Counted from the first letter of the stretch, positions 1 through 64,000 are shown. The stretch: 64,000 bases of DNA from Nitrospirota bacterium (GCA_040754455.1 JBFMCP010000005.1:1-64000); one strand, 5' to 3'. Notes: generated by a model not told the origin, from the letters alone. Numbers and translations are program-made.

Positions 1-69
1 CCTTATAATCTTGCATTTTGCAACGCATCGATTACAGCAACGCGTTCTCTTCAGAGAATCTATAGATGA

Positions 70-86
70 TTGTTACCATGTAACAA
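70..86. promoter_or_regulatory. Perfect dyad TTGTTAC-CAT-GTAACAA upstream of the octaheme gene
   Basis: 7-bp inverted arms ending 26 nt before the GTG start. Confidence 0.45.
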
Positions 87-112
87 CGTAAAATCTTTAT
101 ATCAAGGAGGTT

Positions 113-1600
113 GTGGTGAGTATTCGGTCTTTTCTAGTTGTTGCAGCAGCCATACTTCTGGTCCCTGTCTACGGAATGGCGGCATCCGTTGACCATTCCC
201 AGTTCATACAGGGGCCGTTCAAGTCTGGCGAGGAGGTCACCCAAACCTGTCTGCAGTGTCATGACAAGCAGGCAGAAGATTTCATGAAAACCCCCCATTG
301 GAAGTGGAAAGGCATTCCTAGGACCGTAAAGGGCCTGGAGAACAGCACGGAGGAGTACGGAAAGGCGAACCTGCTCAATAATTTCTGTACTGATATCGAA
401 GGCGACAGCATTGTCTTCTGCAGCAAATGCCACGCCGGTTATGGATGGACAAAGAACAACAACTTCACCTTCAAGGACAAGAACAAAATCGATTGCCTCG
501 TCTGCCATGCAAAGGCAGGCAATTATAAAAAGGGAAACGGAGGCCAGCCGGACCAGAAACTGCTCGATGCGGGGAAGATGGACCTCACCAAGGCAGCACA
601 GAGCGTCGGGCTTCCCAACAGGGATAACTGTGGCGTCTGCCACTTCTTCGGCGGCGGCGGCGATGCAGTGAAGCACGGCGACCTCGACTCGACCATCAGC
701 AAGCCTACGAGGGACCACGATGTCCACATGGGCGGGCCTGCCGACATGTCCTGTCAGGGGTGCCACGTGACAAAGGACCACAAGATTGCAGGCGCCTCCA
801 CCTTCCTCGCCACGAACGACGGTCGCGTGAGCTGCGAGGACTGCCACAAGTATCCTCACAAGGATTCCAATGCGAATAAAATACTTACCAAACACACCAA
901 AACGGTTGCCTGCCAGACCTGCCACATCCCGACGTTTGCAAGGGGACAGGCAACAAAGATGAGCTGGGACTGGTCCACCGGCGGCCAGGACATCGAGCCC
1001 GAGGAACAGTTCGGCAAAGAGACGTATGCGAAGCATAAGGGAACCTTTGTCTGGGCCAAGGATGTCATCCCAACCTATGCATGGTATAACGGCAAGACTG
1101 AACGGTACCTGAAAGGCCAGAAGATCGCCAACCCTCAAGAGGTGCTGTATATTTCAAAGCCCGTTGGAGATATCAAAGACAAGAGCTCCAAGATATATCC
1201 TTTTAAAGTACATACGGGGAAACAGCCGATGGATTCAAAGTACAGGTACCTGTCGATCTTCCAGACCTTCGGCGGTTATTGGAGCCACTACAACTGGGAG
1301 AAGGCCATCACCGACGGTGCAAAGGCTTCAGGGCTTCCGTACAGCGGCAAGCATGAGTTCGTTTCGACCGCTTTTTACGGCAGCATCAACCACGAAGTTG
1401 CTCCGAAGTCAAATGCCTTGAAGTGCAGGGACTGCCATATGGACGGCAAGCGACTTGACTGGAAGGCCCTGGGCTATGCCGGTGACCCCATGAGGGTTGG
1501 AGGAAGATTCGAAGCAAAGGCTGAAGAAAATGTCGTAAAAGCTAAGGCTGATGGAAAAGGCAGCAAACCCGCCAAGAAAAAAGCTGCAAAAAAATCATAA
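113..1600 (+). CDS. Octaheme c-type cytochrome, tetrathionate reductase (OTR) family
   Basis: Signal peptide, 8 CxxCH motifs (CLQCH to CRDCH), NNFC and GGGGDAVKHGDLDS motifs, SD AAGGAGG. Confidence 0.9.
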   Translation: MVSIRSFLVVAAAILLVPVYGMAASVDHSQFIQGPFKSGEEVTQTCLQCHDKQAEDFMKTPHWKWKGIPRTVKGLENSTEEYGKANLLNNFCTDIEGDSIVFCSKCHAGYGWTKNNNFTFKDKNKIDCLVCHAKAGNYKKGNGGQPDQKLLDAGKMDLTKAAQSVGLPNRDNCGVCHFFGGGGDAVKHGDLDSTISKPTRDHDVHMGGPADMSCQGCHVTKDHKIAGASTFLATNDGRVSCEDCHKYPHKDSNANKILTKHTKTVACQTCHIPTFARGQATKMSWDWSTGGQDIEPEEQFGKETYAKHKGTFVWAKDVIPTYAWYNGKTERYLKGQKIANPQEVLYISKPVGDIKDKSSKIYPFKVHTGKQPMDSKYRYLSIFQTFGGYWSHYNWEKAITDGAKASGLPYSGKHEFVSTAFYGSINHEVAPKSNALKCRDCHMDGKRLDWKALGYAGDPMRVGGRFEAKAEENVVKAKADGKGSKPAKKKAAKKS

Positions 1601-1617
1601 CTATAGTTATATTAAGA

Positions 1618-1647
1618 AGAGGGGGATATGTTATATATTCCCCCTCT
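1618..1647 (+). terminator. Intergenic hairpin (terminator or mRNA stabiliser)
   Basis: AGAGGGGGATAT / ATATTCCCCCTCT. Confidence 0.5.
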
Positions 1648-1670
1648 CACAACCACAAGGAGGGTTCATC

Positions 1671-1988
1671 ATGAAGGCATCAAGGGTAATCACACTATTG
1701 GTAATGGCGCTTGTTTCTGCAGCGCTCGTTGCGGGCGTCGCACTGGCAGCTGACAAGGTAACTGTGTTGGGAAAAATCAAGGACTACGATCTCAGCAAAA
1801 AAACCGTTACTGTCACGACCAAAGAGGGCAAAGACATGACGTTCGTCATCGAGAATGATACTGCCCTGAAGAAACTGGATGACAGGCTGTTAAAGGGTGA
1901 CGAGGTAAAGATAAAATACGTCGACGAGGGCGGCAAGATGGTCATCAAGGGTTCCAACGATATGAAGGGGACCAAGGCAGGCTGCTAA
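1671..1988 (+). CDS. Small exported hypothetical protein, beta-rich
   Basis: SD AGGAGG, ATG at 1671, signal peptide ending ALA-A. Confidence 0.8.
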   Translation: MKASRVITLLVMALVSAALVAGVALAADKVTVLGKIKDYDLSKKTVTVTTKEGKDMTFVIENDTALKKLDDRLLKGDEVKIKYVDEGGKMVIKGSNDMKGTKAGC

Positions 1989-2013
1989 CGGCATTCCCTG
2001 TTTCAGTCTCGTT

Positions 2014-2054
2014 ACAAAAAAGAGGCAGGTAAATAAAACCTGCCTCTTTTTTGT
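2014..2054. terminator. Bidirectional intrinsic terminator
   Basis: ACAAAAAAGAGGCAGGT / ACCTGCCTCTTTTTTGT. Confidence 0.9.
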
Positions 2055-2065
2055 TCCAACCGGAA

Positions 2066-2146
2066 TAAGGCGGTGTGGTGGAGTAATGGGTAGTTAGGGG
2101 CAGATGTTTTTGCAATATTCCAACACTTCGTCACTCCATCGCCTTA
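2066..2146. repeat. Degenerate inverted tandem octamer hairpin (GGAGTAAT-like)
   Basis: TAAGGCG..TGGAGTAATGG..CCAACACTTCGTCACTCCATCGCCTTA. Confidence 0.55.
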
Positions 2147-2210
2147 CGTTGACAAGCTCCTCGTTTAGGTGTATTTAAGGAAGTAAGAATACATCGAAAG
2201 GAGGATATCT

Positions 2211-2525
2211 ATGGCCACTTATGTCATTCTGAGCAAGCTGACTGATGATGGAAGAAAGACGATCAAGGAGAACCCGAACAGACTCTTCGAAGTGAACAAG
2301 GAACTGGAATCGATGGGGGTCACCGTCAAAGAGCAGTACGTCTGTCTCGGCCCTTATGATTTCGTGAACATTGTCGAGGCCCCCGATAACGATACGGTAA
2401 TGAAGATGTCCATGGAGATCGGCGCACGAGGCTCGGTGGAGCTCCTCACCCTCCCCGCGATACCGGCAGATGCGTTCATAAGCACAGTATCGGAAAAAGC
2501 GATGGCCGGAGCAGGAAGAAAATAA
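2211..2525 (+). CDS. GYD domain protein
   Basis: LGPYDFVNIVEAPD motif; SD GAGGA; TTGACA-N17-TATTTA upstream. Confidence 0.85.
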   Translation: MATYVILSKLTDDGRKTIKENPNRLFEVNKELESMGVTVKEQYVCLGPYDFVNIVEAPDNDTVMKMSMEIGARGSVELLTLPAIPADAFISTVSEKAMAGAGRK

Positions 2526-2530
2526 CCGCG

Positions 2531-2579
2531 AGAGCCCTTGAAGAAATTCTTTCGAGCTTTTTTTCAAGGGCCTCTTTTT
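2531..2579 (+). terminator. Intrinsic terminator
   Basis: AGAGCCCTTGAAGAAA / TTTTTCAAGGGCCTCT plus T-run. Confidence 0.75.
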
Positions 2580-2626
2580 GTCCTCATACTTCACAAAAAA
2601 TTTTTTTTATGCTATGGTGTATACTT

Positions 2627-2685
2627 TAGCTCTTAGCTCATTGCTGGCAGCCTTAAATTATTAAAGGTGAAGAGCCATGAGCTCA
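2627..2685. repeat. Short inverted heptamer hairpin in the argG leader
   Basis: TAGCTCT TAGCTCA ... AGAGCCA TGAGCTCA. Confidence 0.4.
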
Positions 2686-2712
2686 TACCTTCGGGCTACG
2701 TAGGAGGACTGT

Positions 2713-3918
2713 ATGGCAAAAAAAATCGTGCTGGCCTACTCAGGAGGTCTCGACACCTCTATCGTGATAAAGTGGCTCATTGAGACCTATCACGCCGAGG
2801 TGATCGCTTTCTGCGCCGATCTCGGACAGGGCGAAGAGCTGGCGCCCGTCGAGGAAAAGGCGCTCAAGACCGGTGCCTCAAAGGCATACGTTGAAGACCT
2901 GCGGGAGGAGTTCGTAAGGGAGTACATTTTTCCGATGCTGCGGGCAAATGCCGTCTATGAGGGCACCTACCTGCTCGGTACTTCCATTGCACGTCCTCTG
3001 ATCGCAAAAAAGCAGATCGACATTGCCATAAAAGAAGGAGCCGATGCTGTTGCACACGGCGCCACCGGAAAGGGGAACGATCAGGTGCGCTTCGAGCTCA
3101 CCTACTATGCACTCAAGCCCGATATTACCGTTATCGCCCCCTGGCGCGAATGGTCCTTCACTTCACGGCAATCGCTCATCGAGTATGCCGAAAAACACGG
3201 CATCCCTGTCCCTGCGACAAAGGCAAAGCCCTACAGCACTGACAGAAACATCCTTCATATCAGCTATGAGGGGGGCATTCTCGAAGATCCATGGGCAGAG
3301 CCGACCGACGACATGTACACCATGATGGTTCCTCCCGAGAAGGCTCCTGACAAGCCGCTGTACATCGAAATTGAATATAAGGAGGGGAATCCCGTGGCGC
3401 TGAACGGCGAAACGCTCTCGCCCTTTCAGCTCTTCGAACGCCTCAACAGGATTGCAGGCGACAACGGCATCGGCAGGGTCGATATCGTCGAGAACAGATA
3501 TGTGGGCATCAAATCGCGGGGCGTTTATGAGACACCGGCTGGCACGGTACTCCACGCCGCTCACCGTGCAATTGAGTCGATAACCCTCGACAGAGAGGTA
3601 TTCCATCTCAAAGACGCTCTTATCCCGAAATACGCCGAGCTCGTCTACTACGGCTACTGGTTTTCACCCGAACGTGAAATGCTCCAGACCACAATCGACA
3701 GTACGCAAAAAAATGTCACTGGCACGGTGCGCCTCAAGCTCTATAAAGGAAGCTGTCTCGTTGTAGGGAGAAAGTCGCCCTACTCCCTGTATAACCCCGA
3801 GCTCGCCACCTTCGAGGCGGAAAGGGTCTATAATCAGAAAGACGCCGAGGGCTTCATCAAGCTGAACGCACTCCGCCTCAAGGTTCGGAATCTTCTCGGC
3901 AAACAGCATCAGGGGTAG
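2713..3918 (+). CDS. argG: Argininosuccinate synthase
   Basis: [31 protein letters not shown]. Confidence 0.98.
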
Positions 3919-3948
3919 CGTCGGGAGAGCACTGCTCGGCAGGAGAGG

Positions 3949-5103
3949 ATGAAGAGCACGAACCAACCAGCCCGCCATGATGATCTTCGCTGTCTGCTTG
4001 CGCTTTCCTTTATAAAGGATGTCGGGCCGGTAACGATCAAACGGCTCCTCGCTGCATTCCCCTCGGCCCCGTCGATCTTTGAGGCATCGTTTGAAGAACT
4101 GCAAAGAACAGCCGATATAAAAGAGGCGCACGCAAGACGAATAAAAGATTTTGCCGCATGGGATCTCGTCGAAAGGGAGATCGAACAGGCGGAACAACGG
4201 CATATACGGATCATCGCCTGTACCGACAGCAGTTATCCCGAGTCGCTGCGGGTGATCAATGGTCCGCCGCCGGTACTCTACATGAAAGGTGAGATGCATA
4301 AAGATGACACCTTTGCCATCGCGATGGTTGGGTCGAGAATGATGTCGGATTACGGCAGGACAGTTGCCCATAACCTCGCCTTCGAGCTCGCTTCGCACGG
4401 ATTGACGATTGTGAGCGGCATGGCGCGCGGCATCGATACGATCTCGCACAAAGGAGCGCTCAAGGCCGGCGGCAGGAGCATCGCCGTGCTCGGCTGCGGA
4501 CTGGACCGGCCCTATCCTCCCGAAAATGCCGAACTCTTTGAAGAACTCTCCCATGCCGGCTGCGTTATCAGCGAGTTCCCCTTCGGCACCCCGCCGACCA
4601 GGGAAAACTTTCCCCGGAGGAACAGGGTGATCAGCGGCCTCTCTCTGGGGGTACTGGTGGTCGAGGCAACACGCAACAGCGGCTCTCTGATCACCGCTCA
4701 GCATGCCCTCGATCAGGGGAAGGAGGTCTTCGCCGTGCCCGGAAAGATCACGGCAAAGACCTCGGAGGGGACCAACGCCCTCATCAAAAAGGGGGCTAGA
4801 CCTGTGCATACGGCAGAAGATATAATAGAAGAGTTGTCGTCCCTGCTGAGGGGCCTTCTCCGTTCCCGCAGTAATTCCTCAGAGCAATCGAACAAAAAGC
4901 CTTCTGATATTCCGGACGGACTTGAAATATCTGATGAGGAACGGGCAATATGTAGTGTTTTGAATGATGAGCCGAAGCATATCGACAGCATTGCACGGGA
5001 GCTTGCCATGGCTCCTTCCAAACTTCTAGGGCTGCTCCTCACCCTTGAACTCAAAGGCATTGTCAAGCAGACAGAGGGAAAAAACTTTTATATACTTTTT
5101 TAA
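3949..5103 (+). CDS. dprA: DNA-processing protein DprA
   Basis: IVSGMARGID, FPRRNRVISGLS, SGSLITA. Confidence 0.97.
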   Translation: MKSTNQPARHDDLRCLLALSFIKDVGPVTIKRLLAAFPSAPSIFEASFEELQRTADIKEAHARRIKDFAAWDLVEREIEQAEQRHIRIIACTDSSYPESLRVINGPPPVLYMKGEMHKDDTFAIAMVGSRMMSDYGRTVAHNLAFELASHGLTIVSGMARGIDTISHKGALKAGGRSIAVLGCGLDRPYPPENAELFEELSHAGCVISEFPFGTPPTRENFPRRNRVISGLSLGVLVVEATRNSGSLITAQHALDQGKEVFAVPGKITAKTSEGTNALIKKGARPVHTAEDIIEELSSLLRGLLRSRSNSSEQSNKKPSDIPDGLEISDEERAICSVLNDEPKHIDSIARELAMAPSKLLGLLLTLELKGIVKQTEGKNFYILF

Positions 5104-5112
5104 GGAGGACAC

Positions 5113-5397
5113 TTGGCGAAACGTTTGATCGATGTTTTGAGAGTCCTTGCCAAGGAACTGATCGAAAAGGGCTATGACGCTGATGACATGATGAAAAAAG
5201 TAAGCGCCTTCGATATCGATTTTCTAACCGTGAAGGACGAGCTCATAACGCTGGAATTAACCAAATATATAGATGATGCTGAACTCGATACCATCCGGGC
5301 ATTGCTCGCCTATATCCTGATGAAAGACACCGATCTCGAGACCGAAGAGATTTACGCATTCATATTCGGCAGGGGCAGACAGATAACCTGGAATTGA
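5113..5397 (+). CDS. Hypothetical protein in the smg/DUF494 position between dprA and topA
   Basis: SD AAGGAGG plus TTG start; acidic helical protein; family inferred from position only. Confidence 0.7.
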   Translation: MAKRLIDVLRVLAKELIEKGYDADDMMKKVSAFDIDFLTVKDELITLELTKYIDDAELDTIRALLAYILMKDTDLETEEIYAFIFGRGRQITWN

Positions 5398-5413
5398 GGA
5401 GGTACGTGAGAAC

Positions 5414-7756
5414 GTGAAATCGCTCGTTATTGTTGAATCGCCGGCAAAGGCGAAGACCATAAATAAGATACTCGGCAAGGACTTCAGGGTAAAGGCCTCG
5501 ATTGGCCATGTAAAGGATCTCCCCCAGAAGGAGCTCGGCGTTGATGTCGATGACAACTTTACGCCGCACTATATCACTATTCCCGGCAAGGAAAAGATCA
5601 TCAAAGAGCTGAAGAGCGCTGCAAAACAGGCCGATATGATCTACCTCGCTACCGACCCTGATCGCGAAGGCGAAGCCATTGCCTACCACATTGCAGAGGA
5701 CATAAAACCGTCGAAGAAGAGCGGCAAGAAGATCTACCGCGTCACCTTCCACGAGATCACTGCGAGAGCGGTGAAGGAGGCGATCGAACATCCCGGCGAG
5801 ATCGACATCAATAAAGTAGAAGCACAGCAGGCGAGGAGGATCCTCGACCGCCTCGTCGGCTACAATCTCAGCCCCTTCCTCTGGAAAAAGGTGAGGAGGG
5901 GCCTGAGCGCCGGCAGAGTACAGTCGGTAGCCGTAAAGCTGGTCGTGGACAGGGAGCGTGAGATCGAAGCCTTTGTCAAAGAGGAATACTGGACAATCGA
6001 CACCCTCCTGCAGCCCCGGAGCGCAGCGGAGAAATCATCGTTTCCCGCAAAGCTCTTTAAATATAATGATACGCTGGTCATCAATCGTGATGCCGACGAG
6101 GGAAAGAGATTCCTCATCACCAACGAAAAGCAGGCGCAACAGATCGCCGCTGACATCAGCGGCAAGGAATTCTTCCTTGCAAAGATCGAGACGAAGATGC
6201 GGAAGCGCGCCCCTGCTCCACCCTTTATCACCAGCACCATCCAGCAGGAGGCGGCACGCAGGCTGCGTTTCCCGGCAAAGAAGACCATGATGCTCGCGCA
6301 ACAGCTCTATGAAGGTATCGAGCTTGGTGACGAGGGCTCGGTCGGCCTGATCACCTATATGAGGACCGACTCGTTCAGGGTCGCTCCCGAAGCGCAGCAG
6401 TGGGCGCGTGATTTTATCGAAAAGAAATACGGGAAAGAGTATCTGCCGGAAAAGCCGCCGCACTACAAGAGCAGAGAGAGCGCTCAAGAGGCCCACGAGG
6501 CGATCAGACCTACGTACCCTGAACAGACGCCCGAGGCAGTGAAAAAGTATCTCTCGAAAGACCAGTACAATCTCTACGCCCTGATCTGGAACCGCTTCAT
6601 CGCGAGCCAGATGGTCCCGGCGCAGCTCGAACAGACCACCTTCATCATCGGCCTGAAAGATGCCGGTGCCGAAGTAAAAGGGACGGAGCTGAGGGCTACC
6701 GGCACCGTGATACGTTTCCCCGGTTTCATGGCCCTCTACACAGAGAGCAAAGACGATATAGAGGAAGAAGAAGGCGGATTGCTTCCGCCGCTCGCTGAAG
6801 GCGAGTCGCTCGACCCGCTCGAAATAAAACCGGTACAGCATTTCACCCAGCCCCCGCCACGCTACACCGAAGCGACCCTCGTCAAGGCGCTGGAGGAAAA
6901 GGGCATTGGACGGCCGAGCACGTATGCCGCCATCCTCTCCACCATTCAGGACAGAAAATATGTGGAGAAGAACGAGGACCGGAGATTTGCTCCTACCGAG
7001 CTCGGTGTTGTGGTAAACGACCTCCTCGTCGAGAAGTTTCCCGAACTGATCGACCTCAGCTTCACCGCGAAGATGGAAAGCGAGCTCGACGAGATCGAAA
7101 ACGCGAACATGAAATGGGTCGAAGTTATAAAAGACTTCTATAAACCCTTCAGCAAGGACCTCAAAGAAGCGTCGAAGGATATGGCAAAGGTGAAGCCCCA
7201 GGACATCCCTACCGAAGAGGTATGCGAAAACTGCGGCTCTCCGATGGTGATCAAATGGGGCAGACACGGCAGGTTCCTTGCGTGCTCGGCCTACCCGAAG
7301 TGCAAGACCACGAGACCTCTGGAGGGCGATAACACGCCGCAAAAACCCGATGCCATGATCACCGATGAGACCTGCGAGAAATGCGGCGCCCCTATGGTGA
7401 TCAAGACCGGCAGGTACGGCAAGTTCCTCGCCTGCTCCCAATATCCCGAATGCAAGACCACAAAGCCCATCGCAACGGGAGTAAAATGCCCGGTCGACGG
7501 CGGCGACATTGTCGAACGCCGGTCGAAGCGGGGCAAACCCTTCTGGAGCTGCAGCAACTATCCGAACTGCACCTTTGCCCTCTGGTACAAGCCGGTGCCC
7601 AAAGAGTGCCCGAAGTGCAAGGCCCCCTTCCTCGTCGAGAAATGGAACAAGGCAGGCGAGCACTTCCTCGCCTGTGTCAACAAAGAATGCAAATACATAG
7701 AAGAGCTGAAGGAAGAGCAGAAGGAGCAGGAAAAGACCGCAGTTGGTGAGGAGTAA
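5414..7756 (+). CDS. topA: Type I DNA topoisomerase
   Basis: VESPAKAKTI, DPDREGE, SAGRVQS, ITYMRTDS, C-terminal zinc ribbons. Confidence 0.99.
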   Translation: MKSLVIVESPAKAKTINKILGKDFRVKASIGHVKDLPQKELGVDVDDNFTPHYITIPGKEKIIKELKSAAKQADMIYLATDPDREGEAIAYHIAEDIKPSKKSGKKIYRVTFHEITARAVKEAIEHPGEIDINKVEAQQARRILDRLVGYNLSPFLWKKVRRGLSAGRVQSVAVKLVVDREREIEAFVKEEYWTIDTLLQPRSAAEKSSFPAKLFKYNDTLVINRDADEGKRFLITNEKQAQQIAADISGKEFFLAKIETKMRKRAPAPPFITSTIQQEAARRLRFPAKKTMMLAQQLYEGIELGDEGSVGLITYMRTDSFRVAPEAQQWARDFIEKKYGKEYLPEKPPHYKSRESAQEAHEAIRPTYPEQTPEAVKKYLSKDQYNLYALIWNRFIASQMVPAQLEQTTFIIGLKDAGAEVKGTELRATGTVIRFPGFMALYTESKDDIEEEEGGLLPPLAEGESLDPLEIKPVQHFTQPPPRYTEATLVKALEEKGIGRPSTYAAILSTIQDRKYVEKNEDRRFAPTELGVVVNDLLVEKFPELIDLSFTAKMESELDEIENANMKWVEVIKDFYKPFSKDLKEASKDMAKVKPQDIPTEEVCENCGSPMVIKWGRHGRFLACSAYPKCKTTRPLEGDNTPQKPDAMITDETCEKCGAPMVIKTGRYGKFLACSQYPECKTTKPIATGVKCPVDGGDIVERRSKRGKPFWSCSNYPNCTFALWYKPVPKECPKCKAPFLVEKWNKAGEHFLACVNKECKYIEELKEEQKEQEKTAVGEE

Positions 7757-8588
7757 CCCTCACCTCTTCGGTTCTCCCCTATCGGTGAAAAAACCTGTTG
7801 TTATAGGCATCGGCGGCGCCCACAGCGGCGTCGGCAAAACCACCGTTGCTGCAGCTCTCCTGAACTATTTCACTCGTGTCGAGCATCGAGCGTCGAGCGT
7901 CCAGACGTCTGAAGAAAAATCTTTTCCTGCCGGCTCCCGGCTTCTGACTTCCGGATTCTTTAAGAGATGGGGCGCCATCAAGTTTACCAAGACTGCCTTT
8001 TACTCCTCCGTTGTCGACGATCCCGCCGTTCTTTCCGAAGAGGACAAGGATACCCGGAAGCTGCTCGATGCAGGCGCCGAGGAAGTCCTCTGGGTACAAG
8101 CCCCTGTCACCGAACTCGGGGAAACCCTCCCCCTTGCCTTTGAGCGGCTCTCCCATCTCGACGGTGTCCTGGTCGAAGGGAACAGCGCAATTGAGTTTTT
8201 AAAGCCCGATATTGTAATATTTATAGCAAGTATCTCTAAAGAAAAGGTAAAGGCCTCTGCGCAGCGCCTCTTGCATCGAGCCGACATCGTCATCATTCCT
8301 TCAAAACACGGGGCGGAAAAGACGGCAGCGCCCGACTGGTGCGAAGAGTGCCTCATCTTTGATGCTGCAGATGGAGCGGCACTGGAAAGGCTGATACAGC
8401 GTATGGAAGCCATAGGAACGAAGAAAAACATCGAAACGTTGCTGAAAGAGAAGTCCGTTGACGGCAGGATCACCTGCACCATTGCCAGGGGTATCGCAGA
8501 AGAGCTGGGGGTCTCGTACAAAGAGGTGGGAAACGCCGCCAACGAGCTCAAGATAAAAATAAAGAATTGTGAGCTCGGCTGCTTCTAA
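7743..8588 (+). CDS. MobB-like P-loop protein fused to a C-terminal Cys-containing domain (start may be 7785)
   Basis: GAHSGVGKTT, LVEGNS; C-terminus GRITC..IKIKNCELGCF. Confidence 0.75.
   Translation: MVRSNPHLFGSPLSVKKPVVIGIGGAHSGVGKTTVAAALLNYFTRVEHRASSVQTSEEKSFPAGSRLLTSGFFKRWGAIKFTKTAFYSSVVDDPAVLSEEDKDTRKLLDAGAEEVLWVQAPVTELGETLPLAFERLSHLDGVLVEGNSAIEFLKPDIVIFIASISKEKVKASAQRLLHRADIVIIPSKHGAEKTAAPDWCEECLIFDAADGAALERLIQRMEAIGTKKNIETLLKEKSVDGRITCTIARGIAEELGVSYKEVGNAANELKIKIKNCELGCF
7874..7959. repeat. Heptamer repeat insertion inside a CDS
   Basis: GAGCATC GAGCGTC GAGCGTC ... CCCGGCT TCTGACT TCCGGAT. Confidence 0.6.
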
Positions 8589-9403
8589 TGGGCACTTTTT
8601 TATTCGAACTTGCACTCACCTTTTACTTTGTCGCGACCATTATCGGCGTCATTGATCTCCTCAAGGGGGTCAAAGAATCCTCCCGGCTGATGCTCCTCAT
8701 TACCGGGGCAGGCTTCCTGGTCCATTCTGCAAGTATCGTCTATCGCTATGTTGCCGCAGGGCATCTCCCGATCACCAGCATGCATGAGGCCTCTTCGTTC
8801 TTTGCCTGGTGTATCGTGCTGATCTTCTTTTTCCTCGAATACCGCTACAAAATCGGCATTATGGGCTCCTTCATTCTCCCGATTATTTTCGTCCTGATGC
8901 TCTCGTCGTCGATACTACCGAGGGAGATCCGTCCGCTCAGCCCTGTGCTGCAGAGTTACTGGCTGGGGATCCATACTGTGCTCGCATTTCTCGGCAATGC
9001 GTCCTTTGCCGTGGCCTTCGGCATCAGCATTATGTATCTCTTGCAGGAATACTATTTGAAGTCCAAGCATACCCGCGGCCTTTTCAAGCGGCTCCCGAGC
9101 CTCCAGGTTCTGGATGAGATAAATTACCGGCTGATCACCTTCGGTTTTCCGCTCCTCACTCTAGCGATTATCACCGGAGTGATCTGGGCCGAAAATGCCT
9201 GGGGCAGCTACTGGCGCTGGGACCCCAAAGAAACGTGGTCCCTGATCACCTGGTTCGTATACGCACTGATCCTGCATATACGGCTGACCTCGGGCTGGCG
9301 CGGGAAAAAGGCGGCTGTCCTCTCGGTGATCGGGTTCATCATCGTACTATTCACCTTCTTTGGTGTCAACCTCTCATTAAAGAGTATCCATTCGTTCTCA
9401 TGA
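8588..9403 (+). CDS. ccsA: Cytochrome c biogenesis protein (system II, CcsA/CcsB-type)
   Basis: WGSYWRWDPKETW (WWD) motif, multiple TM helices. Confidence 0.95.
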   Translation: MGTFLFELALTFYFVATIIGVIDLLKGVKESSRLMLLITGAGFLVHSASIVYRYVAAGHLPITSMHEASSFFAWCIVLIFFFLEYRYKIGIMGSFILPIIFVLMLSSSILPREIRPLSPVLQSYWLGIHTVLAFLGNASFAVAFGISIMYLLQEYYLKSKHTRGLFKRLPSLQVLDEINYRLITFGFPLLTLAIITGVIWAENAWGSYWRWDPKETWSLITWFVYALILHIRLTSGWRGKKAAVLSVIGFIIVLFTFFGVNLSLKSIHSFS

Positions 9404-10674
9404 AGATTCTCGTCATAGGATTAAACCATAAAACCGCAAACGTCGATGTGCGGGAGCGGCTTGCCTTCAACGGCGAAAAGCTCGAAAACGGCGTTATGCA
9501 CCTCAGAAATATCTCAGAGGTCAAAGAGGTAGCGCTGCTCTCGACCTGCAACAGGGTCGAAATATTCACCTGCGTAAACAATGTCGCTGCAGCAGCGGAG
9601 AACATCAAGAAATTTCTCTCCGATTTCCACGCAATATCGAGGGTCGATTTCGAAAAGTCGCTCTATGTGCATCCCGATGCCGAAGCCATCAAACATGTCT
9701 TCAGGGTCGCCGCAAGCCTCGACTCCATGGTCGTTGGCGAACCGCAGATACTGGGGCAGCTCAAGAACGCCTTTGACTTCGCCCTCAGCAAAAAGACGAC
9801 GGGGATCATGCTCAACCAGCTGATGAAAAAGGCGATCTCCACCGCCAAGCGGGTGAGGACCGAGACGAAGATCGCCGAAAATGCCGTCTCGATAAGCTTT
9901 GCCGCAGTGGAACTGGCGAAAAAGATATTCATCGATCTTGCAGGAAAATCCTTCATGCTCCTCGGCGCTGGAGAAATGGCCGAGCTGGCGGCACGCCATC
10001 TCGTCAACAACGGCGTGACGGATGTCATGGTGGTCAACAGGACCTACGATCGCGGCTGCGAACTTGCAAACGAGTTTAACGGCCGTGCAGTGAGGTTCGA
10101 GAACTTCCTCGACGAGCTGGTGCATACCGATATCATCATCTGCTCGACCGGCGCTCCGACCTATGTGCTCCAGAAGGAGCAGATGCAGCGTGTGATGAAG
10201 GAGCGGAAGCACCGGCCGGTCTTTATCATCGATATCTCGGTGCCGAGAAATATCGATCCCGAAATCAATAAGCTGGAAAATGTTTTCCTTTACGACGTTG
10301 ACAATCTCCAGGATGTGGTCGATACCAATATCAATGAACGCAGGAAAGAGGCCGATAAGGCCGAGATGATCATCGCCGAAGAAGTCGAAAAGTTCATACG
10401 GTGGATGTCCTCCCTCGATTCGGTGCCGACCATTGTCGCGTTGCGCCAGAAGGCTGAGGAAATAAAGAACGAGGAACTCGAAAAGTTCAAAACCAAATTT
10501 CCCGATATGGACGAAAAGAAAATGAAAGCCGTCGAGCACCTGGCAACCTCGATCATGAACAAGCTGATCCACCCCCCCACTGCCGCGCTGAAAGAGGATT
10601 GTGAAGATAGAGATGAATTAATCGCGATGATCAAGAAATTATACGGAATAAATGGAGAAGATAATGAGGAATAA
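9400..10674 (+). CDS. hemA: Glutamyl-tRNA reductase
   Basis: GLNHKTA, STCNRVE, GEPQILGQ; ATGA overlap with ccsA. Confidence 0.98.
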   Translation: MKILVIGLNHKTANVDVRERLAFNGEKLENGVMHLRNISEVKEVALLSTCNRVEIFTCVNNVAAAAENIKKFLSDFHAISRVDFEKSLYVHPDAEAIKHVFRVAASLDSMVVGEPQILGQLKNAFDFALSKKTTGIMLNQLMKKAISTAKRVRTETKIAENAVSISFAAVELAKKIFIDLAGKSFMLLGAGEMAELAARHLVNNGVTDVMVVNRTYDRGCELANEFNGRAVRFENFLDELVHTDIIICSTGAPTYVLQKEQMQRVMKERKHRPVFIIDISVPRNIDPEINKLENVFLYDVDNLQDVVDTNINERRKEADKAEMIIAEEVEKFIRWMSSLDSVPTIVALRQKAEEIKNEELEKFKTKFPDMDEKKMKAVEHLATSIMNKLIHPPTAALKEDCEDRDELIAMIKKLYGINGEDNEE

Positions 10675-11641
10675 GATCGTAATCGGCACGCGGGGGAGCA
10701 AACTGGCGCTCTGGCAGGCAGAGTGGATCAAATCGTTGCTGCAACAGCGCAATCCCGGACTCGAAGTCGAACTCAACAAGATCAAGACCACGGGCGATAA
10801 GATCCTCGATGTCCCTTTGGCAAAAGTGGGCGGCAAAGGGCTCTTCGTCAAGGAGATCGAAGAGGCGCTCCTGCGCAACGAGGCCGACATCGCCGTGCAC
10901 AGCATGAAGGACGTGCCTGTGGAATTCCCTGCCAATCTCCATCTTGCCGTGATCTGCGAGCGTGAGGACCCGAGAGATGCCTTCATCGCCCCGATGAAAG
11001 ACGGTACATTCAAGTTCCGGAATTTCGTCAATCTGCCGCAGGGCGCTACCATCGGCACGAGCAGCCTCAGGCGCTCCTGCCAATTGCTCAGCATCAGGCC
11101 GGACCTGAAGATTGCGCAGCTGCGCGGCAATCTCGAAACACGTTTCAGGAAGCTCGATGAGGGACAGTTCGACGCTATGATCCTCGCGACCGCCGGCGTC
11201 AAGAGGCTCGGCTGGTCCGAGCGGATCACCGAACCGATTGACGAGAAAATAAGCCTCCCTGCCATCGGCCAGGGCGCTGTCGGCATCGAGTGCAGGATCG
11301 ACGACGAGTTTATCAACAAGCTCATTGCGCCGCTGAATCATACCGAGACATCGATCTGCGTACGGGCTGAGCGGGCGCTGCTGAAAAAGCTCGAAGGAGG
11401 CTGTCAGGTCCCCATCGCCGCGCACGCCCGTCTGATCGGCGGGAAGATCGTCATCGACGGTCTCGTCGGAAGCGTTACCGGCGACATCATCATCAAGGAT
11501 CATGTCGAAGGCGATCCTGCCGATGGTGAGGCACTCGGCGTGAAGCTCGCGGAGATGCTCCTCGCAAAAGGCGCAAAAGAGATTCTCGACGAAGTCTACG
11601 GCAGAAACGTTCCTCCGATAAACGGGGATATTGCAAGTTAA
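10664..11641 (+). CDS. hemC: Hydroxymethylbilane synthase
   Basis: GTRGSKLALWQ, VHSMKD, GGCQVPI. Confidence 0.98.
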   Translation: MRNKIVIGTRGSKLALWQAEWIKSLLQQRNPGLEVELNKIKTTGDKILDVPLAKVGGKGLFVKEIEEALLRNEADIAVHSMKDVPVEFPANLHLAVICEREDPRDAFIAPMKDGTFKFRNFVNLPQGATIGTSSLRRSCQLLSIRPDLKIAQLRGNLETRFRKLDEGQFDAMILATAGVKRLGWSERITEPIDEKISLPAIGQGAVGIECRIDDEFINKLIAPLNHTETSICVRAERALLKKLEGGCQVPIAAHARLIGGKIVIDGLVGSVTGDIIIKDHVEGDPADGEALGVKLAEMLLAKGAKEILDEVYGRNVPPINGDIAS

Positions 11642-11698
11642 TAATAGGACATACGCGATTGAGAGAGCGGCGGGAACGGGTACTCCAAGGAGCGTTAA

Positions 11699-11764
11699 TA
11701 AACCCGAAATCCTAAGCACGAAATTATAAAATAATGAGGGTTTAGGATTTCGGGTTTAGGATTT
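11699..11764. repeat. Inverted heptamer hairpin, AAATCCT/AAACCCG family
   Basis: TAAACCCGAAATCCTAAGC vs GTTTAGGATTTCGGGTTTA, 18/19 complementary. Confidence 0.8.
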
Positions 11765-11778
11765 GTCTTTACTAAGAT

Positions 11779-13323
11779 ATGAAAAAAGGTAGGGTCTACC
11801 TCATCGGTGCCGGCCCGGGAGACATCGGGCTGTTGACAGTCAAAGGGCTCCGCTGCCTGCAAAAGGCAGAGGCAGTCGTCTATGACTTCCACATCAACGC
11901 GCAGATATTGAATTACATCAACCACGAGGCGGAATTCATCTACGCCGGCAAACGCGGCGGCCACCATGCGATGACCCAGGACGAGATCAACCAGGCCCTG
12001 ATCGACAAAGCAAGGGAAGGCAAGATCGTCTGCAGGCTCAAAGGCGGTGACCCGTTCGTCTTCGGCCGCGGCGGTGAAGAAGCAGAAATGCTCCATGAGC
12101 ACGGCATCGAGTTCGAGATCGTTCCGGGCATCAGCTCTTCCATAGCCGCACCCGCCTATGCAGGCATTCCGATCACCCACAGAAAGTATTCATCCTCGTT
12201 CTCGGTGATCACCGGCAATGAAGACATAGAGAAATCCGAGAGCACGCTCAACTGGTCGAGGATCGCTTCGACCTTCGACACTCTCGTTTTCCTTATGGGC
12301 ATAAAAAACATCGGCGGCATCACTGCAAAGCTCATCGAGCACGGCAAATCTCCTGATACACCCGTTGCCGTGGTGCGCTGGGGAACGCGGCCTGACCAGA
12401 AGACCGTCGTCAGCACACTGAAAAATATCGCAGCCCTTGTAAAAGAAGAGCACATCAAGCCTCCTGCAGTCATGGTGGTGGGCAATGTGGTCAAACTGAG
12501 AGATACGCTCAAATGGTACGAAAACAAACCGCTCTTCGGCCACCGGGTACTCATCACGAGAGAGTACACTCAGGATTACGAACCTCTCGTAGATCTTGGC
12601 GCCGATATCTTCGGCTTTCCCACCATCAAGACAGTAGCGCCTGAGAGCTACGCAGAGCTCGACAAGGCAATAGAAAAAATAGAGACCTATAACTGGCTCA
12701 TCTTCACCAGCGGCAACGGCTTCAAATTCTTCATGGAGCGCTTGCTCGAAAGAGGACGGGATATACGAGACCTCAAGGGCCTCAAGCTCTGCGGTATCGG
12801 CACAAAGACCGCAAAAGCGATTACGCAGTACGGAATGAAAGTTGATCTTGTTCCCGAAGAGTTCAATGCAGAGGGGCTCGTAGAATCATTCATACAGGAA
12901 TCCAAGAGCCAGAAGCCAGAAGCCAGAAGTTTAAAAGGAATAAAGATACTACTTCCGAGGGCAGAAAAAGCACGTGAAGTATTCCCTGATAAAGTTCGCG
13001 AACTTGGCGGAGAAATCGACACCCCCGCTGCCTATCGCACTATAAAGCCGGAGAAACACGGCAAACGTCTGAAACGCTTCCTCAAAGAAGGCCGCATCTC
13101 GGTGGCGACCTTTACCAGTGCCGCAACCTTCAAAAACTTCATCGAGATCATGGGCGAAGACGCCATGGACCTGCTGAAACCCGCCGCCATCGCCGCCATA
13201 GGCCCGGTGACTGCCAAAGCAATAGAAAAGGCAGGACTGAAGGTGGCCATCATGCCCAAAGAGGCTACTATCAAAGCGATGGTCGACGAGATTATCACGT
13301 GGGCAACGAGCCCGCGCGCGTAA
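11779..13323 (+). CDS. cobA: Uroporphyrinogen-III C-methyltransferase / synthase fusion (CobA-HemD)
   Basis: GAGPGD, RLKGGDPFVFGRGGEE, C-terminal HemD domain. Confidence 0.96.
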   Translation: MKKGRVYLIGAGPGDIGLLTVKGLRCLQKAEAVVYDFHINAQILNYINHEAEFIYAGKRGGHHAMTQDEINQALIDKAREGKIVCRLKGGDPFVFGRGGEEAEMLHEHGIEFEIVPGISSSIAAPAYAGIPITHRKYSSSFSVITGNEDIEKSESTLNWSRIASTFDTLVFLMGIKNIGGITAKLIEHGKSPDTPVAVVRWGTRPDQKTVVSTLKNIAALVKEEHIKPPAVMVVGNVVKLRDTLKWYENKPLFGHRVLITREYTQDYEPLVDLGADIFGFPTIKTVAPESYAELDKAIEKIETYNWLIFTSGNGFKFFMERLLERGRDIRDLKGLKLCGIGTKTAKAITQYGMKVDLVPEEFNAEGLVESFIQESKSQKPEARSLKGIKILLPRAEKAREVFPDKVRELGGEIDTPAAYRTIKPEKHGKRLKRFLKEGRISVATFTSAATFKNFIEIMGEDAMDLLKPAAIAAIGPVTAKAIEKAGLKVAIMPKEATIKAMVDEIITWATSPRA

Positions 13324-13405
13324 AACAACCAGCGTATAGCAAAAAGAGGTGAACGGGGTCAGGCTTAATTTCGTGATCCTTGAGTACGAGAAGGAGAGAC
13401 TACTT

Positions 13406-14086
13406 TCACATCGGGATTACCCTGTAACTCATAGACCCCTCGAGTACGGTAAATTCTATCTGCACTCCACTAAACCTGAGCGAAAAAGCAGCGGGGGCCG
13501 GTACAGAGCCCCAGTCAATCTCTTCAAGGAAGGCCTTTAAGTCCGGCGAGTCGGCATCGACAGATACCTCACTCACCTTACGGTCCGGTCCGAACGTTAA
13601 GCTGACGGTGGCGGTGCCGCCGTAAAAATGTCGTGTATTCACCTTGAGGGCCTCGCCTAAGAGATTACTTACCCTGGCTTCGGCCATCTGTCTGAACATT
13701 TTGTTATGGAGGATGATAAAACGGTAATAGTCTTCCATGCTCATAAATCTCTGTGTTTGAGCGGGAGGTTGTTCGGCCTTTTCAATTTTCGCCGGCTCGG
13801 GAGTATCTTCGACGTTCTTTTCAGGCTCTTCGGGCGTATTGTCTGCTGCCTGATCCGGCAAGCTGACCTCCTCACCGGACGGCAGGCTGGAAGCGAGAGG
13901 TGTTTTGTCTGTAGCATCGGTTCCGGAATCAGACAGATCTTTTGTATTTTCAAATGTAAGGTTAACCGGGATGATGTCCTGGAGGCCGCCGGGGAGGGGG
14001 GTTGTAAAACCAGCTGCGGCGAGCATGAACAAAAATAGAATGAAATGAAAGAGAAAAGAGTGTATTATACTTTCTTTTAGATTCAT
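13406..14086 (-). CDS. Hypothetical membrane-anchored protein with TonB/TolA-like layout
   Basis: N-terminal TM with S..FH, Pro/Glu-rich linker, globular C-terminus. Confidence 0.65.
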   Translation of the reverse strand: MNLKESIIHSFLFHFILFLFMLAAAGFTTPLPGGLQDIIPVNLTFENTKDLSDSGTDATDKTPLASSLPSGEEVSLPDQAADNTPEEPEKNVEDTPEPAKIEKAEQPPAQTQRFMSMEDYYRFIILHNKMFRQMAEARVSNLLGEALKVNTRHFYGGTATVSLTFGPDRKVSEVSVDADSPDLKAFLEEIDWGSVPAPAAFSLRFSGVQIEFTVLEGSMSYRVIPM

Positions 14087-14143
14087 GACCAGGCTGCTTC
14101 TCCAGTCTGATTATTATAACCGATAGCGCGACATAATAAAAAT

Positions 14144-15049
14144 GTGGATAATAAGATGGTTATGCTTAAAAAGGGAACCCTGCTGCGGTTGATCGATGAG
14201 GTCTCGGAAAAGGCACTCGCGAGCGGTGCATTGCTGCCGATCAGCACAAACTCCGAATATGTCGATGACGGCGGCGTTCGTTTCGTGGTGCGCATCCTGT
14301 CGAATCTCGTGCGAAAGGACGAAGACCGGCTCAAAAGGGCGCAGGAGAAGAAGGGGAACCCTTTTCTCCCCTATGAAAAAGAGCTTTTCGTTGCAGACAT
14401 CAGCCCGACCCATCTCGCACTGCTGAACAAGTTCAATGTCATGGAGCGGCATCTGCTCATCGTGACGAGGGCATTCGAGGACCAGGAAAACCTTCTTACG
14501 CCTGCCGACTTCTCGGCCCTCTGGACCTGCATGGCTGAATACGATGCCGTCGGTTTCTATAACGGCGGAGAGGCCGCGGGCGCCAGCCAATCGCACAAAC
14601 ACCTGCAGATCGTGCCACTCCCGCTTGCGGAGCAGGGGCCACCTGTTCCAATCCAGCCTCTTGTAGACGAGATCATGGATACGGGCAGGATTACGCGACT
14701 TCGTTCTTTCAGGTTCCGTCACTGTTTCGTCAAGCTTGAGTTGGACAATTCAGGATTTCCCAGCAGCCCCGAGGAGCAGTGCTTTGATTTTTACCGTTCG
14801 ATGCTTTCGGAGCTCGGGATGTCGGTCCCTCGTGAGACGGAGACGGTAAGGCAGTCGGGGCCATACTGCCTGGTGGTCACGCGACAGTGGATGCTGCTTG
14901 TCCCGAGGTCACGGGAGTTCTACGGGGAAATCTCCGTCAATTCCCTCGGGTTTGCAGGCTGCCTGCTCGTCAGGAAGCCTGAGCATCTTGAACTTATCAA
15001 AAAGACCGGCCCTCTTGAGATACTGAGGTCCGTATCGACTCCTCTCTGA
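14144..15049 (+). CDS. ATP adenylyltransferase / Ap4A phosphorylase II family
   Basis: NPFLPYE, LLNKFNV, GASQSHKHLQ (HxHxQ). Confidence 0.9.
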   Translation: MDNKMVMLKKGTLLRLIDEVSEKALASGALLPISTNSEYVDDGGVRFVVRILSNLVRKDEDRLKRAQEKKGNPFLPYEKELFVADISPTHLALLNKFNVMERHLLIVTRAFEDQENLLTPADFSALWTCMAEYDAVGFYNGGEAAGASQSHKHLQIVPLPLAEQGPPVPIQPLVDEIMDTGRITRLRSFRFRHCFVKLELDNSGFPSSPEEQCFDFYRSMLSELGMSVPRETETVRQSGPYCLVVTRQWMLLVPRSREFYGEISVNSLGFAGCLLVRKPEHLELIKKTGPLEILRSVSTPL

Positions 15050-15081
15050 GAATTATAGAAAATCCAATTAAGGAGCTAAAC

Positions 15082-15468
15082 TTGAATATACTCGTGCGGA
15101 ATCTATCCAGAACGGTAACTGAAAGAGAACTGCTGCAGCTCTTCCTGCCGTTTGGAAAGGTCAAATCGCTCAACATTGTCATGGACGCCGAAACCAGCAA
15201 ATCAAAGGGCTTCGGATTTGTCGATATGCCTGCAGAAACCGAAGCCGCGGCTGCGATAAAGGCCCTTGACGGCAAACTTATCCATGGTGAAAAGATACGG
15301 GTGAAAAAGACAGCTCGTGAAAGCACCCCTCCAACGCAGTACAGGCCGGACAGGATGCGGACTGAGCATGTTGAAGGCAGGGGAATGAAAAAACCTGTTC
15401 AAGGGAAACGCAGTGGTACACGCGGCACCAAACAAAAACAACAAAGGCCTAAGCGTAAAGGCAGGTAG
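15082..15468 (+). CDS. RRM RNA-binding protein with basic tail
   Basis: RNP2 ILVRNL, RNP1 KGFGFVDM; SD AAGGAG plus TTG. Confidence 0.9.
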   Translation: MNILVRNLSRTVTERELLQLFLPFGKVKSLNIVMDAETSKSKGFGFVDMPAETEAAAAIKALDGKLIHGEKIRVKKTARESTPPTQYRPDRMRTEHVEGRGMKKPVQGKRSGTRGTKQKQQRPKRKGR

Positions 15469-15524
15469 TACAACGAATAGTACACCATGTTTGACTCCAT
15501 CTCGTACTACTGAGGTCTTCTGAC

Positions 15525-17453
15525 CTATATCTCCTTTACAAGTCCCTTGAGGCGGCTCGCTTCCTTCGGAGCAAGCTTTTTGTCCTGATAGTAGTAGGAT
15601 TCGAACTCACGGACAAATCGGTAGGCCCGCTCCATTGTCTCAGCGTCCTCCACTTTTGCTACAAACTCTTCAAGGCCCTCTGATGCCGCTTTTGTATAAC
15701 CGAGCTTTTCCATTTTCTTGAGGAAGAGCTGCCGCAGCCGCTCCTCTTCGGTCTTGCTGGTAATGGTGAGGCGATAGGCAAGGAGTGCACCAGTTGCCAA
15801 AACCGTCAGTACCAGGATATATCCGAGGAATTCTTTTTTAATGCTAGAAAAATCTATTTTGGGCCTTGTCATGCTTGATTCGAGCTTCCTGAGCAGAGCA
15901 ACCTGGCCATAAAAGTCGTAATTGATGACCGAAGCATTCCAGTAATAATTCACAGTATCGAAAAAGAGCCGCATCTTCCGGAACAATCTCTCTTGCGAGT
16001 AGGCGGCATAGGAGCCCGCGCGGGCCGGTGTAGGATCTATCCTGATCCACCCCCTGCCCTCAAGATAAACTTCCACCCAGACATGGGCGTTTTTCTGAGC
16101 TACGAGATAATAGCCGCCGATCTCATTGTAGTCTCCGCCCCGGTAGCCGCCGACAACCCGAGAAGGGATATCGGCAACCCTCAGCATCACTGCCATCGCA
16201 GAGGCGAAATATTCGCAGTTGCCCTGTTTGTTGCTCAAGAGAAAATCTTCGAGCGGACTTTTTGAGACCGGGAGATTTTCGAGTGTGTATTTATAATCTC
16301 CTTTCTTCAAATACGTCAGCAGCAATTGTACGGTTTTTACTTTATCATTTCCCTGGGCAATATTCCTGACCAGTTCTCTGATCCTTCCGAGACCGTCCCC
16401 GGGAAGCTGCAGATACATACGCTTATCCACCGATGCTTCAGGAAGGACCGCAGACAAGAATGAGACCGCCGTATACCGCAGCCTTTTGGTACTATTTTCA
16501 CGCTGTGCATACGTCAGATCGTGATACCGCACAATCTGGGGAAGAGAAAGAGACGCTGGTCTGTCGAGCGCGAAAAGGTAGCGATAACCATAGGGCTCAA
16601 GGTAAATCGTCTGCTCCACCGGTCTGCCGGAAACAGAGAGCGCCACCCTCCCCGCTGCACTCTGTTCGGGTGAACGCTTCCATGAGGTGCCGTTAAAATA
16701 ATCGAGGACGACCCCCCGCCAGTAGAGCTGGTCCTCATCGATCTGTTCCATTTTTACCCTGAGTATCGCCGTGGCATCTTCCTGTACCGAGGATACTTCG
16801 CCGAGCTGTATGCCGTCCGAAAAACCTGTAGCAGCCCCGCTGCTCCTTTGGAGGAGGTTGAAGAGCGGATAGCTTGTACGCGGAAGGATAACGAAGATAA
16901 CTATTGCCACTGGGACAGAGAGTAATGAGATGAGCAGTGACTTCCTGATGATATTCAGGACGGTGCGCACAGGGAGCTTCATATCGTGTTCCTCTGACTC
17001 ATAGGCGAGCAGGACGACTGCCGCCGGCAGGAGAACAAGCAATCCCACCAGATAAATGAGAAAGATGATGTTCGTTGAAAAGAGCGCAGACCCGGCGAGC
17101 AGGAAAAGGGAGAGGATGTAGATCTGGAGATGGTCCCTGAACCGTTTCTTCTCCAGAAACTTTATTGCGAGCAGGACAAGGAGCGCCTCTACCGATAACG
17201 CAACAAAGTTATCGATGTTCATCCTCATTACAGTGATAGCGATGAATGCAAGGGAAAGGACATTAAGGAGCCACCGCGGCAGGTAGGCGCCTCTGTACTC
17301 AAAGGAGAGCGATACCAAACAGGCGATAAGGAATATCGTCGTATAGATAGCGTTGATATGAGGGACCACCGACAAAAAGCCGAGGAGCCCTATGGCATAG
17401 GTAAGGCCCTTTACTGTAGTCGCTATGCTCAGCAGCCGGTCATTCGATGCCAT
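15525..17453 (-). CDS. DUF3488/transglutaminase-like membrane protein (TgpA family)
   Basis: N-terminal TMs, YWRG, GNCEYFASA, HVWVEVY, DPTP. Confidence 0.92.
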   Translation of the reverse strand: MASNDRLLSIATTVKGLTYAIGLLGFLSVVPHINAIYTTIFLIACLVSLSFEYRGAYLPRWLLNVLSLAFIAITVMRMNIDNFVALSVEALLVLLAIKFLEKKRFRDHLQIYILSLFLLAGSALFSTNIIFLIYLVGLLVLLPAAVVLLAYESEEHDMKLPVRTVLNIIRKSLLISLLSVPVAIVIFVILPRTSYPLFNLLQRSSGAATGFSDGIQLGEVSSVQEDATAILRVKMEQIDEDQLYWRGVVLDYFNGTSWKRSPEQSAAGRVALSVSGRPVEQTIYLEPYGYRYLFALDRPASLSLPQIVRYHDLTYAQRENSTKRLRYTAVSFLSAVLPEASVDKRMYLQLPGDGLGRIRELVRNIAQGNDKVKTVQLLLTYLKKGDYKYTLENLPVSKSPLEDFLLSNKQGNCEYFASAMAVMLRVADIPSRVVGGYRGGDYNEIGGYYLVAQKNAHVWVEVYLEGRGWIRIDPTPARAGSYAAYSQERLFRKMRLFFDTVNYYWNASVINYDFYGQVALLRKLESSMTRPKIDFSSIKKEFLGYILVLTVLATGALLAYRLTITSKTEEERLRQLFLKKMEKLGYTKAASEGLEEFVAKVEDAETMERAYRFVREFESYYYQDKKLAPKEASRLKGLVKEI

Positions 17454-18309
17454 AGAGTGCAAGCGCCTTCAGGAGGGTCCGTTTATGCTCCTGTGATAAG
17501 TCTGGGTTATACAGCGTCGTATTTACTTTGAGTCCGACAGGGGTGTTCTTCCTGATGAGCTGCACGATGGTATATGCAATACAAGAAAGGCGGTCCTCGA
17601 TGTTCCGTATCGGCACGCCCTCGATGTCAATGATCACCGGCTGCGAGGAGAGCGCCGAGAGTTCCTTGGTCTTCAGCTTTCCGGTCTTTGCGCTCGACTT
17701 CCAGTGAATGTACTTGAGGGGGTCACCGTAGGTGTAATCCCGTAACGAGATCATCTCGCCCTCCTGCCCCGCGCTCGCTGCAGTATACTCTCCTCTGACA
17801 TTCCGATGAACATCGAGAGAGCTCCGGAGGACAGATCCTTTTAGTGCAGGGAAGACCACCATTTCAAGCGACAGAGGAATTCTTTTGTACCGGATGAAAA
17901 AGTTAAAAGGAAAGACTGAGCTTACGCGCAACGCACCGATCCGGTGGAGCCCCCTCTTTCCCGTCTTAAGTATTGTATGACGCACCTCGCGGCCCTTGGC
18001 TTCCACATACGGGAAGAGTTTCTCCTGCTCGCCGAAGCGCACTCTGATCAGAAAGGCAGGAAGGAATCTCCTGCTGTTGGTTATAGTTATACTTACCGGA
18101 GATTCGGTATGGGCGTAGAGCTCCCCGGGCAGTCCAATGGCGACTTCAATACCCGACAGGTTTCTCCTGCCGACAATTCCGGAGACTGCCATAATGCCGA
18201 GGAGGGCGGAAGCGATGAGATAGATGAGATTATTGCCGGTATTGACAGCCGCAATGCCCAGAATGATGGTGAGGATAATATACAGCCAGCCTGCCCCGGT
18301 AATCGCGAT
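17440..18309 (-). CDS. DUF58 protein (start uncertain, probably non-canonical)
   Basis: LRDYTYGD..IHWKSSAK; frame open upstream of 18192 with ITGAGWLYIILTIILGIAAVNTGNNLIYL. Confidence 0.85.
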   Translation of the reverse strand: MAITGAGWLYIILTIILGIAAVNTGNNLIYLIASALLGIMAVSGIVGRRNLSGIEVAIGLPGELYAHTESPVSITITNSRRFLPAFLIRVRFGEQEKLFPYVEAKGREVRHTILKTGKRGLHRIGALRVSSVFPFNFFIRYKRIPLSLEMVVFPALKGSVLRSSLDVHRNVRGEYTAASAGQEGEMISLRDYTYGDPLKYIHWKSSAKTGKLKTKELSALSSQPVIIDIEGVPIRNIEDRLSCIAYTIVQLIRKNTPVGLKVNTTLYNPDLSQEHKRTLLKALALYGIE

Positions 18310-19241
18310 TACGCCGGGGCCGGTATCTGCTCCACGATTGATAGGATCATCTCCTTCTTGTCGAGATGTTCATACTCATCCCTGAAAATCACCCGGTGGG
18401 GGATCACAGAGGGTACAAGCTCTTTGATGTCTTCGGGGATCACAAAATCCCTCCCACTGAAATAGGCGTTCGCCCGGGCGGTATAGTTCAGCGCCAGCGC
18501 CCCCCTCGTCGAGATCCCCGCACGCAGAAAAGAGCTGCTGCGCGTCGCCTCGACGATATTCATGATGTAGTCGAGTATCTTCTCCGAAAGGTAGATGCGC
18601 TCTCTGATATCTTTCTGGACAACGACAACCTCTTCCTTGGTCATCACCGGCTCTATAGAATAAAGCTCGCTCCTTCTGCTTCCTCCCTTGAGGATCTCTT
18701 TTTCGGATGCGCGGGGAGGATACCCAATACTTATTTTCATCATAAAACGGTCGAGCTGAGATTCAGGCAGAGGAAAGGTCCCGAATTGTTCGACAGGATT
18801 TTGCGTCGCAATGACAAAGAACGGCTGGGGAAGCTTGTAGGTCTGTCGCTCTATGGTGGTCTGCTTCTCCCCCATTCCTTCAATAAGAGCGCTCTGGGTC
18901 TTGGGGGTCGCACGGTTGATCTCATCGATGAGCACAATGTTGTTGAAGAGCGGACCGGCGTGGAATTCGAACTCTCCGGTCTTCTTGTTGTAAATGGATA
19001 ATCCTGTGATATCCGTCGGCAGCAGGTCGCTGGTGCACTGGATCCTGCCGAAACTGAGGTCAAGCGCCTTTGCAATGCCGATGGCGAGGGTTGTCTTGCC
19101 GAGTCCAGGCAGATCCTCGATCAGCAGATGTCCTCTGGAAAAAAAAGCAATGAGCGCGAGTCTCAAGGCATGCTCCTTGCCGTGAAGATAGGGAGAGAGG
19201 GATTCTATGATATAGCTGATCTTCTGGCTCTTCGATTCCAT
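18309..19241 (-). CDS. MoxR-family AAA+ ATPase
   Basis: EDLPGLGKT, DEINRA, ATQNP, QLDRF. Confidence 0.95.
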   Translation of the reverse strand: MESKSQKISYIIESLSPYLHGKEHALRLALIAFFSRGHLLIEDLPGLGKTTLAIGIAKALDLSFGRIQCTSDLLPTDITGLSIYNKKTGEFEFHAGPLFNNIVLIDEINRATPKTQSALIEGMGEKQTTIERQTYKLPQPFFVIATQNPVEQFGTFPLPESQLDRFMMKISIGYPPRASEKEILKGGSRRSELYSIEPVMTKEEVVVVQKDIRERIYLSEKILDYIMNIVEATRSSSFLRAGISTRGALALNYTARANAYFSGRDFVIPEDIKELVPSVIPHRVIFRDEYEHLDKKEMILSIVEQIPAPA

Positions 19242-19318
19242 CTTCCTTTTATTATAACCTGTCCTGCTATCGATCTGATAATAGTGAAGGCTTATCTTTT
19301 TAAGCTGAAGGTGGTTAA

Positions 19319-19446
19319 AGGCAGGGAGAGGTACTCCAAGGAGCTTTTTAATTGTTTTCTATTAAAGAGAGCTGGAATCAGAGTTTGTTTCCTTTGTGGA
19401 AGCCAAGGAGGCGCTAGAAAGCTCCTTTCCGCACCCCTCCCTGCCT
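19319..19446. repeat. 128-bp element with 32-bp imperfect terminal inverted repeats
   Basis: 19319-19350 vs 19415-19446 match 26/32; partial copy at 11669-11693. Confidence 0.7.
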
Positions 19447-19502
19447 CCTCCCGCTCCACTTATAAATTATCTGGCCTAACTCAAAAACGCAAGCCCTGAA
19501 TA

Positions 19503-20576
19503 TTATTTCATCAATTTCGCCGCCTCCTCAAAGAGGCCGCTCAATTTTTTTGTGTCCTGATAGAGCTTGTTGAGCACATCAGATAATTCCTTGTTGCCTG
19601 CATGGAGCATCTTGTCAGCCCAGTCTTTGTAGGTCTGTGCATGCTCATCATTATGCTCATGCCAATGGTGGAGCAGGTGTTTTAATTTTGCGAGATCGTT
19701 CATTGGGGTTGCCTCCTGTGGGTCATTATGATTATGTGAATGTTCTTCATGCTCGTGCTTATGGACCATGTAATGGGAATGGAGATGCTTGTGCACCATT
19801 TCCCCGTGATAATGGACATGCTCGTGGATCAGGTTCACCTTGAGTAGCAGCGCATTATCCCTCAGGATGTCCTCTGCGCTGCCAATATTCTCGACACGAT
19901 GCTCTTCGGAGAGCACCGCAACACGGGCATGCAGCTCGTCGACCAGCGAAAGATCGTGGGTAGCGATGACAATGGTCTTGCCTGCCTCATTCAGGGCGAC
20001 AAGGAGCTCCATGAGAAAGCACTGCGTCCGCGGGTCAAGACCGTTCGTCGGCTCATCAAGGAGCAGCACCTCGGGGTTCATGGTGAGGACGGAGCCGAGG
20101 GCGACGCGCTTCTTCTCGCCGCCTGAGAGCATATAGGACGGCCTGTCCTTGAGGTCCTCCATGTTGAGCAACTTCATCACCCCTAATGCCCTATCGAGCG
20201 CTTCGTTTTCGTTCATATCCAGCTGCAGCGGTCCGTATAGCAGCTCATCGAGTACCGTAGGACAGAAGAGCTGGATATCGGAGTCCTGAAACACATACCC
20301 TACCCGCCCGCGGAAAAACTTGAGGAACTCTTTATTGCGCAAGGCCGCCTCAGACACCTCATGTCCCCTGAAAAAGACCCGCCCCTCTGCCGGATGAATG
20401 AGGCCGCTCATAATCTGCAGCAGGGTCGATTTTCCGCTCCCGTTCGACCCTATGACGGCAAATCGCTCTCCCTCCTGCACCGTGAGGCTGATCCCTGCGA
20501 GGGCAGATATCCGGTCGTAATACCGGTAGCTTACGTTTTCCACTTTTATGATATCGTTCATCGGCTGGTTCACCAT
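19503..20576 (-). CDS. cbiO: ECF Ni/Co transporter ATPase with His-rich linker and extra C-terminal domain
   Basis: GSNGSGKST, LSGGEKKR, LLLDEPT. Confidence 0.92.
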   Translation of the reverse strand: MVNQPMNDIIKVENVSYRYYDRISALAGISLTVQEGERFAVIGSNGSGKSTLLQIMSGLIHPAEGRVFFRGHEVSEAALRNKEFLKFFRGRVGYVFQDSDIQLFCPTVLDELLYGPLQLDMNENEALDRALGVMKLLNMEDLKDRPSYMLSGGEKKRVALGSVLTMNPEVLLLDEPTNGLDPRTQCFLMELLVALNEAGKTIVIATHDLSLVDELHARVAVLSEEHRVENIGSAEDILRDNALLLKVNLIHEHVHYHGEMVHKHLHSHYMVHKHEHEEHSHNHNDPQEATPMNDLAKLKHLLHHWHEHNDEHAQTYKDWADKMLHAGNKELSDVLNKLYQDTKKLSGLFEEAAKLMK

Positions 20577-21523
20577 AGCAGAAATGCACATCCTGTAAGG
20601 GCAAAAAAGATGCCGGTGAGCTGGTCGCCGGGCGTGAGTTTTTTGATACCATATAATTTTACTGTATCGGAAAAGCCCCGTGCCTGCATCGCTTTAAAGA
20701 CCTCCTCACAGCGCAGCTGTGTCTTTCTGAAGATAAAGGCCATCCTGCCCGCAACCCAGTCCCTCACCTCTGCACCGCTGATCGCTCCGGTAAGTCTGCC
20801 TTTTTTCGCGAGGTGCATCTCCTCAACGGTCTTCGCAAAAAGAAAAATATACTTGTAAGAGAGCGCAAGCATCATCAGAATAACATCGGGAATCCTCAGG
20901 ACCTTCAGTGCCTTGACGATCTCCGGGAACGAGGTGGTACTGAGCACGAGAAAGGAGAGGGAGACGGAATTGACGACACGGAGCGTCAGCATCGCCACAG
21001 CAAAGAGTCCCTCTTTCGTCAGGCCTATCTCTTGCGGAACATGATAGATCCAGAAATCAACAGGTCGTGAGAGACGTATGAGGGGGATAACTACCTCTCC
21101 TTTCGTGATGACATTGAGCGAGGAAGGCAGCGCAATCAGGAAACCGAACAGAAAGCCGAGGAGCAAAACCCTCCTGTAAAAGTGAACGAGAGGGATGCGC
21201 GAAGCGAGCACAAGAAAAAACACAAAGCATCCTATGCCGACCTCGGCATGAAGCTCCTTTTTAAGGCTTACGATAACGATAAAGAATAGAAGAAAGAGTA
21301 CTTTTATCCTGGCATCGAGTCGCTGCAGGAGCCCATCTCTCGCGGCGAGCTCCCATTGTGCATAGCCGGTACTTATAACGCCGGCAACCTGCTGCAGCCC
21401 CTTGTCGATAAATGTATTTTTCAATACCCTCATTCCGCCCTTTCGTCCTTTACCGGACGATGATGGAGAGAGGTCGCTTGCCGTAGGTTTCTGCAATAAA
21501 AAAGAAGGAATGTTATCGCCCAT
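20570..21523 (-). CDS. cbiQ: ECF transporter T component (CbiQ/NikQ)
   Basis: LDARIK, YKYIFL, AMQARGF. Confidence 0.92.
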   Translation of the reverse strand: MGDNIPSFLLQKPTASDLSPSSSGKGRKGGMRVLKNTFIDKGLQQVAGVISTGYAQWELAARDGLLQRLDARIKVLFLLFFIVIVSLKKELHAEVGIGCFVFFLVLASRIPLVHFYRRVLLLGFLFGFLIALPSSLNVITKGEVVIPLIRLSRPVDFWIYHVPQEIGLTKEGLFAVAMLTLRVVNSVSLSFLVLSTTSFPEIVKALKVLRIPDVILMMLALSYKYIFLFAKTVEEMHLAKKGRLTGAISGAEVRDWVAGRMAFIFRKTQLRCEEVFKAMQARGFSDTVKLYGIKKLTPGDQLTGIFFALTGCAFLLW

Positions 21524-21848
21524 GCCGCGCCAGAAATTTCGAGATGAAATAAATTATCAGGCCCAGGAGCACGATGCCAATGAGCCCTGAAATGATATAT
21601 GAGACGATCTGCATCAAAAGCGAAGCGCTCTCACCGCCGAGACTATAATCGGAGAGGGGAGCTTTCCAAATATCCGCATATTTCTTTAATCCTCCGGGAA
21701 CATAGCCCAGGAGCTTTTCCAATGTATCGGTCCCCCACTCGCCCCAGGCATCGCCGGCATTGAATATCCGGGGGAGGATAATGCCGAGCGGCGTGAAGAG
21801 CGCCATAATAATAAGACCGATCCATAACTTTTTCTGGAATCCTTTCAT
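21513..21848 (-). CDS. PDGLE-domain (NikN/CbiN-like) component
   Basis: Two TMs, AWGEWG, APLSDY. Confidence 0.85.
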   Translation of the reverse strand: MKGFQKKLWIGLIIMALFTPLGIILPRIFNAGDAWGEWGTDTLEKLLGYVPGGLKKYADIWKAPLSDYSLGGESASLLMQIVSYIISGLIGIVLLGLIIYFISKFLARHGR

Positions 21849-22531
21849 GTCTCCCCACCCTTGAGCGCATATACCAGCGAGCGATCATGTTTGAGAAAAT
21901 ACTTCAAGAGCAACACGGTCACCGCTCCTTCAACAACGCCGAAGAGCAGGAGGTGCTCCAGCGCCATTGCCGGGACCGCGATGGAGAGAGGGTACGGCGC
22001 ATAAAGCGGCCTGCCGTCAGGCCCCTGCGCGATCATCGTCTGGATACCGAATTCTATTGCAGTGATAAGGGCGGATGTCGAAAGCCCGATATACCCCGAG
22101 AGAAAAGCTGCTAGAGAGAGTCTCCGGCCGGTTGCAGCATGTCCTCCGATCAGTTTAAAAGCGCCATAGGCTGCGAAGGGCATCACCACCGCCATGTTGA
22201 AGCAATTCGCTCCGATAGCGGTAATGCCGCCATCGCCGAACACAAGCGCTTGGATAACGAGAACCAGCGAGACCGCTATGACTGCGGTCCATGGCCCTAA
22301 AAGTATCGCAATAATTCCCGCGCCGACAGCATGGCCGGTCGTTCCTCCCGGGATGGGAATGTTGAACATCTGGATGAGGAACGAGAAGGCCGCAGCCATG
22401 GCGAGATAGGGAACATGTTTGGTCGAGAGCTCTCGTTTGAGCTTCTTAAGAGCAATTCCCCAGAATACGAAGGATGCGCCGTAGAACGGCACATAGGTCT
22501 GTGGGCTCAGATAACCATCGGGTATATGCAT
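21845..22531 (-). CDS. cbiM: ECF Ni/Co S component (CbiM/NikM)
   Basis: N-terminal MHIPDG, GTTGH, QALVFGDGG. Confidence 0.95.
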   Translation of the reverse strand: MHIPDGYLSPQTYVPFYGASFVFWGIALKKLKRELSTKHVPYLAMAAAFSFLIQMFNIPIPGGTTGHAVGAGIIAILLGPWTAVIAVSLVLVIQALVFGDGGITAIGANCFNMAVVMPFAAYGAFKLIGGHAATGRRLSLAAFLSGYIGLSTSALITAIEFGIQTMIAQGPDGRPLYAPYPLSIAVPAMALEHLLLFGVVEGAVTVLLLKYFLKHDRSLVYALKGGET

Positions 22532-22544
22532 ATTCCTTCCTTTT

Positions 22545-22638
22545 AAAAAACATAAAGGCCACGAATGTTATTGAACCTTCTGGTTCATGCCTTCGTGGCC
22601 TTGTCCTTTACAATACCAGAGCGACGCTGCTTTGTCAA
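22545..22638 (-). promoter_or_regulatory. Sigma70 promoter and terminator-like 5' leader of the cbiM operon
   Basis: TTGACA(22638-33)-N17-TATTGT; 11-bp stem 22555-65/22592-602 then TATGTTTTTT. Confidence 0.7.
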
Positions 22639-22653
22639 CTCGGTGATTGACAG

Positions 22654-24479
22654 CCTGATCCACCATCAAGAGAAATAAAAAACCTCGTTGTTCCCGAGAT
22701 AACGGGATGTTAGAATATTTCGGGCAAGAAAAAACTAACACCAACGAGGTGAAGATATTATGGCACAAAGAGTACTTCCGTATGAATATGAGATTGAGGA
22801 GAGCAAGACTGGGCTGACTGTTTTTGGGGGACTGCCGACTTATCTGGAGCTGGCGTCGGCTATAGGGTTTTTTAAATCGATAGATCGGCATTTAAGAATA
22901 CGGTGTGGAGATCAGGGCTGGAGCGACCGGCAGATGATTTTAGCGTTGGTGTTATTGAATCTTGTGGGCGGCGACTGTGTAGAGGACATAGATAAGCTGG
23001 AGTCGGATGAAGGGTTTTGCCGGATAATGAGGAAAGTGGAGATGCATGGACTGCGCGCAAGGGGAAGCGGGCGCTCAGGAGGCGCTGGCGGAAAGAGCGG
23101 ACACGGACATTTCCGTCGTGTTCTGCGATATTTCGGTATTTGGCGAACTTTCATAATGCGGAAGCTGAGAAGCCAAGGGTAAAGGGCAAGGCGTTTATTC
23201 CGGCCCCCAATGAGCATTTGAAGGCATTTGGGAAGATCAACGCCGAGATGATCAGCGTTGGGGATAAGGAAGAGACGGCGACATTGGATATGGATGCAAC
23301 GATAGCGGCTACGCTGAAAGAGAATGCCTTATACAGTTACAAGGGAGAGAAGGCATATCAGCCATTGAATACGTACTGGCATGAGAGGGGGCTGATATTA
23401 CATGCGGAGTTTCGGGATGGCAATGTGCCTGCAGGGCATGAGCAGCTCTGCGGGTGTTGCAGGAGGCTCTTGGATATCTTCCTTTGTGGGTAAAGAAGGT
23501 GCGGCTGCGTTCGGACACGGCGGGATATCAGCATGACCTTATGCGGAGGTGTGACCTTAAGGATAATAAGCGTTTTGGAAAGGTAGAGTTTGCGATAGGG
23601 GCTGATGTGACATCTGAGTTTCGCAAGGCTGTATCGGAAGTGGCGGAGGAGGACTGGCGACCTCTTTATCGTGAGGTCAAGGGGGAAATGAAGGAGACGG
23701 GGCGACAGTGAGCTGAGGTATGTTTTGTTCCTAACAAGATTGGGCACAGTAAGAGAGGGCCTGCGTACCGGTATCTTGCGACACGTGAGGAGCTGAAGCA
23801 GGTGGAGTTGCCTGGAGTGGAGAAGAGCGATGAAGAATATCTTTTCCCTGTAATGCACTTGAAGGGTCAGCGGTACAAGGTGTTCGGGATTGTGACGAAT
23901 ATGGAGTGGGCCGGGCAGGAACTTATTTCCTGGCTTTATGAAAGATGCGGCAAAAGTGAAGAAGCGCATGCTGCGATGAAGACCGACTTTGCGGGAGGCA
24001 GGTTTCCCTCAGGCGATTTTGGAGAGAACGCAGCCTGGTGGTGGATTATGGTGCTTGCGTACAACCTCAACTCTCTCATGAAGAGACTGGTACTAAAGGA
24101 TTCGTGGATAAACAAGCGGATGAAAGCGATACGTTTCGGGATCATTAACATAGCTGCAAGGGTTACGGAGCACTCGCGGCGGTTATGGGTAAGAATATCG
24201 GGGAGCCATCCTCAAGCGGATTGTTGATTGATATGCGGCGCAGGATCGCTCAGCTGGCGGCAAGCGGATGAGCAGATAAGGAGGAAAAGACAGACCTGAA
24301 AACTTCATAGCTTAGGGATGACGGACAGGTGCGCTTAGATTCGACATTTTCGAGACACATCCACGGCTGCCGAGACGGTTTCAGTCAATTCCTGATGCTC
24401 TCTAAGCCGAAACTAAGGCCGTGACCGCCACCAAATCCCCACTCTTTCGGCATGTCTCGGTTTTGATGGTGGATTCTGG
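22654..24479 (+). mobile_element. IS1380-family insertion sequence, decayed
   Basis: Terminal IRs CCTGATCCACCATCAA / TTGATGGTGGATTCTGG; DDE transposase remnants; no target duplication seen. Confidence 0.85.
22760..24271 (+). pseudogene. IS1380 transposase pseudogene
   Basis: TLDMDAT, FRDGNVPA, RSDTAGY, RCGKSEE motifs split over frames; frameshifts near 23060, 23447, 24221; TGA at 23709. Confidence 0.88.
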
Positions 24480-24530
24480 TTGTTCCCGACCGTTTGACCT
24501 CGAGTACCCACACATTTTATTATATCTGCT

Positions 24531-25742
24531 ATGCTTGCACCCGAGAAACAGCTGGAAATCATAAAGAGAGGCACCGTCGAGATCATCCTTGAAAAGGAAC
24601 TTCTCAAAAAGATCGAGAAGTCCTTTAAGGAGAATAAGCCCCTGCGGATCAAAGCGGGCTTTGATCCCACTGCCCCCGATATCCATCTCGGCCATACCGT
24701 GCTCCTCGAGAAGATGCGCCAGTTCCAGGAGCTGGGGCACAAGATCGTCTTTCTCATCGGCGATTTTACCGGCATGATCGGCGATCCGACCGGCAAATCC
24801 GAGACAAGAAAACCGCTCACCAGGGAGGACGTATTAAGAAATGCCGAGACCTACAAAGAGCAGGTCTACAAGATCCTCGATCCTGAAAAGACCGAGATTA
24901 GGTTCAACAGCGAGTGGCTCATGAAGCTCACCCCGATGGATATCGTCCGGCTCCTCGCAAAGCAGACCGTAGCGCGGATGCTCGAGCGGGAAGACTTCAA
25001 ACAGCGCTTTACCGGCCAGAGCCCCATCGGCATCCATGAATTCATGTACCCCCTGCTGCAGGGCTACGATTCAGTGGCACTCGAAGCAGATGTGGAGCTC
25101 GGCGGCACTGATCAGCGGTTCAATCTCCTGATGGGCAGGGAGCTGCAGCAGGAATACGGCCAGACGCCGCAGGCGCTCGTGATCATGCCCCTTCTCGAAG
25201 GCCTGGATGGTATAAAGAAGATGTCGAAGAGCCTCGGCAACTATGTGGGCATTTTCGATCCACCGAAGGAGATGTTCGGCAAGCTCATGTCCATCAGCGA
25301 CGAGCTGATGATCAAATATTATGAACTCCTCAGCCACATAAGCATCGACGAGCTCAACGCTTTGAAAGAGGGGCTGAAATCAGGCGCTGTTCATCCGAAG
25401 AAAGCAAAAGAAGCCCTCGCCCTCGAAATCGTCGAGCGGTACTGGGGAAAAGAGGCCGCAGCTCACGCAAAAGAGGAATTCGAGAAGGTATTCAGGGACA
25501 AAGGTATTCCTGAAGATATCCCCGAATATCTATTCCCACCCGACGTAGATGAGCTATGGCTGCCCCAGATCATGAAAGAAGCACGGTTGGCGGCAAGCAC
25601 CAGCCAGGCGATCGCCCTTATCAGACAGGGTGCTGTCAGCGTCGATGAACAGAAGGTGACCGACCCCAACAAAAAGCTCTCCAGAGGAAATTACCTGATC
25701 AAGGCGGGTAAGCGGAAATTCCTCAAAGTAGTTCCTACCTAG
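24531..25742 (+). CDS. tyrS: Tyrosine--tRNA ligase
   Basis: [19 protein letters not shown]4 domain. Confidence 0.98.
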
Positions 25743-25771
25743 CGTCATTCGAACTGCGTCCCTGTAAAGCG

Positions 25772-25905
25772 GTTGTATCCGGCGGAAGGTACTTAAGCGC
25801 TTTGGCCGATTACTTAGATGACGATATATGCTCTATTTGAGGGTCAATAATGAGTAACTATTGTATCTGGGGTTGCGCATTTAAGACCTTTGAGCCGGAT
25901 ACAAC
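25772..25905. repeat. 134-bp element with ~30-bp imperfect inverted ends
   Basis: GTTGTATCCGGC / GCCGGATACAAC perfect 12 bp, extended by AAGGT-CTTAA-GCGC. Confidence 0.7.
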
Positions 25906-25956
25906 GACGGTGTTCCCCCACGTAGATTAGATATAACTGCCTTACTGTTTGAGTTG

Positions 25957-27150
25957 TTACGTCCTGTATTCCGCGTTGATCTTCACATAACCCTCGGTAA
26001 GATCACAGGTAAGCACTTTCGCACTGCCTTTTCCGAGATGGAGATCGATGGTAATTTTAATCTCTTTGCTCTTCAGCCGCTCATTGGCCTCCGTGTCCTT
26101 GCCTGTCGGCCGGCCCTTGCTGGCTATCTTAACGCCGTTCAGTGAGCAATCCACCTTTTCCTCTTTGATCGAAATTCCAGAGTATCCGAGTGCGGCAATC
26201 AGTCTCCCCCAGTTCGCATCATTGCCGTAGAGAGCGGTCTTCACCAGCATAGAGTTCGCAATGGCAAAGGCGCCTTTTTCTGCCTCCTTTTCGCTCTTGG
26301 CGTTCTTTACCTCTACCTCGACGAACTTCGTCGCGCCCTCGCCGTCCAGAACGATCAGCCTGCTCAGCTCGTAGCAGATCGTCGAAAGCGCAGCCGAGAA
26401 GGCAGTAAACGACGGTGAGCTCTTTTTAATGACCGCATTCCCCGCCGTACCGTTCGCCATGATCAGCACCGTATCATTGGTCGACATATCGCCGTCGATA
26501 GTGATTCTGTTGAATGACTTCTGTACGGCGCCGTGCAGCGCCGGATCGAGAGCCGTTTTGTCGATGGCGGCATCGGTCATGATAAAGCAGAGCATCGTCG
26601 CCATGTTGGGACAGATCATCCCTGCTCCCTTGCAGATACCTGCCAGGGTAACCATCTTATTGTCGATCTTTATCCTCTTGCTGACGATCTTCGGAAAGGT
26701 ATCGGTCGTCATGATCGCGGCAGCGGCATCATTTATCGTTGCCGTGCCGAGGTTGTTGGCAAGCTCGATAATTTTAGGCCTGATTCTCTCCATCGGCATC
26801 GGCGTGCCGATAACGCCGGTAGAACAGACATACACACTGCTCGCTTTCAGGTTCAATCCGAAGGCGGTCAGTTCCGTCATCTCAACAGCGTCTTTCATCC
26901 CCTGCGCACCGGTGCAGGCATTGGCATTGCCGCTGTTGACGATAATCGCCTGCCCTTTGCCGGATTTGATCCGCTTCATATCGAGCTTTACCGGCGCTGC
27001 CTTGATGCTGTTGGTGGTGAACATGCCCGCAATGGCCGCCTCCTCCAAGGAATAGATCAGGGCGAGGTCTTTTCTGCCGGGCCGTTTGATTGCCGCTTCG
27101 ACCGTCGAAAAAAGGAATCCTTTTGGAATGCTTGTCTTTGTAGTTTTCAT
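25957..27150 (-). CDS. argJ: Ornithine acetyltransferase / N-acetylglutamate synthase
   Basis: NSGNANACTG, KGAGMICPNMATML, DGEGATK. Confidence 0.98.
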   Translation of the reverse strand: MKTTKTSIPKGFLFSTVEAAIKRPGRKDLALIYSLEEAAIAGMFTTNSIKAAPVKLDMKRIKSGKGQAIIVNSGNANACTGAQGMKDAVEMTELTAFGLNLKASSVYVCSTGVIGTPMPMERIRPKIIELANNLGTATINDAAAAIMTTDTFPKIVSKRIKIDNKMVTLAGICKGAGMICPNMATMLCFIMTDAAIDKTALDPALHGAVQKSFNRITIDGDMSTNDTVLIMANGTAGNAVIKKSSPSFTAFSAALSTICYELSRLIVLDGEGATKFVEVEVKNAKSEKEAEKGAFAIANSMLVKTALYGNDANWGRLIAALGYSGISIKEEKVDCSLNGVKIASKGRPTGKDTEANERLKSKEIKITIDLHLGKGSAKVLTCDLTEGYVKINAEYRT

Positions 27151-27192
27151 CTACTTAGAATAATTTCGTTCTGGTAATTTTGCAACAACTTT

Positions 27193-27690
27193 TTACAAAT
27201 TGACGATCTGAGGTGTCAACTCTCTCCCCTTCACCTTCAGCAGCGCCACGGTAACCGGCAACTTGAATCTCCGCGGCCCTGCGCTGCCGGGATTCAGGTA
27301 AAGCACACCGTTTTTACTCTCTATCGAAGGCATGTGTGAATGGCCATAGATGACAGCGCTGAAGCCCGAGGCAGCGGGATCCAGGTCGAGCTCGTGGATG
27401 TTATGGAGCACATAAAGGGAGAGGTCCCCGATCTCGGCCACTTCGGTTTCGAGAAGCTTGCGTGCCCAGTAATCCTGGTCGGTATTCCCCCGCACTGCAA
27501 CAACAGGTGCAATGTTTTGTAGTGCCTCCAGCACTTCAGGAGCCCCCACATCTCCGGCATGGACGATTAGTGAGACACCATGGAGAGCCCTGATTGCCTC
27601 TGGGCGCATGAGACCGTGGGTGTCTGAGATGACACCGATGAGACAATCTCTATTATCATCTTGAATATTACTAGTCAGCTGATACTTCAG
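27193..27690 (-). CDS. YfcE/MJ0936-family metallophosphoesterase (start uncertain)
   Basis: ISDTHG (upstream of first ATG), HAGDVG, RGNTD, GHSH, NPGS. Confidence 0.8.
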   Translation of the reverse strand: MKYQLTSNIQDDNRDCLIGVISDTHGLMRPEAIRALHGVSLIVHAGDVGAPEVLEALQNIAPVVAVRGNTDQDYWARKLLETEVAEIGDLSLYVLHNIHELDLDPAASGFSAVIYGHSHMPSIESKNGVLYLNPGSAGPRRFKLPVTVALLKVKGRELTPQIVNL

Positions 27691-27744
27691 GGTATTGCGT
27701 GAATGTTTTTCACCACACCTACCCTGCTCTCCGGTCGAGTTTAA

Positions 27745-28785
27745 CTACGGGAACAGCGCCAGTGATTCAAGAGCAGTGGTCTCCTTGAAGCCCAGCACGA
27801 GATTCATGTTCTGCACCGCCTGGCCTGACGCACCCTTTACCAGATTATCAATGGCAGAGATGACTATCAAAGTGTTCGTCCGCTTGTTCACCTTGAGCCC
27901 TATATCGCAGTAGTTGCTGCCGCGAACATTCTTCGCATTCGGGAACACGCCTTCATCAAGGACATTGACGAAAGGTTCTTTGTCATACATTTTCCTGTAC
28001 AGTGAAAGAATTTCCGCTGTATCACTATTTTTCACCAGCTTTGCGTACATGGTGGAGATGATCCCCCGGTCCATAGGCACCAGATGTGGAGTAAAGTTGA
28101 TCGTAATCCTTTTCCCTGCTATCCCTGAAAGCTCCTGCTCGATCTCGGGGGTATGGCGGTGTACAGCAATCCCGTAGGCCTTGAAGCCATCGTTCACTTC
28201 ACAATAAGAAAATGCCGTATCGGCCTTGCGGCCGGCGCCGGAAGTCCCCGACTTGGAATCGATGATGATGCTCCCACTGTCAATGAGACCCTCTCTAAGG
28301 GCAGGGGTGAGCCCCAGGATGGCGCTGGTGGGATAGCAGCCGGGGTTGGCGATCAGGCGGGCCTTCCTGATCCGCTCGCGGTGCAGCTCAGGCAAGCCGT
28401 AAACCGCCTCCTTGAGGGTATCCTTGTAATGGTGCGGTGTCTTGTACCACTCCTCGTAGACCGCCGCATCTCCGATACGGAAATCGGCGGAAAGGTCGAC
28501 CACCTTTTTCCCCTTCTTGAAGAAATAATCCACCGCTTCCTGTGACGCCGCATGGGGCAGGGCCATGAAAAAGAGGTCTGCCTTATCCAGGAGCTTCTCC
28601 TTGTCCATCGGCTCGTAGATAAGATGTGTGTAGCGGTGGAGATGCGGGAAAAGGTCGGTAACCTTCTTCCCCGCAGACTTCTCGGAAGTTACCGCTGTGA
28701 TTTCCACTCCGGGATGCAAAAGAAGAATTCTGAGGAGCTCAGCACCCGTATACCCACTGCCGCCGCAAATCGCTATTTTTACCAT
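27745..28785 (-). CDS. argC: N-acetyl-gamma-glutamyl-phosphate reductase
   Basis: [26 protein letters not shown]. Confidence 0.98.
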
Positions 28786-28853
28786 GATCACACACCTTTT
28801 TTAATTAGTTTGCGATATTCAAAACCAAGAGTAGTTAACCGCATAATAACTTT

Positions 28854-28923
28854 AAATCAAAATGCAAAAAGCAAAATTAAAAAATGAGGAGTCCTTGCTT
28901 TTTAATTTTCTCTTTAATCTTTG
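28854..28923. repeat. Inverted A-rich heptamer hairpin (CAAAAAG family)
   Basis: TCAAAAT GCAAAAA GCAAAAT .. GAGGAGTCCTT .. TTTTAATTTTCTCTTTAATCTTTG. Confidence 0.65.
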
Positions 28924-28936
28924 CCCTCTAATAAAC

Positions 28937-28965
28937 ATAAGGCCCGTTCGGAGAACGAGCCTTAT
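28937..28965 (-). terminator. Probable terminator after rpsI
   Basis: ATAAGGCCCGTTC / GAACGAGCCTTAT. Confidence 0.6.
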
Positions 28966-28999
28966 ATTGTCGTCTATCTCTACAACCGGGATATCGAAG

Positions 29000-29392
29000 T
29001 TATCTCTTGGAGAACTGGAATCTTCTCCTCGCACCGGCAAGACCGTATTTCTTTCTCTCGACCTCTCTCGGGTCTCTGGTGAGGAGCCCTTCTTTCTTCA
29101 GCTTGGACTTCATCTCGGTATCGACATTGACCAGCGCCCTGGCGATGCCGTGCCTCAGCGCTCCAGCCTGGCCGCTCAACCCGCCACCGTTGACGTTGGC
29201 GATGACATCGTATTTGCCGACGGTGCCGGTCACGTTAAGGGGCTGCCTGATGATCATTCTCAGGGTTTCCCTGGGGAAGTAGGTGTCGAAATCCCTGTTG
29301 TTGATCGTAATCGTGCCTTTTCCCGGGATTAGTGTGACCCGTGCGATAGACCTCTTTCTCCTGCCTGTTGCGTAGTATTTGATTGCCGCCAT
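29000..29392 (-). CDS. rpsI: 30S ribosomal protein S9
   Basis: [20 protein letters not shown]. Confidence 0.99.
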
Positions 29393-29410
29393 CGTGCGTA
29401 CTCCTTGTCC

Positions 29411-29845
29411 TTATTTAGTAAGCGCTATAGTTTCCGGCTTCTGGGCAGCGTGGCCGTGCTCCGAGCCGCGATAGACCTTCAGCTTCTTTATCATCGCCCT
29501 GCCGAGCCTGTTTTTGGGGAGCATGCCCCATACCGCATCTTCGATCACTTTCTCAGGCTCGGAGTTCATCCTCTCCTTGAGGCTCTTTTCCTTCAGGTGT
29601 CCGATATACCCGCTGTGGCTGTAGTACATCTTGTCGGTGAGCTTGTTGCCCGTGACCTTAATCTTATCGGCATTGATCACCACCACGAAATCCCCTGTAT
29701 CTACATTGGGAGTGAATATCGGCTTATGCTTTCCGCGAAGGTAGGCGGCAATCCTGCATGCAAGTCTGCCCAGCACCTGGTCCTTTGCATCAACAAGATA
29801 CCACTTGTGCTCAATCTCGTCTTTCCTGGCGAATCTGGTCTTCAT
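29411..29845 (-). CDS. rplM: 50S ribosomal protein L13
   Basis: [21 protein letters not shown]. Confidence 0.99.
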
Positions 29846-29951
29846 CTAAGCACCTTCCTTACAAAATTGGATAAAACCAAATGAATTAATAAAATACTAG
29901 AAATTATATAGATTTGTCAATACTTAACCCTGCCTGATATAATAGTGTAGC

Positions 29952-30716
29952 ATGAAAACGGCTCTCACCATAGCAGGGACCGATCCGACGGGGGGAGCGG
30001 GCGTGCAGGCGGACCTCAAGGTATTTCATCACTTTGGCGTCTACGGACTCTCGGTCGTTTCAGCCCTCACCGTCCAGAATACCGAAAAAGTGAGCGCAAC
30101 GTCAAGGATTGAAGGGGCGCTCATAGAGGCCCAGCTGAATACCCTTATCAACGATATACGCCCGGATGCGCTCAAGACAGGAATGCTGCTCTCGTCCGAT
30201 GCCGTCAGGGCAGTAGCGAAAGCGGTGCGGGCCTACGATCTGCATAATCTGGTAATAGACCCGGTGGTTCGGTCGTCATCAGGCGCCCAGCTCCTGGAAG
30301 ATGAGGCGCTCGCCCTGCTCAAAAGCGAACTGTTTCCGCTGGCTGAGGTCATCACACCGAATATCGACGAGGCAGCAGCGCTGACCGGTATCGCGATTTC
30401 TGATGCAGGAGATATGGAGGAGGCCGCGCAGGAGCTGAAACAGCTGGGGCCCGAGGTGATCATCATCACCGGCGGGCATTTTAAAGAAGAGACCCTTGAG
30501 TTGGTATATGATGGTCGAACGTTTCACCGTATTAGAGGCAAGAAGATAAAAGGCGAGTACCACGGCACCGGCTGCGCTTTCTCAGCTGCCGTCGCAGCGC
30601 TCCTGGCCAGAGGCACGCTGGTCGCCGACGCTGCCAGAGGTGCGAAAGATTTTGTAGAAAAAGCCATAACCCATGCGTACGATATAGGTAAAGGAATGAG
30701 GTTGCTTCATGTCTAA
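29952..30716 (+). CDS. thiD: Hydroxymethylpyrimidine/phosphomethylpyrimidine kinase
   Basis: IAGTDPTGGAGVQADLK, HGTGC. Confidence 0.96.
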   Translation: MKTALTIAGTDPTGGAGVQADLKVFHHFGVYGLSVVSALTVQNTEKVSATSRIEGALIEAQLNTLINDIRPDALKTGMLLSSDAVRAVAKAVRAYDLHNLVIDPVVRSSSGAQLLEDEALALLKSELFPLAEVITPNIDEAAALTGIAISDAGDMEEAAQELKQLGPEVIIITGGHFKEETLELVYDGRTFHRIRGKKIKGEYHGTGCAFSAAVAALLARGTLVADAARGAKDFVEKAITHAYDIGKGMRLLHV

Positions 30717-32070
30717 GATTAAAACAGTGTATCAGTGCCAGGCCTGCGGGTATACCAGCCCGAAATGGATAGGAAAGTGCCCTGACTGCGGGGCATGGAA
30801 CAGTTTTGCCGAGGAGCGGCAGGACCCGAAGGCACTCAAGAGTTCCCACCTGCTGGCAAGCTCTGCAGAGGCCCAGCCGCTGAGCACAATCTCAGGCGCC
30901 AGGGAGAAGAGAATACCGGTCGGCATTGCCGAACTGGATAGAGTCCTAGGAGGCGGGCTCGTCAACGGTGCCATCATCCTGATCGGGGGAGACCCGGGCA
31001 TCGGGAAATCGACACTGATCCTCCAGGCATTGGCAAAATTTACGGAGAAGGCTTCGACCGTCCTCTATGTATCCGGTGAGGAGTCTCCCGAACAGATCAA
31101 GTTGCGCGCGGAACGGCTCTCGATCAATTCCGACAATATCATCCTCCTCCCCGAGACCGTTGTCGAGCGTATCATTGCCGTTGCACACGATCTCAAGCCC
31201 GCGGCACTCGTCGTCGACTCCATTCAGACAGTCTTTACCGAGGACCTTCCCTCTGCTCCCGGCTCCGTAGGCCAGATCAGGGAATCGGCGGCAAAACTCA
31301 TGGTCTATGCAAAAAAATCTCAGGTGCCGGTCTTCCTCATCGGTCATGTCACCAAGGAGGGGGCGATCGCCGGGCCGAGAGTGCTCGAGCATATTGTCGA
31401 TACCGTGCTCTATTTCGAAGGCGACCGCGGACATTCCTATCGCATCCTCCGCACCATAAAGAACAGGTTCGGCTCGACCAACGAGATAGGGGTCTTCGAA
31501 ATGACCGATAGCGGCCTCACCGAGATCAACAATCCATCCGAGCTCTTCCTCTCCGAGAGGCCCCTCGACGGCTCCGGCTCTACAGTCATCGCGAGCATGG
31601 AGGGCACGCGGCCGTTGTTGGTCGAGGTGCAAGCGCTCGTCTCGCCGACCACCTTCGGTATGCCCCGGAGGACCAGCATGGGCGTCGATTTCAATAGGGT
31701 CAATCTCCTTATCGCCGTCCTCGAAAAGAAGGCCGGAATGCACTTGGGCGGCATGGACGTGTTTACCAATATCGTCGGAGGATTGAAGGTCATCGAGCCT
31801 GCCGCAGACCTGGGCATCGTCGCCGCAATCGTCTCTTCATTCCGGGAGGTGCCCATTGATCCGAAAACCCTCTTCTTCGGCGAAGTCGGGTTGTCCGGCG
31901 AAGTGAGGGCAGTTGCGCAGGGCGAAACAAGGATAAAAGAGGCTGCGAAGATCGGGTTCAAAAGAGCAATCATCCCGAAGAGCAATGCCGATAAACTGAA
32001 AGATACGTTCGGTATCACCGCTATAGGAGTAAAGAATGTCGAGGAAGTCATTGAACATCTCAAAAACTAG
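30709..32070 (+). CDS. radA: DNA repair protein RadA/Sms
   Basis: C4 zinc finger, GDPGIGKST, KNRFG. Confidence 0.98.
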   Translation: MSKIKTVYQCQACGYTSPKWIGKCPDCGAWNSFAEERQDPKALKSSHLLASSAEAQPLSTISGAREKRIPVGIAELDRVLGGGLVNGAIILIGGDPGIGKSTLILQALAKFTEKASTVLYVSGEESPEQIKLRAERLSINSDNIILLPETVVERIIAVAHDLKPAALVVDSIQTVFTEDLPSAPGSVGQIRESAAKLMVYAKKSQVPVFLIGHVTKEGAIAGPRVLEHIVDTVLYFEGDRGHSYRILRTIKNRFGSTNEIGVFEMTDSGLTEINNPSELFLSERPLDGSGSTVIASMEGTRPLLVEVQALVSPTTFGMPRRTSMGVDFNRVNLLIAVLEKKAGMHLGGMDVFTNIVGGLKVIEPAADLGIVAAIVSSFREVPIDPKTLFFGEVGLSGEVRAVAQGETRIKEAAKIGFKRAIIPKSNADKLKDTFGITAIGVKNVEEVIEHLKN

Positions 32071-32809
32071 AAGTCAGAATTCAGAATCCAGAATTCAGAA
32101 TAAAAGACAAAAAACTACGAATCTGTTATTCTGGCTCTTGGCTTCTATATTCTGTATTCTGTTGTTATCCTCCTGTGCTCCGAAGATTGTCGAGAGACCC
32201 GCGCCTGCACGGATAACGCTCAATGACCTGCTTGCCCGGCTCAACACGATACAATCGGTCGAAGCGGTACTGGCAATCGATTATGAAAAAGGTGATTCAG
32301 TCATGAGCGGCGACGGGTTCTTAAACGTTTCTGATGACAGTCTCAATCTGAGAATCTACTATCTCGGGTTTCTTGCCGGCGAGGTTAATGAAGAACATGG
32401 CGTTGTAAAGAGCAAACCAAAGCTCGACAAGAATAAGAGCGCAATCCTCATCGACGGCCTGAAGAACAGTTTCCTCTGGTGGAACATCAAAGATTATACC
32501 GTACAAGAACGGGATGACACCTATGTCCTGAAAAACTACAGCAGAACAATCGTGCTCAGCAAAGAGACCTTATTGCCGGTGCAGCAGACAATCGAGCTCG
32601 ACAACGGCAACCAGCTGAACATCCACTATGAGGAACCCGTCAAGAATATCCCAAAGTCAGAAATAAAAGCTCCCCAGCCGCAGCAGGATACCCTCGTGCC
32701 CTGGTACCAGTCACGGCTCACCATACAGCTCAAAAAGCATCTGGTAAAAGTTAAGGTGAAGTCTTATACAATCGCAAAAGCAAAGGATCCGGAAGTCAGG
32801 AGTCAGTAA
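32036..32809 (+). CDS. Hypothetical lipoprotein
   Basis: SD AGGAG, lipobox LSSC. Confidence 0.75.
   Translation: MSRKSLNISKTRSQNSESRIQNKRQKTTNLLFWLLASIFCILLLSSCAPKIVERPAPARITLNDLLARLNTIQSVEAVLAIDYEKGDSVMSGDGFLNVSDDSLNLRIYYLGFLAGEVNEEHGVVKSKPKLDKNKSAILIDGLKNSFLWWNIKDYTVQERDDTYVLKNYSRTIVLSKETLLPVQQTIELDNGNQLNIHYEEPVKNIPKSEIKAPQPQQDTLVPWYQSRLTIQLKKHLVKVKVKSYTIAKAKDPEVRSQ
32069..32160. repeat. Inverted heptamer hairpin, AGAAKTC family, 5+5 units, inside a CDS
   Basis: AGAAGTC AGAATTC AGAATCC AGAATTC AGAATAA / TTATTCT GGCTCTT GGCTTCT ATATTCT GTATTCT. Confidence 0.88.
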
Positions 32810-32873
32810 TCAGAATAAAAACACTCATCAATAAATTTTTATTCTGGATTCTGAATTCTGGCTCCTGGCTCCT
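32784..32873. repeat. Inverted heptamer hairpin, same family, between convergent genes
   Basis: GGAAGTC AGGAGTC AGTAATC AGAATAA / TTATTCT GGATTCT GAATTCT GGCTCCT GGCTCCT. Confidence 0.88.
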
Positions 32874-34089
32874 GTTTTTCAATGTTCGGTCCTCCCGCCT
32901 TTATACCCCGAATAAGGGTGAGCCCGGCAATGAAGAAAAGAGCCACTGAGAGCACCGCGGGCCGCTGGCTTCCAAAGGTCGAGGAGAAGTAGCCGAAAAC
33001 GAGTGGCCCGATGATAGCGGATGATTTGCCGACAAGCGTATAGACGCCGAAATATTCCGACTCCTGGCCCTCCGGAATGAACTGTGCAAAAAACGCCCTC
33101 GATGCCGCCTGAACAGTTCCGAGTCCGAGGCCGGCAACGCAGGCAACAAGAAAAAAGCCCGCTTTAGAGGACGTGAAATACGCTGTAACGGAGACAACAG
33201 TCCAGAGTGCCAGTGAGAGCATGACCACCCTCCTGGGGCCCCGGTAATCAATGGGGCGGGCCATAATAAACGCCCCTGCAAGGGCGGTGGCCTGCACGAT
33301 GAGATAGAGGAGAATCAACTCCTGCGGAGTAAATCCAAGCGTCACCGCAGCAAAGATGCTCGAAAAAACAATCACGGTATTCACGCCGTCCTCATAGATC
33401 AGGTACGCAATCAGAAATCGACGCATCTCTTTCTGTTTCCCTATTCCCCTCAGCCGCTCTATCGTCTGTTTGAAACCACTGACGGCCGCATCGGCGAAGG
33501 GTATCGCTCCTCTGCTGTCGCGAGGGAGAAAGAGAAAGGCAGGAAGGGAAAATATCCCGAAGAAAAGGGCCACCATCGGCCAGGTCATGTTCAGCATATT
33601 GTTATTGATAAGGATGAGAGCGAACAGAAGCGAAAGGATTGATCCCGCATAGCCTATTGCAAAACCCCATGCGGAAACTCTCCCCTGATAGGAGGGCTCG
33701 GCAATCTCGGGGAGGTAGGAATTGTAGAAGACGATGCCACCCTCCAGACCGATGTTGGCGAGAATAATAAGAACAAAGCCCTCACATGCCATACCTTCTT
33801 GCAAGAGCGAAAGTGAAGCCACAGCACCGATGCAGAGGAGCGTATAGAAGGCGAGGAGCCTCTTTCTCACCCGTGCGTAATCCGCTATTCCTCCGAGAAA
33901 CGGCGAGGTGACGGCAACAAACCCCATGCTTACGGCAATCGCCCTCCCCCACCAGAGATCACCCAGTCCGTGTACATTGCCGACAATGTGATTGACATAA
34001 TAAACGGGAAAAATGACCGCCGAGATGACCGCTGAATAGCTCGAGTTGGCAAAATCGAAGAGGCACCAGGAGAGGACTTTTTTATTCAT
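32839..34089 (-). CDS. MFS transporter, UMF1/Atg22-like
   Basis: WCLFDFANS, FYNSYLPEI, about 12 TMs. Confidence 0.9.
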   Translation of the reverse strand: MNKKVLSWCLFDFANSSYSAVISAVIFPVYYVNHIVGNVHGLGDLWWGRAIAVSMGFVAVTSPFLGGIADYARVRKRLLAFYTLLCIGAVASLSLLQEGMACEGFVLIILANIGLEGGIVFYNSYLPEIAEPSYQGRVSAWGFAIGYAGSILSLLFALILINNNMLNMTWPMVALFFGIFSLPAFLFLPRDSRGAIPFADAAVSGFKQTIERLRGIGKQKEMRRFLIAYLIYEDGVNTVIVFSSIFAAVTLGFTPQELILLYLIVQATALAGAFIMARPIDYRGPRRVVMLSLALWTVVSVTAYFTSSKAGFFLVACVAGLGLGTVQAASRAFFAQFIPEGQESEYFGVYTLVGKSSAIIGPLVFGYFSSTFGSQRPAVLSVALFFIAGLTLIRGIKAGGPNIEKQEPGARIQNPE

Positions 34090-34150
34090 TACCGCTCGCT
34101 CTACTGAGTCCCTATTTGCCATCATAGCGAACATGGGACAATTAAGGTTG

Positions 34151-34235
34151 AGAAAAGCAACGATCAAAAAGCAAAAATAAAAAAACAAGGAATCCTTATA
34201 TTTTCATCTTGCTCTTTAGTTTTTGATTTTTCTCT
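34151..34235. repeat. Inverted A-rich heptamer hairpin
   Basis: TCAAAAA GCAAAAA TAAAAAA .. AAGGAATCCTT .. TTTAGTTTTTGATTTTT. Confidence 0.6.
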
Positions 34236-34971
34236 CGGTCTGTTCTTTTTCTTTGACCTCGGCTTTGACGTAACGCAATTGCTCGAGCGCGCCTTTTGCC
34301 GCGGCCATCTGGGCCTCTTTCTTGCTTTTGCCGATACCGCTTCCGTACAGGGTATCTTTGATATACACCTCGGCGGTAAAGACCTTCTTGTGCTCCTCAC
34401 CTTCCTGCTTTACGATCTTGTAATCAGGCAACATACCGAACATGCTCTGGCATCGCTCCTGCAGCTCACTCTTGTAATCGTAGCCCTCCTGTTTCAACAT
34501 TACCGCGGGAATCCTCTCCCTGAAGAGGCCGAGTACCACTGCCTTTGCCGTCGGATAATCACTGTCGAGGAAGATCGCGCCGACGAGGGCTTCAAAGGCA
34601 TCGGAGAGGACCGATTTCTTTGTGCGTCCGCCTGTCGACTCCTCTCCTTTGCCGAGTCTAAGATAGGTGCCGAGCGAGAGCTTGGAGGCCATCTCAAAGA
34701 GCACCGACTCTTTCACCAGATAGGACTTCATCTTGGACATGTCCGCCTCGGTAAGCCCCCCCTGCTCGAGATAGAGGGCTTCGGCGATGATGAGCCCCAG
34801 CACGGAGTCGCCGAGGAATTCCAAACGCTCATTGTGTGCCGGGTTCTTACTGGCATTCTCGTGATGGAACGATTTGTGGGTAAGGGCGTTCAGTAAGAGC
34901 TTCTTGTTCTTGAAGACATAGCCTAAAGAGGCTTCAATTTCCTTTGTATATTCCGAAGATGAGGGAGGCAT
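34216..34971 (-). CDS. rnc: Ribonuclease III
   Basis: [12 protein letters not shown], dsRBD. Confidence 0.97.
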
Positions 34972-36184
34972 TCGTTCCACCAAAACCAAAGGAGTTTGAA
35001 AGTGCATAGGAAACTTCCCGGTGTCTCGCTACCTTGGGGACATAGTCGAGATCGCACTCCGGATCAGGGGTGTCAAGATTGATCGTCGGCAGCACCATAC
35101 TATGGTGAATGCTCAGAATCGAAAAGATCGACTCTACGCCGCCGGCAGCGCCCAGGAGATGGCCGGTCATGGATTTGGTAGAACTGACGCATAATTTATA
35201 GGCATGTTCACCGAATACCGTTTTTATCGCCGCGGTCTCAAGCTCATCTCCGTATTTTGTCGAGGTGCCATGGGCGTTGATATAGTCGATCTGCTCAGGG
35301 CTAAGTCCGGCATCCTTCAAGGCTGCTCTCATGCAGCGCACCGCCCCCTCGCCGCCGGGCGCCGGCGATGATATGTGGTATGCATCACCGGACATACCAT
35401 ATCCCAATATCTCTGCATAGATTTTTGCCCCGCGCGCCCTGGCGCTCTCGAGGCTCTCAAGGATGATAATCCCTGCGCCCTCTCCCACGACAAAACCGTC
35501 CCTGTCCGCATCGAATGGACGGCTCGCCCTCTCCGGCTCGCCGTTGCGCGTCGACAGCGCCTTCATCACGGCAAAACCACCGACACAAAGGGCAGTGATT
35601 GCCGACTCGGTGCCCCCCGCGATCATGGCATCGGCATCGCCCCTCTGGATGATCTTGAAGGCGTCGCCGATGGAGTGGCTCCCGGTCGCACAGGCGGTCA
35701 CCACCGCAGAGTTGGGGCCTTTTGCTCCGAACTTGATCGATACATTGCCGGACGCAAGATTGATGATGAGCATAGGAATGAAAAAGGGAGATATTCTCTT
35801 ATATCCCCTTTCCAGATAGGCCTTATGGTAGTGCTCGATCGCCGGCAGTCCGCCCATTCCTGCGCCGATGATCACTCCGACGCGCTCGGCATTCTCATCG
35901 GTAATCTTCAGGCCCGAATCCTCGATCGCCATCGTCGAAGCCGCCATGGCCAGATGGATAAAACGGTCCATCTTCTTGATCTCTTTGGCCTCGATATAGG
36001 GAGCTGGGTCGAACCCTTTCACCTCGCCGGCGATGCGCACAGGGAGCGGAGACGCATCAAATTGCGTAATCGGGCCAATCCCGGAGCGGCCTTCGGTCGC
36101 AGCCTTCCATGATGCCTCCACCCCAATGCCGAGCGGTGTAATAAGCCCCAACCCGGTAACGACGACTCTTCTTTTTACGCTCAT
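34934..36184 (-). CDS. fabF: Beta-ketoacyl-ACP synthase II
   Basis: [21 protein letters not shown]. Confidence 0.98.
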
Positions 36185-36411
36185 CCTGCTTTTTTGGTTA
36201 TGTAATCGACAGCGTCTTTGACTTTTACGATCTTTTCAGCATCCTCATCCGGGATTTCGATATTGAAGGCTTCTTCGAACGCCATGACCAGCTCGACCGT
36301 GTCGAGCGAGTCGGCACCGAGGTCCTCCACAAAGGATGCTTCGGGGGTCACTTCTGCCTGATCCACTCCCAGCTGCTTCGATATAATTTCTTTTACTTTC
36401 GCGTCTACCAT
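36181..36411 (-). CDS. acpP: Acyl carrier protein
   Basis: [21 protein letters not shown]. Confidence 0.98.
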
Positions 36412-36430
36412 TATTACCTCCGTTTTTTGT

Positions 36431-36513
36431 TGCGTTATAGCGTTTATTGCGTCGTGCGTTATAGCGTAGAGAATTTTCCGCGATAAACGCGGCACGCTAT
36501 AACGCTATAAACG
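36431..36513. repeat. Inverted 8-9-mer tandem hairpin (GCGTTATA family) between fabG and acpP
   Basis: GCGTTATA GCGTTTATT GCGTCGT GCGTTATA GCGT / ACGCTATA ACGCTATA AACG. Confidence 0.8.
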
Positions 36514-36514
36514 G

Positions 36515-37249
36515 CTACATGTACATTCCACCGTTCACATGGATCACCTGTCCGGTGACATATCCTGATTCCGGGGAAGCGAAAAAGAGCACTGCATTGG
36601 CGACATCCTCGACGGTGCCGAACCGGTTCATCGGGATGGCTTTAAGCATTTCTTGGCGTACATTCTCGGAGAGGGCGTCGGTCATGGCGGTGGTGATGAA
36701 GCCCGGAGCCACGGCGTTGACCGTGATCCCCCTGCCCGCATATTCCTTGGCAGTGGTCTTGGTGAGACCCACGATCCCTGCCTTTGAGGCGCTGTAATTG
36801 GCCTGGCCCGGATTGCCCATAAAAGCGACGACGGAAGCGATGTTGATGATCCTGCCGTAGCGCTGCTTCGACATAATCCTCACCGCCTCCTTTGAGCAGA
36901 GGAACGTGCCTTTCAAATTGATATTGATCACCGCGTCCCAGTCTTCCTCTTTCATCCTGAGGAGCAGGCCGTCTCTCGTAATGCCAGCATTATTCACTAC
37001 AATCTCCACCTTGCCGAACTCTGTCGTCGCCTGTTCGAAGATGGAGGCGACATCAGACGAATTCGAAACATCGGCTTTGAGCGCAATACTCCTGACGCCC
37101 ATTTTCTCAAGGTCTGCCGATGCCTCCCTGGCAATATCAGGGTTCACATCGACCACCGCGATGTTCACCCCGCGTTTGGCAAGAGATTCGCAGATCGCCT
37201 TTCCGATGCCGCGACCACCGCCGGTGACAAGTGCTGTATGTCCGTTCAC
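36515..37249 (-). CDS. fabG: 3-oxoacyl-ACP reductase
   Basis: TGGGRGIG, NNAGITRD, YSASK. Confidence 0.97.
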   Translation of the reverse strand: MNGHTALVTGGGRGIGKAICESLAKRGVNIAVVDVNPDIAREASADLEKMGVRSIALKADVSNSSDVASIFEQATTEFGKVEIVVNNAGITRDGLLLRMKEEDWDAVININLKGTFLCSKEAVRIMSKQRYGRIINIASVVAFMGNPGQANYSASKAGIVGLTKTTAKEYAGRGITVNAVAPGFITTAMTDALSENVRQEMLKAIPMNRFGTVEDVANAVLFFASPESGYVTGQVIHVNGGMYM

Positions 37250-37369
37250 GTGGTGTCTACCCCCAACAAAAATTCGGCTATCATTCTAACAGAGAGCCGG
37301 TGCCATTTTCCAGACCACTTGAATCGTACACAATACCATAAAGTACTGAAAAAGTACAAATGAAAGGCG

Positions 37370-37867
37370 CTACCGGTAGTTGGAAAACTGGAGGTGAATG
37401 CCGAAGTCCTTGTTTTTAAGCTGCGCCATGACCGCCTGCAGATCGTCGATCTTCTTTGCCTTCACCCGCACCTGGTCCTTCTGGATCTCGGGGCTTACCT
37501 TGAGCTTCATATCTTTAATGAGCTTCACGATCTCCTTTGCCTTGTCCTGGGGAATTCCCTGCTGCAGCGTGATGGTCTGGCGGACTGTGTTGGCCGCTGC
37601 GGGCTCCAGTTTGCCGTAGTTCAATGCCTTGAGAGAGATACCGCGCTTAACCATTTTTGATTGAAGGATATCGATGACGCTCTTCATCTTCTGCTCGTCA
37701 TCGGACGTAAGCGTTAGGGTCCCCTTACCTTTGTCGAGCTCTATAGTGCTCTTGCTCCCCTTGAAGTCAAACCTCTGGCCGATCTCCCGCATCGCCTGAT
37801 CAACGGCATTAGTGACTTCCTGCATACTTACTTCGCATACAATATCAAAAGAATGCTCATCTGCCAT
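37370..37867 (-). CDS. yajQ: YajQ-family nucleotide/c-di-GMP-binding protein
   Basis: SFDIV, RFDFKGS, IDDLQAV, QFSNYR. Confidence 0.96.
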   Translation of the reverse strand: MADEHSFDIVCEVSMQEVTNAVDQAMREIGQRFDFKGSKSTIELDKGKGTLTLTSDDEQKMKSVIDILQSKMVKRGISLKALNYGKLEPAAANTVRQTITLQQGIPQDKAKEIVKLIKDMKLKVSPEIQKDQVRVKAKKIDDLQAVMAQLKNKDFGIHLQFSNYR

Positions 37868-37882
37868 GGTTTCCTCCTCTTA

Positions 37883-37953
37883 TAGCGCTGCGCGCCGAGC
37901 GTTGTGCGTCAAGCACAGCAGACATTCTGTCTCTTGACACCCAACGTCTAACG
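37883..37953. repeat. Degenerate inverted heptamer hairpin (GAGCGTY family)
   Basis: GCGCGCC GAGCGTT GTGCGTC AAG / CTTGACAC CCAACGT CTAACG. Confidence 0.5.
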
Positions 37954-37957
37954 GTCG

Positions 37958-38404
37958 TTATTGTTCCAACTTCTGCGCCTTGATCGACAAATAATAGGCG
38001 ATCATCAGGGTGATGATTATTGCAGCACTCAGCCCCAGCTCGTAGAGCTTTTCAACAGGCACGTGCTCCATGAAGGAAGTCTGCGCCTCGATCAGAAGTA
38101 TTCTCCTCACTGCAGCGATGATGCCGATCGCCAGAAAAGGGCCCAGGACGAATTTCTGCTTCTTGAGAAACCGTATGACGGTCCACAAGAGTTCAAGAAT
38201 GATCAAGGCCAGGAGCACATCATTTACCAGGTGAATAATCGCATTCCGCGAGGGACTGATGATATTGAGCGCTGCAAAGTACATGATGAAGCTGCAGGCG
38301 CCAAGCAGCAGCAGCGCCGCAATAATGTGAAAAATCATATCAACCTTTACGAGCCACCGGCGGAAATGTTCCGTCAGATCAATGCTACTCTTGGTTTCGT
38401 CCAT
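37958..38404 (-). CDS. PsiE-family 4-TM membrane protein
   Basis: LLALIILELLWTV, PFLAIGIIAAVRRIL. Confidence 0.85.
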   Translation of the reverse strand: MDETKSSIDLTEHFRRWLVKVDMIFHIIAALLLLGACSFIMYFAALNIISPSRNAIIHLVNDVLLALIILELLWTVIRFLKKQKFVLGPFLAIGIIAAVRRILLIEAQTSFMEHVPVEKLYELGLSAAIIITLMIAYYLSIKAQKLEQ

Positions 38405-38588
38405 GGTTCTCTTCCGTTGTCTCTTTTACATTCTTTAATGCTTCAGCAGTTGCCTTGATCATTTCGGCAGGATCGGGTTTACATACGGGGCAGTAGGGTT
38501 CCCCCAAATCCAGGGGGCAGACATGCCCTCACTCGGGGCAGCAGGTACATTGGCTCACCGGCCGTTCACACACAGGGCACCACTCCAT
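38385..38588 (-). CDS. Candidate 67-aa Cys-rich selenoprotein (in-frame TGA at codon 20)
   Basis: MEWCPVCERPVSQCTCCPE(U)GHVCPLDLGEPYCPVCKPD..; SECIS-like hairpin; extended -10 upstream. Confidence 0.65.
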
Positions 38589-38697
38589 AACGTTACCATT
38601 ATAACATACCGGAATTGCATCATTAATAAGCTGCCGGCCCGATACGTCCTCCCGGCAAACGCCATCGACAGGAAAATTTGCTGCCGTTTAGCTTAAA

Positions 38698-40320
38698 ATG
38701 AATGTCATGCACGTTCGCAACCCCGGTAATCTGAGAGGGAGAGAAGCGCCAATGGGTCCCGAGTATATCGATTTCCAGTCGTTGACTGGTCTTCTGAACT
38801 CCCTTTCCGCCCTTACCGACCTCGCTTTCACCCTCTATCGCCACAACGGTGAACTGCTGCTCACTGCGCGCACCGAGGACCGGCTGATGACACAGCTTAT
38901 CTCGTATATGGCGGGCAAGGATGAGTATAAGATGTTTATTCGCAGCGGCATACACATGGCAGCCGAGAGGAACGACATCCTGGTGCTCAAAGGGCCCGCC
39001 CACCAGCACCATCTGTTTATCCCTCTCTCCCTCTCCTCGGTGCTGCTCGTCCTCGTAAGCAATCCCTTCTATCTTCATCAGAGCGAATTCGAGCGGTTCA
39101 TTCTCGAAAGGGGCCGCCGACTCAGCATCTCCCTCAAGGATGTCGGGCCGTGGCATACAATGATCCCTCTCAAAGAGCACGCGGCAGTCCGGAAAACAGC
39201 AGAACAGGTAAGATTCATTTTCGAGACGGTATTGAAGAACTCCCATGAGAGCGCGATCCAACTGCTCTCACTACAGCATACCTACTGTGAATGTCTCGCC
39301 GATCTCGAGAGACTCTCCGCCGCTCCTGAGCAGATAACGCCCAGCCTCTCTCATCCGGATGCGCTCCATGAGAGAATTATCAGCACCGCCGCCGAGCTTA
39401 CCAAAGCGGAAAGGGTATCCCTGATGCTTCCCGAAAACGACGGTTTGCTGATTAAGGCGGTAAAGGGAGAGGACACGTCGCTTACACAGGGCATGAAAAT
39501 CAAAATGGGGGAGGGAGTTGCCGGAAGGGTATTCAAGGAAGGAAAGCCCCTGATTGTCACCAACACGGAGATGCTCCGCCGGCTCGCCATTAAACCGAAA
39601 AAGCACTACAAGACCGATTCATTCATCAGTGTACCCCTCACCTTCGAGGGCGAAAGGATCGGCGTGCTCAACGTCGCCGACAAGTCCACCGGCGAAGGAT
39701 TTACCCCTATCGACGCACACCTGCTCAACTATTTTGCCTCCTATGCCGCCCTCGCCCTGAAAGTAGCGAGCTGCCATATTCTGACAGAAGAGTTGCGGGC
39801 GCTTTCCATCACCGATCCGCTCACCGGCCTCTTCAACAGAAGATATCTGGAGGAGCGCTTTACCGAGGAGATACGCCGTTCCGAGCGGTACCATCTCTCC
39901 TGTTCGCTGATATTGTTTGACATCGATGATTTCAAACTCTTTAACGACACTGAGGGGCACCTTGCCGGCGACGAAGTCCTCAAGGAGGTTGCGAAGGGGG
40001 CACAACGGAGCGCGCGCGTCCACGACGTGTTCTGCCGGTTCGGCGGTGAAGAGTTCGCGATCATCATGCCCCAGACGAGCAAGGAAGAGGCATACCTCGT
40101 TGCGGAGCGGATACGGAAAAACGTCAAATCCCTGCCGCCCATGAAAGTAAAAAAATCCCCCCGCGCCTACGTTACCATAAGCCTTGGAGTAGCCGCCTTT
40201 CCTGAAGACGGAAGGACGGTCGAGGAGCTGATCAACAACGCCGATACTGCCCTTTACCAGGCAAAGTCCCTGGGTAAAGATAAATCCTGCATGTACCGTC
40301 CCTCCACGCCTGCATTATAG
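38698..40320 (+). CDS. Sensor (PocR-like + GAF) diguanylate cyclase
   Basis: DPLTGLFNRR, I-site RVHD, RFGGEEF; GAF domain. Confidence 0.93.
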   Translation: MNVMHVRNPGNLRGREAPMGPEYIDFQSLTGLLNSLSALTDLAFTLYRHNGELLLTARTEDRLMTQLISYMAGKDEYKMFIRSGIHMAAERNDILVLKGPAHQHHLFIPLSLSSVLLVLVSNPFYLHQSEFERFILERGRRLSISLKDVGPWHTMIPLKEHAAVRKTAEQVRFIFETVLKNSHESAIQLLSLQHTYCECLADLERLSAAPEQITPSLSHPDALHERIISTAAELTKAERVSLMLPENDGLLIKAVKGEDTSLTQGMKIKMGEGVAGRVFKEGKPLIVTNTEMLRRLAIKPKKHYKTDSFISVPLTFEGERIGVLNVADKSTGEGFTPIDAHLLNYFASYAALALKVASCHILTEELRALSITDPLTGLFNRRYLEERFTEEIRRSERYHLSCSLILFDIDDFKLFNDTEGHLAGDEVLKEVAKGAQRSARVHDVFCRFGGEEFAIIMPQTSKEEAYLVAERIRKNVKSLPPMKVKKSPRAYVTISLGVAAFPEDGRTVEELINNADTALYQAKSLGKDKSCMYRPSTPAL

Positions 40321-40395
40321 AGCGCCTCTGTCGTTCCTGTCCTTTAAGGGACGCCGGCAATTTTGTTATACTTCTACGAGAGGTATGAGGACCAG

Positions 40396-42147
40396 ATGAA
40401 GATGCCCTTCCTACATAGGTGGCCCCCTCCGCTCCCCCTGAATCTCAAGTTTATTATAGGGTGCAGCCTGACGCTGATCATCGCCCTCGGCATCTCCTTC
40501 TCCATCATCGCCCGGCGCCAGGAACAGCTGATCATGAAACAAATAGAGAATGAGGCACGCATCGTCTTCAAACAGATTGTCCTCACCAGAAGCTGGATCG
40601 CTGATCACGGCGGTATCTTCATAGAAAAGCTTCCCTGGGTGAAACCCTCTCCCTTCCTCGAAAAACCCGAAATAGTGGACATGAAAGGGAAAAGGTATGT
40701 CAAAGAAACGCCGGCCATGGTCACCAAGGAGCTCTCGAACTATGCAAAGGACCGGGGATTTTACTGGTTCCATATCACCAGCCTCACCCTTACCAACCCC
40801 AGCAATGCTCCCGACGAATTCGAAAAAGGGGCGCTGCAGCAGTTCGAAAGGAGCAGTATAGAGGAGATCATCTCTATTGAGACCATCGACCGGTCGAAAT
40901 ACCTCAGGTACATAGCCCCGCTCTATGTGGAAGAGGCCTGCCTTGGCTGCCATACGCACCAGGGATACAAGGTTGGCGATGTGAGAGGGGCAATCAGCGT
41001 TACCATCCCGATGGACAAGACCCTTGCAGAGATCGCCGCCAACAAAAAGAGAATGCTTATTGCCGCGCTCCTTACCGTTCTCGCCCTTATGTCCGCCATG
41101 TTCCTCATGATGCGGAATCTCGTTCTCACGCCGATGCGGCGGCTGAAATCAGCGATAACAGAGTTCTCCGAGGGTAGGTACAACCCGGCACGGCGGTTAA
41201 GGACAGGCGACGAATTCGAAGACCTCTGCACTGCCTTTTCCGAGATGGCACGATCACTCACCGAATACCATCATTCCCTGAACGACAAGATTCGTGCCGC
41301 AACGGAAGATCTTGAGGAGACAAACAAAAAGCTGCTCGAGGCGAACCGGCTGCTCAACGAATCGAACATCAGGAAATCCGATTTCATTGCCAGGGCATCC
41401 CATGAGCTGCGGACGCCGCTTACCTCAATCAAAGGCGCGATGGACTATATCGCTGCACGGCTCTCTGCAATTCCCCAGGAGAAGATCGCGGGCACCTCCT
41501 TCGAAGATCTCTCCGTCTTCTTCGAGGTAATCAAGAAGAACGCCGAGCGGCTCATCCGCATGGTCACCACCATGCTCGATCTCGAACGGATCGAGATGGG
41601 CGTTGCCGAATTCAACTACACTGCCGCCAATCTCTCCTCTCTCATTGTGGAAACCATGACCTCTCTCCAGGTGAACGCCGATGAAAAAAGCATTATTTTC
41701 TATGCCGACTTGCCCAATGCGCTCCCTGTGTACGCCGATGAGGACAAAATAAAACAGGTTCTGGTGAATCTCCTGTCCAATGCCATAAAATTCAGCCCAG
41801 AAGGTTCTGAAATCACTATCCATGCCTCAATCGAGCATGATTATGTGCTCACAAAGCTCTGTGACAGCGGTCCCGGCGTGCCCGAAGCGGAACAGGAAAA
41901 AATTTTTGAGAAATTCTATAAAAGGGACAGCAAAGAGGGCACCGGGCTCGGTCTCGCCATCTGCAAATCCATTATTGAGGCACATCGCGGTACTATCGGC
42001 GTTGTCAGCGATGGAAGGAAGGGGAGTTGCTTCTATTTCGAGCTGCCATGTCTCAAGGGGGGCCGGGGATGCGGCACTCAGGAGAACGACGGGGACAAAG
42101 CCCACCATCCCACGCAGAAGGGCAACATAGTATCTGCGCCATGCTGA
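40396..42147 (+). CDS. Sensor histidine kinase with heme c-binding DUF3365-like periplasmic domain and HAMP
   Basis: CLGCH, GDVRGAISV, SHELRTPL, NAIKF, GTGLGL. Confidence 0.93.
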   Translation: MKMPFLHRWPPPLPLNLKFIIGCSLTLIIALGISFSIIARRQEQLIMKQIENEARIVFKQIVLTRSWIADHGGIFIEKLPWVKPSPFLEKPEIVDMKGKRYVKETPAMVTKELSNYAKDRGFYWFHITSLTLTNPSNAPDEFEKGALQQFERSSIEEIISIETIDRSKYLRYIAPLYVEEACLGCHTHQGYKVGDVRGAISVTIPMDKTLAEIAANKKRMLIAALLTVLALMSAMFLMMRNLVLTPMRRLKSAITEFSEGRYNPARRLRTGDEFEDLCTAFSEMARSLTEYHHSLNDKIRAATEDLEETNKKLLEANRLLNESNIRKSDFIARASHELRTPLTSIKGAMDYIAARLSAIPQEKIAGTSFEDLSVFFEVIKKNAERLIRMVTTMLDLERIEMGVAEFNYTAANLSSLIVETMTSLQVNADEKSIIFYADLPNALPVYADEDKIKQVLVNLLSNAIKFSPEGSEITIHASIEHDYVLTKLCDSGPGVPEAEQEKIFEKFYKRDSKEGTGLGLAICKSIIEAHRGTIGVVSDGRKGSCFYFELPCLKGGRGCGTQENDGDKAHHPTQKGNIVSAPC

Positions 42148-42839
42148 AACAGAAGGAAAACTATACCACACTGGTCATTGATGACGATAAGGATATTCTG
42201 AAGGTCCTCAAGGCGAACCTTGAGCTCCACAACCTCACTGTTCTCACCGCCGATTCCTGGACAGCAGGGCAAAAAATACTAGCAACAGAGAGGCCGGATC
42301 TCATGATTCTCGATCTCATGCTTCCCGACGGCGACGGCATAGAGATCTGCCGGACCATCAGGAAGTTCGACCCCACCCTGCCGATCATCATGCTCACCGC
42401 CAAGGACAAGATTTCCGACAAGGTCATCGGCCTCGAAAGCGGCGCCGACGACTATGTGGTCAAACCTTTTGAAACCCTCGAGCTGATTGCACGTATAAAG
42501 GCATGCCTGAGGAGAGTAAAGCCCGCGGAGAAAGAGGACCATATTACCATAGGCGACCTGAGCATTGATTACAAAAGGAGAGCCGTCAAAATAAGAAATC
42601 ACGAAGTTGTCCTCACGCCAAAGGAGTATGACCTGCTCTGCTTTCTGGCCGCCCATCGCCATAGAGTCGTGAGCAGGGAGGATATCAAGAAATATCTCTG
42701 GAAGGAATCGAAGATCTATTCCTGGAGCAGGGTCCTAGATGTGCATATCCAGCATCTACGCCACAAGATAGAAAAGAACCCTTCGGAGCCAGAATATATC
42801 ATCACTGTCCCGGGCGTGGGATACAAATTCAAAGAATAA
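42141..42839 (+). CDS. OmpR-family response regulator
   Basis: IDDD, LDLMLP, GADDYVVKPF, LTPKEYDLL, VGYKF. Confidence 0.96.
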   Translation: MLKQKENYTTLVIDDDKDILKVLKANLELHNLTVLTADSWTAGQKILATERPDLMILDLMLPDGDGIEICRTIRKFDPTLPIIMLTAKDKISDKVIGLESGADDYVVKPFETLELIARIKACLRRVKPAEKEDHITIGDLSIDYKRRAVKIRNHEVVLTPKEYDLLCFLAAHRHRVVSREDIKKYLWKESKIYSWSRVLDVHIQHLRHKIEKNPSEPEYIITVPGVGYKFKE

Positions 42840-42840
42840 G

Positions 42841-42958
42841 TTCGAAATCCTAAGCACTAAATCCTAAACAAATTCAAAATTCAAATAAATTGAGAGGTTT
42901 TGAATTTTGATCATTCGGATTTGTTTCGGATTTAGGATTTCGAATTTAGAATTTGAAT
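42841..42958. repeat. Long inverted heptamer hairpin (AAATCCT family) between convergent genes
   Basis: TTCGAAATCCTAAGCACTAAATCCTAAACAAATTC / ATTTGTTTCGGATTTAGGATTTCGAATTTAG. Confidence 0.85.
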
Positions 42959-43740
42959 GAGAGCGGTTTCCCTTTCCCCTTCATTTTCTCGCAGGCAGCG
43001 ATGCACTCTCCGCAGTTGTGGCAGAGCGGATAGATTTGTTCTCCCATCGGGTTCAGACCAAGTTGGCATGCCTCTGCGCATTCGAGACACCTGCCGCAGA
43101 CATGCACGGCGTCTTCGGAAAAGACGACCTTCATGGTTGATCTCATCCTGAACAAGCCCAGGAAGCCACCTACAGGGCAGATATAGTTGCACCAGACTCT
43201 CCGCGCAATAAACATCTCAGCAAGGACAATAATTCCGATAAGAGCGAGCTCCCATCCCACTACTTCCTCGTAAAAATATTTCGATATCTGGACGGAGATG
43301 ATCCCCGGCGCCGAAATGAGGTTCGCTGCCGGAAAGCCGATCAGCGGTGCAGCAATGAGCAGGCATACCATCACTGCATACCGCGGTACTGCCGTAGGAG
43401 GCAGCGTAAGTATTCTCCTGATGCGTCCCCTCCGGGAGAAGCAGTCGACTATTTCGGAAATCGTATTCTGCGGGCACATCCAGCTGCAGAAGACCCTCCC
43501 GAATACCAGAGCCAGAAGCAGCGGAAGGAGCATCGAGAGTAAGAGCACCCGGTCTGCGCTCAGCGATGCCATAACGGTCTGAACGCCGCTCAGGGGATCG
43601 GTGATCCAGAGCGGTCCGACAGCAAAGGAATAAAGGCTCCCTGTTATGGCCGTTATCCCCCTTATATTCAGCAGGGGAATAAGCACTATCATGAGCAGCG
43701 TCGCTCCCTGAGACAGCCTGCGCAGCAGTTTCAGTTTCAT
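42946..43740 (-). CDS. napH: Quinol dehydrogenase membrane subunit NapH
   Basis: GRVFCSWMCP, WCNYICP, two ferredoxin motifs; ATGA overlap. Confidence 0.9.
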   Translation of the reverse strand: MKLKLLRRLSQGATLLMIVLIPLLNIRGITAITGSLYSFAVGPLWITDPLSGVQTVMASLSADRVLLLSMLLPLLLALVFGRVFCSWMCPQNTISEIVDCFSRRGRIRRILTLPPTAVPRYAVMVCLLIAAPLIGFPAANLISAPGIISVQISKYFYEEVVGWELALIGIIVLAEMFIARRVWCNYICPVGGFLGLFRMRSTMKVVFSEDAVHVCGRCLECAEACQLGLNPMGEQIYPLCHNCGECIAACEKMKGKGKPLSFKF

Positions 43741-44216
43741 TCCCTGCCTCCTGGTTGCACGGCAATCGCAGCGGGATCGACAGGACAGACATTTTCGCAG
43801 ATGCCGCAGCCGACGCATTTGCTATCATCGACCACCGGCCTCAATTCACCATCCATCTTTATTGCCTCATCGAAAATGGGACAGCTCTGGTAGCAGCTCC
43901 TGCAGATGGTTCCCTGCCAGGCGAGGCACTCTTTCTTGTTGATGCGCGCGACCCCCATCTTCACTTCCTGTTTTCTTTTCAGGCTGCGGTCGAGCGCACC
44001 GGATGGGCAGACAGGAGGACACTTCATGCAGAGATAGCAGGGGACCTCCCGCGCCCTGATATACGGCGTCCCCATGGCCGCCACCCCATCGAGAAGAGAA
44101 GCGGTCTTTATCGATTTATAGGGGCAGACCTGCATGCATTTGCCGCACCGCATGCACCGGGCAGCAAATTCGATCTCATTGAGAGCGCCGGGGGGACGAA
44201 GTAATTTTTTATTCAT
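43737..44216 (-). CDS. napG: Ferredoxin-type NapG
   Basis: LRPPGA, CMRCGKC, four Cys clusters. Confidence 0.88.
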   Translation of the reverse strand: MNKKLLRPPGALNEIEFAARCMRCGKCMQVCPYKSIKTASLLDGVAAMGTPYIRAREVPCYLCMKCPPVCPSGALDRSLKRKQEVKMGVARINKKECLAWQGTICRSCYQSCPIFDEAIKMDGELRPVVDDSKCVGCGICENVCPVDPAAIAVQPGGRE

Positions 44217-44436
44217 AATCTCCGGCAAAAACCGGGTATACTCCGACGACGTCTTCAAGAACGTAGAGTTCCTTTATCGTATCCTCTACGATGCTGAGGT
44301 CGTCTCCATCTATAACAGCGACAATCTGGTTGTCCTTAACACCGTAGACGCTCACCCTGTCGAGATCGGCGAGGCGGTGCAGCACCGCCTCGCTCATTCC
44401 CTCCTGAATTTCAATAACCACGCTGGCCACCGCCAT
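44209..44436 (-). CDS. napD: NapA chaperone NapD
   Basis: 75 aa, MAVASVVI, directly after napA. Confidence 0.85.
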   Translation of the reverse strand: MAVASVVIEIQEGMSEAVLHRLADLDRVSVYGVKDNQIVAVIDGDDLSIVEDTIKELYVLEDVVGVYPVFAGDYE

Positions 44437-44444
44437 GGCTTCAC

Positions 44445-46748
44445 CTACACCTTCTCGACCTTCACCGCGCAGATCTTGAATTCAGGCTGCTTCGATTGCG
44501 CATCGTAGGCATCGGTGGTAAGGATGTTGATGAGTCTGTCGGGATAGTGCATGGGCACAAACACCAGCCCCTGCCGCGGCACATCGACCACTTTCGCCTC
44601 AAGGACGATCGATCCCCTCCGCGAAGTAAGCCTTACCTTATCCCTGCTCTTGATACCGAGCTTCTGTGCATCCTTCGGATTGATCTCAACGTAGGCGTCG
44701 GGCGCCGAGCGCTTCAGTTCGGGCACTTTGAGGGTCATCGTGCCGGTATGCCAGTGCTCGATCTGTCTTCCCGTAGTCAATACAAACGGGTACTCTGCAT
44801 CGGGCGGCTCAGCAGGACCTTTGTAAGGCCTGAGCCACACGGTCGCCTTGTTGCCGTCGGCCTTTGCGCCATAGAACGAGACATCCTTTGCATTGGGATC
44901 GAACTTCTTCAGGAGCGGGTCGCCGTATTTCGCCGTATACCGTCTCAGCGTACCGGGATGGTCCTCGGTCGGGCAGGGCCACAAAATACCGTGGGCCTTC
45001 TTCATCCGTGCCCTTGTCATTCCCATGAAATCATACGCCGTGCCTTTCGAGCACTGTCTGATTTCATTCCAGACATCTTCGGTATTTTTATAATTGAAGA
45101 GCCGCTTTGCTTCAGCCTCTCTGCCCAGGGCCTTGAAGAGCTTGTTCGCAAACTCGACCATCACCATCAGGTCAGGCCGGGCCTCGCCCTGCGGCTCTAC
45201 CGCTTTTTCGAGATATTGATAGCGACGCTCCGATTGGCCGTAGGTGCCGTCCTTTTCTACCCACAATGCAGCGGGAAGGACGAGATCGGCGAGTTCGGAG
45301 GTTCTGGTGGGATGATATGCCTCGGAAACCACAAGGAAGGTATCTTTCGATTCCATGCCCTTTCGGTAAGGTGAGAGATTGGGAAGGCTCTGTCCCGGAT
45401 TGGTACAGGCGATCCAGAGCGCCTTGATTTCGCCCCTGTTGAAACCTCTGAAGATATCGACTGCCGTCGGTCCTGGTTTCGGCTGTATTCTGCCCCTGGG
45501 AACGCCCCAGAACTTCTCCATATCCTCTCTGTCTTTTTCATTAGCGATGAGCCTGCCGTAAGGGAGCAGATGGCTCAGCAAGCCCGTATCTCTTATACCG
45601 CCGCAGGCATTCGGCTGTCCGGTGAGGGAGAAGGAGGTTGCGCCGGGCCTGCAGATCTGGCCGGTGAGGAGGTGGAGATTGTGAACGAGATTGTTCACCC
45701 ATACGCCGCGCGTCCTCTGGTTCAGACCCATGCACCAGAAGCTCATCGTCGCCCTGGACTGGGCGAACCAGCGTGCTGCCTTTATAATCTCTTCCTTCGG
45801 GCACTGCGAAACCTTTTCGGCCATTTCCGGCGTGTACTCTTCGAGAAATTTCACGTATTCCTCAAACGTGACCTTTGCCGGCTTATCGTCCTTTACTGTC
45901 TTGAATACAAGATGATTACCTACATAATCCTTGCTGTAAAGATTCTCTTTCACGATTACATGGGCCATGGCGTGGAGAATGGCGAGATCAGTGCCGGGAG
46001 TAAAGCTCATGTGCAGGTCGGCGATTCTCGCAGAAAGCGTCTTTCTCGGGTCGGCCATGATGATCTTTACGTTCTTATCTTTGTTCTTTCTCTCATTCAC
46101 CAGCCTGAAGATGACCGGGTGCGCCTCCGCCATGTTCGAGCCGATGATGAAGAAGCAGTCGGCATGATTGATATCGTCATAGGAACCCATAGGCTCGTCC
46201 TTGCCGAAGGTCGAGACATAGCCGACAGCTGCCGATGCCATGCAGAGCCGCGGGTTGCCGTCGATGTTGTTGGTGCCGAGGCCGCCCTTGAAGAATTTAT
46301 TCATGAAATAGGATTCCTCGGTGTAGGCCTGTCCCGACCCATAGAAGGCAACGGCGTTTGCACCGTTCTTCTTGATCGCGTCAGCAAACTTTTCAACCAT
46401 CAGGTCCATCGCCTCTTTCCAGGAGATGCGGACGAACTTGCCGTCTTTCTTCAGCATCGGTGAGGTTGCCCTGTCAGCGGCATAGAGGATCGGCGGCAGG
46501 TAATAGCCCTTAACGCAGAGGAATCCCTTATTCCAGTTATCCTTGTCGCCCTGTACGGCAACGACCTTGCCTTTGCTTACACCGGCATAGACACCGCAGC
46601 CTGCGCCGCAGTATCTGCAGACCGCCTTTACCCACTTCTCGGCATGCACTGCTTGAAGCTCCTTCGGCAGCGGCAGCTCAAGTCCGATAGCAGAGGCTGC
46701 GGCAAGAGCGGCGGAATATTTGATCAATTGTCTTCGTGTCATTTGCAT
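44445..46748 (-). CDS. napA: Periplasmic nitrate reductase catalytic subunit
   Basis: Tat TRRQLIK, CRYCGAGC, PRLCMASA, LTGQPNACG, EHWHTG. Confidence 0.96.
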   Translation of the reverse strand: MQMTRRQLIKYSAALAAASAIGLELPLPKELQAVHAEKWVKAVCRYCGAGCGVYAGVSKGKVVAVQGDKDNWNKGFLCVKGYYLPPILYAADRATSPMLKKDGKFVRISWKEAMDLMVEKFADAIKKNGANAVAFYGSGQAYTEESYFMNKFFKGGLGTNNIDGNPRLCMASAAVGYVSTFGKDEPMGSYDDINHADCFFIIGSNMAEAHPVIFRLVNERKNKDKNVKIIMADPRKTLSARIADLHMSFTPGTDLAILHAMAHVIVKENLYSKDYVGNHLVFKTVKDDKPAKVTFEEYVKFLEEYTPEMAEKVSQCPKEEIIKAARWFAQSRATMSFWCMGLNQRTRGVWVNNLVHNLHLLTGQICRPGATSFSLTGQPNACGGIRDTGLLSHLLPYGRLIANEKDREDMEKFWGVPRGRIQPKPGPTAVDIFRGFNRGEIKALWIACTNPGQSLPNLSPYRKGMESKDTFLVVSEAYHPTRTSELADLVLPAALWVEKDGTYGQSERRYQYLEKAVEPQGEARPDLMVMVEFANKLFKALGREAEAKRLFNYKNTEDVWNEIRQCSKGTAYDFMGMTRARMKKAHGILWPCPTEDHPGTLRRYTAKYGDPLLKKFDPNAKDVSFYGAKADGNKATVWLRPYKGPAEPPDAEYPFVLTTGRQIEHWHTGTMTLKVPELKRSAPDAYVEINPKDAQKLGIKSRDKVRLTSRRGSIVLEAKVVDVPRQGLVFVPMHYPDRLINILTTDAYDAQSKQPEFKICAVKVEKV

Positions 46749-46750
46749 GA

Positions 46751-47104
46751 TTATTTCCCTCCCTGCGTGTGGAACTTGCCGGTCACCGCATGCGCATCAT
46801 GGCACAAGAAACAATCTCTCACCTTCGGCGGCAGTTTCTTCTCCACATCCACAACCTTTTCTCCATGGCAGCCGCGGCATCTGTAGATGTCGGGCTTCGC
46901 CATGAAGTTCTTGTCCGTTGAACCGTGGCATACCACACACTTTACATTCATCAGTCCGTGTTTGCCGTCCTGCCACACCTGTGTCTGTGTCCCGTGGCAT
47001 TCATAACACTCCTGATCCTCAGGTGTCTTTATGTGCTTTTTCTCCTTTGCGGGAACAGCGACCGGCAGGATAAGGATCAGGATGAGCACTATAAGTTTTT
47101 TCAT
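46751..47104 (-). CDS. Small tetraheme cytochrome c (NapM-like)
   Basis: Signal peptide; CYECH, CVVCH, CRGCH, CFLCH. Confidence 0.88.
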   Translation of the reverse strand: MKKLIVLILILILPVAVPAKEKKHIKTPEDQECYECHGTQTQVWQDGKHGLMNVKCVVCHGSTDKNFMAKPDIYRCRGCHGEKVVDVEKKLPPKVRDCFLCHDAHAVTGKFHTQGGK

Positions 47105-47123
47105 AAAACCCCCTCGGAATTGC

Positions 47124-47164
47124 ACCACAGAGAGCACAGCGCGTTGCTCCATGCTCTCCGTGGT
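47124..47164 (-). other. Intergenic hairpin after the nitrite reductase gene
   Basis: ACCACAGAGAGCA / TGCTCTCCGTGGT. Confidence 0.6.
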
Positions 47165-47175
47165 CAGGTCGTTAA

Positions 47176-48849
47176 TTATTTTGCCGATGCGGTCTTGAGA
47201 GCCATCGCGTCGTTCAGAAGCTTGATGCCCTTCTGCGACTCGTCAATGGATCTCGTAAGCGACTCTCGTGCCATATCAGGGTTATGGAAGCCGTCGGAAT
47301 TCTCCGCAGTCCAGAACTCCCAGAGAATATGCGCCCTCAAGTGCTGATCCTGTGCCTTCTTAATGGTCTCGGCATCAACGCCTGCTTTCTTCGCCTCGAG
47401 GATCTTGTCGATAAGTGCCGAGAGGTTGAACTCAGCCTTTCTCATCTTTCCTCTTATATACGCCTTAACGGAATCAATAGCATACTTTGCCTGCTCTTCG
47501 GTCCACTTCGGATGGCACTTGAGGCAGGTCTCTTTGAGCTGCACCTTTGGAGTGACAGCAAAGTGCGACGTATAGAGCTTGCCGGTCTTCTTGTCCTTTA
47601 CCTTAGGCGTATGGCATCTGTCGCAGCCGACGCCGGCCTTGCCGTGCTTTGAGTTGTAGTAAGCTTCTGCTTCGGGGTGCTGCGCCTTCCAGAGCATGCC
47701 GCCGGTCAGAGCGTGCTTGAAATCGACAAAATTGATTTTGTTCACATAGTGCTCATAGAGTTCGAACACATCTTTGTAGGGGAAGTGGTTGGTCCTTCTG
47801 TCGGTCATCTTCACCGGCTCGCCCGTCTTGGTGTCGGTGCCGGGGTTGCAGTTATACTCCACATGGCATTGGCCGCACTGGAGTTTCGTATCGTATTTCT
47901 CGAGCAGCGCAATCTTTCTGGTGTAGCCCCTTACCCCCATATCGATAACAGTGATCTTGGTCCTCTTCGGGTCTTTGTGCCAGAGCGTATCGCCGTCAGG
48001 CCTGGTGAGCGCATCGATGAGACCGTCTCGCACGATCCTCGGCTTTGCTGCATGCGGATCGTGGCAGGTGTAGCAGTTGAGGCCATGCTGTACCGACTTG
48101 GCTACTTCGACGACATTCGATGTCCTCGAAAATTTTGCACCCTGCACCGGATCGCCCATATATGCCCAATCAAGGATCTGGTCCTGGGTCTTGCACTGCA
48201 GGCAGACCGGGTTGGCCGCTGCCGCGCTTTGGGTGATATACGCTTTATGCTCTTTGCTATCCGGATACTTGTCCATCAGGATGTCCCAGGCCTTGCCGGT
48301 CTCGAAGATATACTGCCAGCCGTTCTTGCCCTGAAACCTGCCGCCGTACGCCCTGTCAACAACCAGGTGATCCACCAGCATCGAGACATGGCTCCTGGTC
48401 AGCGCATGCTCTTTGGTGAAGCCGTGACCTGCCATGAGCTTGTCCCAGAACGGATTGGGCGCCCTGTTGGTGAGCTGTGATTTCTCATCCCTTGCAGGGC
48501 GGTGATAGGCCTGCTTCATAAAGGACTCCATCTGCTCTTTATGGCACTGGCCGCAGGCTTGCCAGGACATATCGGTAACCGGTCTCGTGTCAGGTCCGGG
48601 AGCCTTGAGATGCTTGTCGAGCCCGCTGTGGCAGTTTACACAGTTGATCTTTGCATGCTTGCCCATCTTGTGCAGGTCCTTCACCTGTGCATGGCACATA
48701 TAGCATGCATCCACCTTAACCGGTTTTTCCGCTGCTGCCTTCCTTGCATCGGGATTCTTATACTGCGCGTCGGCATTGCTGTAAAAACCAAATCCCGCAA
48801 GCGCCATGATAAAAATTGTTGCTACTACGAAATACCCTCTCCTATTCAT
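47176..48849 (-). CDS. Octaheme ammonia-forming cytochrome c nitrite reductase (ONR/TvNiR-type)
   Basis: 7 CxxCH plus catalytic CLQCK, CGQCHVEYNC, KAQHPE, AENSDGFHNP. Confidence 0.92.
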   Translation of the reverse strand: MNRRGYFVVATIFIMALAGFGFYSNADAQYKNPDARKAAAEKPVKVDACYMCHAQVKDLHKMGKHAKINCVNCHSGLDKHLKAPGPDTRPVTDMSWQACGQCHKEQMESFMKQAYHRPARDEKSQLTNRAPNPFWDKLMAGHGFTKEHALTRSHVSMLVDHLVVDRAYGGRFQGKNGWQYIFETGKAWDILMDKYPDSKEHKAYITQSAAAANPVCLQCKTQDQILDWAYMGDPVQGAKFSRTSNVVEVAKSVQHGLNCYTCHDPHAAKPRIVRDGLIDALTRPDGDTLWHKDPKRTKITVIDMGVRGYTRKIALLEKYDTKLQCGQCHVEYNCNPGTDTKTGEPVKMTDRRTNHFPYKDVFELYEHYVNKINFVDFKHALTGGMLWKAQHPEAEAYYNSKHGKAGVGCDRCHTPKVKDKKTGKLYTSHFAVTPKVQLKETCLKCHPKWTEEQAKYAIDSVKAYIRGKMRKAEFNLSALIDKILEAKKAGVDAETIKKAQDQHLRAHILWEFWTAENSDGFHNPDMARESLTRSIDESQKGIKLLNDAMALKTASAK

Positions 48850-48969
48850 TGCTTCCCTCCTCATCCTGTGTTTTAAAAAGTGCCTTTCCCCTCGAAATGA
48901 GTGGTCCATACCGACTCCCCGTACATTTAAAATTTTCAACAACCTGACTACATGGTACTTACAAATCAG

Positions 48970-49009
48970 GTAAATTTCACATTAATCCGCGTAAATTTTT
49001 TGTAAATTT
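48970..49009. promoter_or_regulatory. GTAAATTT direct repeats, candidate OmpR-family boxes
   Basis: Copies at 48970, 48991, 49002 (21 and 11 bp apart). Confidence 0.55.
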
Positions 49010-49108
49010 TGAGGGGAAGGAGAACGTGCAGAAAGCATAGGCAGCAGGAGCAAAAAGAACTGCACTATTCATAGTAAAAACCCAGCGGGACCGAACTCTT
49101 CGGTGTCT

Positions 49109-49597
49109 CTAGAAAGAGGCCTCTTTCTGCTCGAGCTGAAAGCCGATCTTTCTCAACTCAGCAGCGATCATTTCGACGAACTTGCCGATGTTATTCTGAA
49201 TTTCCTCTGACATTGCGAGGCCGGTATCCATGCATTTCGGTTCGATGCCGAGAAGCACAATGTGCTTCGGCATCTTCTCGGTAAGCTGTGCTGCGGCGAG
49301 GAGGTCGGAGAGGCCGAGCTGGTGGGGAGAAATTTTACTATAGAAAAAAGCGGGGACTTCATCGCCCTCCATGCGCACGATGGTGCCGGGAGGGTTTCCG
49401 TTCTTTACGACATCAATGACAAAGACGTAATCTCTACCCTCAATGTAATGGAGAAGCTCTATTCCCATAGTGCCGCCGTCGATAACTTCGACGCCTTCGG
49501 GGATACGGTATTTCCTCTGGAACTCCTCCACCACCCGCACCCCTGCTCCCTCATCCATCAGGAGCAAATTTCCTATTCCCATTACTAAAACATTCAT
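49109..49597 (-). CDS. hybD: Hydrogenase maturation protease HybD-type
   Basis: GIGNLLLMDEGAG, DGGT, SPHQLG. Confidence 0.93.
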   Translation of the reverse strand: MNVLVMGIGNLLLMDEGAGVRVVEEFQRKYRIPEGVEVIDGGTMGIELLHYIEGRDYVFVIDVVKNGNPPGTIVRMEGDEVPAFFYSKISPHQLGLSDLLAAAQLTEKMPKHIVLLGIEPKCMDTGLAMSEEIQNNIGKFVEMIAAELRKIGFQLEQKEASF

Positions 49598-49716
49598 AAA
49601 TGATCACCCTTTTATAATTTAACATACGTAGGAATGACACACCCTTAAAAAGGGGGCAGGGCAAAGTACTGAGAAAAATTCCAAGTACCATGCCCCTCTC
49701 AAATAATTTATACCCC

Positions 49717-51417
49717 CTAAAACGCTTTGACTTTTACGACCTCCCTCTTCTTCGCATCCACCACATGGATTGCGCACGCAAGACACGGATCGAAAGAGTG
49801 GACGGTCCTCAACACCTCGAGCGGCTTTTCGGGATCAGCGACAGGATTGCCGATAAGAGATGCCTCATAGGGGCCGAGCGCATCCCCATCGTTTCTCGGG
49901 CCGGCATTCCAGGTCGAAGGCACCACTGCCTGATAGTTTTTAATCTTCCCCTTATCGATCACCACCCAATGGGAGAGTACGCCCCTCGGCGCTTCGTGGA
50001 ATCCGAAACCTTTGATCTCCCCCTTCGGAAATTCGGGACGATTGAAGGTTGTCATATCGCCTTTTGCAATGTTATTAACCAATGCCTCCCACTGACTCTT
50101 GAGGGTCTCATACATCACCGCGCAACGCACTGCTCTCGCTGCATGGCGGCCGATGGTCGAGTGGAGCGCCGTTACCGGCACCTTAGCGCCGGCGAGGCTG
50201 CTCACTGTAGCAAGCGCTTTATCCGTATATTTCTTGGTGGGTGCATGTCCTGCGGCATACATACACAAAACATTTGCAAGCGGACCGACCTGAGCCGGCT
50301 TTCCATTAAAGCTGGGTGCCTTCACCCAGGAATACTTGCCGTTGTCCTGGAAATTGGTATAGTGCGGGATCGTCTCCTCCTCCCACGGATGGCGCGTCCA
50401 GTTGCCTTCGTACCACGAATGTTTAATGCTTTCTTTGACGCCTTTCTTGAAGGTCTCGTCCTGGAAGCTCGTGATCGGCTTGAAGCGGCCGATATCGCCG
50501 CCCTCGATGTAGCCGCCGGGATGCGCAAACACGGTTCCTCTGGAATCCATCGGGAAGTCGGGAACAGAAAGATAATTCGTTACTCCTGCGCCGTACTTGG
50601 TCCAGTCGGCATAGAAGGCGCCTACTGCACAGACATCAACAAAATAGACATTGTGTACGAAGTCGCCGATCTCATCGATGATCGATTTGATGTAGTACAG
50701 CCGCTCCATCGTCAGTGTCGAGGGGCTGTCGGGGTTGATCGGATTGGCGACGCCGCCTACTGCCAAATTCTGGATATGCGGGGTTTTGCCGCCGAGGATC
50801 GAGACGATCATGTTTGCCTTGCGCTGGTACTCGAGCGCCTGGAGGTAGTGCGCTGCAGCGAGCAGGTTGACCTCGGGCGAGAGCTTCATGGCAGGATGAC
50901 CCCAGTAGCCATTGGTAAAGATGCCGAGCTGGCCGGTGCCGACAAAGGCCTTGAGTCGGTCCTGCACCTCTTTGAAGTGCTGCGAGCTGTTCATCTTCCA
51001 TGAGGAGACGCTCTGGGCGATCTGCGCTGTCTTCCTGGGATCAGCTTTCAACGCCGAAACGATATCCACCCAGTCAAGAGCGGAGAGATGATAGAAGTGA
51101 ACAATGTGATCATGGATTGCATGAGCAGCGATAATGAGATTTCTTATATACTGTGCATTGACCGGCACCTCGAGGTTCAATGCGTTCTCGACGGCTCTTA
51201 CTGACGCAATCGCATGCACCGTGGTGCAGACACCGCAGATTCTCTGGGTAAAGAGCCATGCCTCGCGCGGGTCTCTCCCCTTGAGGATGAGCTCGATGCC
51301 GCGCCACATCTGGCCCGACGACCAGGCGTTCTTCACCACCCCGCCGTCGATCTCGCAGTCTATCCTCAAATGACCTTCTATTCTTGTTACCGGATCGATG
51401 GTTATTCTTTTTGACAT
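49717..51417 (-). CDS. hybC: [NiFe] uptake hydrogenase large subunit (Hyd-2-like)
   Basis: RIEGH, RICGVCTTVH, DPCLACAIH. Confidence 0.95.
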   Translation of the reverse strand: MSKRITIDPVTRIEGHLRIDCEIDGGVVKNAWSSGQMWRGIELILKGRDPREAWLFTQRICGVCTTVHAIASVRAVENALNLEVPVNAQYIRNLIIAAHAIHDHIVHFYHLSALDWVDIVSALKADPRKTAQIAQSVSSWKMNSSQHFKEVQDRLKAFVGTGQLGIFTNGYWGHPAMKLSPEVNLLAAAHYLQALEYQRKANMIVSILGGKTPHIQNLAVGGVANPINPDSPSTLTMERLYYIKSIIDEIGDFVHNVYFVDVCAVGAFYADWTKYGAGVTNYLSVPDFPMDSRGTVFAHPGGYIEGGDIGRFKPITSFQDETFKKGVKESIKHSWYEGNWTRHPWEEETIPHYTNFQDNGKYSWVKAPSFNGKPAQVGPLANVLCMYAAGHAPTKKYTDKALATVSSLAGAKVPVTALHSTIGRHAARAVRCAVMYETLKSQWEALVNNIAKGDMTTFNRPEFPKGEIKGFGFHEAPRGVLSHWVVIDKGKIKNYQAVVPSTWNAGPRNDGDALGPYEASLIGNPVADPEKPLEVLRTVHSFDPCLACAIHVVDAKKREVVKVKAF

Positions 51418-51438
51418 GGAATATTCCTCCTATAAAAA

Positions 51439-52575
51439 TTATGCGTGCTTCACATCTGGCAGCACCGGAAGGGTTTTGACAACTACCAGATACAACAGCA
51501 CCTCCAGCGCTATGATGCCCAAGGTTATCATTGTCTCGGAAAAGGACGGGAAATAGTGCCACCCCGGACCGGGATCGAATCCTATTAAAAACGCGTTAAA
51601 ACGGTAGACCGCTCCTGCAAGCAGCATGAGCACCGCACCGATGAAGAGCATGCGCGGCCGTTCCCTGTTGACAGGCCTGAAGAGTATTACCATAGGTGCG
51701 ATATACAATATATTTTCGATGATGAACATGAAGCTTTTTATATCCAGCCTGAGAATTGCGCCGAGCTGTCCTCTCCAGAGGAGATCGCCGAATCTGAACA
51801 CCAGATAGAGCAGGATAAGCTTGGGAATAATTGCCGAGAGCTTTGACAGCAGCGGGGTCTCCATCGGCCTCCTGAACCCGAGGGAGGAGATAATCGACTC
51901 GAACACCACAATCGCGTATCCCATCGTAATCGAAGAGATCAGGAAGAGCAGCGGGATGAAGTCGGTCTGCCACAGGGGTGAAACCTTCTGCCCCGCGATA
52001 TAGATCAGCAATCCCAGTGATGACTGGTGCATGGTCGGCAGGAGCACGCCGATGGCGATAAATGCAAAGAGGACTTTTTTCAATACCTTGAGTACCTTCT
52101 CCTTGTTCCAACGCTCAAGGAATGCGGGGGTGAATTCTATCCAGAGCACCATGATGTAGGTCGTGACGCAGAGAGCCACCTCGAACATGACCGAGTTGAG
52201 CTGTGCGTACCACGGCAGGATGAGATTATAGGCCTGCCAGTAGCGCCCTACGTCGAAAAAAATTGATACTCCCGCGAGCGTGTATCCGAACATGCTCGCA
52301 AGGATTGCAGCGCGTATGAGCGGATAATAGGTCTTCTTGTTGAACACATAGATCAGCAGTGCCATCGCATACCCGCCGCAGGCAAAGGCGGTACCCACCA
52401 CAACGTCATAGGCGATCCAGATACCCCACGGATAGCCGTCGCTCATATTGGATACCGCACCGATACCAAAGATGAATCTCTTGATGATCAGAATACCCGC
52501 AAAGAGCGCAAAAGCAGCCAGGACCAGAAAAGGCTTGGTGATGATTTTTCCTCCCAATGGCTTAAACCCTCCCAT
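51439..52575 (-). CDS. hybB: Hydrogenase-2 membrane subunit (NrfD family)
   Basis: PWGIWIAYDV, LPTMHQSSLG. Confidence 0.93.
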   Translation of the reverse strand: MGGFKPLGGKIITKPFLVLAAFALFAGILIIKRFIFGIGAVSNMSDGYPWGIWIAYDVVVGTAFACGGYAMALLIYVFNKKTYYPLIRAAILASMFGYTLAGVSIFFDVGRYWQAYNLILPWYAQLNSVMFEVALCVTTYIMVLWIEFTPAFLERWNKEKVLKVLKKVLFAFIAIGVLLPTMHQSSLGLLIYIAGQKVSPLWQTDFIPLLFLISSITMGYAIVVFESIISSLGFRRPMETPLLSKLSAIIPKLILLYLVFRFGDLLWRGQLGAILRLDIKSFMFIIENILYIAPMVILFRPVNRERPRMLFIGAVLMLLAGAVYRFNAFLIGFDPGPGWHYFPSFSETMITLGIIALEVLLYLVVVKTLPVLPDVKHA

Positions 52576-52592
52576 ATCTCTCTCCTTTATCG

Positions 52593-53546
52593 CTACTCAT
52601 CTTTTTTTGTATTTCGATACACTGCATACAGAAGGCCGCCCAGAAGGGCAACGGGTGCGATCATTCCCTTGTAGATCGTATGCTGGAGCCCTTCCGACCG
52701 TGCTGCATCAGACACCTCCGAGAGCTTCGGCATGCCGAGCTTGTCGAAGGGCACTCCCGCGAGCATAAGGATCTGCGTGCCGCCGCCGTCCTTTTCCCCG
52801 TAAAGGTAGGGATAATACTGTTCGACAGCGCGTAACGATTTCTGGTCCGAGTTGATATGGGCCACAGGGAATTCGTACTCGTCTCCGGGTCTCAACGTCA
52901 ATCGGCGGCGTGCCTCCGCCTGCAGATCGGTGACCTTTCCGTACAGCGAGGCGCCGGTGGGACAGAACTCGCAGCATGCCGCATATTTGCCCTCTTTGAG
53001 ACGGTGCGAACAGAGCTGGCACTTCCTGATCTGCGGGAACGGTTCGTCCCATTCGAACTTCGGGATGTTGTAGGGACAGGCGACCTGGCAATATCTACAT
53101 CCGATACAGGCATCCTTGTTATAACTCACAATGCCGGTCTTCGGGTCTTTGGTCAGTGCCGAGACCGGACAGGCCGAAACGCAGGAAGGATCGATGCAAT
53201 GCATACACTGCCTTTTGACATAGGAGAAACCGTTCTCTTTATCTTTTTCAACTCCCGCGCCGTGCGTGTAGAGCTTGATGATGTTGAGCGTCTTTCCGGA
53301 AAGATCGAGGGGATTGTCATAAATGTTGTCCGTCGTCGAATGCTCGGGGGGCATGTTGTTGTACTGCTTGCATGCCGCAACGCAGGCCTTGCATCCGATG
53401 CAGAGGGTTGCATCATATAAAAAACCGACAGCTTCGGGAGGCAGGGCTTTGGGAGCCCTCGCTGCCAGTGCAGAAGGGACATCCGCCGCGAGCAGCAGTC
53501 CGCCATAGGCTACTCCTTTCAAGAAGTCTCGTCTCTTCATATCCAT
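52593..53546 (-). CDS. hybA: Hydrogenase-2 Fe-S subunit
   Basis: Tat KRRDFLK, four 4Fe-4S motifs, C-terminal TM. Confidence 0.94.
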   Translation of the reverse strand: MDMKRRDFLKGVAYGGLLLAADVPSALAARAPKALPPEAVGFLYDATLCIGCKACVAACKQYNNMPPEHSTTDNIYDNPLDLSGKTLNIIKLYTHGAGVEKDKENGFSYVKRQCMHCIDPSCVSACPVSALTKDPKTGIVSYNKDACIGCRYCQVACPYNIPKFEWDEPFPQIRKCQLCSHRLKEGKYAACCEFCPTGASLYGKVTDLQAEARRRLTLRPGDEYEFPVAHINSDQKSLRAVEQYYPYLYGEKDGGGTQILMLAGVPFDKLGMPKLSEVSDAARSEGLQHTIYKGMIAPVALLGGLLYAVYRNTKKDE

Positions 53547-53549
53547 GGC

Positions 53550-54692
53550 CTACTTCTCCTTCTTCCTGGGGTGCTCTTCCTTCTTCTCCGCATCCCTCTC
53601 ATGCTCGCCGAGCCTCTTTGCCAGGGTAGCACCCGCTCCGATCGCAGCACCCGCAACCCCTGCCACCACAGCAGCGCCGAGCACGGTGGCGCCGCCGCCC
53701 TTCTCCTCATGAATACGGGGATAGGTCGAGGGGGGAGTAACGGTATGCAGCCTGGCGAGGGTGTGGAGCGGTGTACTGAATCCAACGCCCTTTTCAGAGC
53801 AGCCGAAGCAGGGATGGCCCGCACCGACAGGCCATGTGCCTGCACCCGTGTCGCCGAATTGCAGGGTCGAGCAGTTGTTGAAGGTCTCTGGTCCCTTGCA
53901 CCCTAGTTTGTAGAGGCAATAGCCTTTTCTATGGTTTTCATCACCGTACTGGATGGCAAATCTTCCTGCGTCGAAGTGGGGCCGCCGCTCGCAGTTCTCG
54001 TGGATAACACGGCTATAGGCGAACGTGGGCCTGCCTTTTTCATCGAGCTCGGGGAGTTTTTTGAGAGTCAGGAAGTGGATAACGGTTGAGAGTAAATTAT
54101 AGGGGTTCGGAGGGCATCCGGGAATCGTGACAACAGGTTTGCCTTTCACAAGCTCTGTTATTCCTTTTGCGCCGGTGGGGTTCGGTCCGGCAGCGGGTAT
54201 GCCACCCCAAGATGAGCAGGAGCCCATGGCGATCACCGCTGCTGCGTGCGGATAGGTTTCATTCAGAATTTCAAGGGCGGTCTTACCACCGATCTTGCAG
54301 TAGATACCTCCCTCTTTTGTTGGCACCGAGCCGTCGACCACGAGGATGAATTTGCCTTTGTTTTCCTGGATCGATTTCTGCTTCGCTGCCTCGACCTGAT
54401 GGCCTGCGGCAACGCTGAGCGTTTCGGAGTAATCGAGCGAGATGAGATCGAGAAGGAGATGCTCCAGTGTAGGATGAGTGGAGCGCAGGAGAGATTCGAC
54501 ACATCCGGTGCACTCCTGGAAAGAGAGCCAGATCACCGGCGGACGTTTGGGGTTGGTAATTGCTTCTGCGATCTTCGCCCCCATGCCGAGGGGCAATCCC
54601 ATACCGGCAGCCATGACCGTACAATACCTCAGGAAATCCCTTCGCGATATGCCGCCGAGCTTCTTTCTGACTTCAGCCTCATGCTCTTTCAT
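53550..54692 (-). CDS. hybO: [NiFe] hydrogenase small subunit
   Basis: SRRDFL, ECTGC, GCPPNP, C-terminal anchor; SD GGAGG before ATG 54692. Confidence 0.94.
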   Translation of the reverse strand: MKEHEAEVRKKLGGISRRDFLRYCTVMAAGMGLPLGMGAKIAEAITNPKRPPVIWLSFQECTGCVESLLRSTHPTLEHLLLDLISLDYSETLSVAAGHQVEAAKQKSIQENKGKFILVVDGSVPTKEGGIYCKIGGKTALEILNETYPHAAAVIAMGSCSSWGGIPAAGPNPTGAKGITELVKGKPVVTIPGCPPNPYNLLSTVIHFLTLKKLPELDEKGRPTFAYSRVIHENCERRPHFDAGRFAIQYGDENHRKGYCLYKLGCKGPETFNNCSTLQFGDTGAGTWPVGAGHPCFGCSEKGVGFSTPLHTLARLHTVTPPSTYPRIHEEKGGGATVLGAAVVAGVAGAAIGAGATLAKRLGEHERDAEKKEEHPRKKEK

Positions 54693-54765
54693 AGTCTCCT
54701 CCGTCCTCTTTTCTTTGTTCATTTGCCTATGAATTCCATAATTTCAATGATTTTCTTCTTTTTCG

Positions 54766-54803
54766 TGTTATTAACATTATACTGTCAATAAATTTGTTGT
54801 CAA
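54766..54803 (-). promoter_or_regulatory. Consensus sigma70 promoter with TGTTA-N-TAACA dyad over the start site
   Basis: TTGACA(54803-798)-N16-TATAAT(54781-776); dyad 54766-54776. Confidence 0.75.
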
Positions 54804-55002
54804 GCATTCTTTAATGATAATGAATATTTCTTATTTTATTATTTTTTTATCTGAAAGTACGGCTCAAACAGGAAAGAATCATTCACAATGAATGCTTTTT
54901 ATGCAGACGGGGCGGGATTATCGCTACAGCACATTAAGGTCCTTCTGTCTGGTTGGTGCAGACAGTTAAAGAGTTGCTTGCAGCGAAAAGGGTGTGGGAG
55001 GA

Positions 55003-55116
55003 TTATCTCCCGACAAAGTACATCTTCCAATAGATGAGGAAGATACTGTAGATGAGCAGCAGTGCGATGATACCCAGCGCAATCTTTGCAAACCATTTCG
55101 ATCCCTTTTCCTTCAT
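55003..55116 (-). CDS. 37-aa single-pass membrane microprotein
   Basis: MKEKGSKWFAKIALGIIALLLIYSIFLIYWKMYFVGR; SD AGGGGG. Confidence 0.7.
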   Translation of the reverse strand: MKEKGSKWFAKIALGIIALLLIYSIFLIYWKMYFVGR

Positions 55117-55248
55117 CTTGTCCCCCTGCGAATACAACAAAAGGTTACTACAATTGCACCATGCGCGTTAAGCGCCCCTCTTATCTTATATTCAGGATAT
55201 ATCCGGGGAAGAATGTCAAGTTAATTCTTCTGTCAAAAAAAGAAACGA

Positions 55249-55728
55249 TTACGGGTGAGAGAGCATCGGCTCCAAAGCAGTGACAAGCAAAGATACTACG
55301 CGAGGCATGGCTGCAGCCACCGCATCTGTCATTGCATCACCGAAGTGCACTACATCTTCCGCCTCTACGGCCCAGATGGCGATGTCCTCCGGAAGGTCGA
55401 ATCCCATGCGCTTTCCGGCTTCGAAGGCGCAGGCGAGTGTCGTATCGTGCATCGACGAACTATGGAGGGTTGCCGGGACGTTGCGGAGGCTCAGCCGGTA
55501 TACAGTACCGGCCGGCGCATTCCCGGTGCAGATCGCATCGATGAGGAACACCCTGTCATAGCCGATCATCTCTTCCATGAGTCTCAGTCCGCCTACGGAT
55601 AATTCCTTTATATCGATCCCCTCATGTTCCCGAACATGCTTCCTCAATTCCCGCGCAACGGCGATGCCGATGCCGTCATCACGAAGAATCGGGTTACCGA
55701 GGCCGATGATTAAGGTTTTTTTTATCAT
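55249..55728 (-). CDS. Hydrogenase maturation protease
   Basis: GLGNPILRDDGIG, IDA, SSMHD. Confidence 0.92.
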   Translation of the reverse strand: MIKKTLIIGLGNPILRDDGIGIAVARELRKHVREHEGIDIKELSVGGLRLMEEMIGYDRVFLIDAICTGNAPAGTVYRLSLRNVPATLHSSSMHDTTLACAFEAGKRMGFDLPEDIAIWAVEAEDVVHFGDAMTDAVAAAMPRVVSLLVTALEPMLSHP

Positions 55729-55742
55729 AGTAATAGAATCAT

Positions 55743-55823
55743 AGAATTCAGGAGCCAGGAGTCAGAAGCCAGAATAAAAGCTTTCCTTCCCCTTCTAGCT
55801 CCTGACTTCTGGATTCTGGCTCT
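55743..55823. repeat. Inverted heptamer hairpin, AGAAGYC family
   Basis: AGAATTC AGGAGCC AGGAGTC AGAAGCC AGAATAA / AGCTCCT GACTTCT GGATTCT GGCTCT. Confidence 0.88.
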
Positions 55824-55828
55824 ATGCT

Positions 55829-57313
55829 TTAATATTGCGACAGCTCCCTGATTACCTCTCCTGCTTGATTACGTATTCTGACCCTGAGCGGCATCTGTCC
55901 CGGCAGCGCATGGGTTGCGCAGGAGAAGCAGGGATCGTAGAGTCTGAACGCCATCTCTATCCTGTTCAGCAGCCCCTGTTCGATGATGGTGCCCTTGCTG
56001 ATAAGGGTCTGGGCCGCCTTCTTAACGGACATCGCAATCGGCGCGTAGTTGTTGGTAGTACCGACAACGAGATTGACTTTTTGCAGGATTCCTCGCTCAT
56101 CGGTCCGGTAATGGTGCGTGAGCGTACCGCGGGGCGCCTCCACAGCGCCGACTCCTTCAACGGGTGTTTCGGTAGGAATGACACGCACATGGGGATCGGT
56201 GATTTCAGGATCGACGATCAGCTCATGCATGCGCTCCGCAGCATAGAGGAGCTCGATCAGCCGCGCCCAGTGTGTTGCGAGGCGGTAATGCACCGGCCCG
56301 TAACTGCCGTCGTCCCTTTTCGTGCCGAGCGTTGCATAGAACTGTTCGAAGGCCTCCTGTGCGCGGGGTGTGGCCATGCCCTTTGCAACATTGAGACGCG
56401 CCAGCGGCGTTGCACAATACACGCCGCTCTGAGCTCCATCGACAAAGCCCTTCCAGCCGACCGCCTTCAGATAAGGGAATTTAAGGTACGTCCAGGATTC
56501 GACACGCTCGGTAATGTGATCCCGGTAATCGCGGGGATGATAGTTCACCAATTCGTTCCCGTCGGGGTCAACAACGCGCACCCGGCCATCGTAAAAGTTG
56601 ATATAACCTCTTTCATCAACAGTGCCCATGTAATAGGTACGGTGGGTATAGGCATCGGACACCATGAGGTCATGGTACTCGGGGTTCTGCAAAACGACCG
56701 AACGGAACAGATCGAGGCTCCGGAGCGCAAAAGCGATATTCTTTTCCGCTATGAGCTGAATCTCTCTCTGCTCCTCTCCGGTGAGCGCCTTGCTCCATCC
56801 GCCCGGAAGCCCGGCGCAGGGATGGATCACTCTTCCGCCGACCAGCTGAATGGCGTGGTGGTTCCTTTTTCTGCACTCGATCACCTCTCTGCCGATATCG
56901 ATGCCGATCTTCTGCAATACGCCGAAGATATTTCGCTCGGCAGGCGGCGCATCGGGCCCCACAATGAAATCAGGTCCTCCAAGGGCATAGAAGTGGGTCG
57001 TGTGGTCGGCAACGAAGAAGGCAGAGTAGAACATCTCCCGCAGCTTCTTTGCCGCAGGAGGAGGATCGACCCTGTACAAATCATCGAGCGCCTTGGTTGA
57101 TGCTATGTGATGGGCTTCGGGACAGATGCCGCAGATGCGGCTGGTGATATTCGGCATATCCTCTGCGAGGCGTCCGACACAGAACTGCTCGAACCCCCTC
57201 AACTCGGGGACAATGAAATAGGCATTCGCTACCTCACCTTCGTCGTTGAGGAATATCTCAATCCTGCCGTGGCCTTCCAGCCTCGTCACCGGGTCAATGC
57301 TGATCTTCTTCAT
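55829..57313 (-). CDS. mvhA: Group 3c [NiFe] hydrogenase large subunit
   Basis: [21 protein letters not shown]. Confidence 0.92.
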
Positions 57314-57320
57314 AATCGAT

Positions 57321-57398
57321 AAAGATAAAAAATCAAAAAGAAAAAAGCAAAATTAATAAATTCATTACTTTTAATCTTTTCTTTTTGCATTTTAATCT
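57321..57398. repeat. Inverted A-rich heptamer hairpin
   Basis: AAAAATC AAAAAGA AAAAAGC AAAATT / TTTTAATCTTTTCTTTTTGCATTTTAATCT. Confidence 0.65.
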
Positions 57399-58393
57399 CC
57401 CCTGAAGGGGTGCCGCGCCCTCTGTAGCAGCGAATGCGCCAGACTGAATTTATAAAAAGTCCCTGCCGGATCAAGAAGGGAATTGAGCGCATCTTCGATC
57501 TGCCTGCTTATCGCATCATCACCGTTCCCTTCGATATCGACCTCTACGATTGACGCCAGTGCAGAGAGCATCGCCGCGCCCTGATCGATGACGCCTTCGG
57601 CCGGCCCATAGCATCCGATGCAGGGCATGCCTGCCTTCGGACAGAGGGCTGTACAGCCGCTCCTGGTGGCTGGGCCCATGCAGACCATGCCCTGGTCGAT
57701 AAGGCAGTTCTCTTTATCCGGGATGATTTCGTGGAGGCGATAAAGCTTTCTGACCCGCTTTTCTCTTCGTAGGCGGGGACACTCTTCACAAAGGGCCTTT
57801 GCGCCTGCACCGATCACTGAACCTTTCGGAGGAAGATCACCGCCTTTCATCACCATATCTATGACCGTCTGAATCTGATGCGGTTCAGGAGGGCAGCCGG
57901 GAACCGAGTAATCCACATCAACGGTCTGCCGCAGACTTTTTACAGTGTCATGAAACGAGGGCAGATGGAGCTCCCCCTCATCGACTGTAGTAGTTACCCT
58001 GGGTGTTATCGAATAAGGATTATCGGTACTCGGATTTTCGAGATAGATGGAAGCAGCATGATCACGTGCACTCGACAGGTTCGACAATCCGGGGATACAC
58101 CCCTCATACGCGCATGAGCCGAAGGCGACGAGCAGCCTCGATTTTGCTCTGAGCAGACGGGCCATTGCCACGTCATCATCATTACGGATAGCGCCGTTGA
58201 AAAAGGTGAGCGCTATAGCACCATCGGAAAGCGCTTCCACATCGCTTCGCTTGCCGTCCATGACACAGGGCCAGAAGACCGGCTCGAAGACAGTAGCAAA
58301 ATCGAGTAGCTCCTCATGTATGCCGAGGAGCGCGATCTCGCACCCGCCGCAGGCAGAGGCCCAGTACATAGCGAATTTCGAACGTTCCTGCAT
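57392..58393 (-). CDS. mvhG: Group 3c hydrogenase small subunit
   Basis: ACGGCE, GSCA, PGCPP, CMGPATRSGC; TGATG overlap with mvhD. Confidence 0.92.
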   Translation of the reverse strand: MQERSKFAMYWASACGGCEIALLGIHEELLDFATVFEPVFWPCVMDGKRSDVEALSDGAIALTFFNGAIRNDDDVAMARLLRAKSRLLVAFGSCAYEGCIPGLSNLSSARDHAASIYLENPSTDNPYSITPRVTTTVDEGELHLPSFHDTVKSLRQTVDVDYSVPGCPPEPHQIQTVIDMVMKGGDLPPKGSVIGAGAKALCEECPRLRREKRVRKLYRLHEIIPDKENCLIDQGMVCMGPATRSGCTALCPKAGMPCIGCYGPAEGVIDQGAAMLSALASIVEVDIEGNGDDAISRQIEDALNSLLDPAGTFYKFSLAHSLLQRARHPFRGD

Positions 58394-58827
58394 CACTGCC
58401 TCCTCCCGCTGATCACCTGAGGCCACTGCAGCGGTCCCAGTGCCCGCAATGCCGCAGTCATCCTGTTTATCTTTTCTGAAAGAGCAGCTCCCTCTGAAGC
58501 AGAGACCCAGGCAAGCTGTATGCGCTCGCGCTCGATGCCGAACTGTCCGGCAAGATTTCGTACGAGATGAAAGCGTCCGAGGGTTCTTATATTGCCTGCC
58601 TCATAGTGGCATTCGCCGGGATGGCATCCGGCAATGAGAACGCCGTCCGCTCCCTCCCGCAGTGCCTTGAGCACCAGCTGCGGCTCGACTCTTCCGCTGC
58701 ACATGACCCTGATGATGCGGAGGTTCGGAGCAGAATGGAGACGCAGCGTGCCGGCGCGGTCCGCTGCGCGGTAGGCGCACCAGTTGCAGAAGAAACCGAC
58801 AATAACAGGCTCGAAAGAATTAATCAT
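58393..58827 (-). CDS. mvhD: Hydrogenase 2Fe-2S delta subunit
   Basis: CNWCAY, MCSGRV, GCHPGECHY. Confidence 0.95.
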   Translation of the reverse strand: MINSFEPVIVGFFCNWCAYRAADRAGTLRLHSAPNLRIIRVMCSGRVEPQLVLKALREGADGVLIAGCHPGECHYEAGNIRTLGRFHLVRNLAGQFGIERERIQLAWVSASEGAALSEKINRMTAALRALGPLQWPQVISGRRQ

Positions 58828-58889
58828 AAGCCTCTACTCTATTGAGAGCGTTTTCGCATTAAGCAGTGAAGACCTGAACCCCTTGTGGC

Positions 58890-58975
58890 AGATTAAAAAT
58901 TAAAAAGAAAAATGAAAAATTGAGGATTCCTTATTTTTGAATTTTTCTTTTTTATTTTTAATTTTACCTTTTTAT
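58890..58975. repeat. Inverted A-rich heptamer hairpin
   Basis: TAAAAAT TAAAAAG AAAAATG .. GAGGATTCCTT .. TTTTTGAATTTTTC. Confidence 0.65.
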
Positions 58976-59011
58976 TCTGTACAACCGATGAGCGCATCCG
59001 TCAGGTTTGTA

Positions 59012-60994
59012 TCATATCTTCCTGTCTCGATCATATAATATGCCTTCGATCTCCGCCATCATCTGTTCGTCGGTAAAGTGATCACTGGTGATCGCCCTGG
59101 CAGGGCACGCAGCCACACAGGCGCCGCACCCCTGGCAGAGGGCAGCATCGATGTCCGCCTGATTGCTCTTCTCATTCATAGAAAGAGCACTATAGGGACA
59201 AAGATCAAGGCACATCCGGCATCCGCTGCACCGCTCCTTGTCGATGCTCGCCCGTATCGGCTCGAGCTCGATAGTCCCTTTATTAATAAGAGAAAGGATC
59301 TTTGCTGCAGCAGCGCCTGCCTGTGCAATGGTCTCGGTTATATCCTTCGGTCCCTGGCAGGCTCCTGCTACGAATATCCCCTCGCGCAGGGTAACGACCG
59401 GATCGAGCTTGGGATGCTTCTCTGCAAAGAATCCCTCGCTGTCGCATTCAACACCGAGCAGCCGGGCAACAGAGCGTGCATCGGCCCTCGCTTCCATGGC
59501 GGTGCTCAATACCACCATGTCCACGGGGATACGCCGCTGGATGCCGAGCAGTGTATCCTCAGCCTGGATGACGAGCTTGCCTTCTTCTTCAGGATAATAT
59601 GCCGAGTCCATAACAGTCGCCACCCGTCCCCTGACGAAATGGATCTTTTCACCCAGGAGCTTCTGGTAGAACTCCTCATAGGTCTTCCCCCCTGCCCTCA
59701 TGTCGATGTAAAAATTGTAGACAGAAGCCCCGGTCTTCTCCTTTATAAGGTGGGCGAACTTCAGCGAGTACATACAGCAGACCTTTGAACAATAATCGTG
59801 GTAGTTCTTATCGCGGCTCCCGACGCAATGGATAATCGCAACACTTTCAGGCTCGGCGACCCGGTCTCTGAGCATGACCTTTCCGCCGGTAGGCCCGGCA
59901 GCGCTCAGCATACGTTCAAGCTCGATACCAGTAAACACATTGGGGTATCTGCCGTACCCGTACTGCGGGATCCGCAGGGGATCAAAAAGATCAAAGCCCG
60001 TCGCAATAACGATATTCCCCACCGTAAGGGTAAGCGTTGTATCGCTCTGGTCGAACCGGACCGCCTGGGCAGGACACTCTTTCTCGCAGATCCTGCACTG
60101 GCCCAATTCGAAAAAGGAGCAGATGTTCCGGTCGATTACCGGATAACGGGGGACCGCGCCGGCAAAGGGAATGGCGCATGCCTTCCGCAAACCGAGTCCT
60201 GCCTCGAAATCGTTATCGTGCACCTCCTGCGGGCACTTCTGCTGGCAGATGCCGCATCCTATGCAACGGTCCTCGTCGATAAAGCGTGCCTTCTTTCTCA
60301 CTTTTATAGTGAAGCTGCCTGCCCTCCCCTTCGCTTCCTCAACCTCGCTATACGTCAGGAGCGTTATATGCGGGTGCCGGCGTACTGCTGCCATGCGCGG
60401 ATCGAGCATGCAGTCGGCGCAATCGAGGGTAGGAAAAGTCTTATCGAGCTGTGCCATGCGGCCACCGATACTCGGTGCCCTCTCCACCAGATAGACCTGC
60501 CTGCCCGCATCGGCTATCTCGAGTGCCGCCGTGATGCCGGCGATGCCTCCTCCGATGACAAGCGTATCAGGATTGACCGGCACCGATATCTTCGACAGAG
60601 GTTTGTGATGCAGGACCCGATGGACAGCAGCCGAGACCAGTGCCTTGGCCTTCTCGGTCGCAGCCGCCGTGTCGCCGGCAGTCCATGCATCATGCTCCCG
60701 CACATTGACGATCTCGCAAAAGTAGGGGTTCAATCCCGCCCGTGCACAGGCCTTCCTGAAGGTTGGTTCGTGCAGATGCGGCGAGCAGGCGACGATGACA
60801 ATACGGGAGAGACTGTTCTCCTTGATATCACGCTCGATCAACCCCTGCCCGTCGCCTGAACACATGAAACGGTCATCTCGGACAACAACGACATTGCCCA
60901 GCGTCGATGCAAAAGATGCGAGGGCTTTGATATCGAGACCCTCGGCGATATTCGTCCCGCAATGGCAGAGATAGACGCCTATCCTCTCACTCAT
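59012..60994 (-). CDS. hdrA: Heterodisulfide reductase subunit A
   Basis: CHCGTNIA, GGGIAG, KTFPTLDC, CVGSRD, CSKVCCMY. Confidence 0.96.
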   Translation of the reverse strand: MSERIGVYLCHCGTNIAEGLDIKALASFASTLGNVVVVRDDRFMCSGDGQGLIERDIKENSLSRIVIVACSPHLHEPTFRKACARAGLNPYFCEIVNVREHDAWTAGDTAAATEKAKALVSAAVHRVLHHKPLSKISVPVNPDTLVIGGGIAGITAALEIADAGRQVYLVERAPSIGGRMAQLDKTFPTLDCADCMLDPRMAAVRRHPHITLLTYSEVEEAKGRAGSFTIKVRKKARFIDEDRCIGCGICQQKCPQEVHDNDFEAGLGLRKACAIPFAGAVPRYPVIDRNICSFFELGQCRICEKECPAQAVRFDQSDTTLTLTVGNIVIATGFDLFDPLRIPQYGYGRYPNVFTGIELERMLSAAGPTGGKVMLRDRVAEPESVAIIHCVGSRDKNYHDYCSKVCCMYSLKFAHLIKEKTGASVYNFYIDMRAGGKTYEEFYQKLLGEKIHFVRGRVATVMDSAYYPEEEGKLVIQAEDTLLGIQRRIPVDMVVLSTAMEARADARSVARLLGVECDSEGFFAEKHPKLDPVVTLREGIFVAGACQGPKDITETIAQAGAAAAKILSLINKGTIELEPIRASIDKERCSGCRMCLDLCPYSALSMNEKSNQADIDAALCQGCGACVAACPARAITSDHFTDEQMMAEIEGILYDRDRKI

Positions 60995-61910
60995 TCTTTG
61001 TCCTCATCCGTTTTTTCGGCTCTTTTGTTTCAGGGCGCCCTACTTTCATTTTCGTGAGCACCGGTTCAGCGGAAACAATCTCTTTTCCGATGCCGAGGAC
61101 AAGCGGGTCAAGCCCGAAGGCCAGTCCCATGAGCTGGGTAAAGAAGAGGACAGGGATGTTGAAATGAGTATTAAAATGCTTATTCACATCATCCTGGTAG
61201 GCGTCGAGATTGATCTGGCATACCGGACAGAGGACCGCAATGGCGTCCGCTCCGCTCTTCTGAGCGCTCTTCAGTATCCTGCGCAGGAGCTCGTAGGCGG
61301 TGATCGCTTTTATATGGGGCATATGTCCGCCGCAGCAGTTCGATTTCATCGAGAATTCGGCCACTGTTGCGCCGAGTGCAGTGAGGATTCTATCCATAGA
61401 GGTCGGATGCTCGGGATGGTCGAACCCGTCACCCGGCCTCGTCAGCATACATCCGTAGAACGGGGCGATGCGCAGATTGCTGAGAGAGGTAGTCACTTTG
61501 GTGAAGAGTGCATCCACTCCCACATCGTTGAGAAAGATGTCGAGGAAATGGCGAATCCTGAGCACGCCAGGATTGTAGTGAAGTCCGCCTTCAGCAAGGG
61601 CGTCATTGACCGCCTCATTGATGTCAGGATGCTCATGCATCACCTTATCGGTCCTCCGCAGATTCGAAAAACAGAGGCTACAGGAGGTAATCACCTGGCT
61701 ATGCCCCTGAGGGACCAGAGCCAGGTTGCGCGCCGAGAGCGCGTAGTGGGCAAGACGGTTGATCGAGAGATACTCCGTAGCACCGCAGCAGTTCCAGTCG
61801 GGGATGTCGGTCAGCTCGATATTGAACAGCTCCATCACCGCTCTGGCCGACTGCGTGTAGGCTGCAGCCATGTGCTCTGAGGAGCAGCAGGGGAAAAGGG
61901 CGTATCTCAC
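60987..61910 (-). CDS. hdrB: Heterodisulfide reductase subunit B
   Basis: Two CCG domains (WNCCGA, YGC..CCGG..CPVC). Confidence 0.94.
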   Translation of the reverse strand: MRYALFPCCSSEHMAAAYTQSARAVMELFNIELTDIPDWNCCGATEYLSINRLAHYALSARNLALVPQGHSQVITSCSLCFSNLRRTDKVMHEHPDINEAVNDALAEGGLHYNPGVLRIRHFLDIFLNDVGVDALFTKVTTSLSNLRIAPFYGCMLTRPGDGFDHPEHPTSMDRILTALGATVAEFSMKSNCCGGHMPHIKAITAYELLRRILKSAQKSGADAIAVLCPVCQINLDAYQDDVNKHFNTHFNIPVLFFTQLMGLAFGLDPLVLGIGKEIVSAEPVLTKMKVGRPETKEPKKRMRTKNE

Positions 61911-62836
61911 GGTTTTCTTTCTCTCTCTTTAGCCTTGTTCACAATACGTCGCAGTTGCTCAATACCCTCGATCTTCGAGGGACCCAGGACGATCCGCTCC
62001 TTTTTGTAGAGTTTCAGTGCCAGCGAACCCCAGGAATGCCGGTCGGCGGGATTATGGTCCAGACGGTAGCGCATGGCGAGACCGAAATCGAAGCTGCGGC
62101 CGTACTTCTCGATGAGATTGATAAATGTCTTCGAGAAGTCATAGGCATCGGTGATCTTGACAATCCCCTCGCGCACTGCCATTTGCTTGAGGGTGTACAT
62201 GATATCGGTGATTGGGATCTGCTGGGGACATCGCACGGTGCAGTAATAGCAGGAGACGCAGAACCATGGAGTATTGCTCAAAAGGACCTCCTGCTTCAGC
62301 CCGGCCAGCAGCATGGCAAAGAGGTGGCGCGGCGTGTAATCCATGTCTTCGGCAGAAGGGCACGAGCCGCCGCATGTTCCACATTGCAGGCACCTCGTGA
62401 GCGTGCTCCCCTCCGGCGTTTCAGCCATAACCGCCTCCAGAAAGCTGCGGCCCTCTGTGGTTTCCCTATCCATCGCAATCCGCAGCCGTTCGCTTTTTTT
62501 CCTGAAGGGATTGTCGATCTGGTCAGCCCCGCTGACGAGCCGCTCTTTCTCGGCAGACACATCTTCCTGGTACATCTGAAAGGTCTCTTTTATTTCAACG
62601 AGATTGAACCCCTTGCTCTTGAGCGCGAAGATCCACTTTATTGTCTCGATAACGCTCTGGGGATAGAAGAATTTGACGCCGCCCGTACCCTGCCCTTTTC
62701 TGATCCCCTTGGGAAGCAGGCCCGACTGCACATAAAATTGGAAAGTCCTCTTGGTGAGCTTGTACCCCTCATCAGAGAGCAGTCTGATAATCTCGTCGAG
62801 CGTATAAAAAGGGATGGCATCCAAAGATGTTTCCAT
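61907..62836 (-). CDS. hdrC: HdrC with N-terminal MerR-type HTH domain
   Basis: TKRTFQFYVQSGLLP..GFNLVEIK followed by CLQCGTCGGSCP and CVSCYYCTVRCP. Confidence 0.88.
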   Translation of the reverse strand: METSLDAIPFYTLDEIIRLLSDEGYKLTKRTFQFYVQSGLLPKGIRKGQGTGGVKFFYPQSVIETIKWIFALKSKGFNLVEIKETFQMYQEDVSAEKERLVSGADQIDNPFRKKSERLRIAMDRETTEGRSFLEAVMAETPEGSTLTRCLQCGTCGGSCPSAEDMDYTPRHLFAMLLAGLKQEVLLSNTPWFCVSCYYCTVRCPQQIPITDIMYTLKQMAVREGIVKITDAYDFSKTFINLIEKYGRSFDFGLAMRYRLDHNPADRHSWGSLALKLYKKERIVLGPSKIEGIEQLRRIVNKAKERERKP

Positions 62837-62843
62837 CACTATA

Positions 62844-62872
62844 TATATACTGTTAGTAACAGCATCTGTCAA
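62844..62872 (-). promoter_or_regulatory. hdr promoter with a dyad in the -35/-10 spacer
   Basis: TTGACA-GATGCTGTTACTAACAG-TATATA. Confidence 0.65.
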
Positions 62873-62937
62873 GGAAAAAACACCATGGCGTGTAAAAAAG
62901 TAATATGACTTGCTGATTCAACATATTTTTTCGATAG

Positions 62938-62966
62938 TTGACAATATCATAGGGTATGCGTAAACT
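62938..62966 (+). promoter_or_regulatory. argS promoter
   Basis: TTGACA-N17-TAAACT, 8 nt before ATG. Confidence 0.7.
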
Positions 62967-62974
62967 TAAAAGTT

Positions 62975-64000
62975 ATGGAAAAAACTTTAAGAGAAATTCT
63001 CACGAAGATCGGGTATGCCGAGGTCGAAATCGAGGTACCGAAAGAGGAATCCTTCGGCGACCTGTCGACGCCCCTGCCGATGAGCCTCACCAAAGTCCTC
63101 AAAAAAGCGCCGCGAAAAATCGCCGAAGAGCTCGTTGCCAAAATCGAAGGCAGTGATATATTCGAAAGGGTCGAAATTGCCGGCCCGGGGTTTATCAACT
63201 TCACGTTCAAGAGATCATTTATTTTTAACGAGCTGAGAAGGCTCATTGCCGAACAGGAGGCCTTCTTGAAAGAGGATGTCGGCAGGGGCAGACGGATACA
63301 GATCGAATTCGTGAGCGCCAATCCCACCGGCCCTATGCATCTGGGCCATGGAAGGGGCGCAGCACTCGGAGCAGCGCTTTCCAACCTCCTTCAGGAGGCC
63401 GGCTTCAGTGTTGAGAAGGAATTCTATATCAACGATGCAGGACGCCAGGTCAGGCTGCTGGGACTTTCGGTCTTTGCAAAATACAAACATCTTTACGGCA
63501 TGAACTATTACGCCTTTCCCGAGGACGGCTACCGTGGAGCATACGTGGAAGACCTCGCACGGGAACTGCATGAAGCGTACGGCTCAAGCTTTGCGGACAA
63601 GGAGTTTGAGGAAGTAGCACCGACAGTGATCGATTTCGCCTATCAGAAGATGCTCGCAGTGATAAAAAAAGACCTCGAAGACTTCGGCGTCATCTTCGAT
63701 ACGTGGCAGAGCGAGAGAGAGCTTTATGCCAACGACGAGGTCAACAAGGCAATCGCCGATCTCAGAGAGCGCGGTTACATTTACGAAGAAGAAGGCGCCA
63801 CATGGTTCAGATCAACCGCCTTCGGCGATGACAAAGACAGAGTCATCATAAAGAAAGACGGCGAATACACCTATTTTGCGCCTGACATCGCTTACCATAG
63901 AAAGAAAATCCAAAAAGGTTTTGACGAGCTCATCGATATCTGGGGGGCCGACCACCACGGCTACATCCCGCGCATGCAGGCGGTCATACAGGCATTGGGC
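62975..64000 (+). CDS. argS: Arginine--tRNA ligase (runs off the window end)
   Basis: Own translation: MEKTLREIL..FGDLST..AGPGFINF..EFVSANPTGPMHLGHGRG..WGADHHGY. Confidence 0.97.
   Translation, partial: MEKTLREILTKIGYAEVEIEVPKEESFGDLSTPLPMSLTKVLKKAPRKIAEELVAKIEGSDIFERVEIAGPGFINFTFKRSFIFNELRRLIAEQEAFLKEDVGRGRRIQIEFVSANPTGPMHLGHGRGAALGAALSNLLQEAGFSVEKEFYINDAGRQVRLLGLSVFAKYKHLYGMNYYAFPEDGYRGAYVEDLARELHEAYGSSFADKEFEEVAPTVIDFAYQKMLAVIKKDLEDFGVIFDTWQSERELYANDEVNKAIADLRERGYIYEEEGATWFRSTAFGDDKDRVIIKKDGEYTYFAPDIAYHRKKIQKGFDELIDIWGADHHGYIPRMQAVIQALG

What the first reader, a model, noticed from the sequence alone, without database searches (positions are those of the whole stretch)
61907..62872. HdrC fused to a MerR-type DNA-binding domain, with a dyad in its own promoter spacer
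Seen: about 85 N-terminal residues fit the MerR HTH pattern (YTLDEI..LTKRTFQFYVQSGLLP..Y..IKWIFALKSKGFNLVEIK), joined in frame with no clear internal SD to an intact 2x[4Fe-4S] HdrC. It is the first gene of hdrCBA-mvhDGA. The TTG used by the ORF track is part of a TTGACA -35; the spacer holds the perfect dyad CTGTTA-C-TAACAG (62850-62862) and the ATG at 62836 follows with no SD. Established: MerR proteins bind dyads between -35 and -10, and SoxR couples an Fe-S cluster to such a domain; canonical HdrC has no HTH. Inference: a subunit of an electron-bifurcating complex doubling as a redox- or assembly-sensing autoregulator. The -10 is imperfect (TATATA fits at 17 or 19 bp).
Basis: partly seen in the sequence, partly recalled or inferred. 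Interest (0 to 1): 0.85.

Follow-up and report, generated by a model that had tools for sequence, protein, structure and literature searches.

The report
Hydrogen enzyme subunit doubling as repressor
A subunit of a hydrogen-using enzyme complex carries its own DNA-binding domain, and a matching DNA palindrome sits on the promoters of hydrogen-uptake genes almost only in bacteria that have this fusion, so the enzyme complex probably controls these genes directly; binding and signal are untested.

Summary
The fusion is real. The 309-aa protein joins a MerR-type HTH (Pfam MerR_1 above cut-off) to an HdrC-like domain with both 4Fe-4S motifs. It is unbroken in three other assemblies and found in 28 protein clusters, in Nitrospirota and Thermodesulfobacteria, including cultured Thermosulfurimonas dismutans. 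It lies directly before hdrB in hdrCBA-mvh operons beside an uptake hydrogenase.

The dyad is more than a self-operator. TGTTA-N-(T/A)AACA lies before the fusion gene (13 of 15 loci) and before the uptake-hydrogenase operon (11 of 12 fusion genomes, 1 of 51 loci without). In this genus it also precedes formate dehydrogenase. At hdr and hydrogenase promoters it sits from -21 to +8 over 16-18 bp spacers, which points to repression, not MerR/SoxR-type activation.

Corrections: there is an internal Shine-Dalgarno before Met137, and no conserved MerR coiled coil.

Best reading: the Mvh-Hdr complex acts as a DNA-binding H2/redox sensor. Binding, direction and signal are inferred, not shown. Not found in ten literature searches, nor in this scan's earlier notes on other DNA.

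The parts
61907..62836 (-). HTH-hdrC fusion gene, 309 aa, probably leaderless (ATG 62836)
   Evidence: frame intact in 3 other assemblies
62576..62806 (-). MerR-type winged HTH, residues 11-87; helix KRTF and wing invariant across 28 fusions
   Evidence: Pfam MerR_1; alignment; fold like TnrA, SoxR, GlnR, Z 9-10
62447..62575 (-). variable linker, residues 88-130; no conserved coiled coil
   Evidence: 16-29% identity; 23-68 aa from HTH end to first Cys; pLDDT under 50 at 103-119
62426..62438 (-). internal SD (GGAGG) and in-frame ATG of Met137: possible start of an HTH-less HdrC
   Evidence: a similar strong SD plus ATG in G001; no in-frame start in the linker of 5 of 7 Thermosulfurimonas-group genes
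61910..62446 (-). HdrC-like domain with two CxxCxxCxxxCP motifs
   Evidence: Z 14.5 to 7bkb_C
62850..62862 (.). operator palindrome 1, 13 bp perfect (core TGTTA-N-TAACA 62851-62861), centre about -19
62867..62872 (-). predicted -35 (TTGACA) of the fusion gene
   Evidence: sequence; kept in G001 and L005
62844..62849 (-). predicted -10 (TATATA), 17-bp spacer, 7 nt before the ATG
   Evidence: TATATT and TATACT at the same place in G001 and L005; start site not mapped
60987..61910 (-). hdrB-like, two CCG domains with cysteines intact
59012..60994 (-). hdrA-like flavoprotein, 660 aa
   Evidence: (808 bits, HdrA2 model, below cut-off)
58393..58827 (-). mvhD
   Evidence: Pfam FlpD
57392..58426 (-). 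mvhG (likely start ATG 58393, strong SD)
55829..57313 (-). mvhA, NiFe large subunit with both metal-binding motifs
55249..55728 (-). hydrogenase maturation protease
   Evidence: Pfam HycI
54776..54803 (-). perfect sigma-70 promoter (TTGACA-16-TATAAT) of the hyb-type operon
   Evidence: 12 of 12 matches
54766..54776 (.). operator palindrome 2, over the predicted start site of the uptake hydrogenase operon (centre about -2)
49717..54722 (-). hybOABC-type membrane-bound uptake hydrogenase operon, predicted target

Best explanation
The gene encodes an HdrC subunit that is also a sequence-specific repressor. Two HTH domains bind TGTTA-N-(T/A)AACA and block RNA polymerase at the hdrCBA-mvhDGA promoter and at the uptake-hydrogenase promoter; in this genus the site also precedes formate dehydrogenase. 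A weak leaderless start keeps the Mvh-Hdr complex at a low level. When H2 is present, electrons flow MvhA to MvhG to MvhD to HdrA to the HdrC clusters, the reduced complex leaves the DNA, and hydrogen uptake is switched on, with positive feedback on the sensor operon. Shown: the fusion, its conservation, synteny, the motif, its co-occurrence with the fusion, and its place over predicted promoters. Inferred: that this HTH reads the motif (about 0.85), that it represses (about 0.75), and that the signal is the H2-driven redox state of the assembled complex (about 0.55 overall).
For: Family: 28 full fusions among 29 long hits of the HTH profile (8000 candidates scored), all 28 with both cluster motifs; only 2 short hits among 5789 candidates. 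Fused HdrC domains form one side of a branch against 30 unfused ones, 95/91, and carry GR[SA]FD[FMI]G in 28 of 28 against 0 of 89. Between the two lineages the HTH is the most conserved part: 51% identity against 32% for HdrC, and 29-42% for the other five subunits (window against up to three loci). Site within 450 nt of the fusion gene, at most 1 mismatch: 13 of 15 scorable loci. The two misses have two sites each, at the shared divergent promoter (L007) or at the head of the operon they close (L011). Site before the uptake hydrogenase: 11 of 12 fusion genomes, against 0 of 27 and 1 of 24 loci of relatives where the fusion was not found (about 1 expected from shuffles). In G411, G412 and G580 the only genome-wide matches are these two promoters. 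The three perfect sites of the own genome lie before hdrC, hybO and fdnG, and G001 has all three. Site centres at hdr and hydrogenase promoters run from -21 to +8, plus one second site at +20. All metal-ligand motifs of HdrA, HdrB, MvhD, MvhG and MvhA are kept. Five of 7 Thermosulfurimonas-group genes have no in-frame start in the linker, so their HdrC must carry the HTH. Solved Hdr complexes are (ABC)2 dimers (title of 8rwn), which could supply two HTHs.
Against: No binding, expression or start-site data. Promoters were placed by my own consensus score, and in several loci the fitting promoter was only second best. In the Thermosulfurimonas group the hdrC site overlaps the -10 box, which explains part of its conservation there. 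Genomes with the fusion are kin within each lineage, so the counts are about two independent contrasts, and only the top 30 loci of each control search were read (30 of 53 and 30 of 58 places). G395 has the fusion but no site at its hydrogenase (best 2 mismatches) or at fdnG. Two of 27 fusion-less fdnG loci have a 1-mismatch site. The fdnG site is at -61/-62 of the best promoter, not a repressor position. Other fusion genomes have perfect sites in unrelated places: dnaA promoter, before nrdJ, inside genes. HTH and HdrC are modelled as independent domains (pTM 0.44 and 0.38), so no allosteric path is visible. The 117-row quick tree did not join the two fusion lineages. An internal start in this genus could separate regulator from enzyme.
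Confidence: 0.55

Rival explanations
1. Assembly or cofactor sensor: only free HTH-HdrC binds DNA. Capture by HdrB/HdrA, or loss or gain of its 4Fe-4S clusters, switches binding. The signal is subunit balance or Fe-S/oxygen status, not H2.
For: A flexible, variable linker with no visible coupling between domains. A very large complex on an 11-bp site with a 1-bp centre is sterically demanding. The internal SD and ATG in G000 and G001 could give separate long (regulator) and short (enzyme) forms, as TipAL/TipAS do (PMC6078987, passages).
Against: Subunit balance does not explain why the unrelated uptake hydrogenase and formate dehydrogenase promoters carry the site. In 5 of 7 Thermosulfurimonas-group genes no short form can be made.
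Confidence: 0.25
2. The palindrome is read by another factor (an unlinked regulator, or DnaA, whose box it resembles, recalled), or is partly a promoter element. The HTH does something else.
For: A perfect site lies before dnaA in G409 and a near-site before dnaA in the own genome. In the Thermosulfurimonas group the site reads as an extended -10 at hdrC. No genome-wide search for another regulator confined to fusion genomes was made.
Against: The site tracks the fusion in two lineages (11 of 12 against 1 of 51 loci). The one exception, G581, has its hydrogenase gene 38 nt from a contig start in a 1.4-Mb assembly where the hdr operon was not found. DnaA is universal, so it cannot explain absence in relatives. 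The site moves relative to the -10. No other regulator is shared by the loci of both lineages (neighbours matched only to the window's proteins and read by eye).
Confidence: 0.1
3. A canonical MerR/SoxR-type activator: the dimer sits between -35 and -10 and untwists a long spacer when the Fe-S clusters change state.
For: MerR fold, SoxR at Z 9.6. The site is between -35 and -10 in G000, G001, L005 and L006. The fdnG site is upstream at -61/-62, so activation of some kind is possible there.
Against: Spacers are 16-18 bp, not the 19-20 bp of MerR activators (recalled). The site also lies over the -10 or the start site. There is no conserved dimerisation helix and no conserved cysteine after the HTH.
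Confidence: 0.07
4. Assembly error or chance read-through joining two genes.
For: In L011 the two domains are in different frames. P0181 is an HTH plus linker of unknown context.
Against: 28 independent fused clusters. Three other assemblies have no indel. The L011 break is a frameshift inside a recognisable linker, in an assembly where the hydrogenase large subunit is also in pieces.
Confidence: 0.01

Closest known systems
MvhAGD-HdrABC / Hdr(ABC)2 complexes of methanogens (PDB 5odc, 7bkb, 8rvu, 8rwn)
   Same: Same six subunits, cluster motifs kept; HdrC domain Z 14.0-14.5.
   Different: Those HdrC chains are 183-191 aa with no HTH. Host is a bacterium; all Hdr models score below their equivalog cut-offs; the disulfide substrate is unknown.
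hdrCBA-mvhDGA of Thermosulfurimonas dismutans S95 (TDIS_0910-0915; PMC4911364, passages)
   Same: The same locus as L012, next to a group 1 uptake hydrogenase; the paper cites growth on H2 with thiosulfate.
   Different: The paper treats it as a catabolic H2:heterodisulfide oxidoreductase. Its main text has no 'MerR', 'helix-turn-helix' or 'DNA-binding'.
TnrA/GlnR (MerR-type HTH regulators controlled by glutamine synthetase)
   Same: Top fold match of the HTH (TnrA Z 10.0, rmsd 2.0 over 80; GlnR Z 9.0); no coiled coil (PMC9938897, passages); an enzyme sets DNA binding (PMC6978683, passages).
   Different: They are separate proteins. Their site has a 7-bp centre (recalled); here the centre is 1 bp and the HTH is part of an enzyme subunit.
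CvkR (PMC9938897, passages)
   Same: MerR-type repressor, leaderless mRNA, short palindrome with a 1-bp centre over promoters, no coiled coil; fold Z 7.7.
   Different: Different motif, own C-terminal dimer domain, controls CRISPR transposons, no Fe-S enzyme.
SoxR
   Same: MerR HTH joined to an Fe-S domain; HTH Z 9.6.
   Different: SoxR is a 2Fe-2S activator with a coiled coil on long spacers (recalled). Here 2x4Fe-4S, a 17-bp spacer, and membership of a multi-subunit enzyme.
Regulatory hydrogenase HoxBC-HoxJ-HoxA of Ralstonia eutropha (PMC6978683, passages)
   Same: A cytoplasmic NiFe hydrogenase linked to control of hydrogenase genes.
   Different: Signals through a kinase and a response regulator. 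Here an Mvh-type enzyme would be wired to an HTH on its own partner subunit.
Trigger enzymes PutA and BirA (PMC6978683, passages)
   Same: An enzyme with a built-in DNA-binding domain that represses its own operon.
   Different: Single-chain enzymes, not one subunit of an Fe-S/flavin complex; other DNA-binding folds (recalled).
HdrR of Methanosarcina barkeri (PMC11218639, passages)
   Same: A winged-HTH regulator binding a palindrome at an hdr promoter.
   Different: A separate protein, an activator, archaeal; no sequence comparison was made here.

Membership tests
MerR-type HTH domain (PF13411) | profile match above the curated cut-off | tested here: met
   26.4 bits (29.4 for the N-terminal part) against 21.6
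MerR-type HTH domain (PF13411) | winged HTH fold of MerR proteins | tested here: met
   pLDDT about 90-96 over residues 11-80; Z 9-10 to TnrA, PbrR, SoxR, GlnR
canonical MerR activators (MerR, CueR, SoxR) | antiparallel coiled-coil dimerisation helix after the HTH | tested here: not met
   linker 16-29% identical, up to 7 prolines in its first 30 residues; the model of the window protein extends a helix to residue 101, that of P0009 ends it at 81
canonical MerR activators (MerR, CueR, SoxR) | operator fixed inside a 19-20 bp spacer (recalled) | tested here: not met
   predicted spacers 16-18 bp, centres -21 to +8 (the script allowed only 16-18, but near-consensus boxes were found at 17 in G001 and L005)
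canonical MerR activators (MerR, CueR, SoxR) | full-length equivalog score | tested here: not met
   CueR 19.8 against 147; MerR 18.7 against 151
HdrC | two CxxCxxCxxxCP motifs and HdrC fold | tested here: met
   28 of 28; Z 14.5 and 14.0; E 1e-18 to solved HdrC
HdrC | encoded with hdrB and hdrA | tested here: met
   hdrB next in 11 of 12 loci, the twelfth cut by a contig end
methanogen CoB-CoM heterodisulfide reductase (equivalogs) | curated cut-offs for subunits A, B, C | tested here: not met
   C 90 against 160; B 195 against 345; A 808 against 1100
electron-bifurcating Mvh-Hdr complex | assembly with HdrAB-MvhAGD and bifurcation activity | not testable with these tools
   gene set and ligand motifs complete; no biochemistry
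trigger enzymes (PutA, BirA type) | one polypeptide is both an enzyme part and a DNA-binding regulator | tested here: inconclusive
   architecture and motif co-occurrence fit; binding and activity not shown
regulatory hydrogenases (HoxBC/HupUV type) | group 2 sensory hydrogenase with partner kinase | tested here: not met
   large subunit's best model is VhuA (Mvh type), with its own maturation protease; no kinase shared by both lineages' loci

The most novel reading that the evidence does not exclude
The whole MvhAGD-HdrABC assembly is a one-piece hydrogen sensor. The dimeric flavin/Fe-S complex docks on DNA through the HTH domains of its two HdrC subunits and is released when H2 reduces it. 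It thereby controls H2 (and formate) uptake with no kinase and no separate regulator. In the Thermosulfurimonas group, where all six subunits have diverged strongly while the HTH has not, it may have become a dedicated sensor rather than a catabolic enzyme.
Probability: 0.35. Interest if true: 0.92.

Novelty: new variant of a known kind. Interest (0 to 1): 0.8.

Why it matters
Bacterial Hdr-Mvh operons are read as energy-coupling enzymes, and in T. dismutans this one was proposed to act in sulfur disproportionation (PMC4911364). If its HdrC subunit is a repressor of the hydrogen-uptake genes, an electron-bifurcating-type complex is itself a transcription factor. That would be a route of H2 sensing in anaerobes distinct from the kinase-coupled regulatory hydrogenases, and it would change how this operon is read in these genomes. 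It is directly testable: the operator is 11 bp, the targets are named, and two cultured species (T. dismutans, T. marina) carry the system.

Tried and rejected
Complex prediction of two copies of the HTH (residues 7-92): no answer, score 0.00; no evidence either way. Sequencing-run search: no RNA holder listed. acsB as a target: perfect site in G001 only, not in G000, and 0 of 28 others; rejected as a conserved member. Met122 as an internal start: no SD, and the three spanning assemblies read Arg there. The longer ORF from TTG 62872: that TTG is the -35 box and G001's frame starts at the matching ATG. A search of 201 order genomes with the HdrC domain for unfused orthologs found only G000 and G001 at E 1e-25, so there is no same-operon control without HTH; nine more distant hdrB loci in Thermodesulfobacteria had no site (0 of 9, one with only 31 nt upstream). 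Distant stand-alone MerR-like genes (L017, L023, L024, P0182) are not fused. A PWM scan of the own genome also ranked unrelated hits highly: the top hit lies inside a gene, and hdrC, fdnG and hybO came 2nd-4th of 56. The careful 117-row tree did not finish; 58 of 147 unfused hits were dropped as partial or outside 160-230 aa; the finished tree used 45 rows. In one search the G001 start was mistyped by one base (gap 14, not 13; corrected). The Atlas search returned only generic MerR-like clusters. Literature searches showed no description of the fusion; PMC10553843 passages were irrelevant.

Full report
OBSERVATION. The minus strand holds one frame from ATG 62836 to the stop at 61907, 309 aa. 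Residues 26-87 pass the Pfam MerR_1 cut-off and 146-207 match Fer4_8. The C-terminal part is closest to HdrC by profile, sequence and fold. Downstream lie hdrB, hdrA, mvhD, mvhG, mvhA and a protease, then a hybOABC-type uptake hydrogenase. Contigs from 3 of the 4 runs laid span the gene without an indel, one of them from a study not marked as a possible source. One detail is wrong: GGAGG lies 5 nt before Met137, as strong as real starts nearby and matched by 2 of 73 internal ATGs.

FAMILY. A profile of seven HTH domains found 29 long proteins among 8000 candidates scored: 28 full fusions counting the own cluster, and one broken inside HdrC. It found two short ones among 5789. The fusion is rare: 4 of 401 phylum genomes (two further hits are distant unfused genes) and 8 of 63 in the class of T. 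dismutans. Record titles name Nitrospirota (4 of 10 loci) and Thermosulfurimonas, Thermodesulfatator or Thermodesulfobacteriaceae (6 of 10); many protein hits have no taxon. hdrB follows directly in 11 of 12 loci, and a group 1 hydrogenase operon is adjacent in the six loci that extend far enough. In a 45-row tree the fused HdrC domains fall on one side of a branch (95/91), with a long stem (1.81) to the Thermosulfurimonas group; a quick 117-row tree did not join them. A shared signature in 28 of 28 against 0 of 89 favours one origin. Between the lineages the HTH keeps 51% identity, HdrC 32% and the other subunits 29-42%, so selection on the HTH is strong. Some automatic annotations already name both domains (P0178, P0179), but I found no paper on it.

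THE SITE. TGTTA-N-(T/A)AACA, at most one mismatch, lies within 450 nt of the fusion gene in 13 of 15 scorable loci (L016 had only 49 nt; L008 and L009 are near-copies). L007 has two sites 465-482 nt upstream in a divergent promoter shared with the hydrogenase. L011's fusion closes the hydrogenase operon, whose promoter has two. The site also lies before the uptake-hydrogenase small subunit in 11 of 12 fusion genomes (the miss is G395). It lies there in 0 of 27 family relatives and 1 of 24 Thermodesulfobacteria loci where the fusion was not found (absence tested; about one expected by shuffling). The exception, G581, is cut 38 nt upstream in a small assembly. These controls used the top 30 loci of each search, and kin are not independent. 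The Thermosulfurimonas group uses the variant TGTTAAAAACA at both promoters; in G411, G412 and G580 these are the only matches in the genome. In the own genome the three perfect palindromes lie before hdrC, hybO and a selenocysteine-type fdnG. G001 has the same three plus one before acsB that G000 lacks. At fdnG, 2 of 3 fusion genomes have a perfect site, against 0 of 27 others (2 of 27 with one mismatch; absence also tested). Against this, G409, G395 and G262 have perfect sites in places with no hydrogen link, one before dnaA.

GEOMETRY. By my consensus scoring (not mapped), site centres are -19 to -21 at Nitrospirota hdrC promoters, -10 at Thermosulfurimonas-group hdrC promoters, and -19 to +8 at hydrogenase promoters (one second site at +20), with spacers of 16-18 bp. 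A site that floats across the polymerase footprint of near-optimal promoters indicates steric repression. The fdnG site is at -61/-62 in both genomes, a typical activator position (recalled), so the sign there is open. Twelve of 14 fusion genes lack an SD at the main start, which fits leaderless, low-level translation like CvkR (PMC9938897, passages).

PROTEIN. The HTH models with high confidence and matches TnrA, PbrR, SoxR and GlnR at Z 9-10, which are ties. It is followed by a 23-68 aa variable, often proline-rich linker, with no conserved coiled coil or cysteine. Both models treat the domains as independent. All partner subunits keep their ligand motifs, also in the divergent lineage, though model scores there are about half. 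In 5 of 7 Thermosulfurimonas-group genes no in-frame start exists in the linker, so HdrC there always bears the HTH. G000 and G001 could also make a short form, as TipA does (PMC6078987, passages).

MECHANISM. A palindrome needs two HTHs, and the protein has no MerR dimer helix. The Hdr(ABC)2 dimer seen in methanogen structures would present two tethered HTHs. The targets are H2- and formate-oxidising enzymes, and the operon encodes a cytoplasmic hydrogenase wired to HdrC. The simplest logic is a repressor released when the complex is reduced by H2 (0.55). Titration of free subunit or Fe-S status is the main rival (0.25). A trans factor (0.1), MerR-type activation (0.07) and artefact (0.01) are weaker. 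Every step from DNA binding onward is inference.

KNOWN SYSTEMS. It works like a trigger enzyme (PutA, BirA) and, in outcome, like the HoxBC-HoxJ-HoxA hydrogen sensor (PMC6978683, passages). It has a MerR-type domain but fails the tests for canonical MerR activators. HdrR is a separate activator of an archaeal hdr operon (PMC11218639, passages). The T. dismutans genome paper describes this operon without the HTH (PMC4911364, passages). Ten searches showed no account of the fusion. Other papers were seen only as listings, no supplements were read, and most subscription journals are not in the library, so a mention elsewhere is possible. Earlier notes of this scan hold no such fusion.

VERDICT. 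A real, conserved and apparently undescribed regulator-enzyme fusion with a predicted small regulon for hydrogen uptake. New variant of a known kind; interest 0.8.

Noticed in passing
proteins P0012, P0042, P0037: Other HdrC-like proteins carry N-terminal additions: a response-regulator receiver (P0012, 347 aa), a weak Lrp/AsnC ligand-binding match (P0042) and DUF2096_N (P0037). The HdrC N-terminus may be a recurrent place for regulatory domains.
   Followed up: no
L113:3-5122 (G000:C17): Periplasmic formate dehydrogenase operon: FdnG-type alpha subunit split by an in-frame TGA at 4517-4519 (likely selenocysteine), then HybA/HmcB-like and HybB/HmcC-like subunits; perfect palindrome 88 nt upstream.
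   Followed up: partly
L114:1973 and G000:C9:60308: The dnaA promoter carries a perfect (G409) or near (G000) copy of the palindrome within a conserved AT-rich repeat; probably a DnaA-type box that resembles the site.
   Followed up: partly
L140:1501 (G001): Perfect palindrome in the short gap before acsB of the Wood-Ljungdahl operon; absent in G000 and 28 other relatives.
   Followed up: yes
G000:C2:31612 and C2:39424: Weak matches to the site matrix upstream of an acsE-like gene and a NuoE-like gene (named by eye) around the Wood-Ljungdahl cluster; scores 13, below the three main sites.
   Followed up: no
L012:10004-15997, L008, L014: In the Thermosulfurimonas group all six Hdr-Mvh subunits are shortened and divergent (29-42% to the window) while the adjacent uptake hydrogenase keeps 58-65%; ligand motifs are intact.
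   Followed up: partly
L011:9953-10878: HTH and HdrC in different frames through a frameshift in the linker; the hydrogenase large subunit in the same record is also in pieces, so likely a sequencing error, though programmed frameshifting was not excluded.
   Followed up: partly
window 54783-54788: A second TTGACA inside the spacer of the hyb promoter is conserved in G001 while the outer -35 is not; it may be a second, overlapping promoter that puts the palindrome at about -19.
   Followed up: partly
window 55249-61910: Starts of hdrB, hdrA, mvhD, mvhA and the protease have weak or no SD (0 to -5.6 kcal/mol) against -8 to -10 for hybA, hybB and hybC, a hint of lower translation of the Hdr-Mvh operon; mvhG is an exception (-11).
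   Followed up: partly
window 62938-64000: argS starts at 62975 on the + strand, divergent from the fusion gene, with its own predicted promoter (62938-62966); not shared by the other loci read.
   Followed up: no
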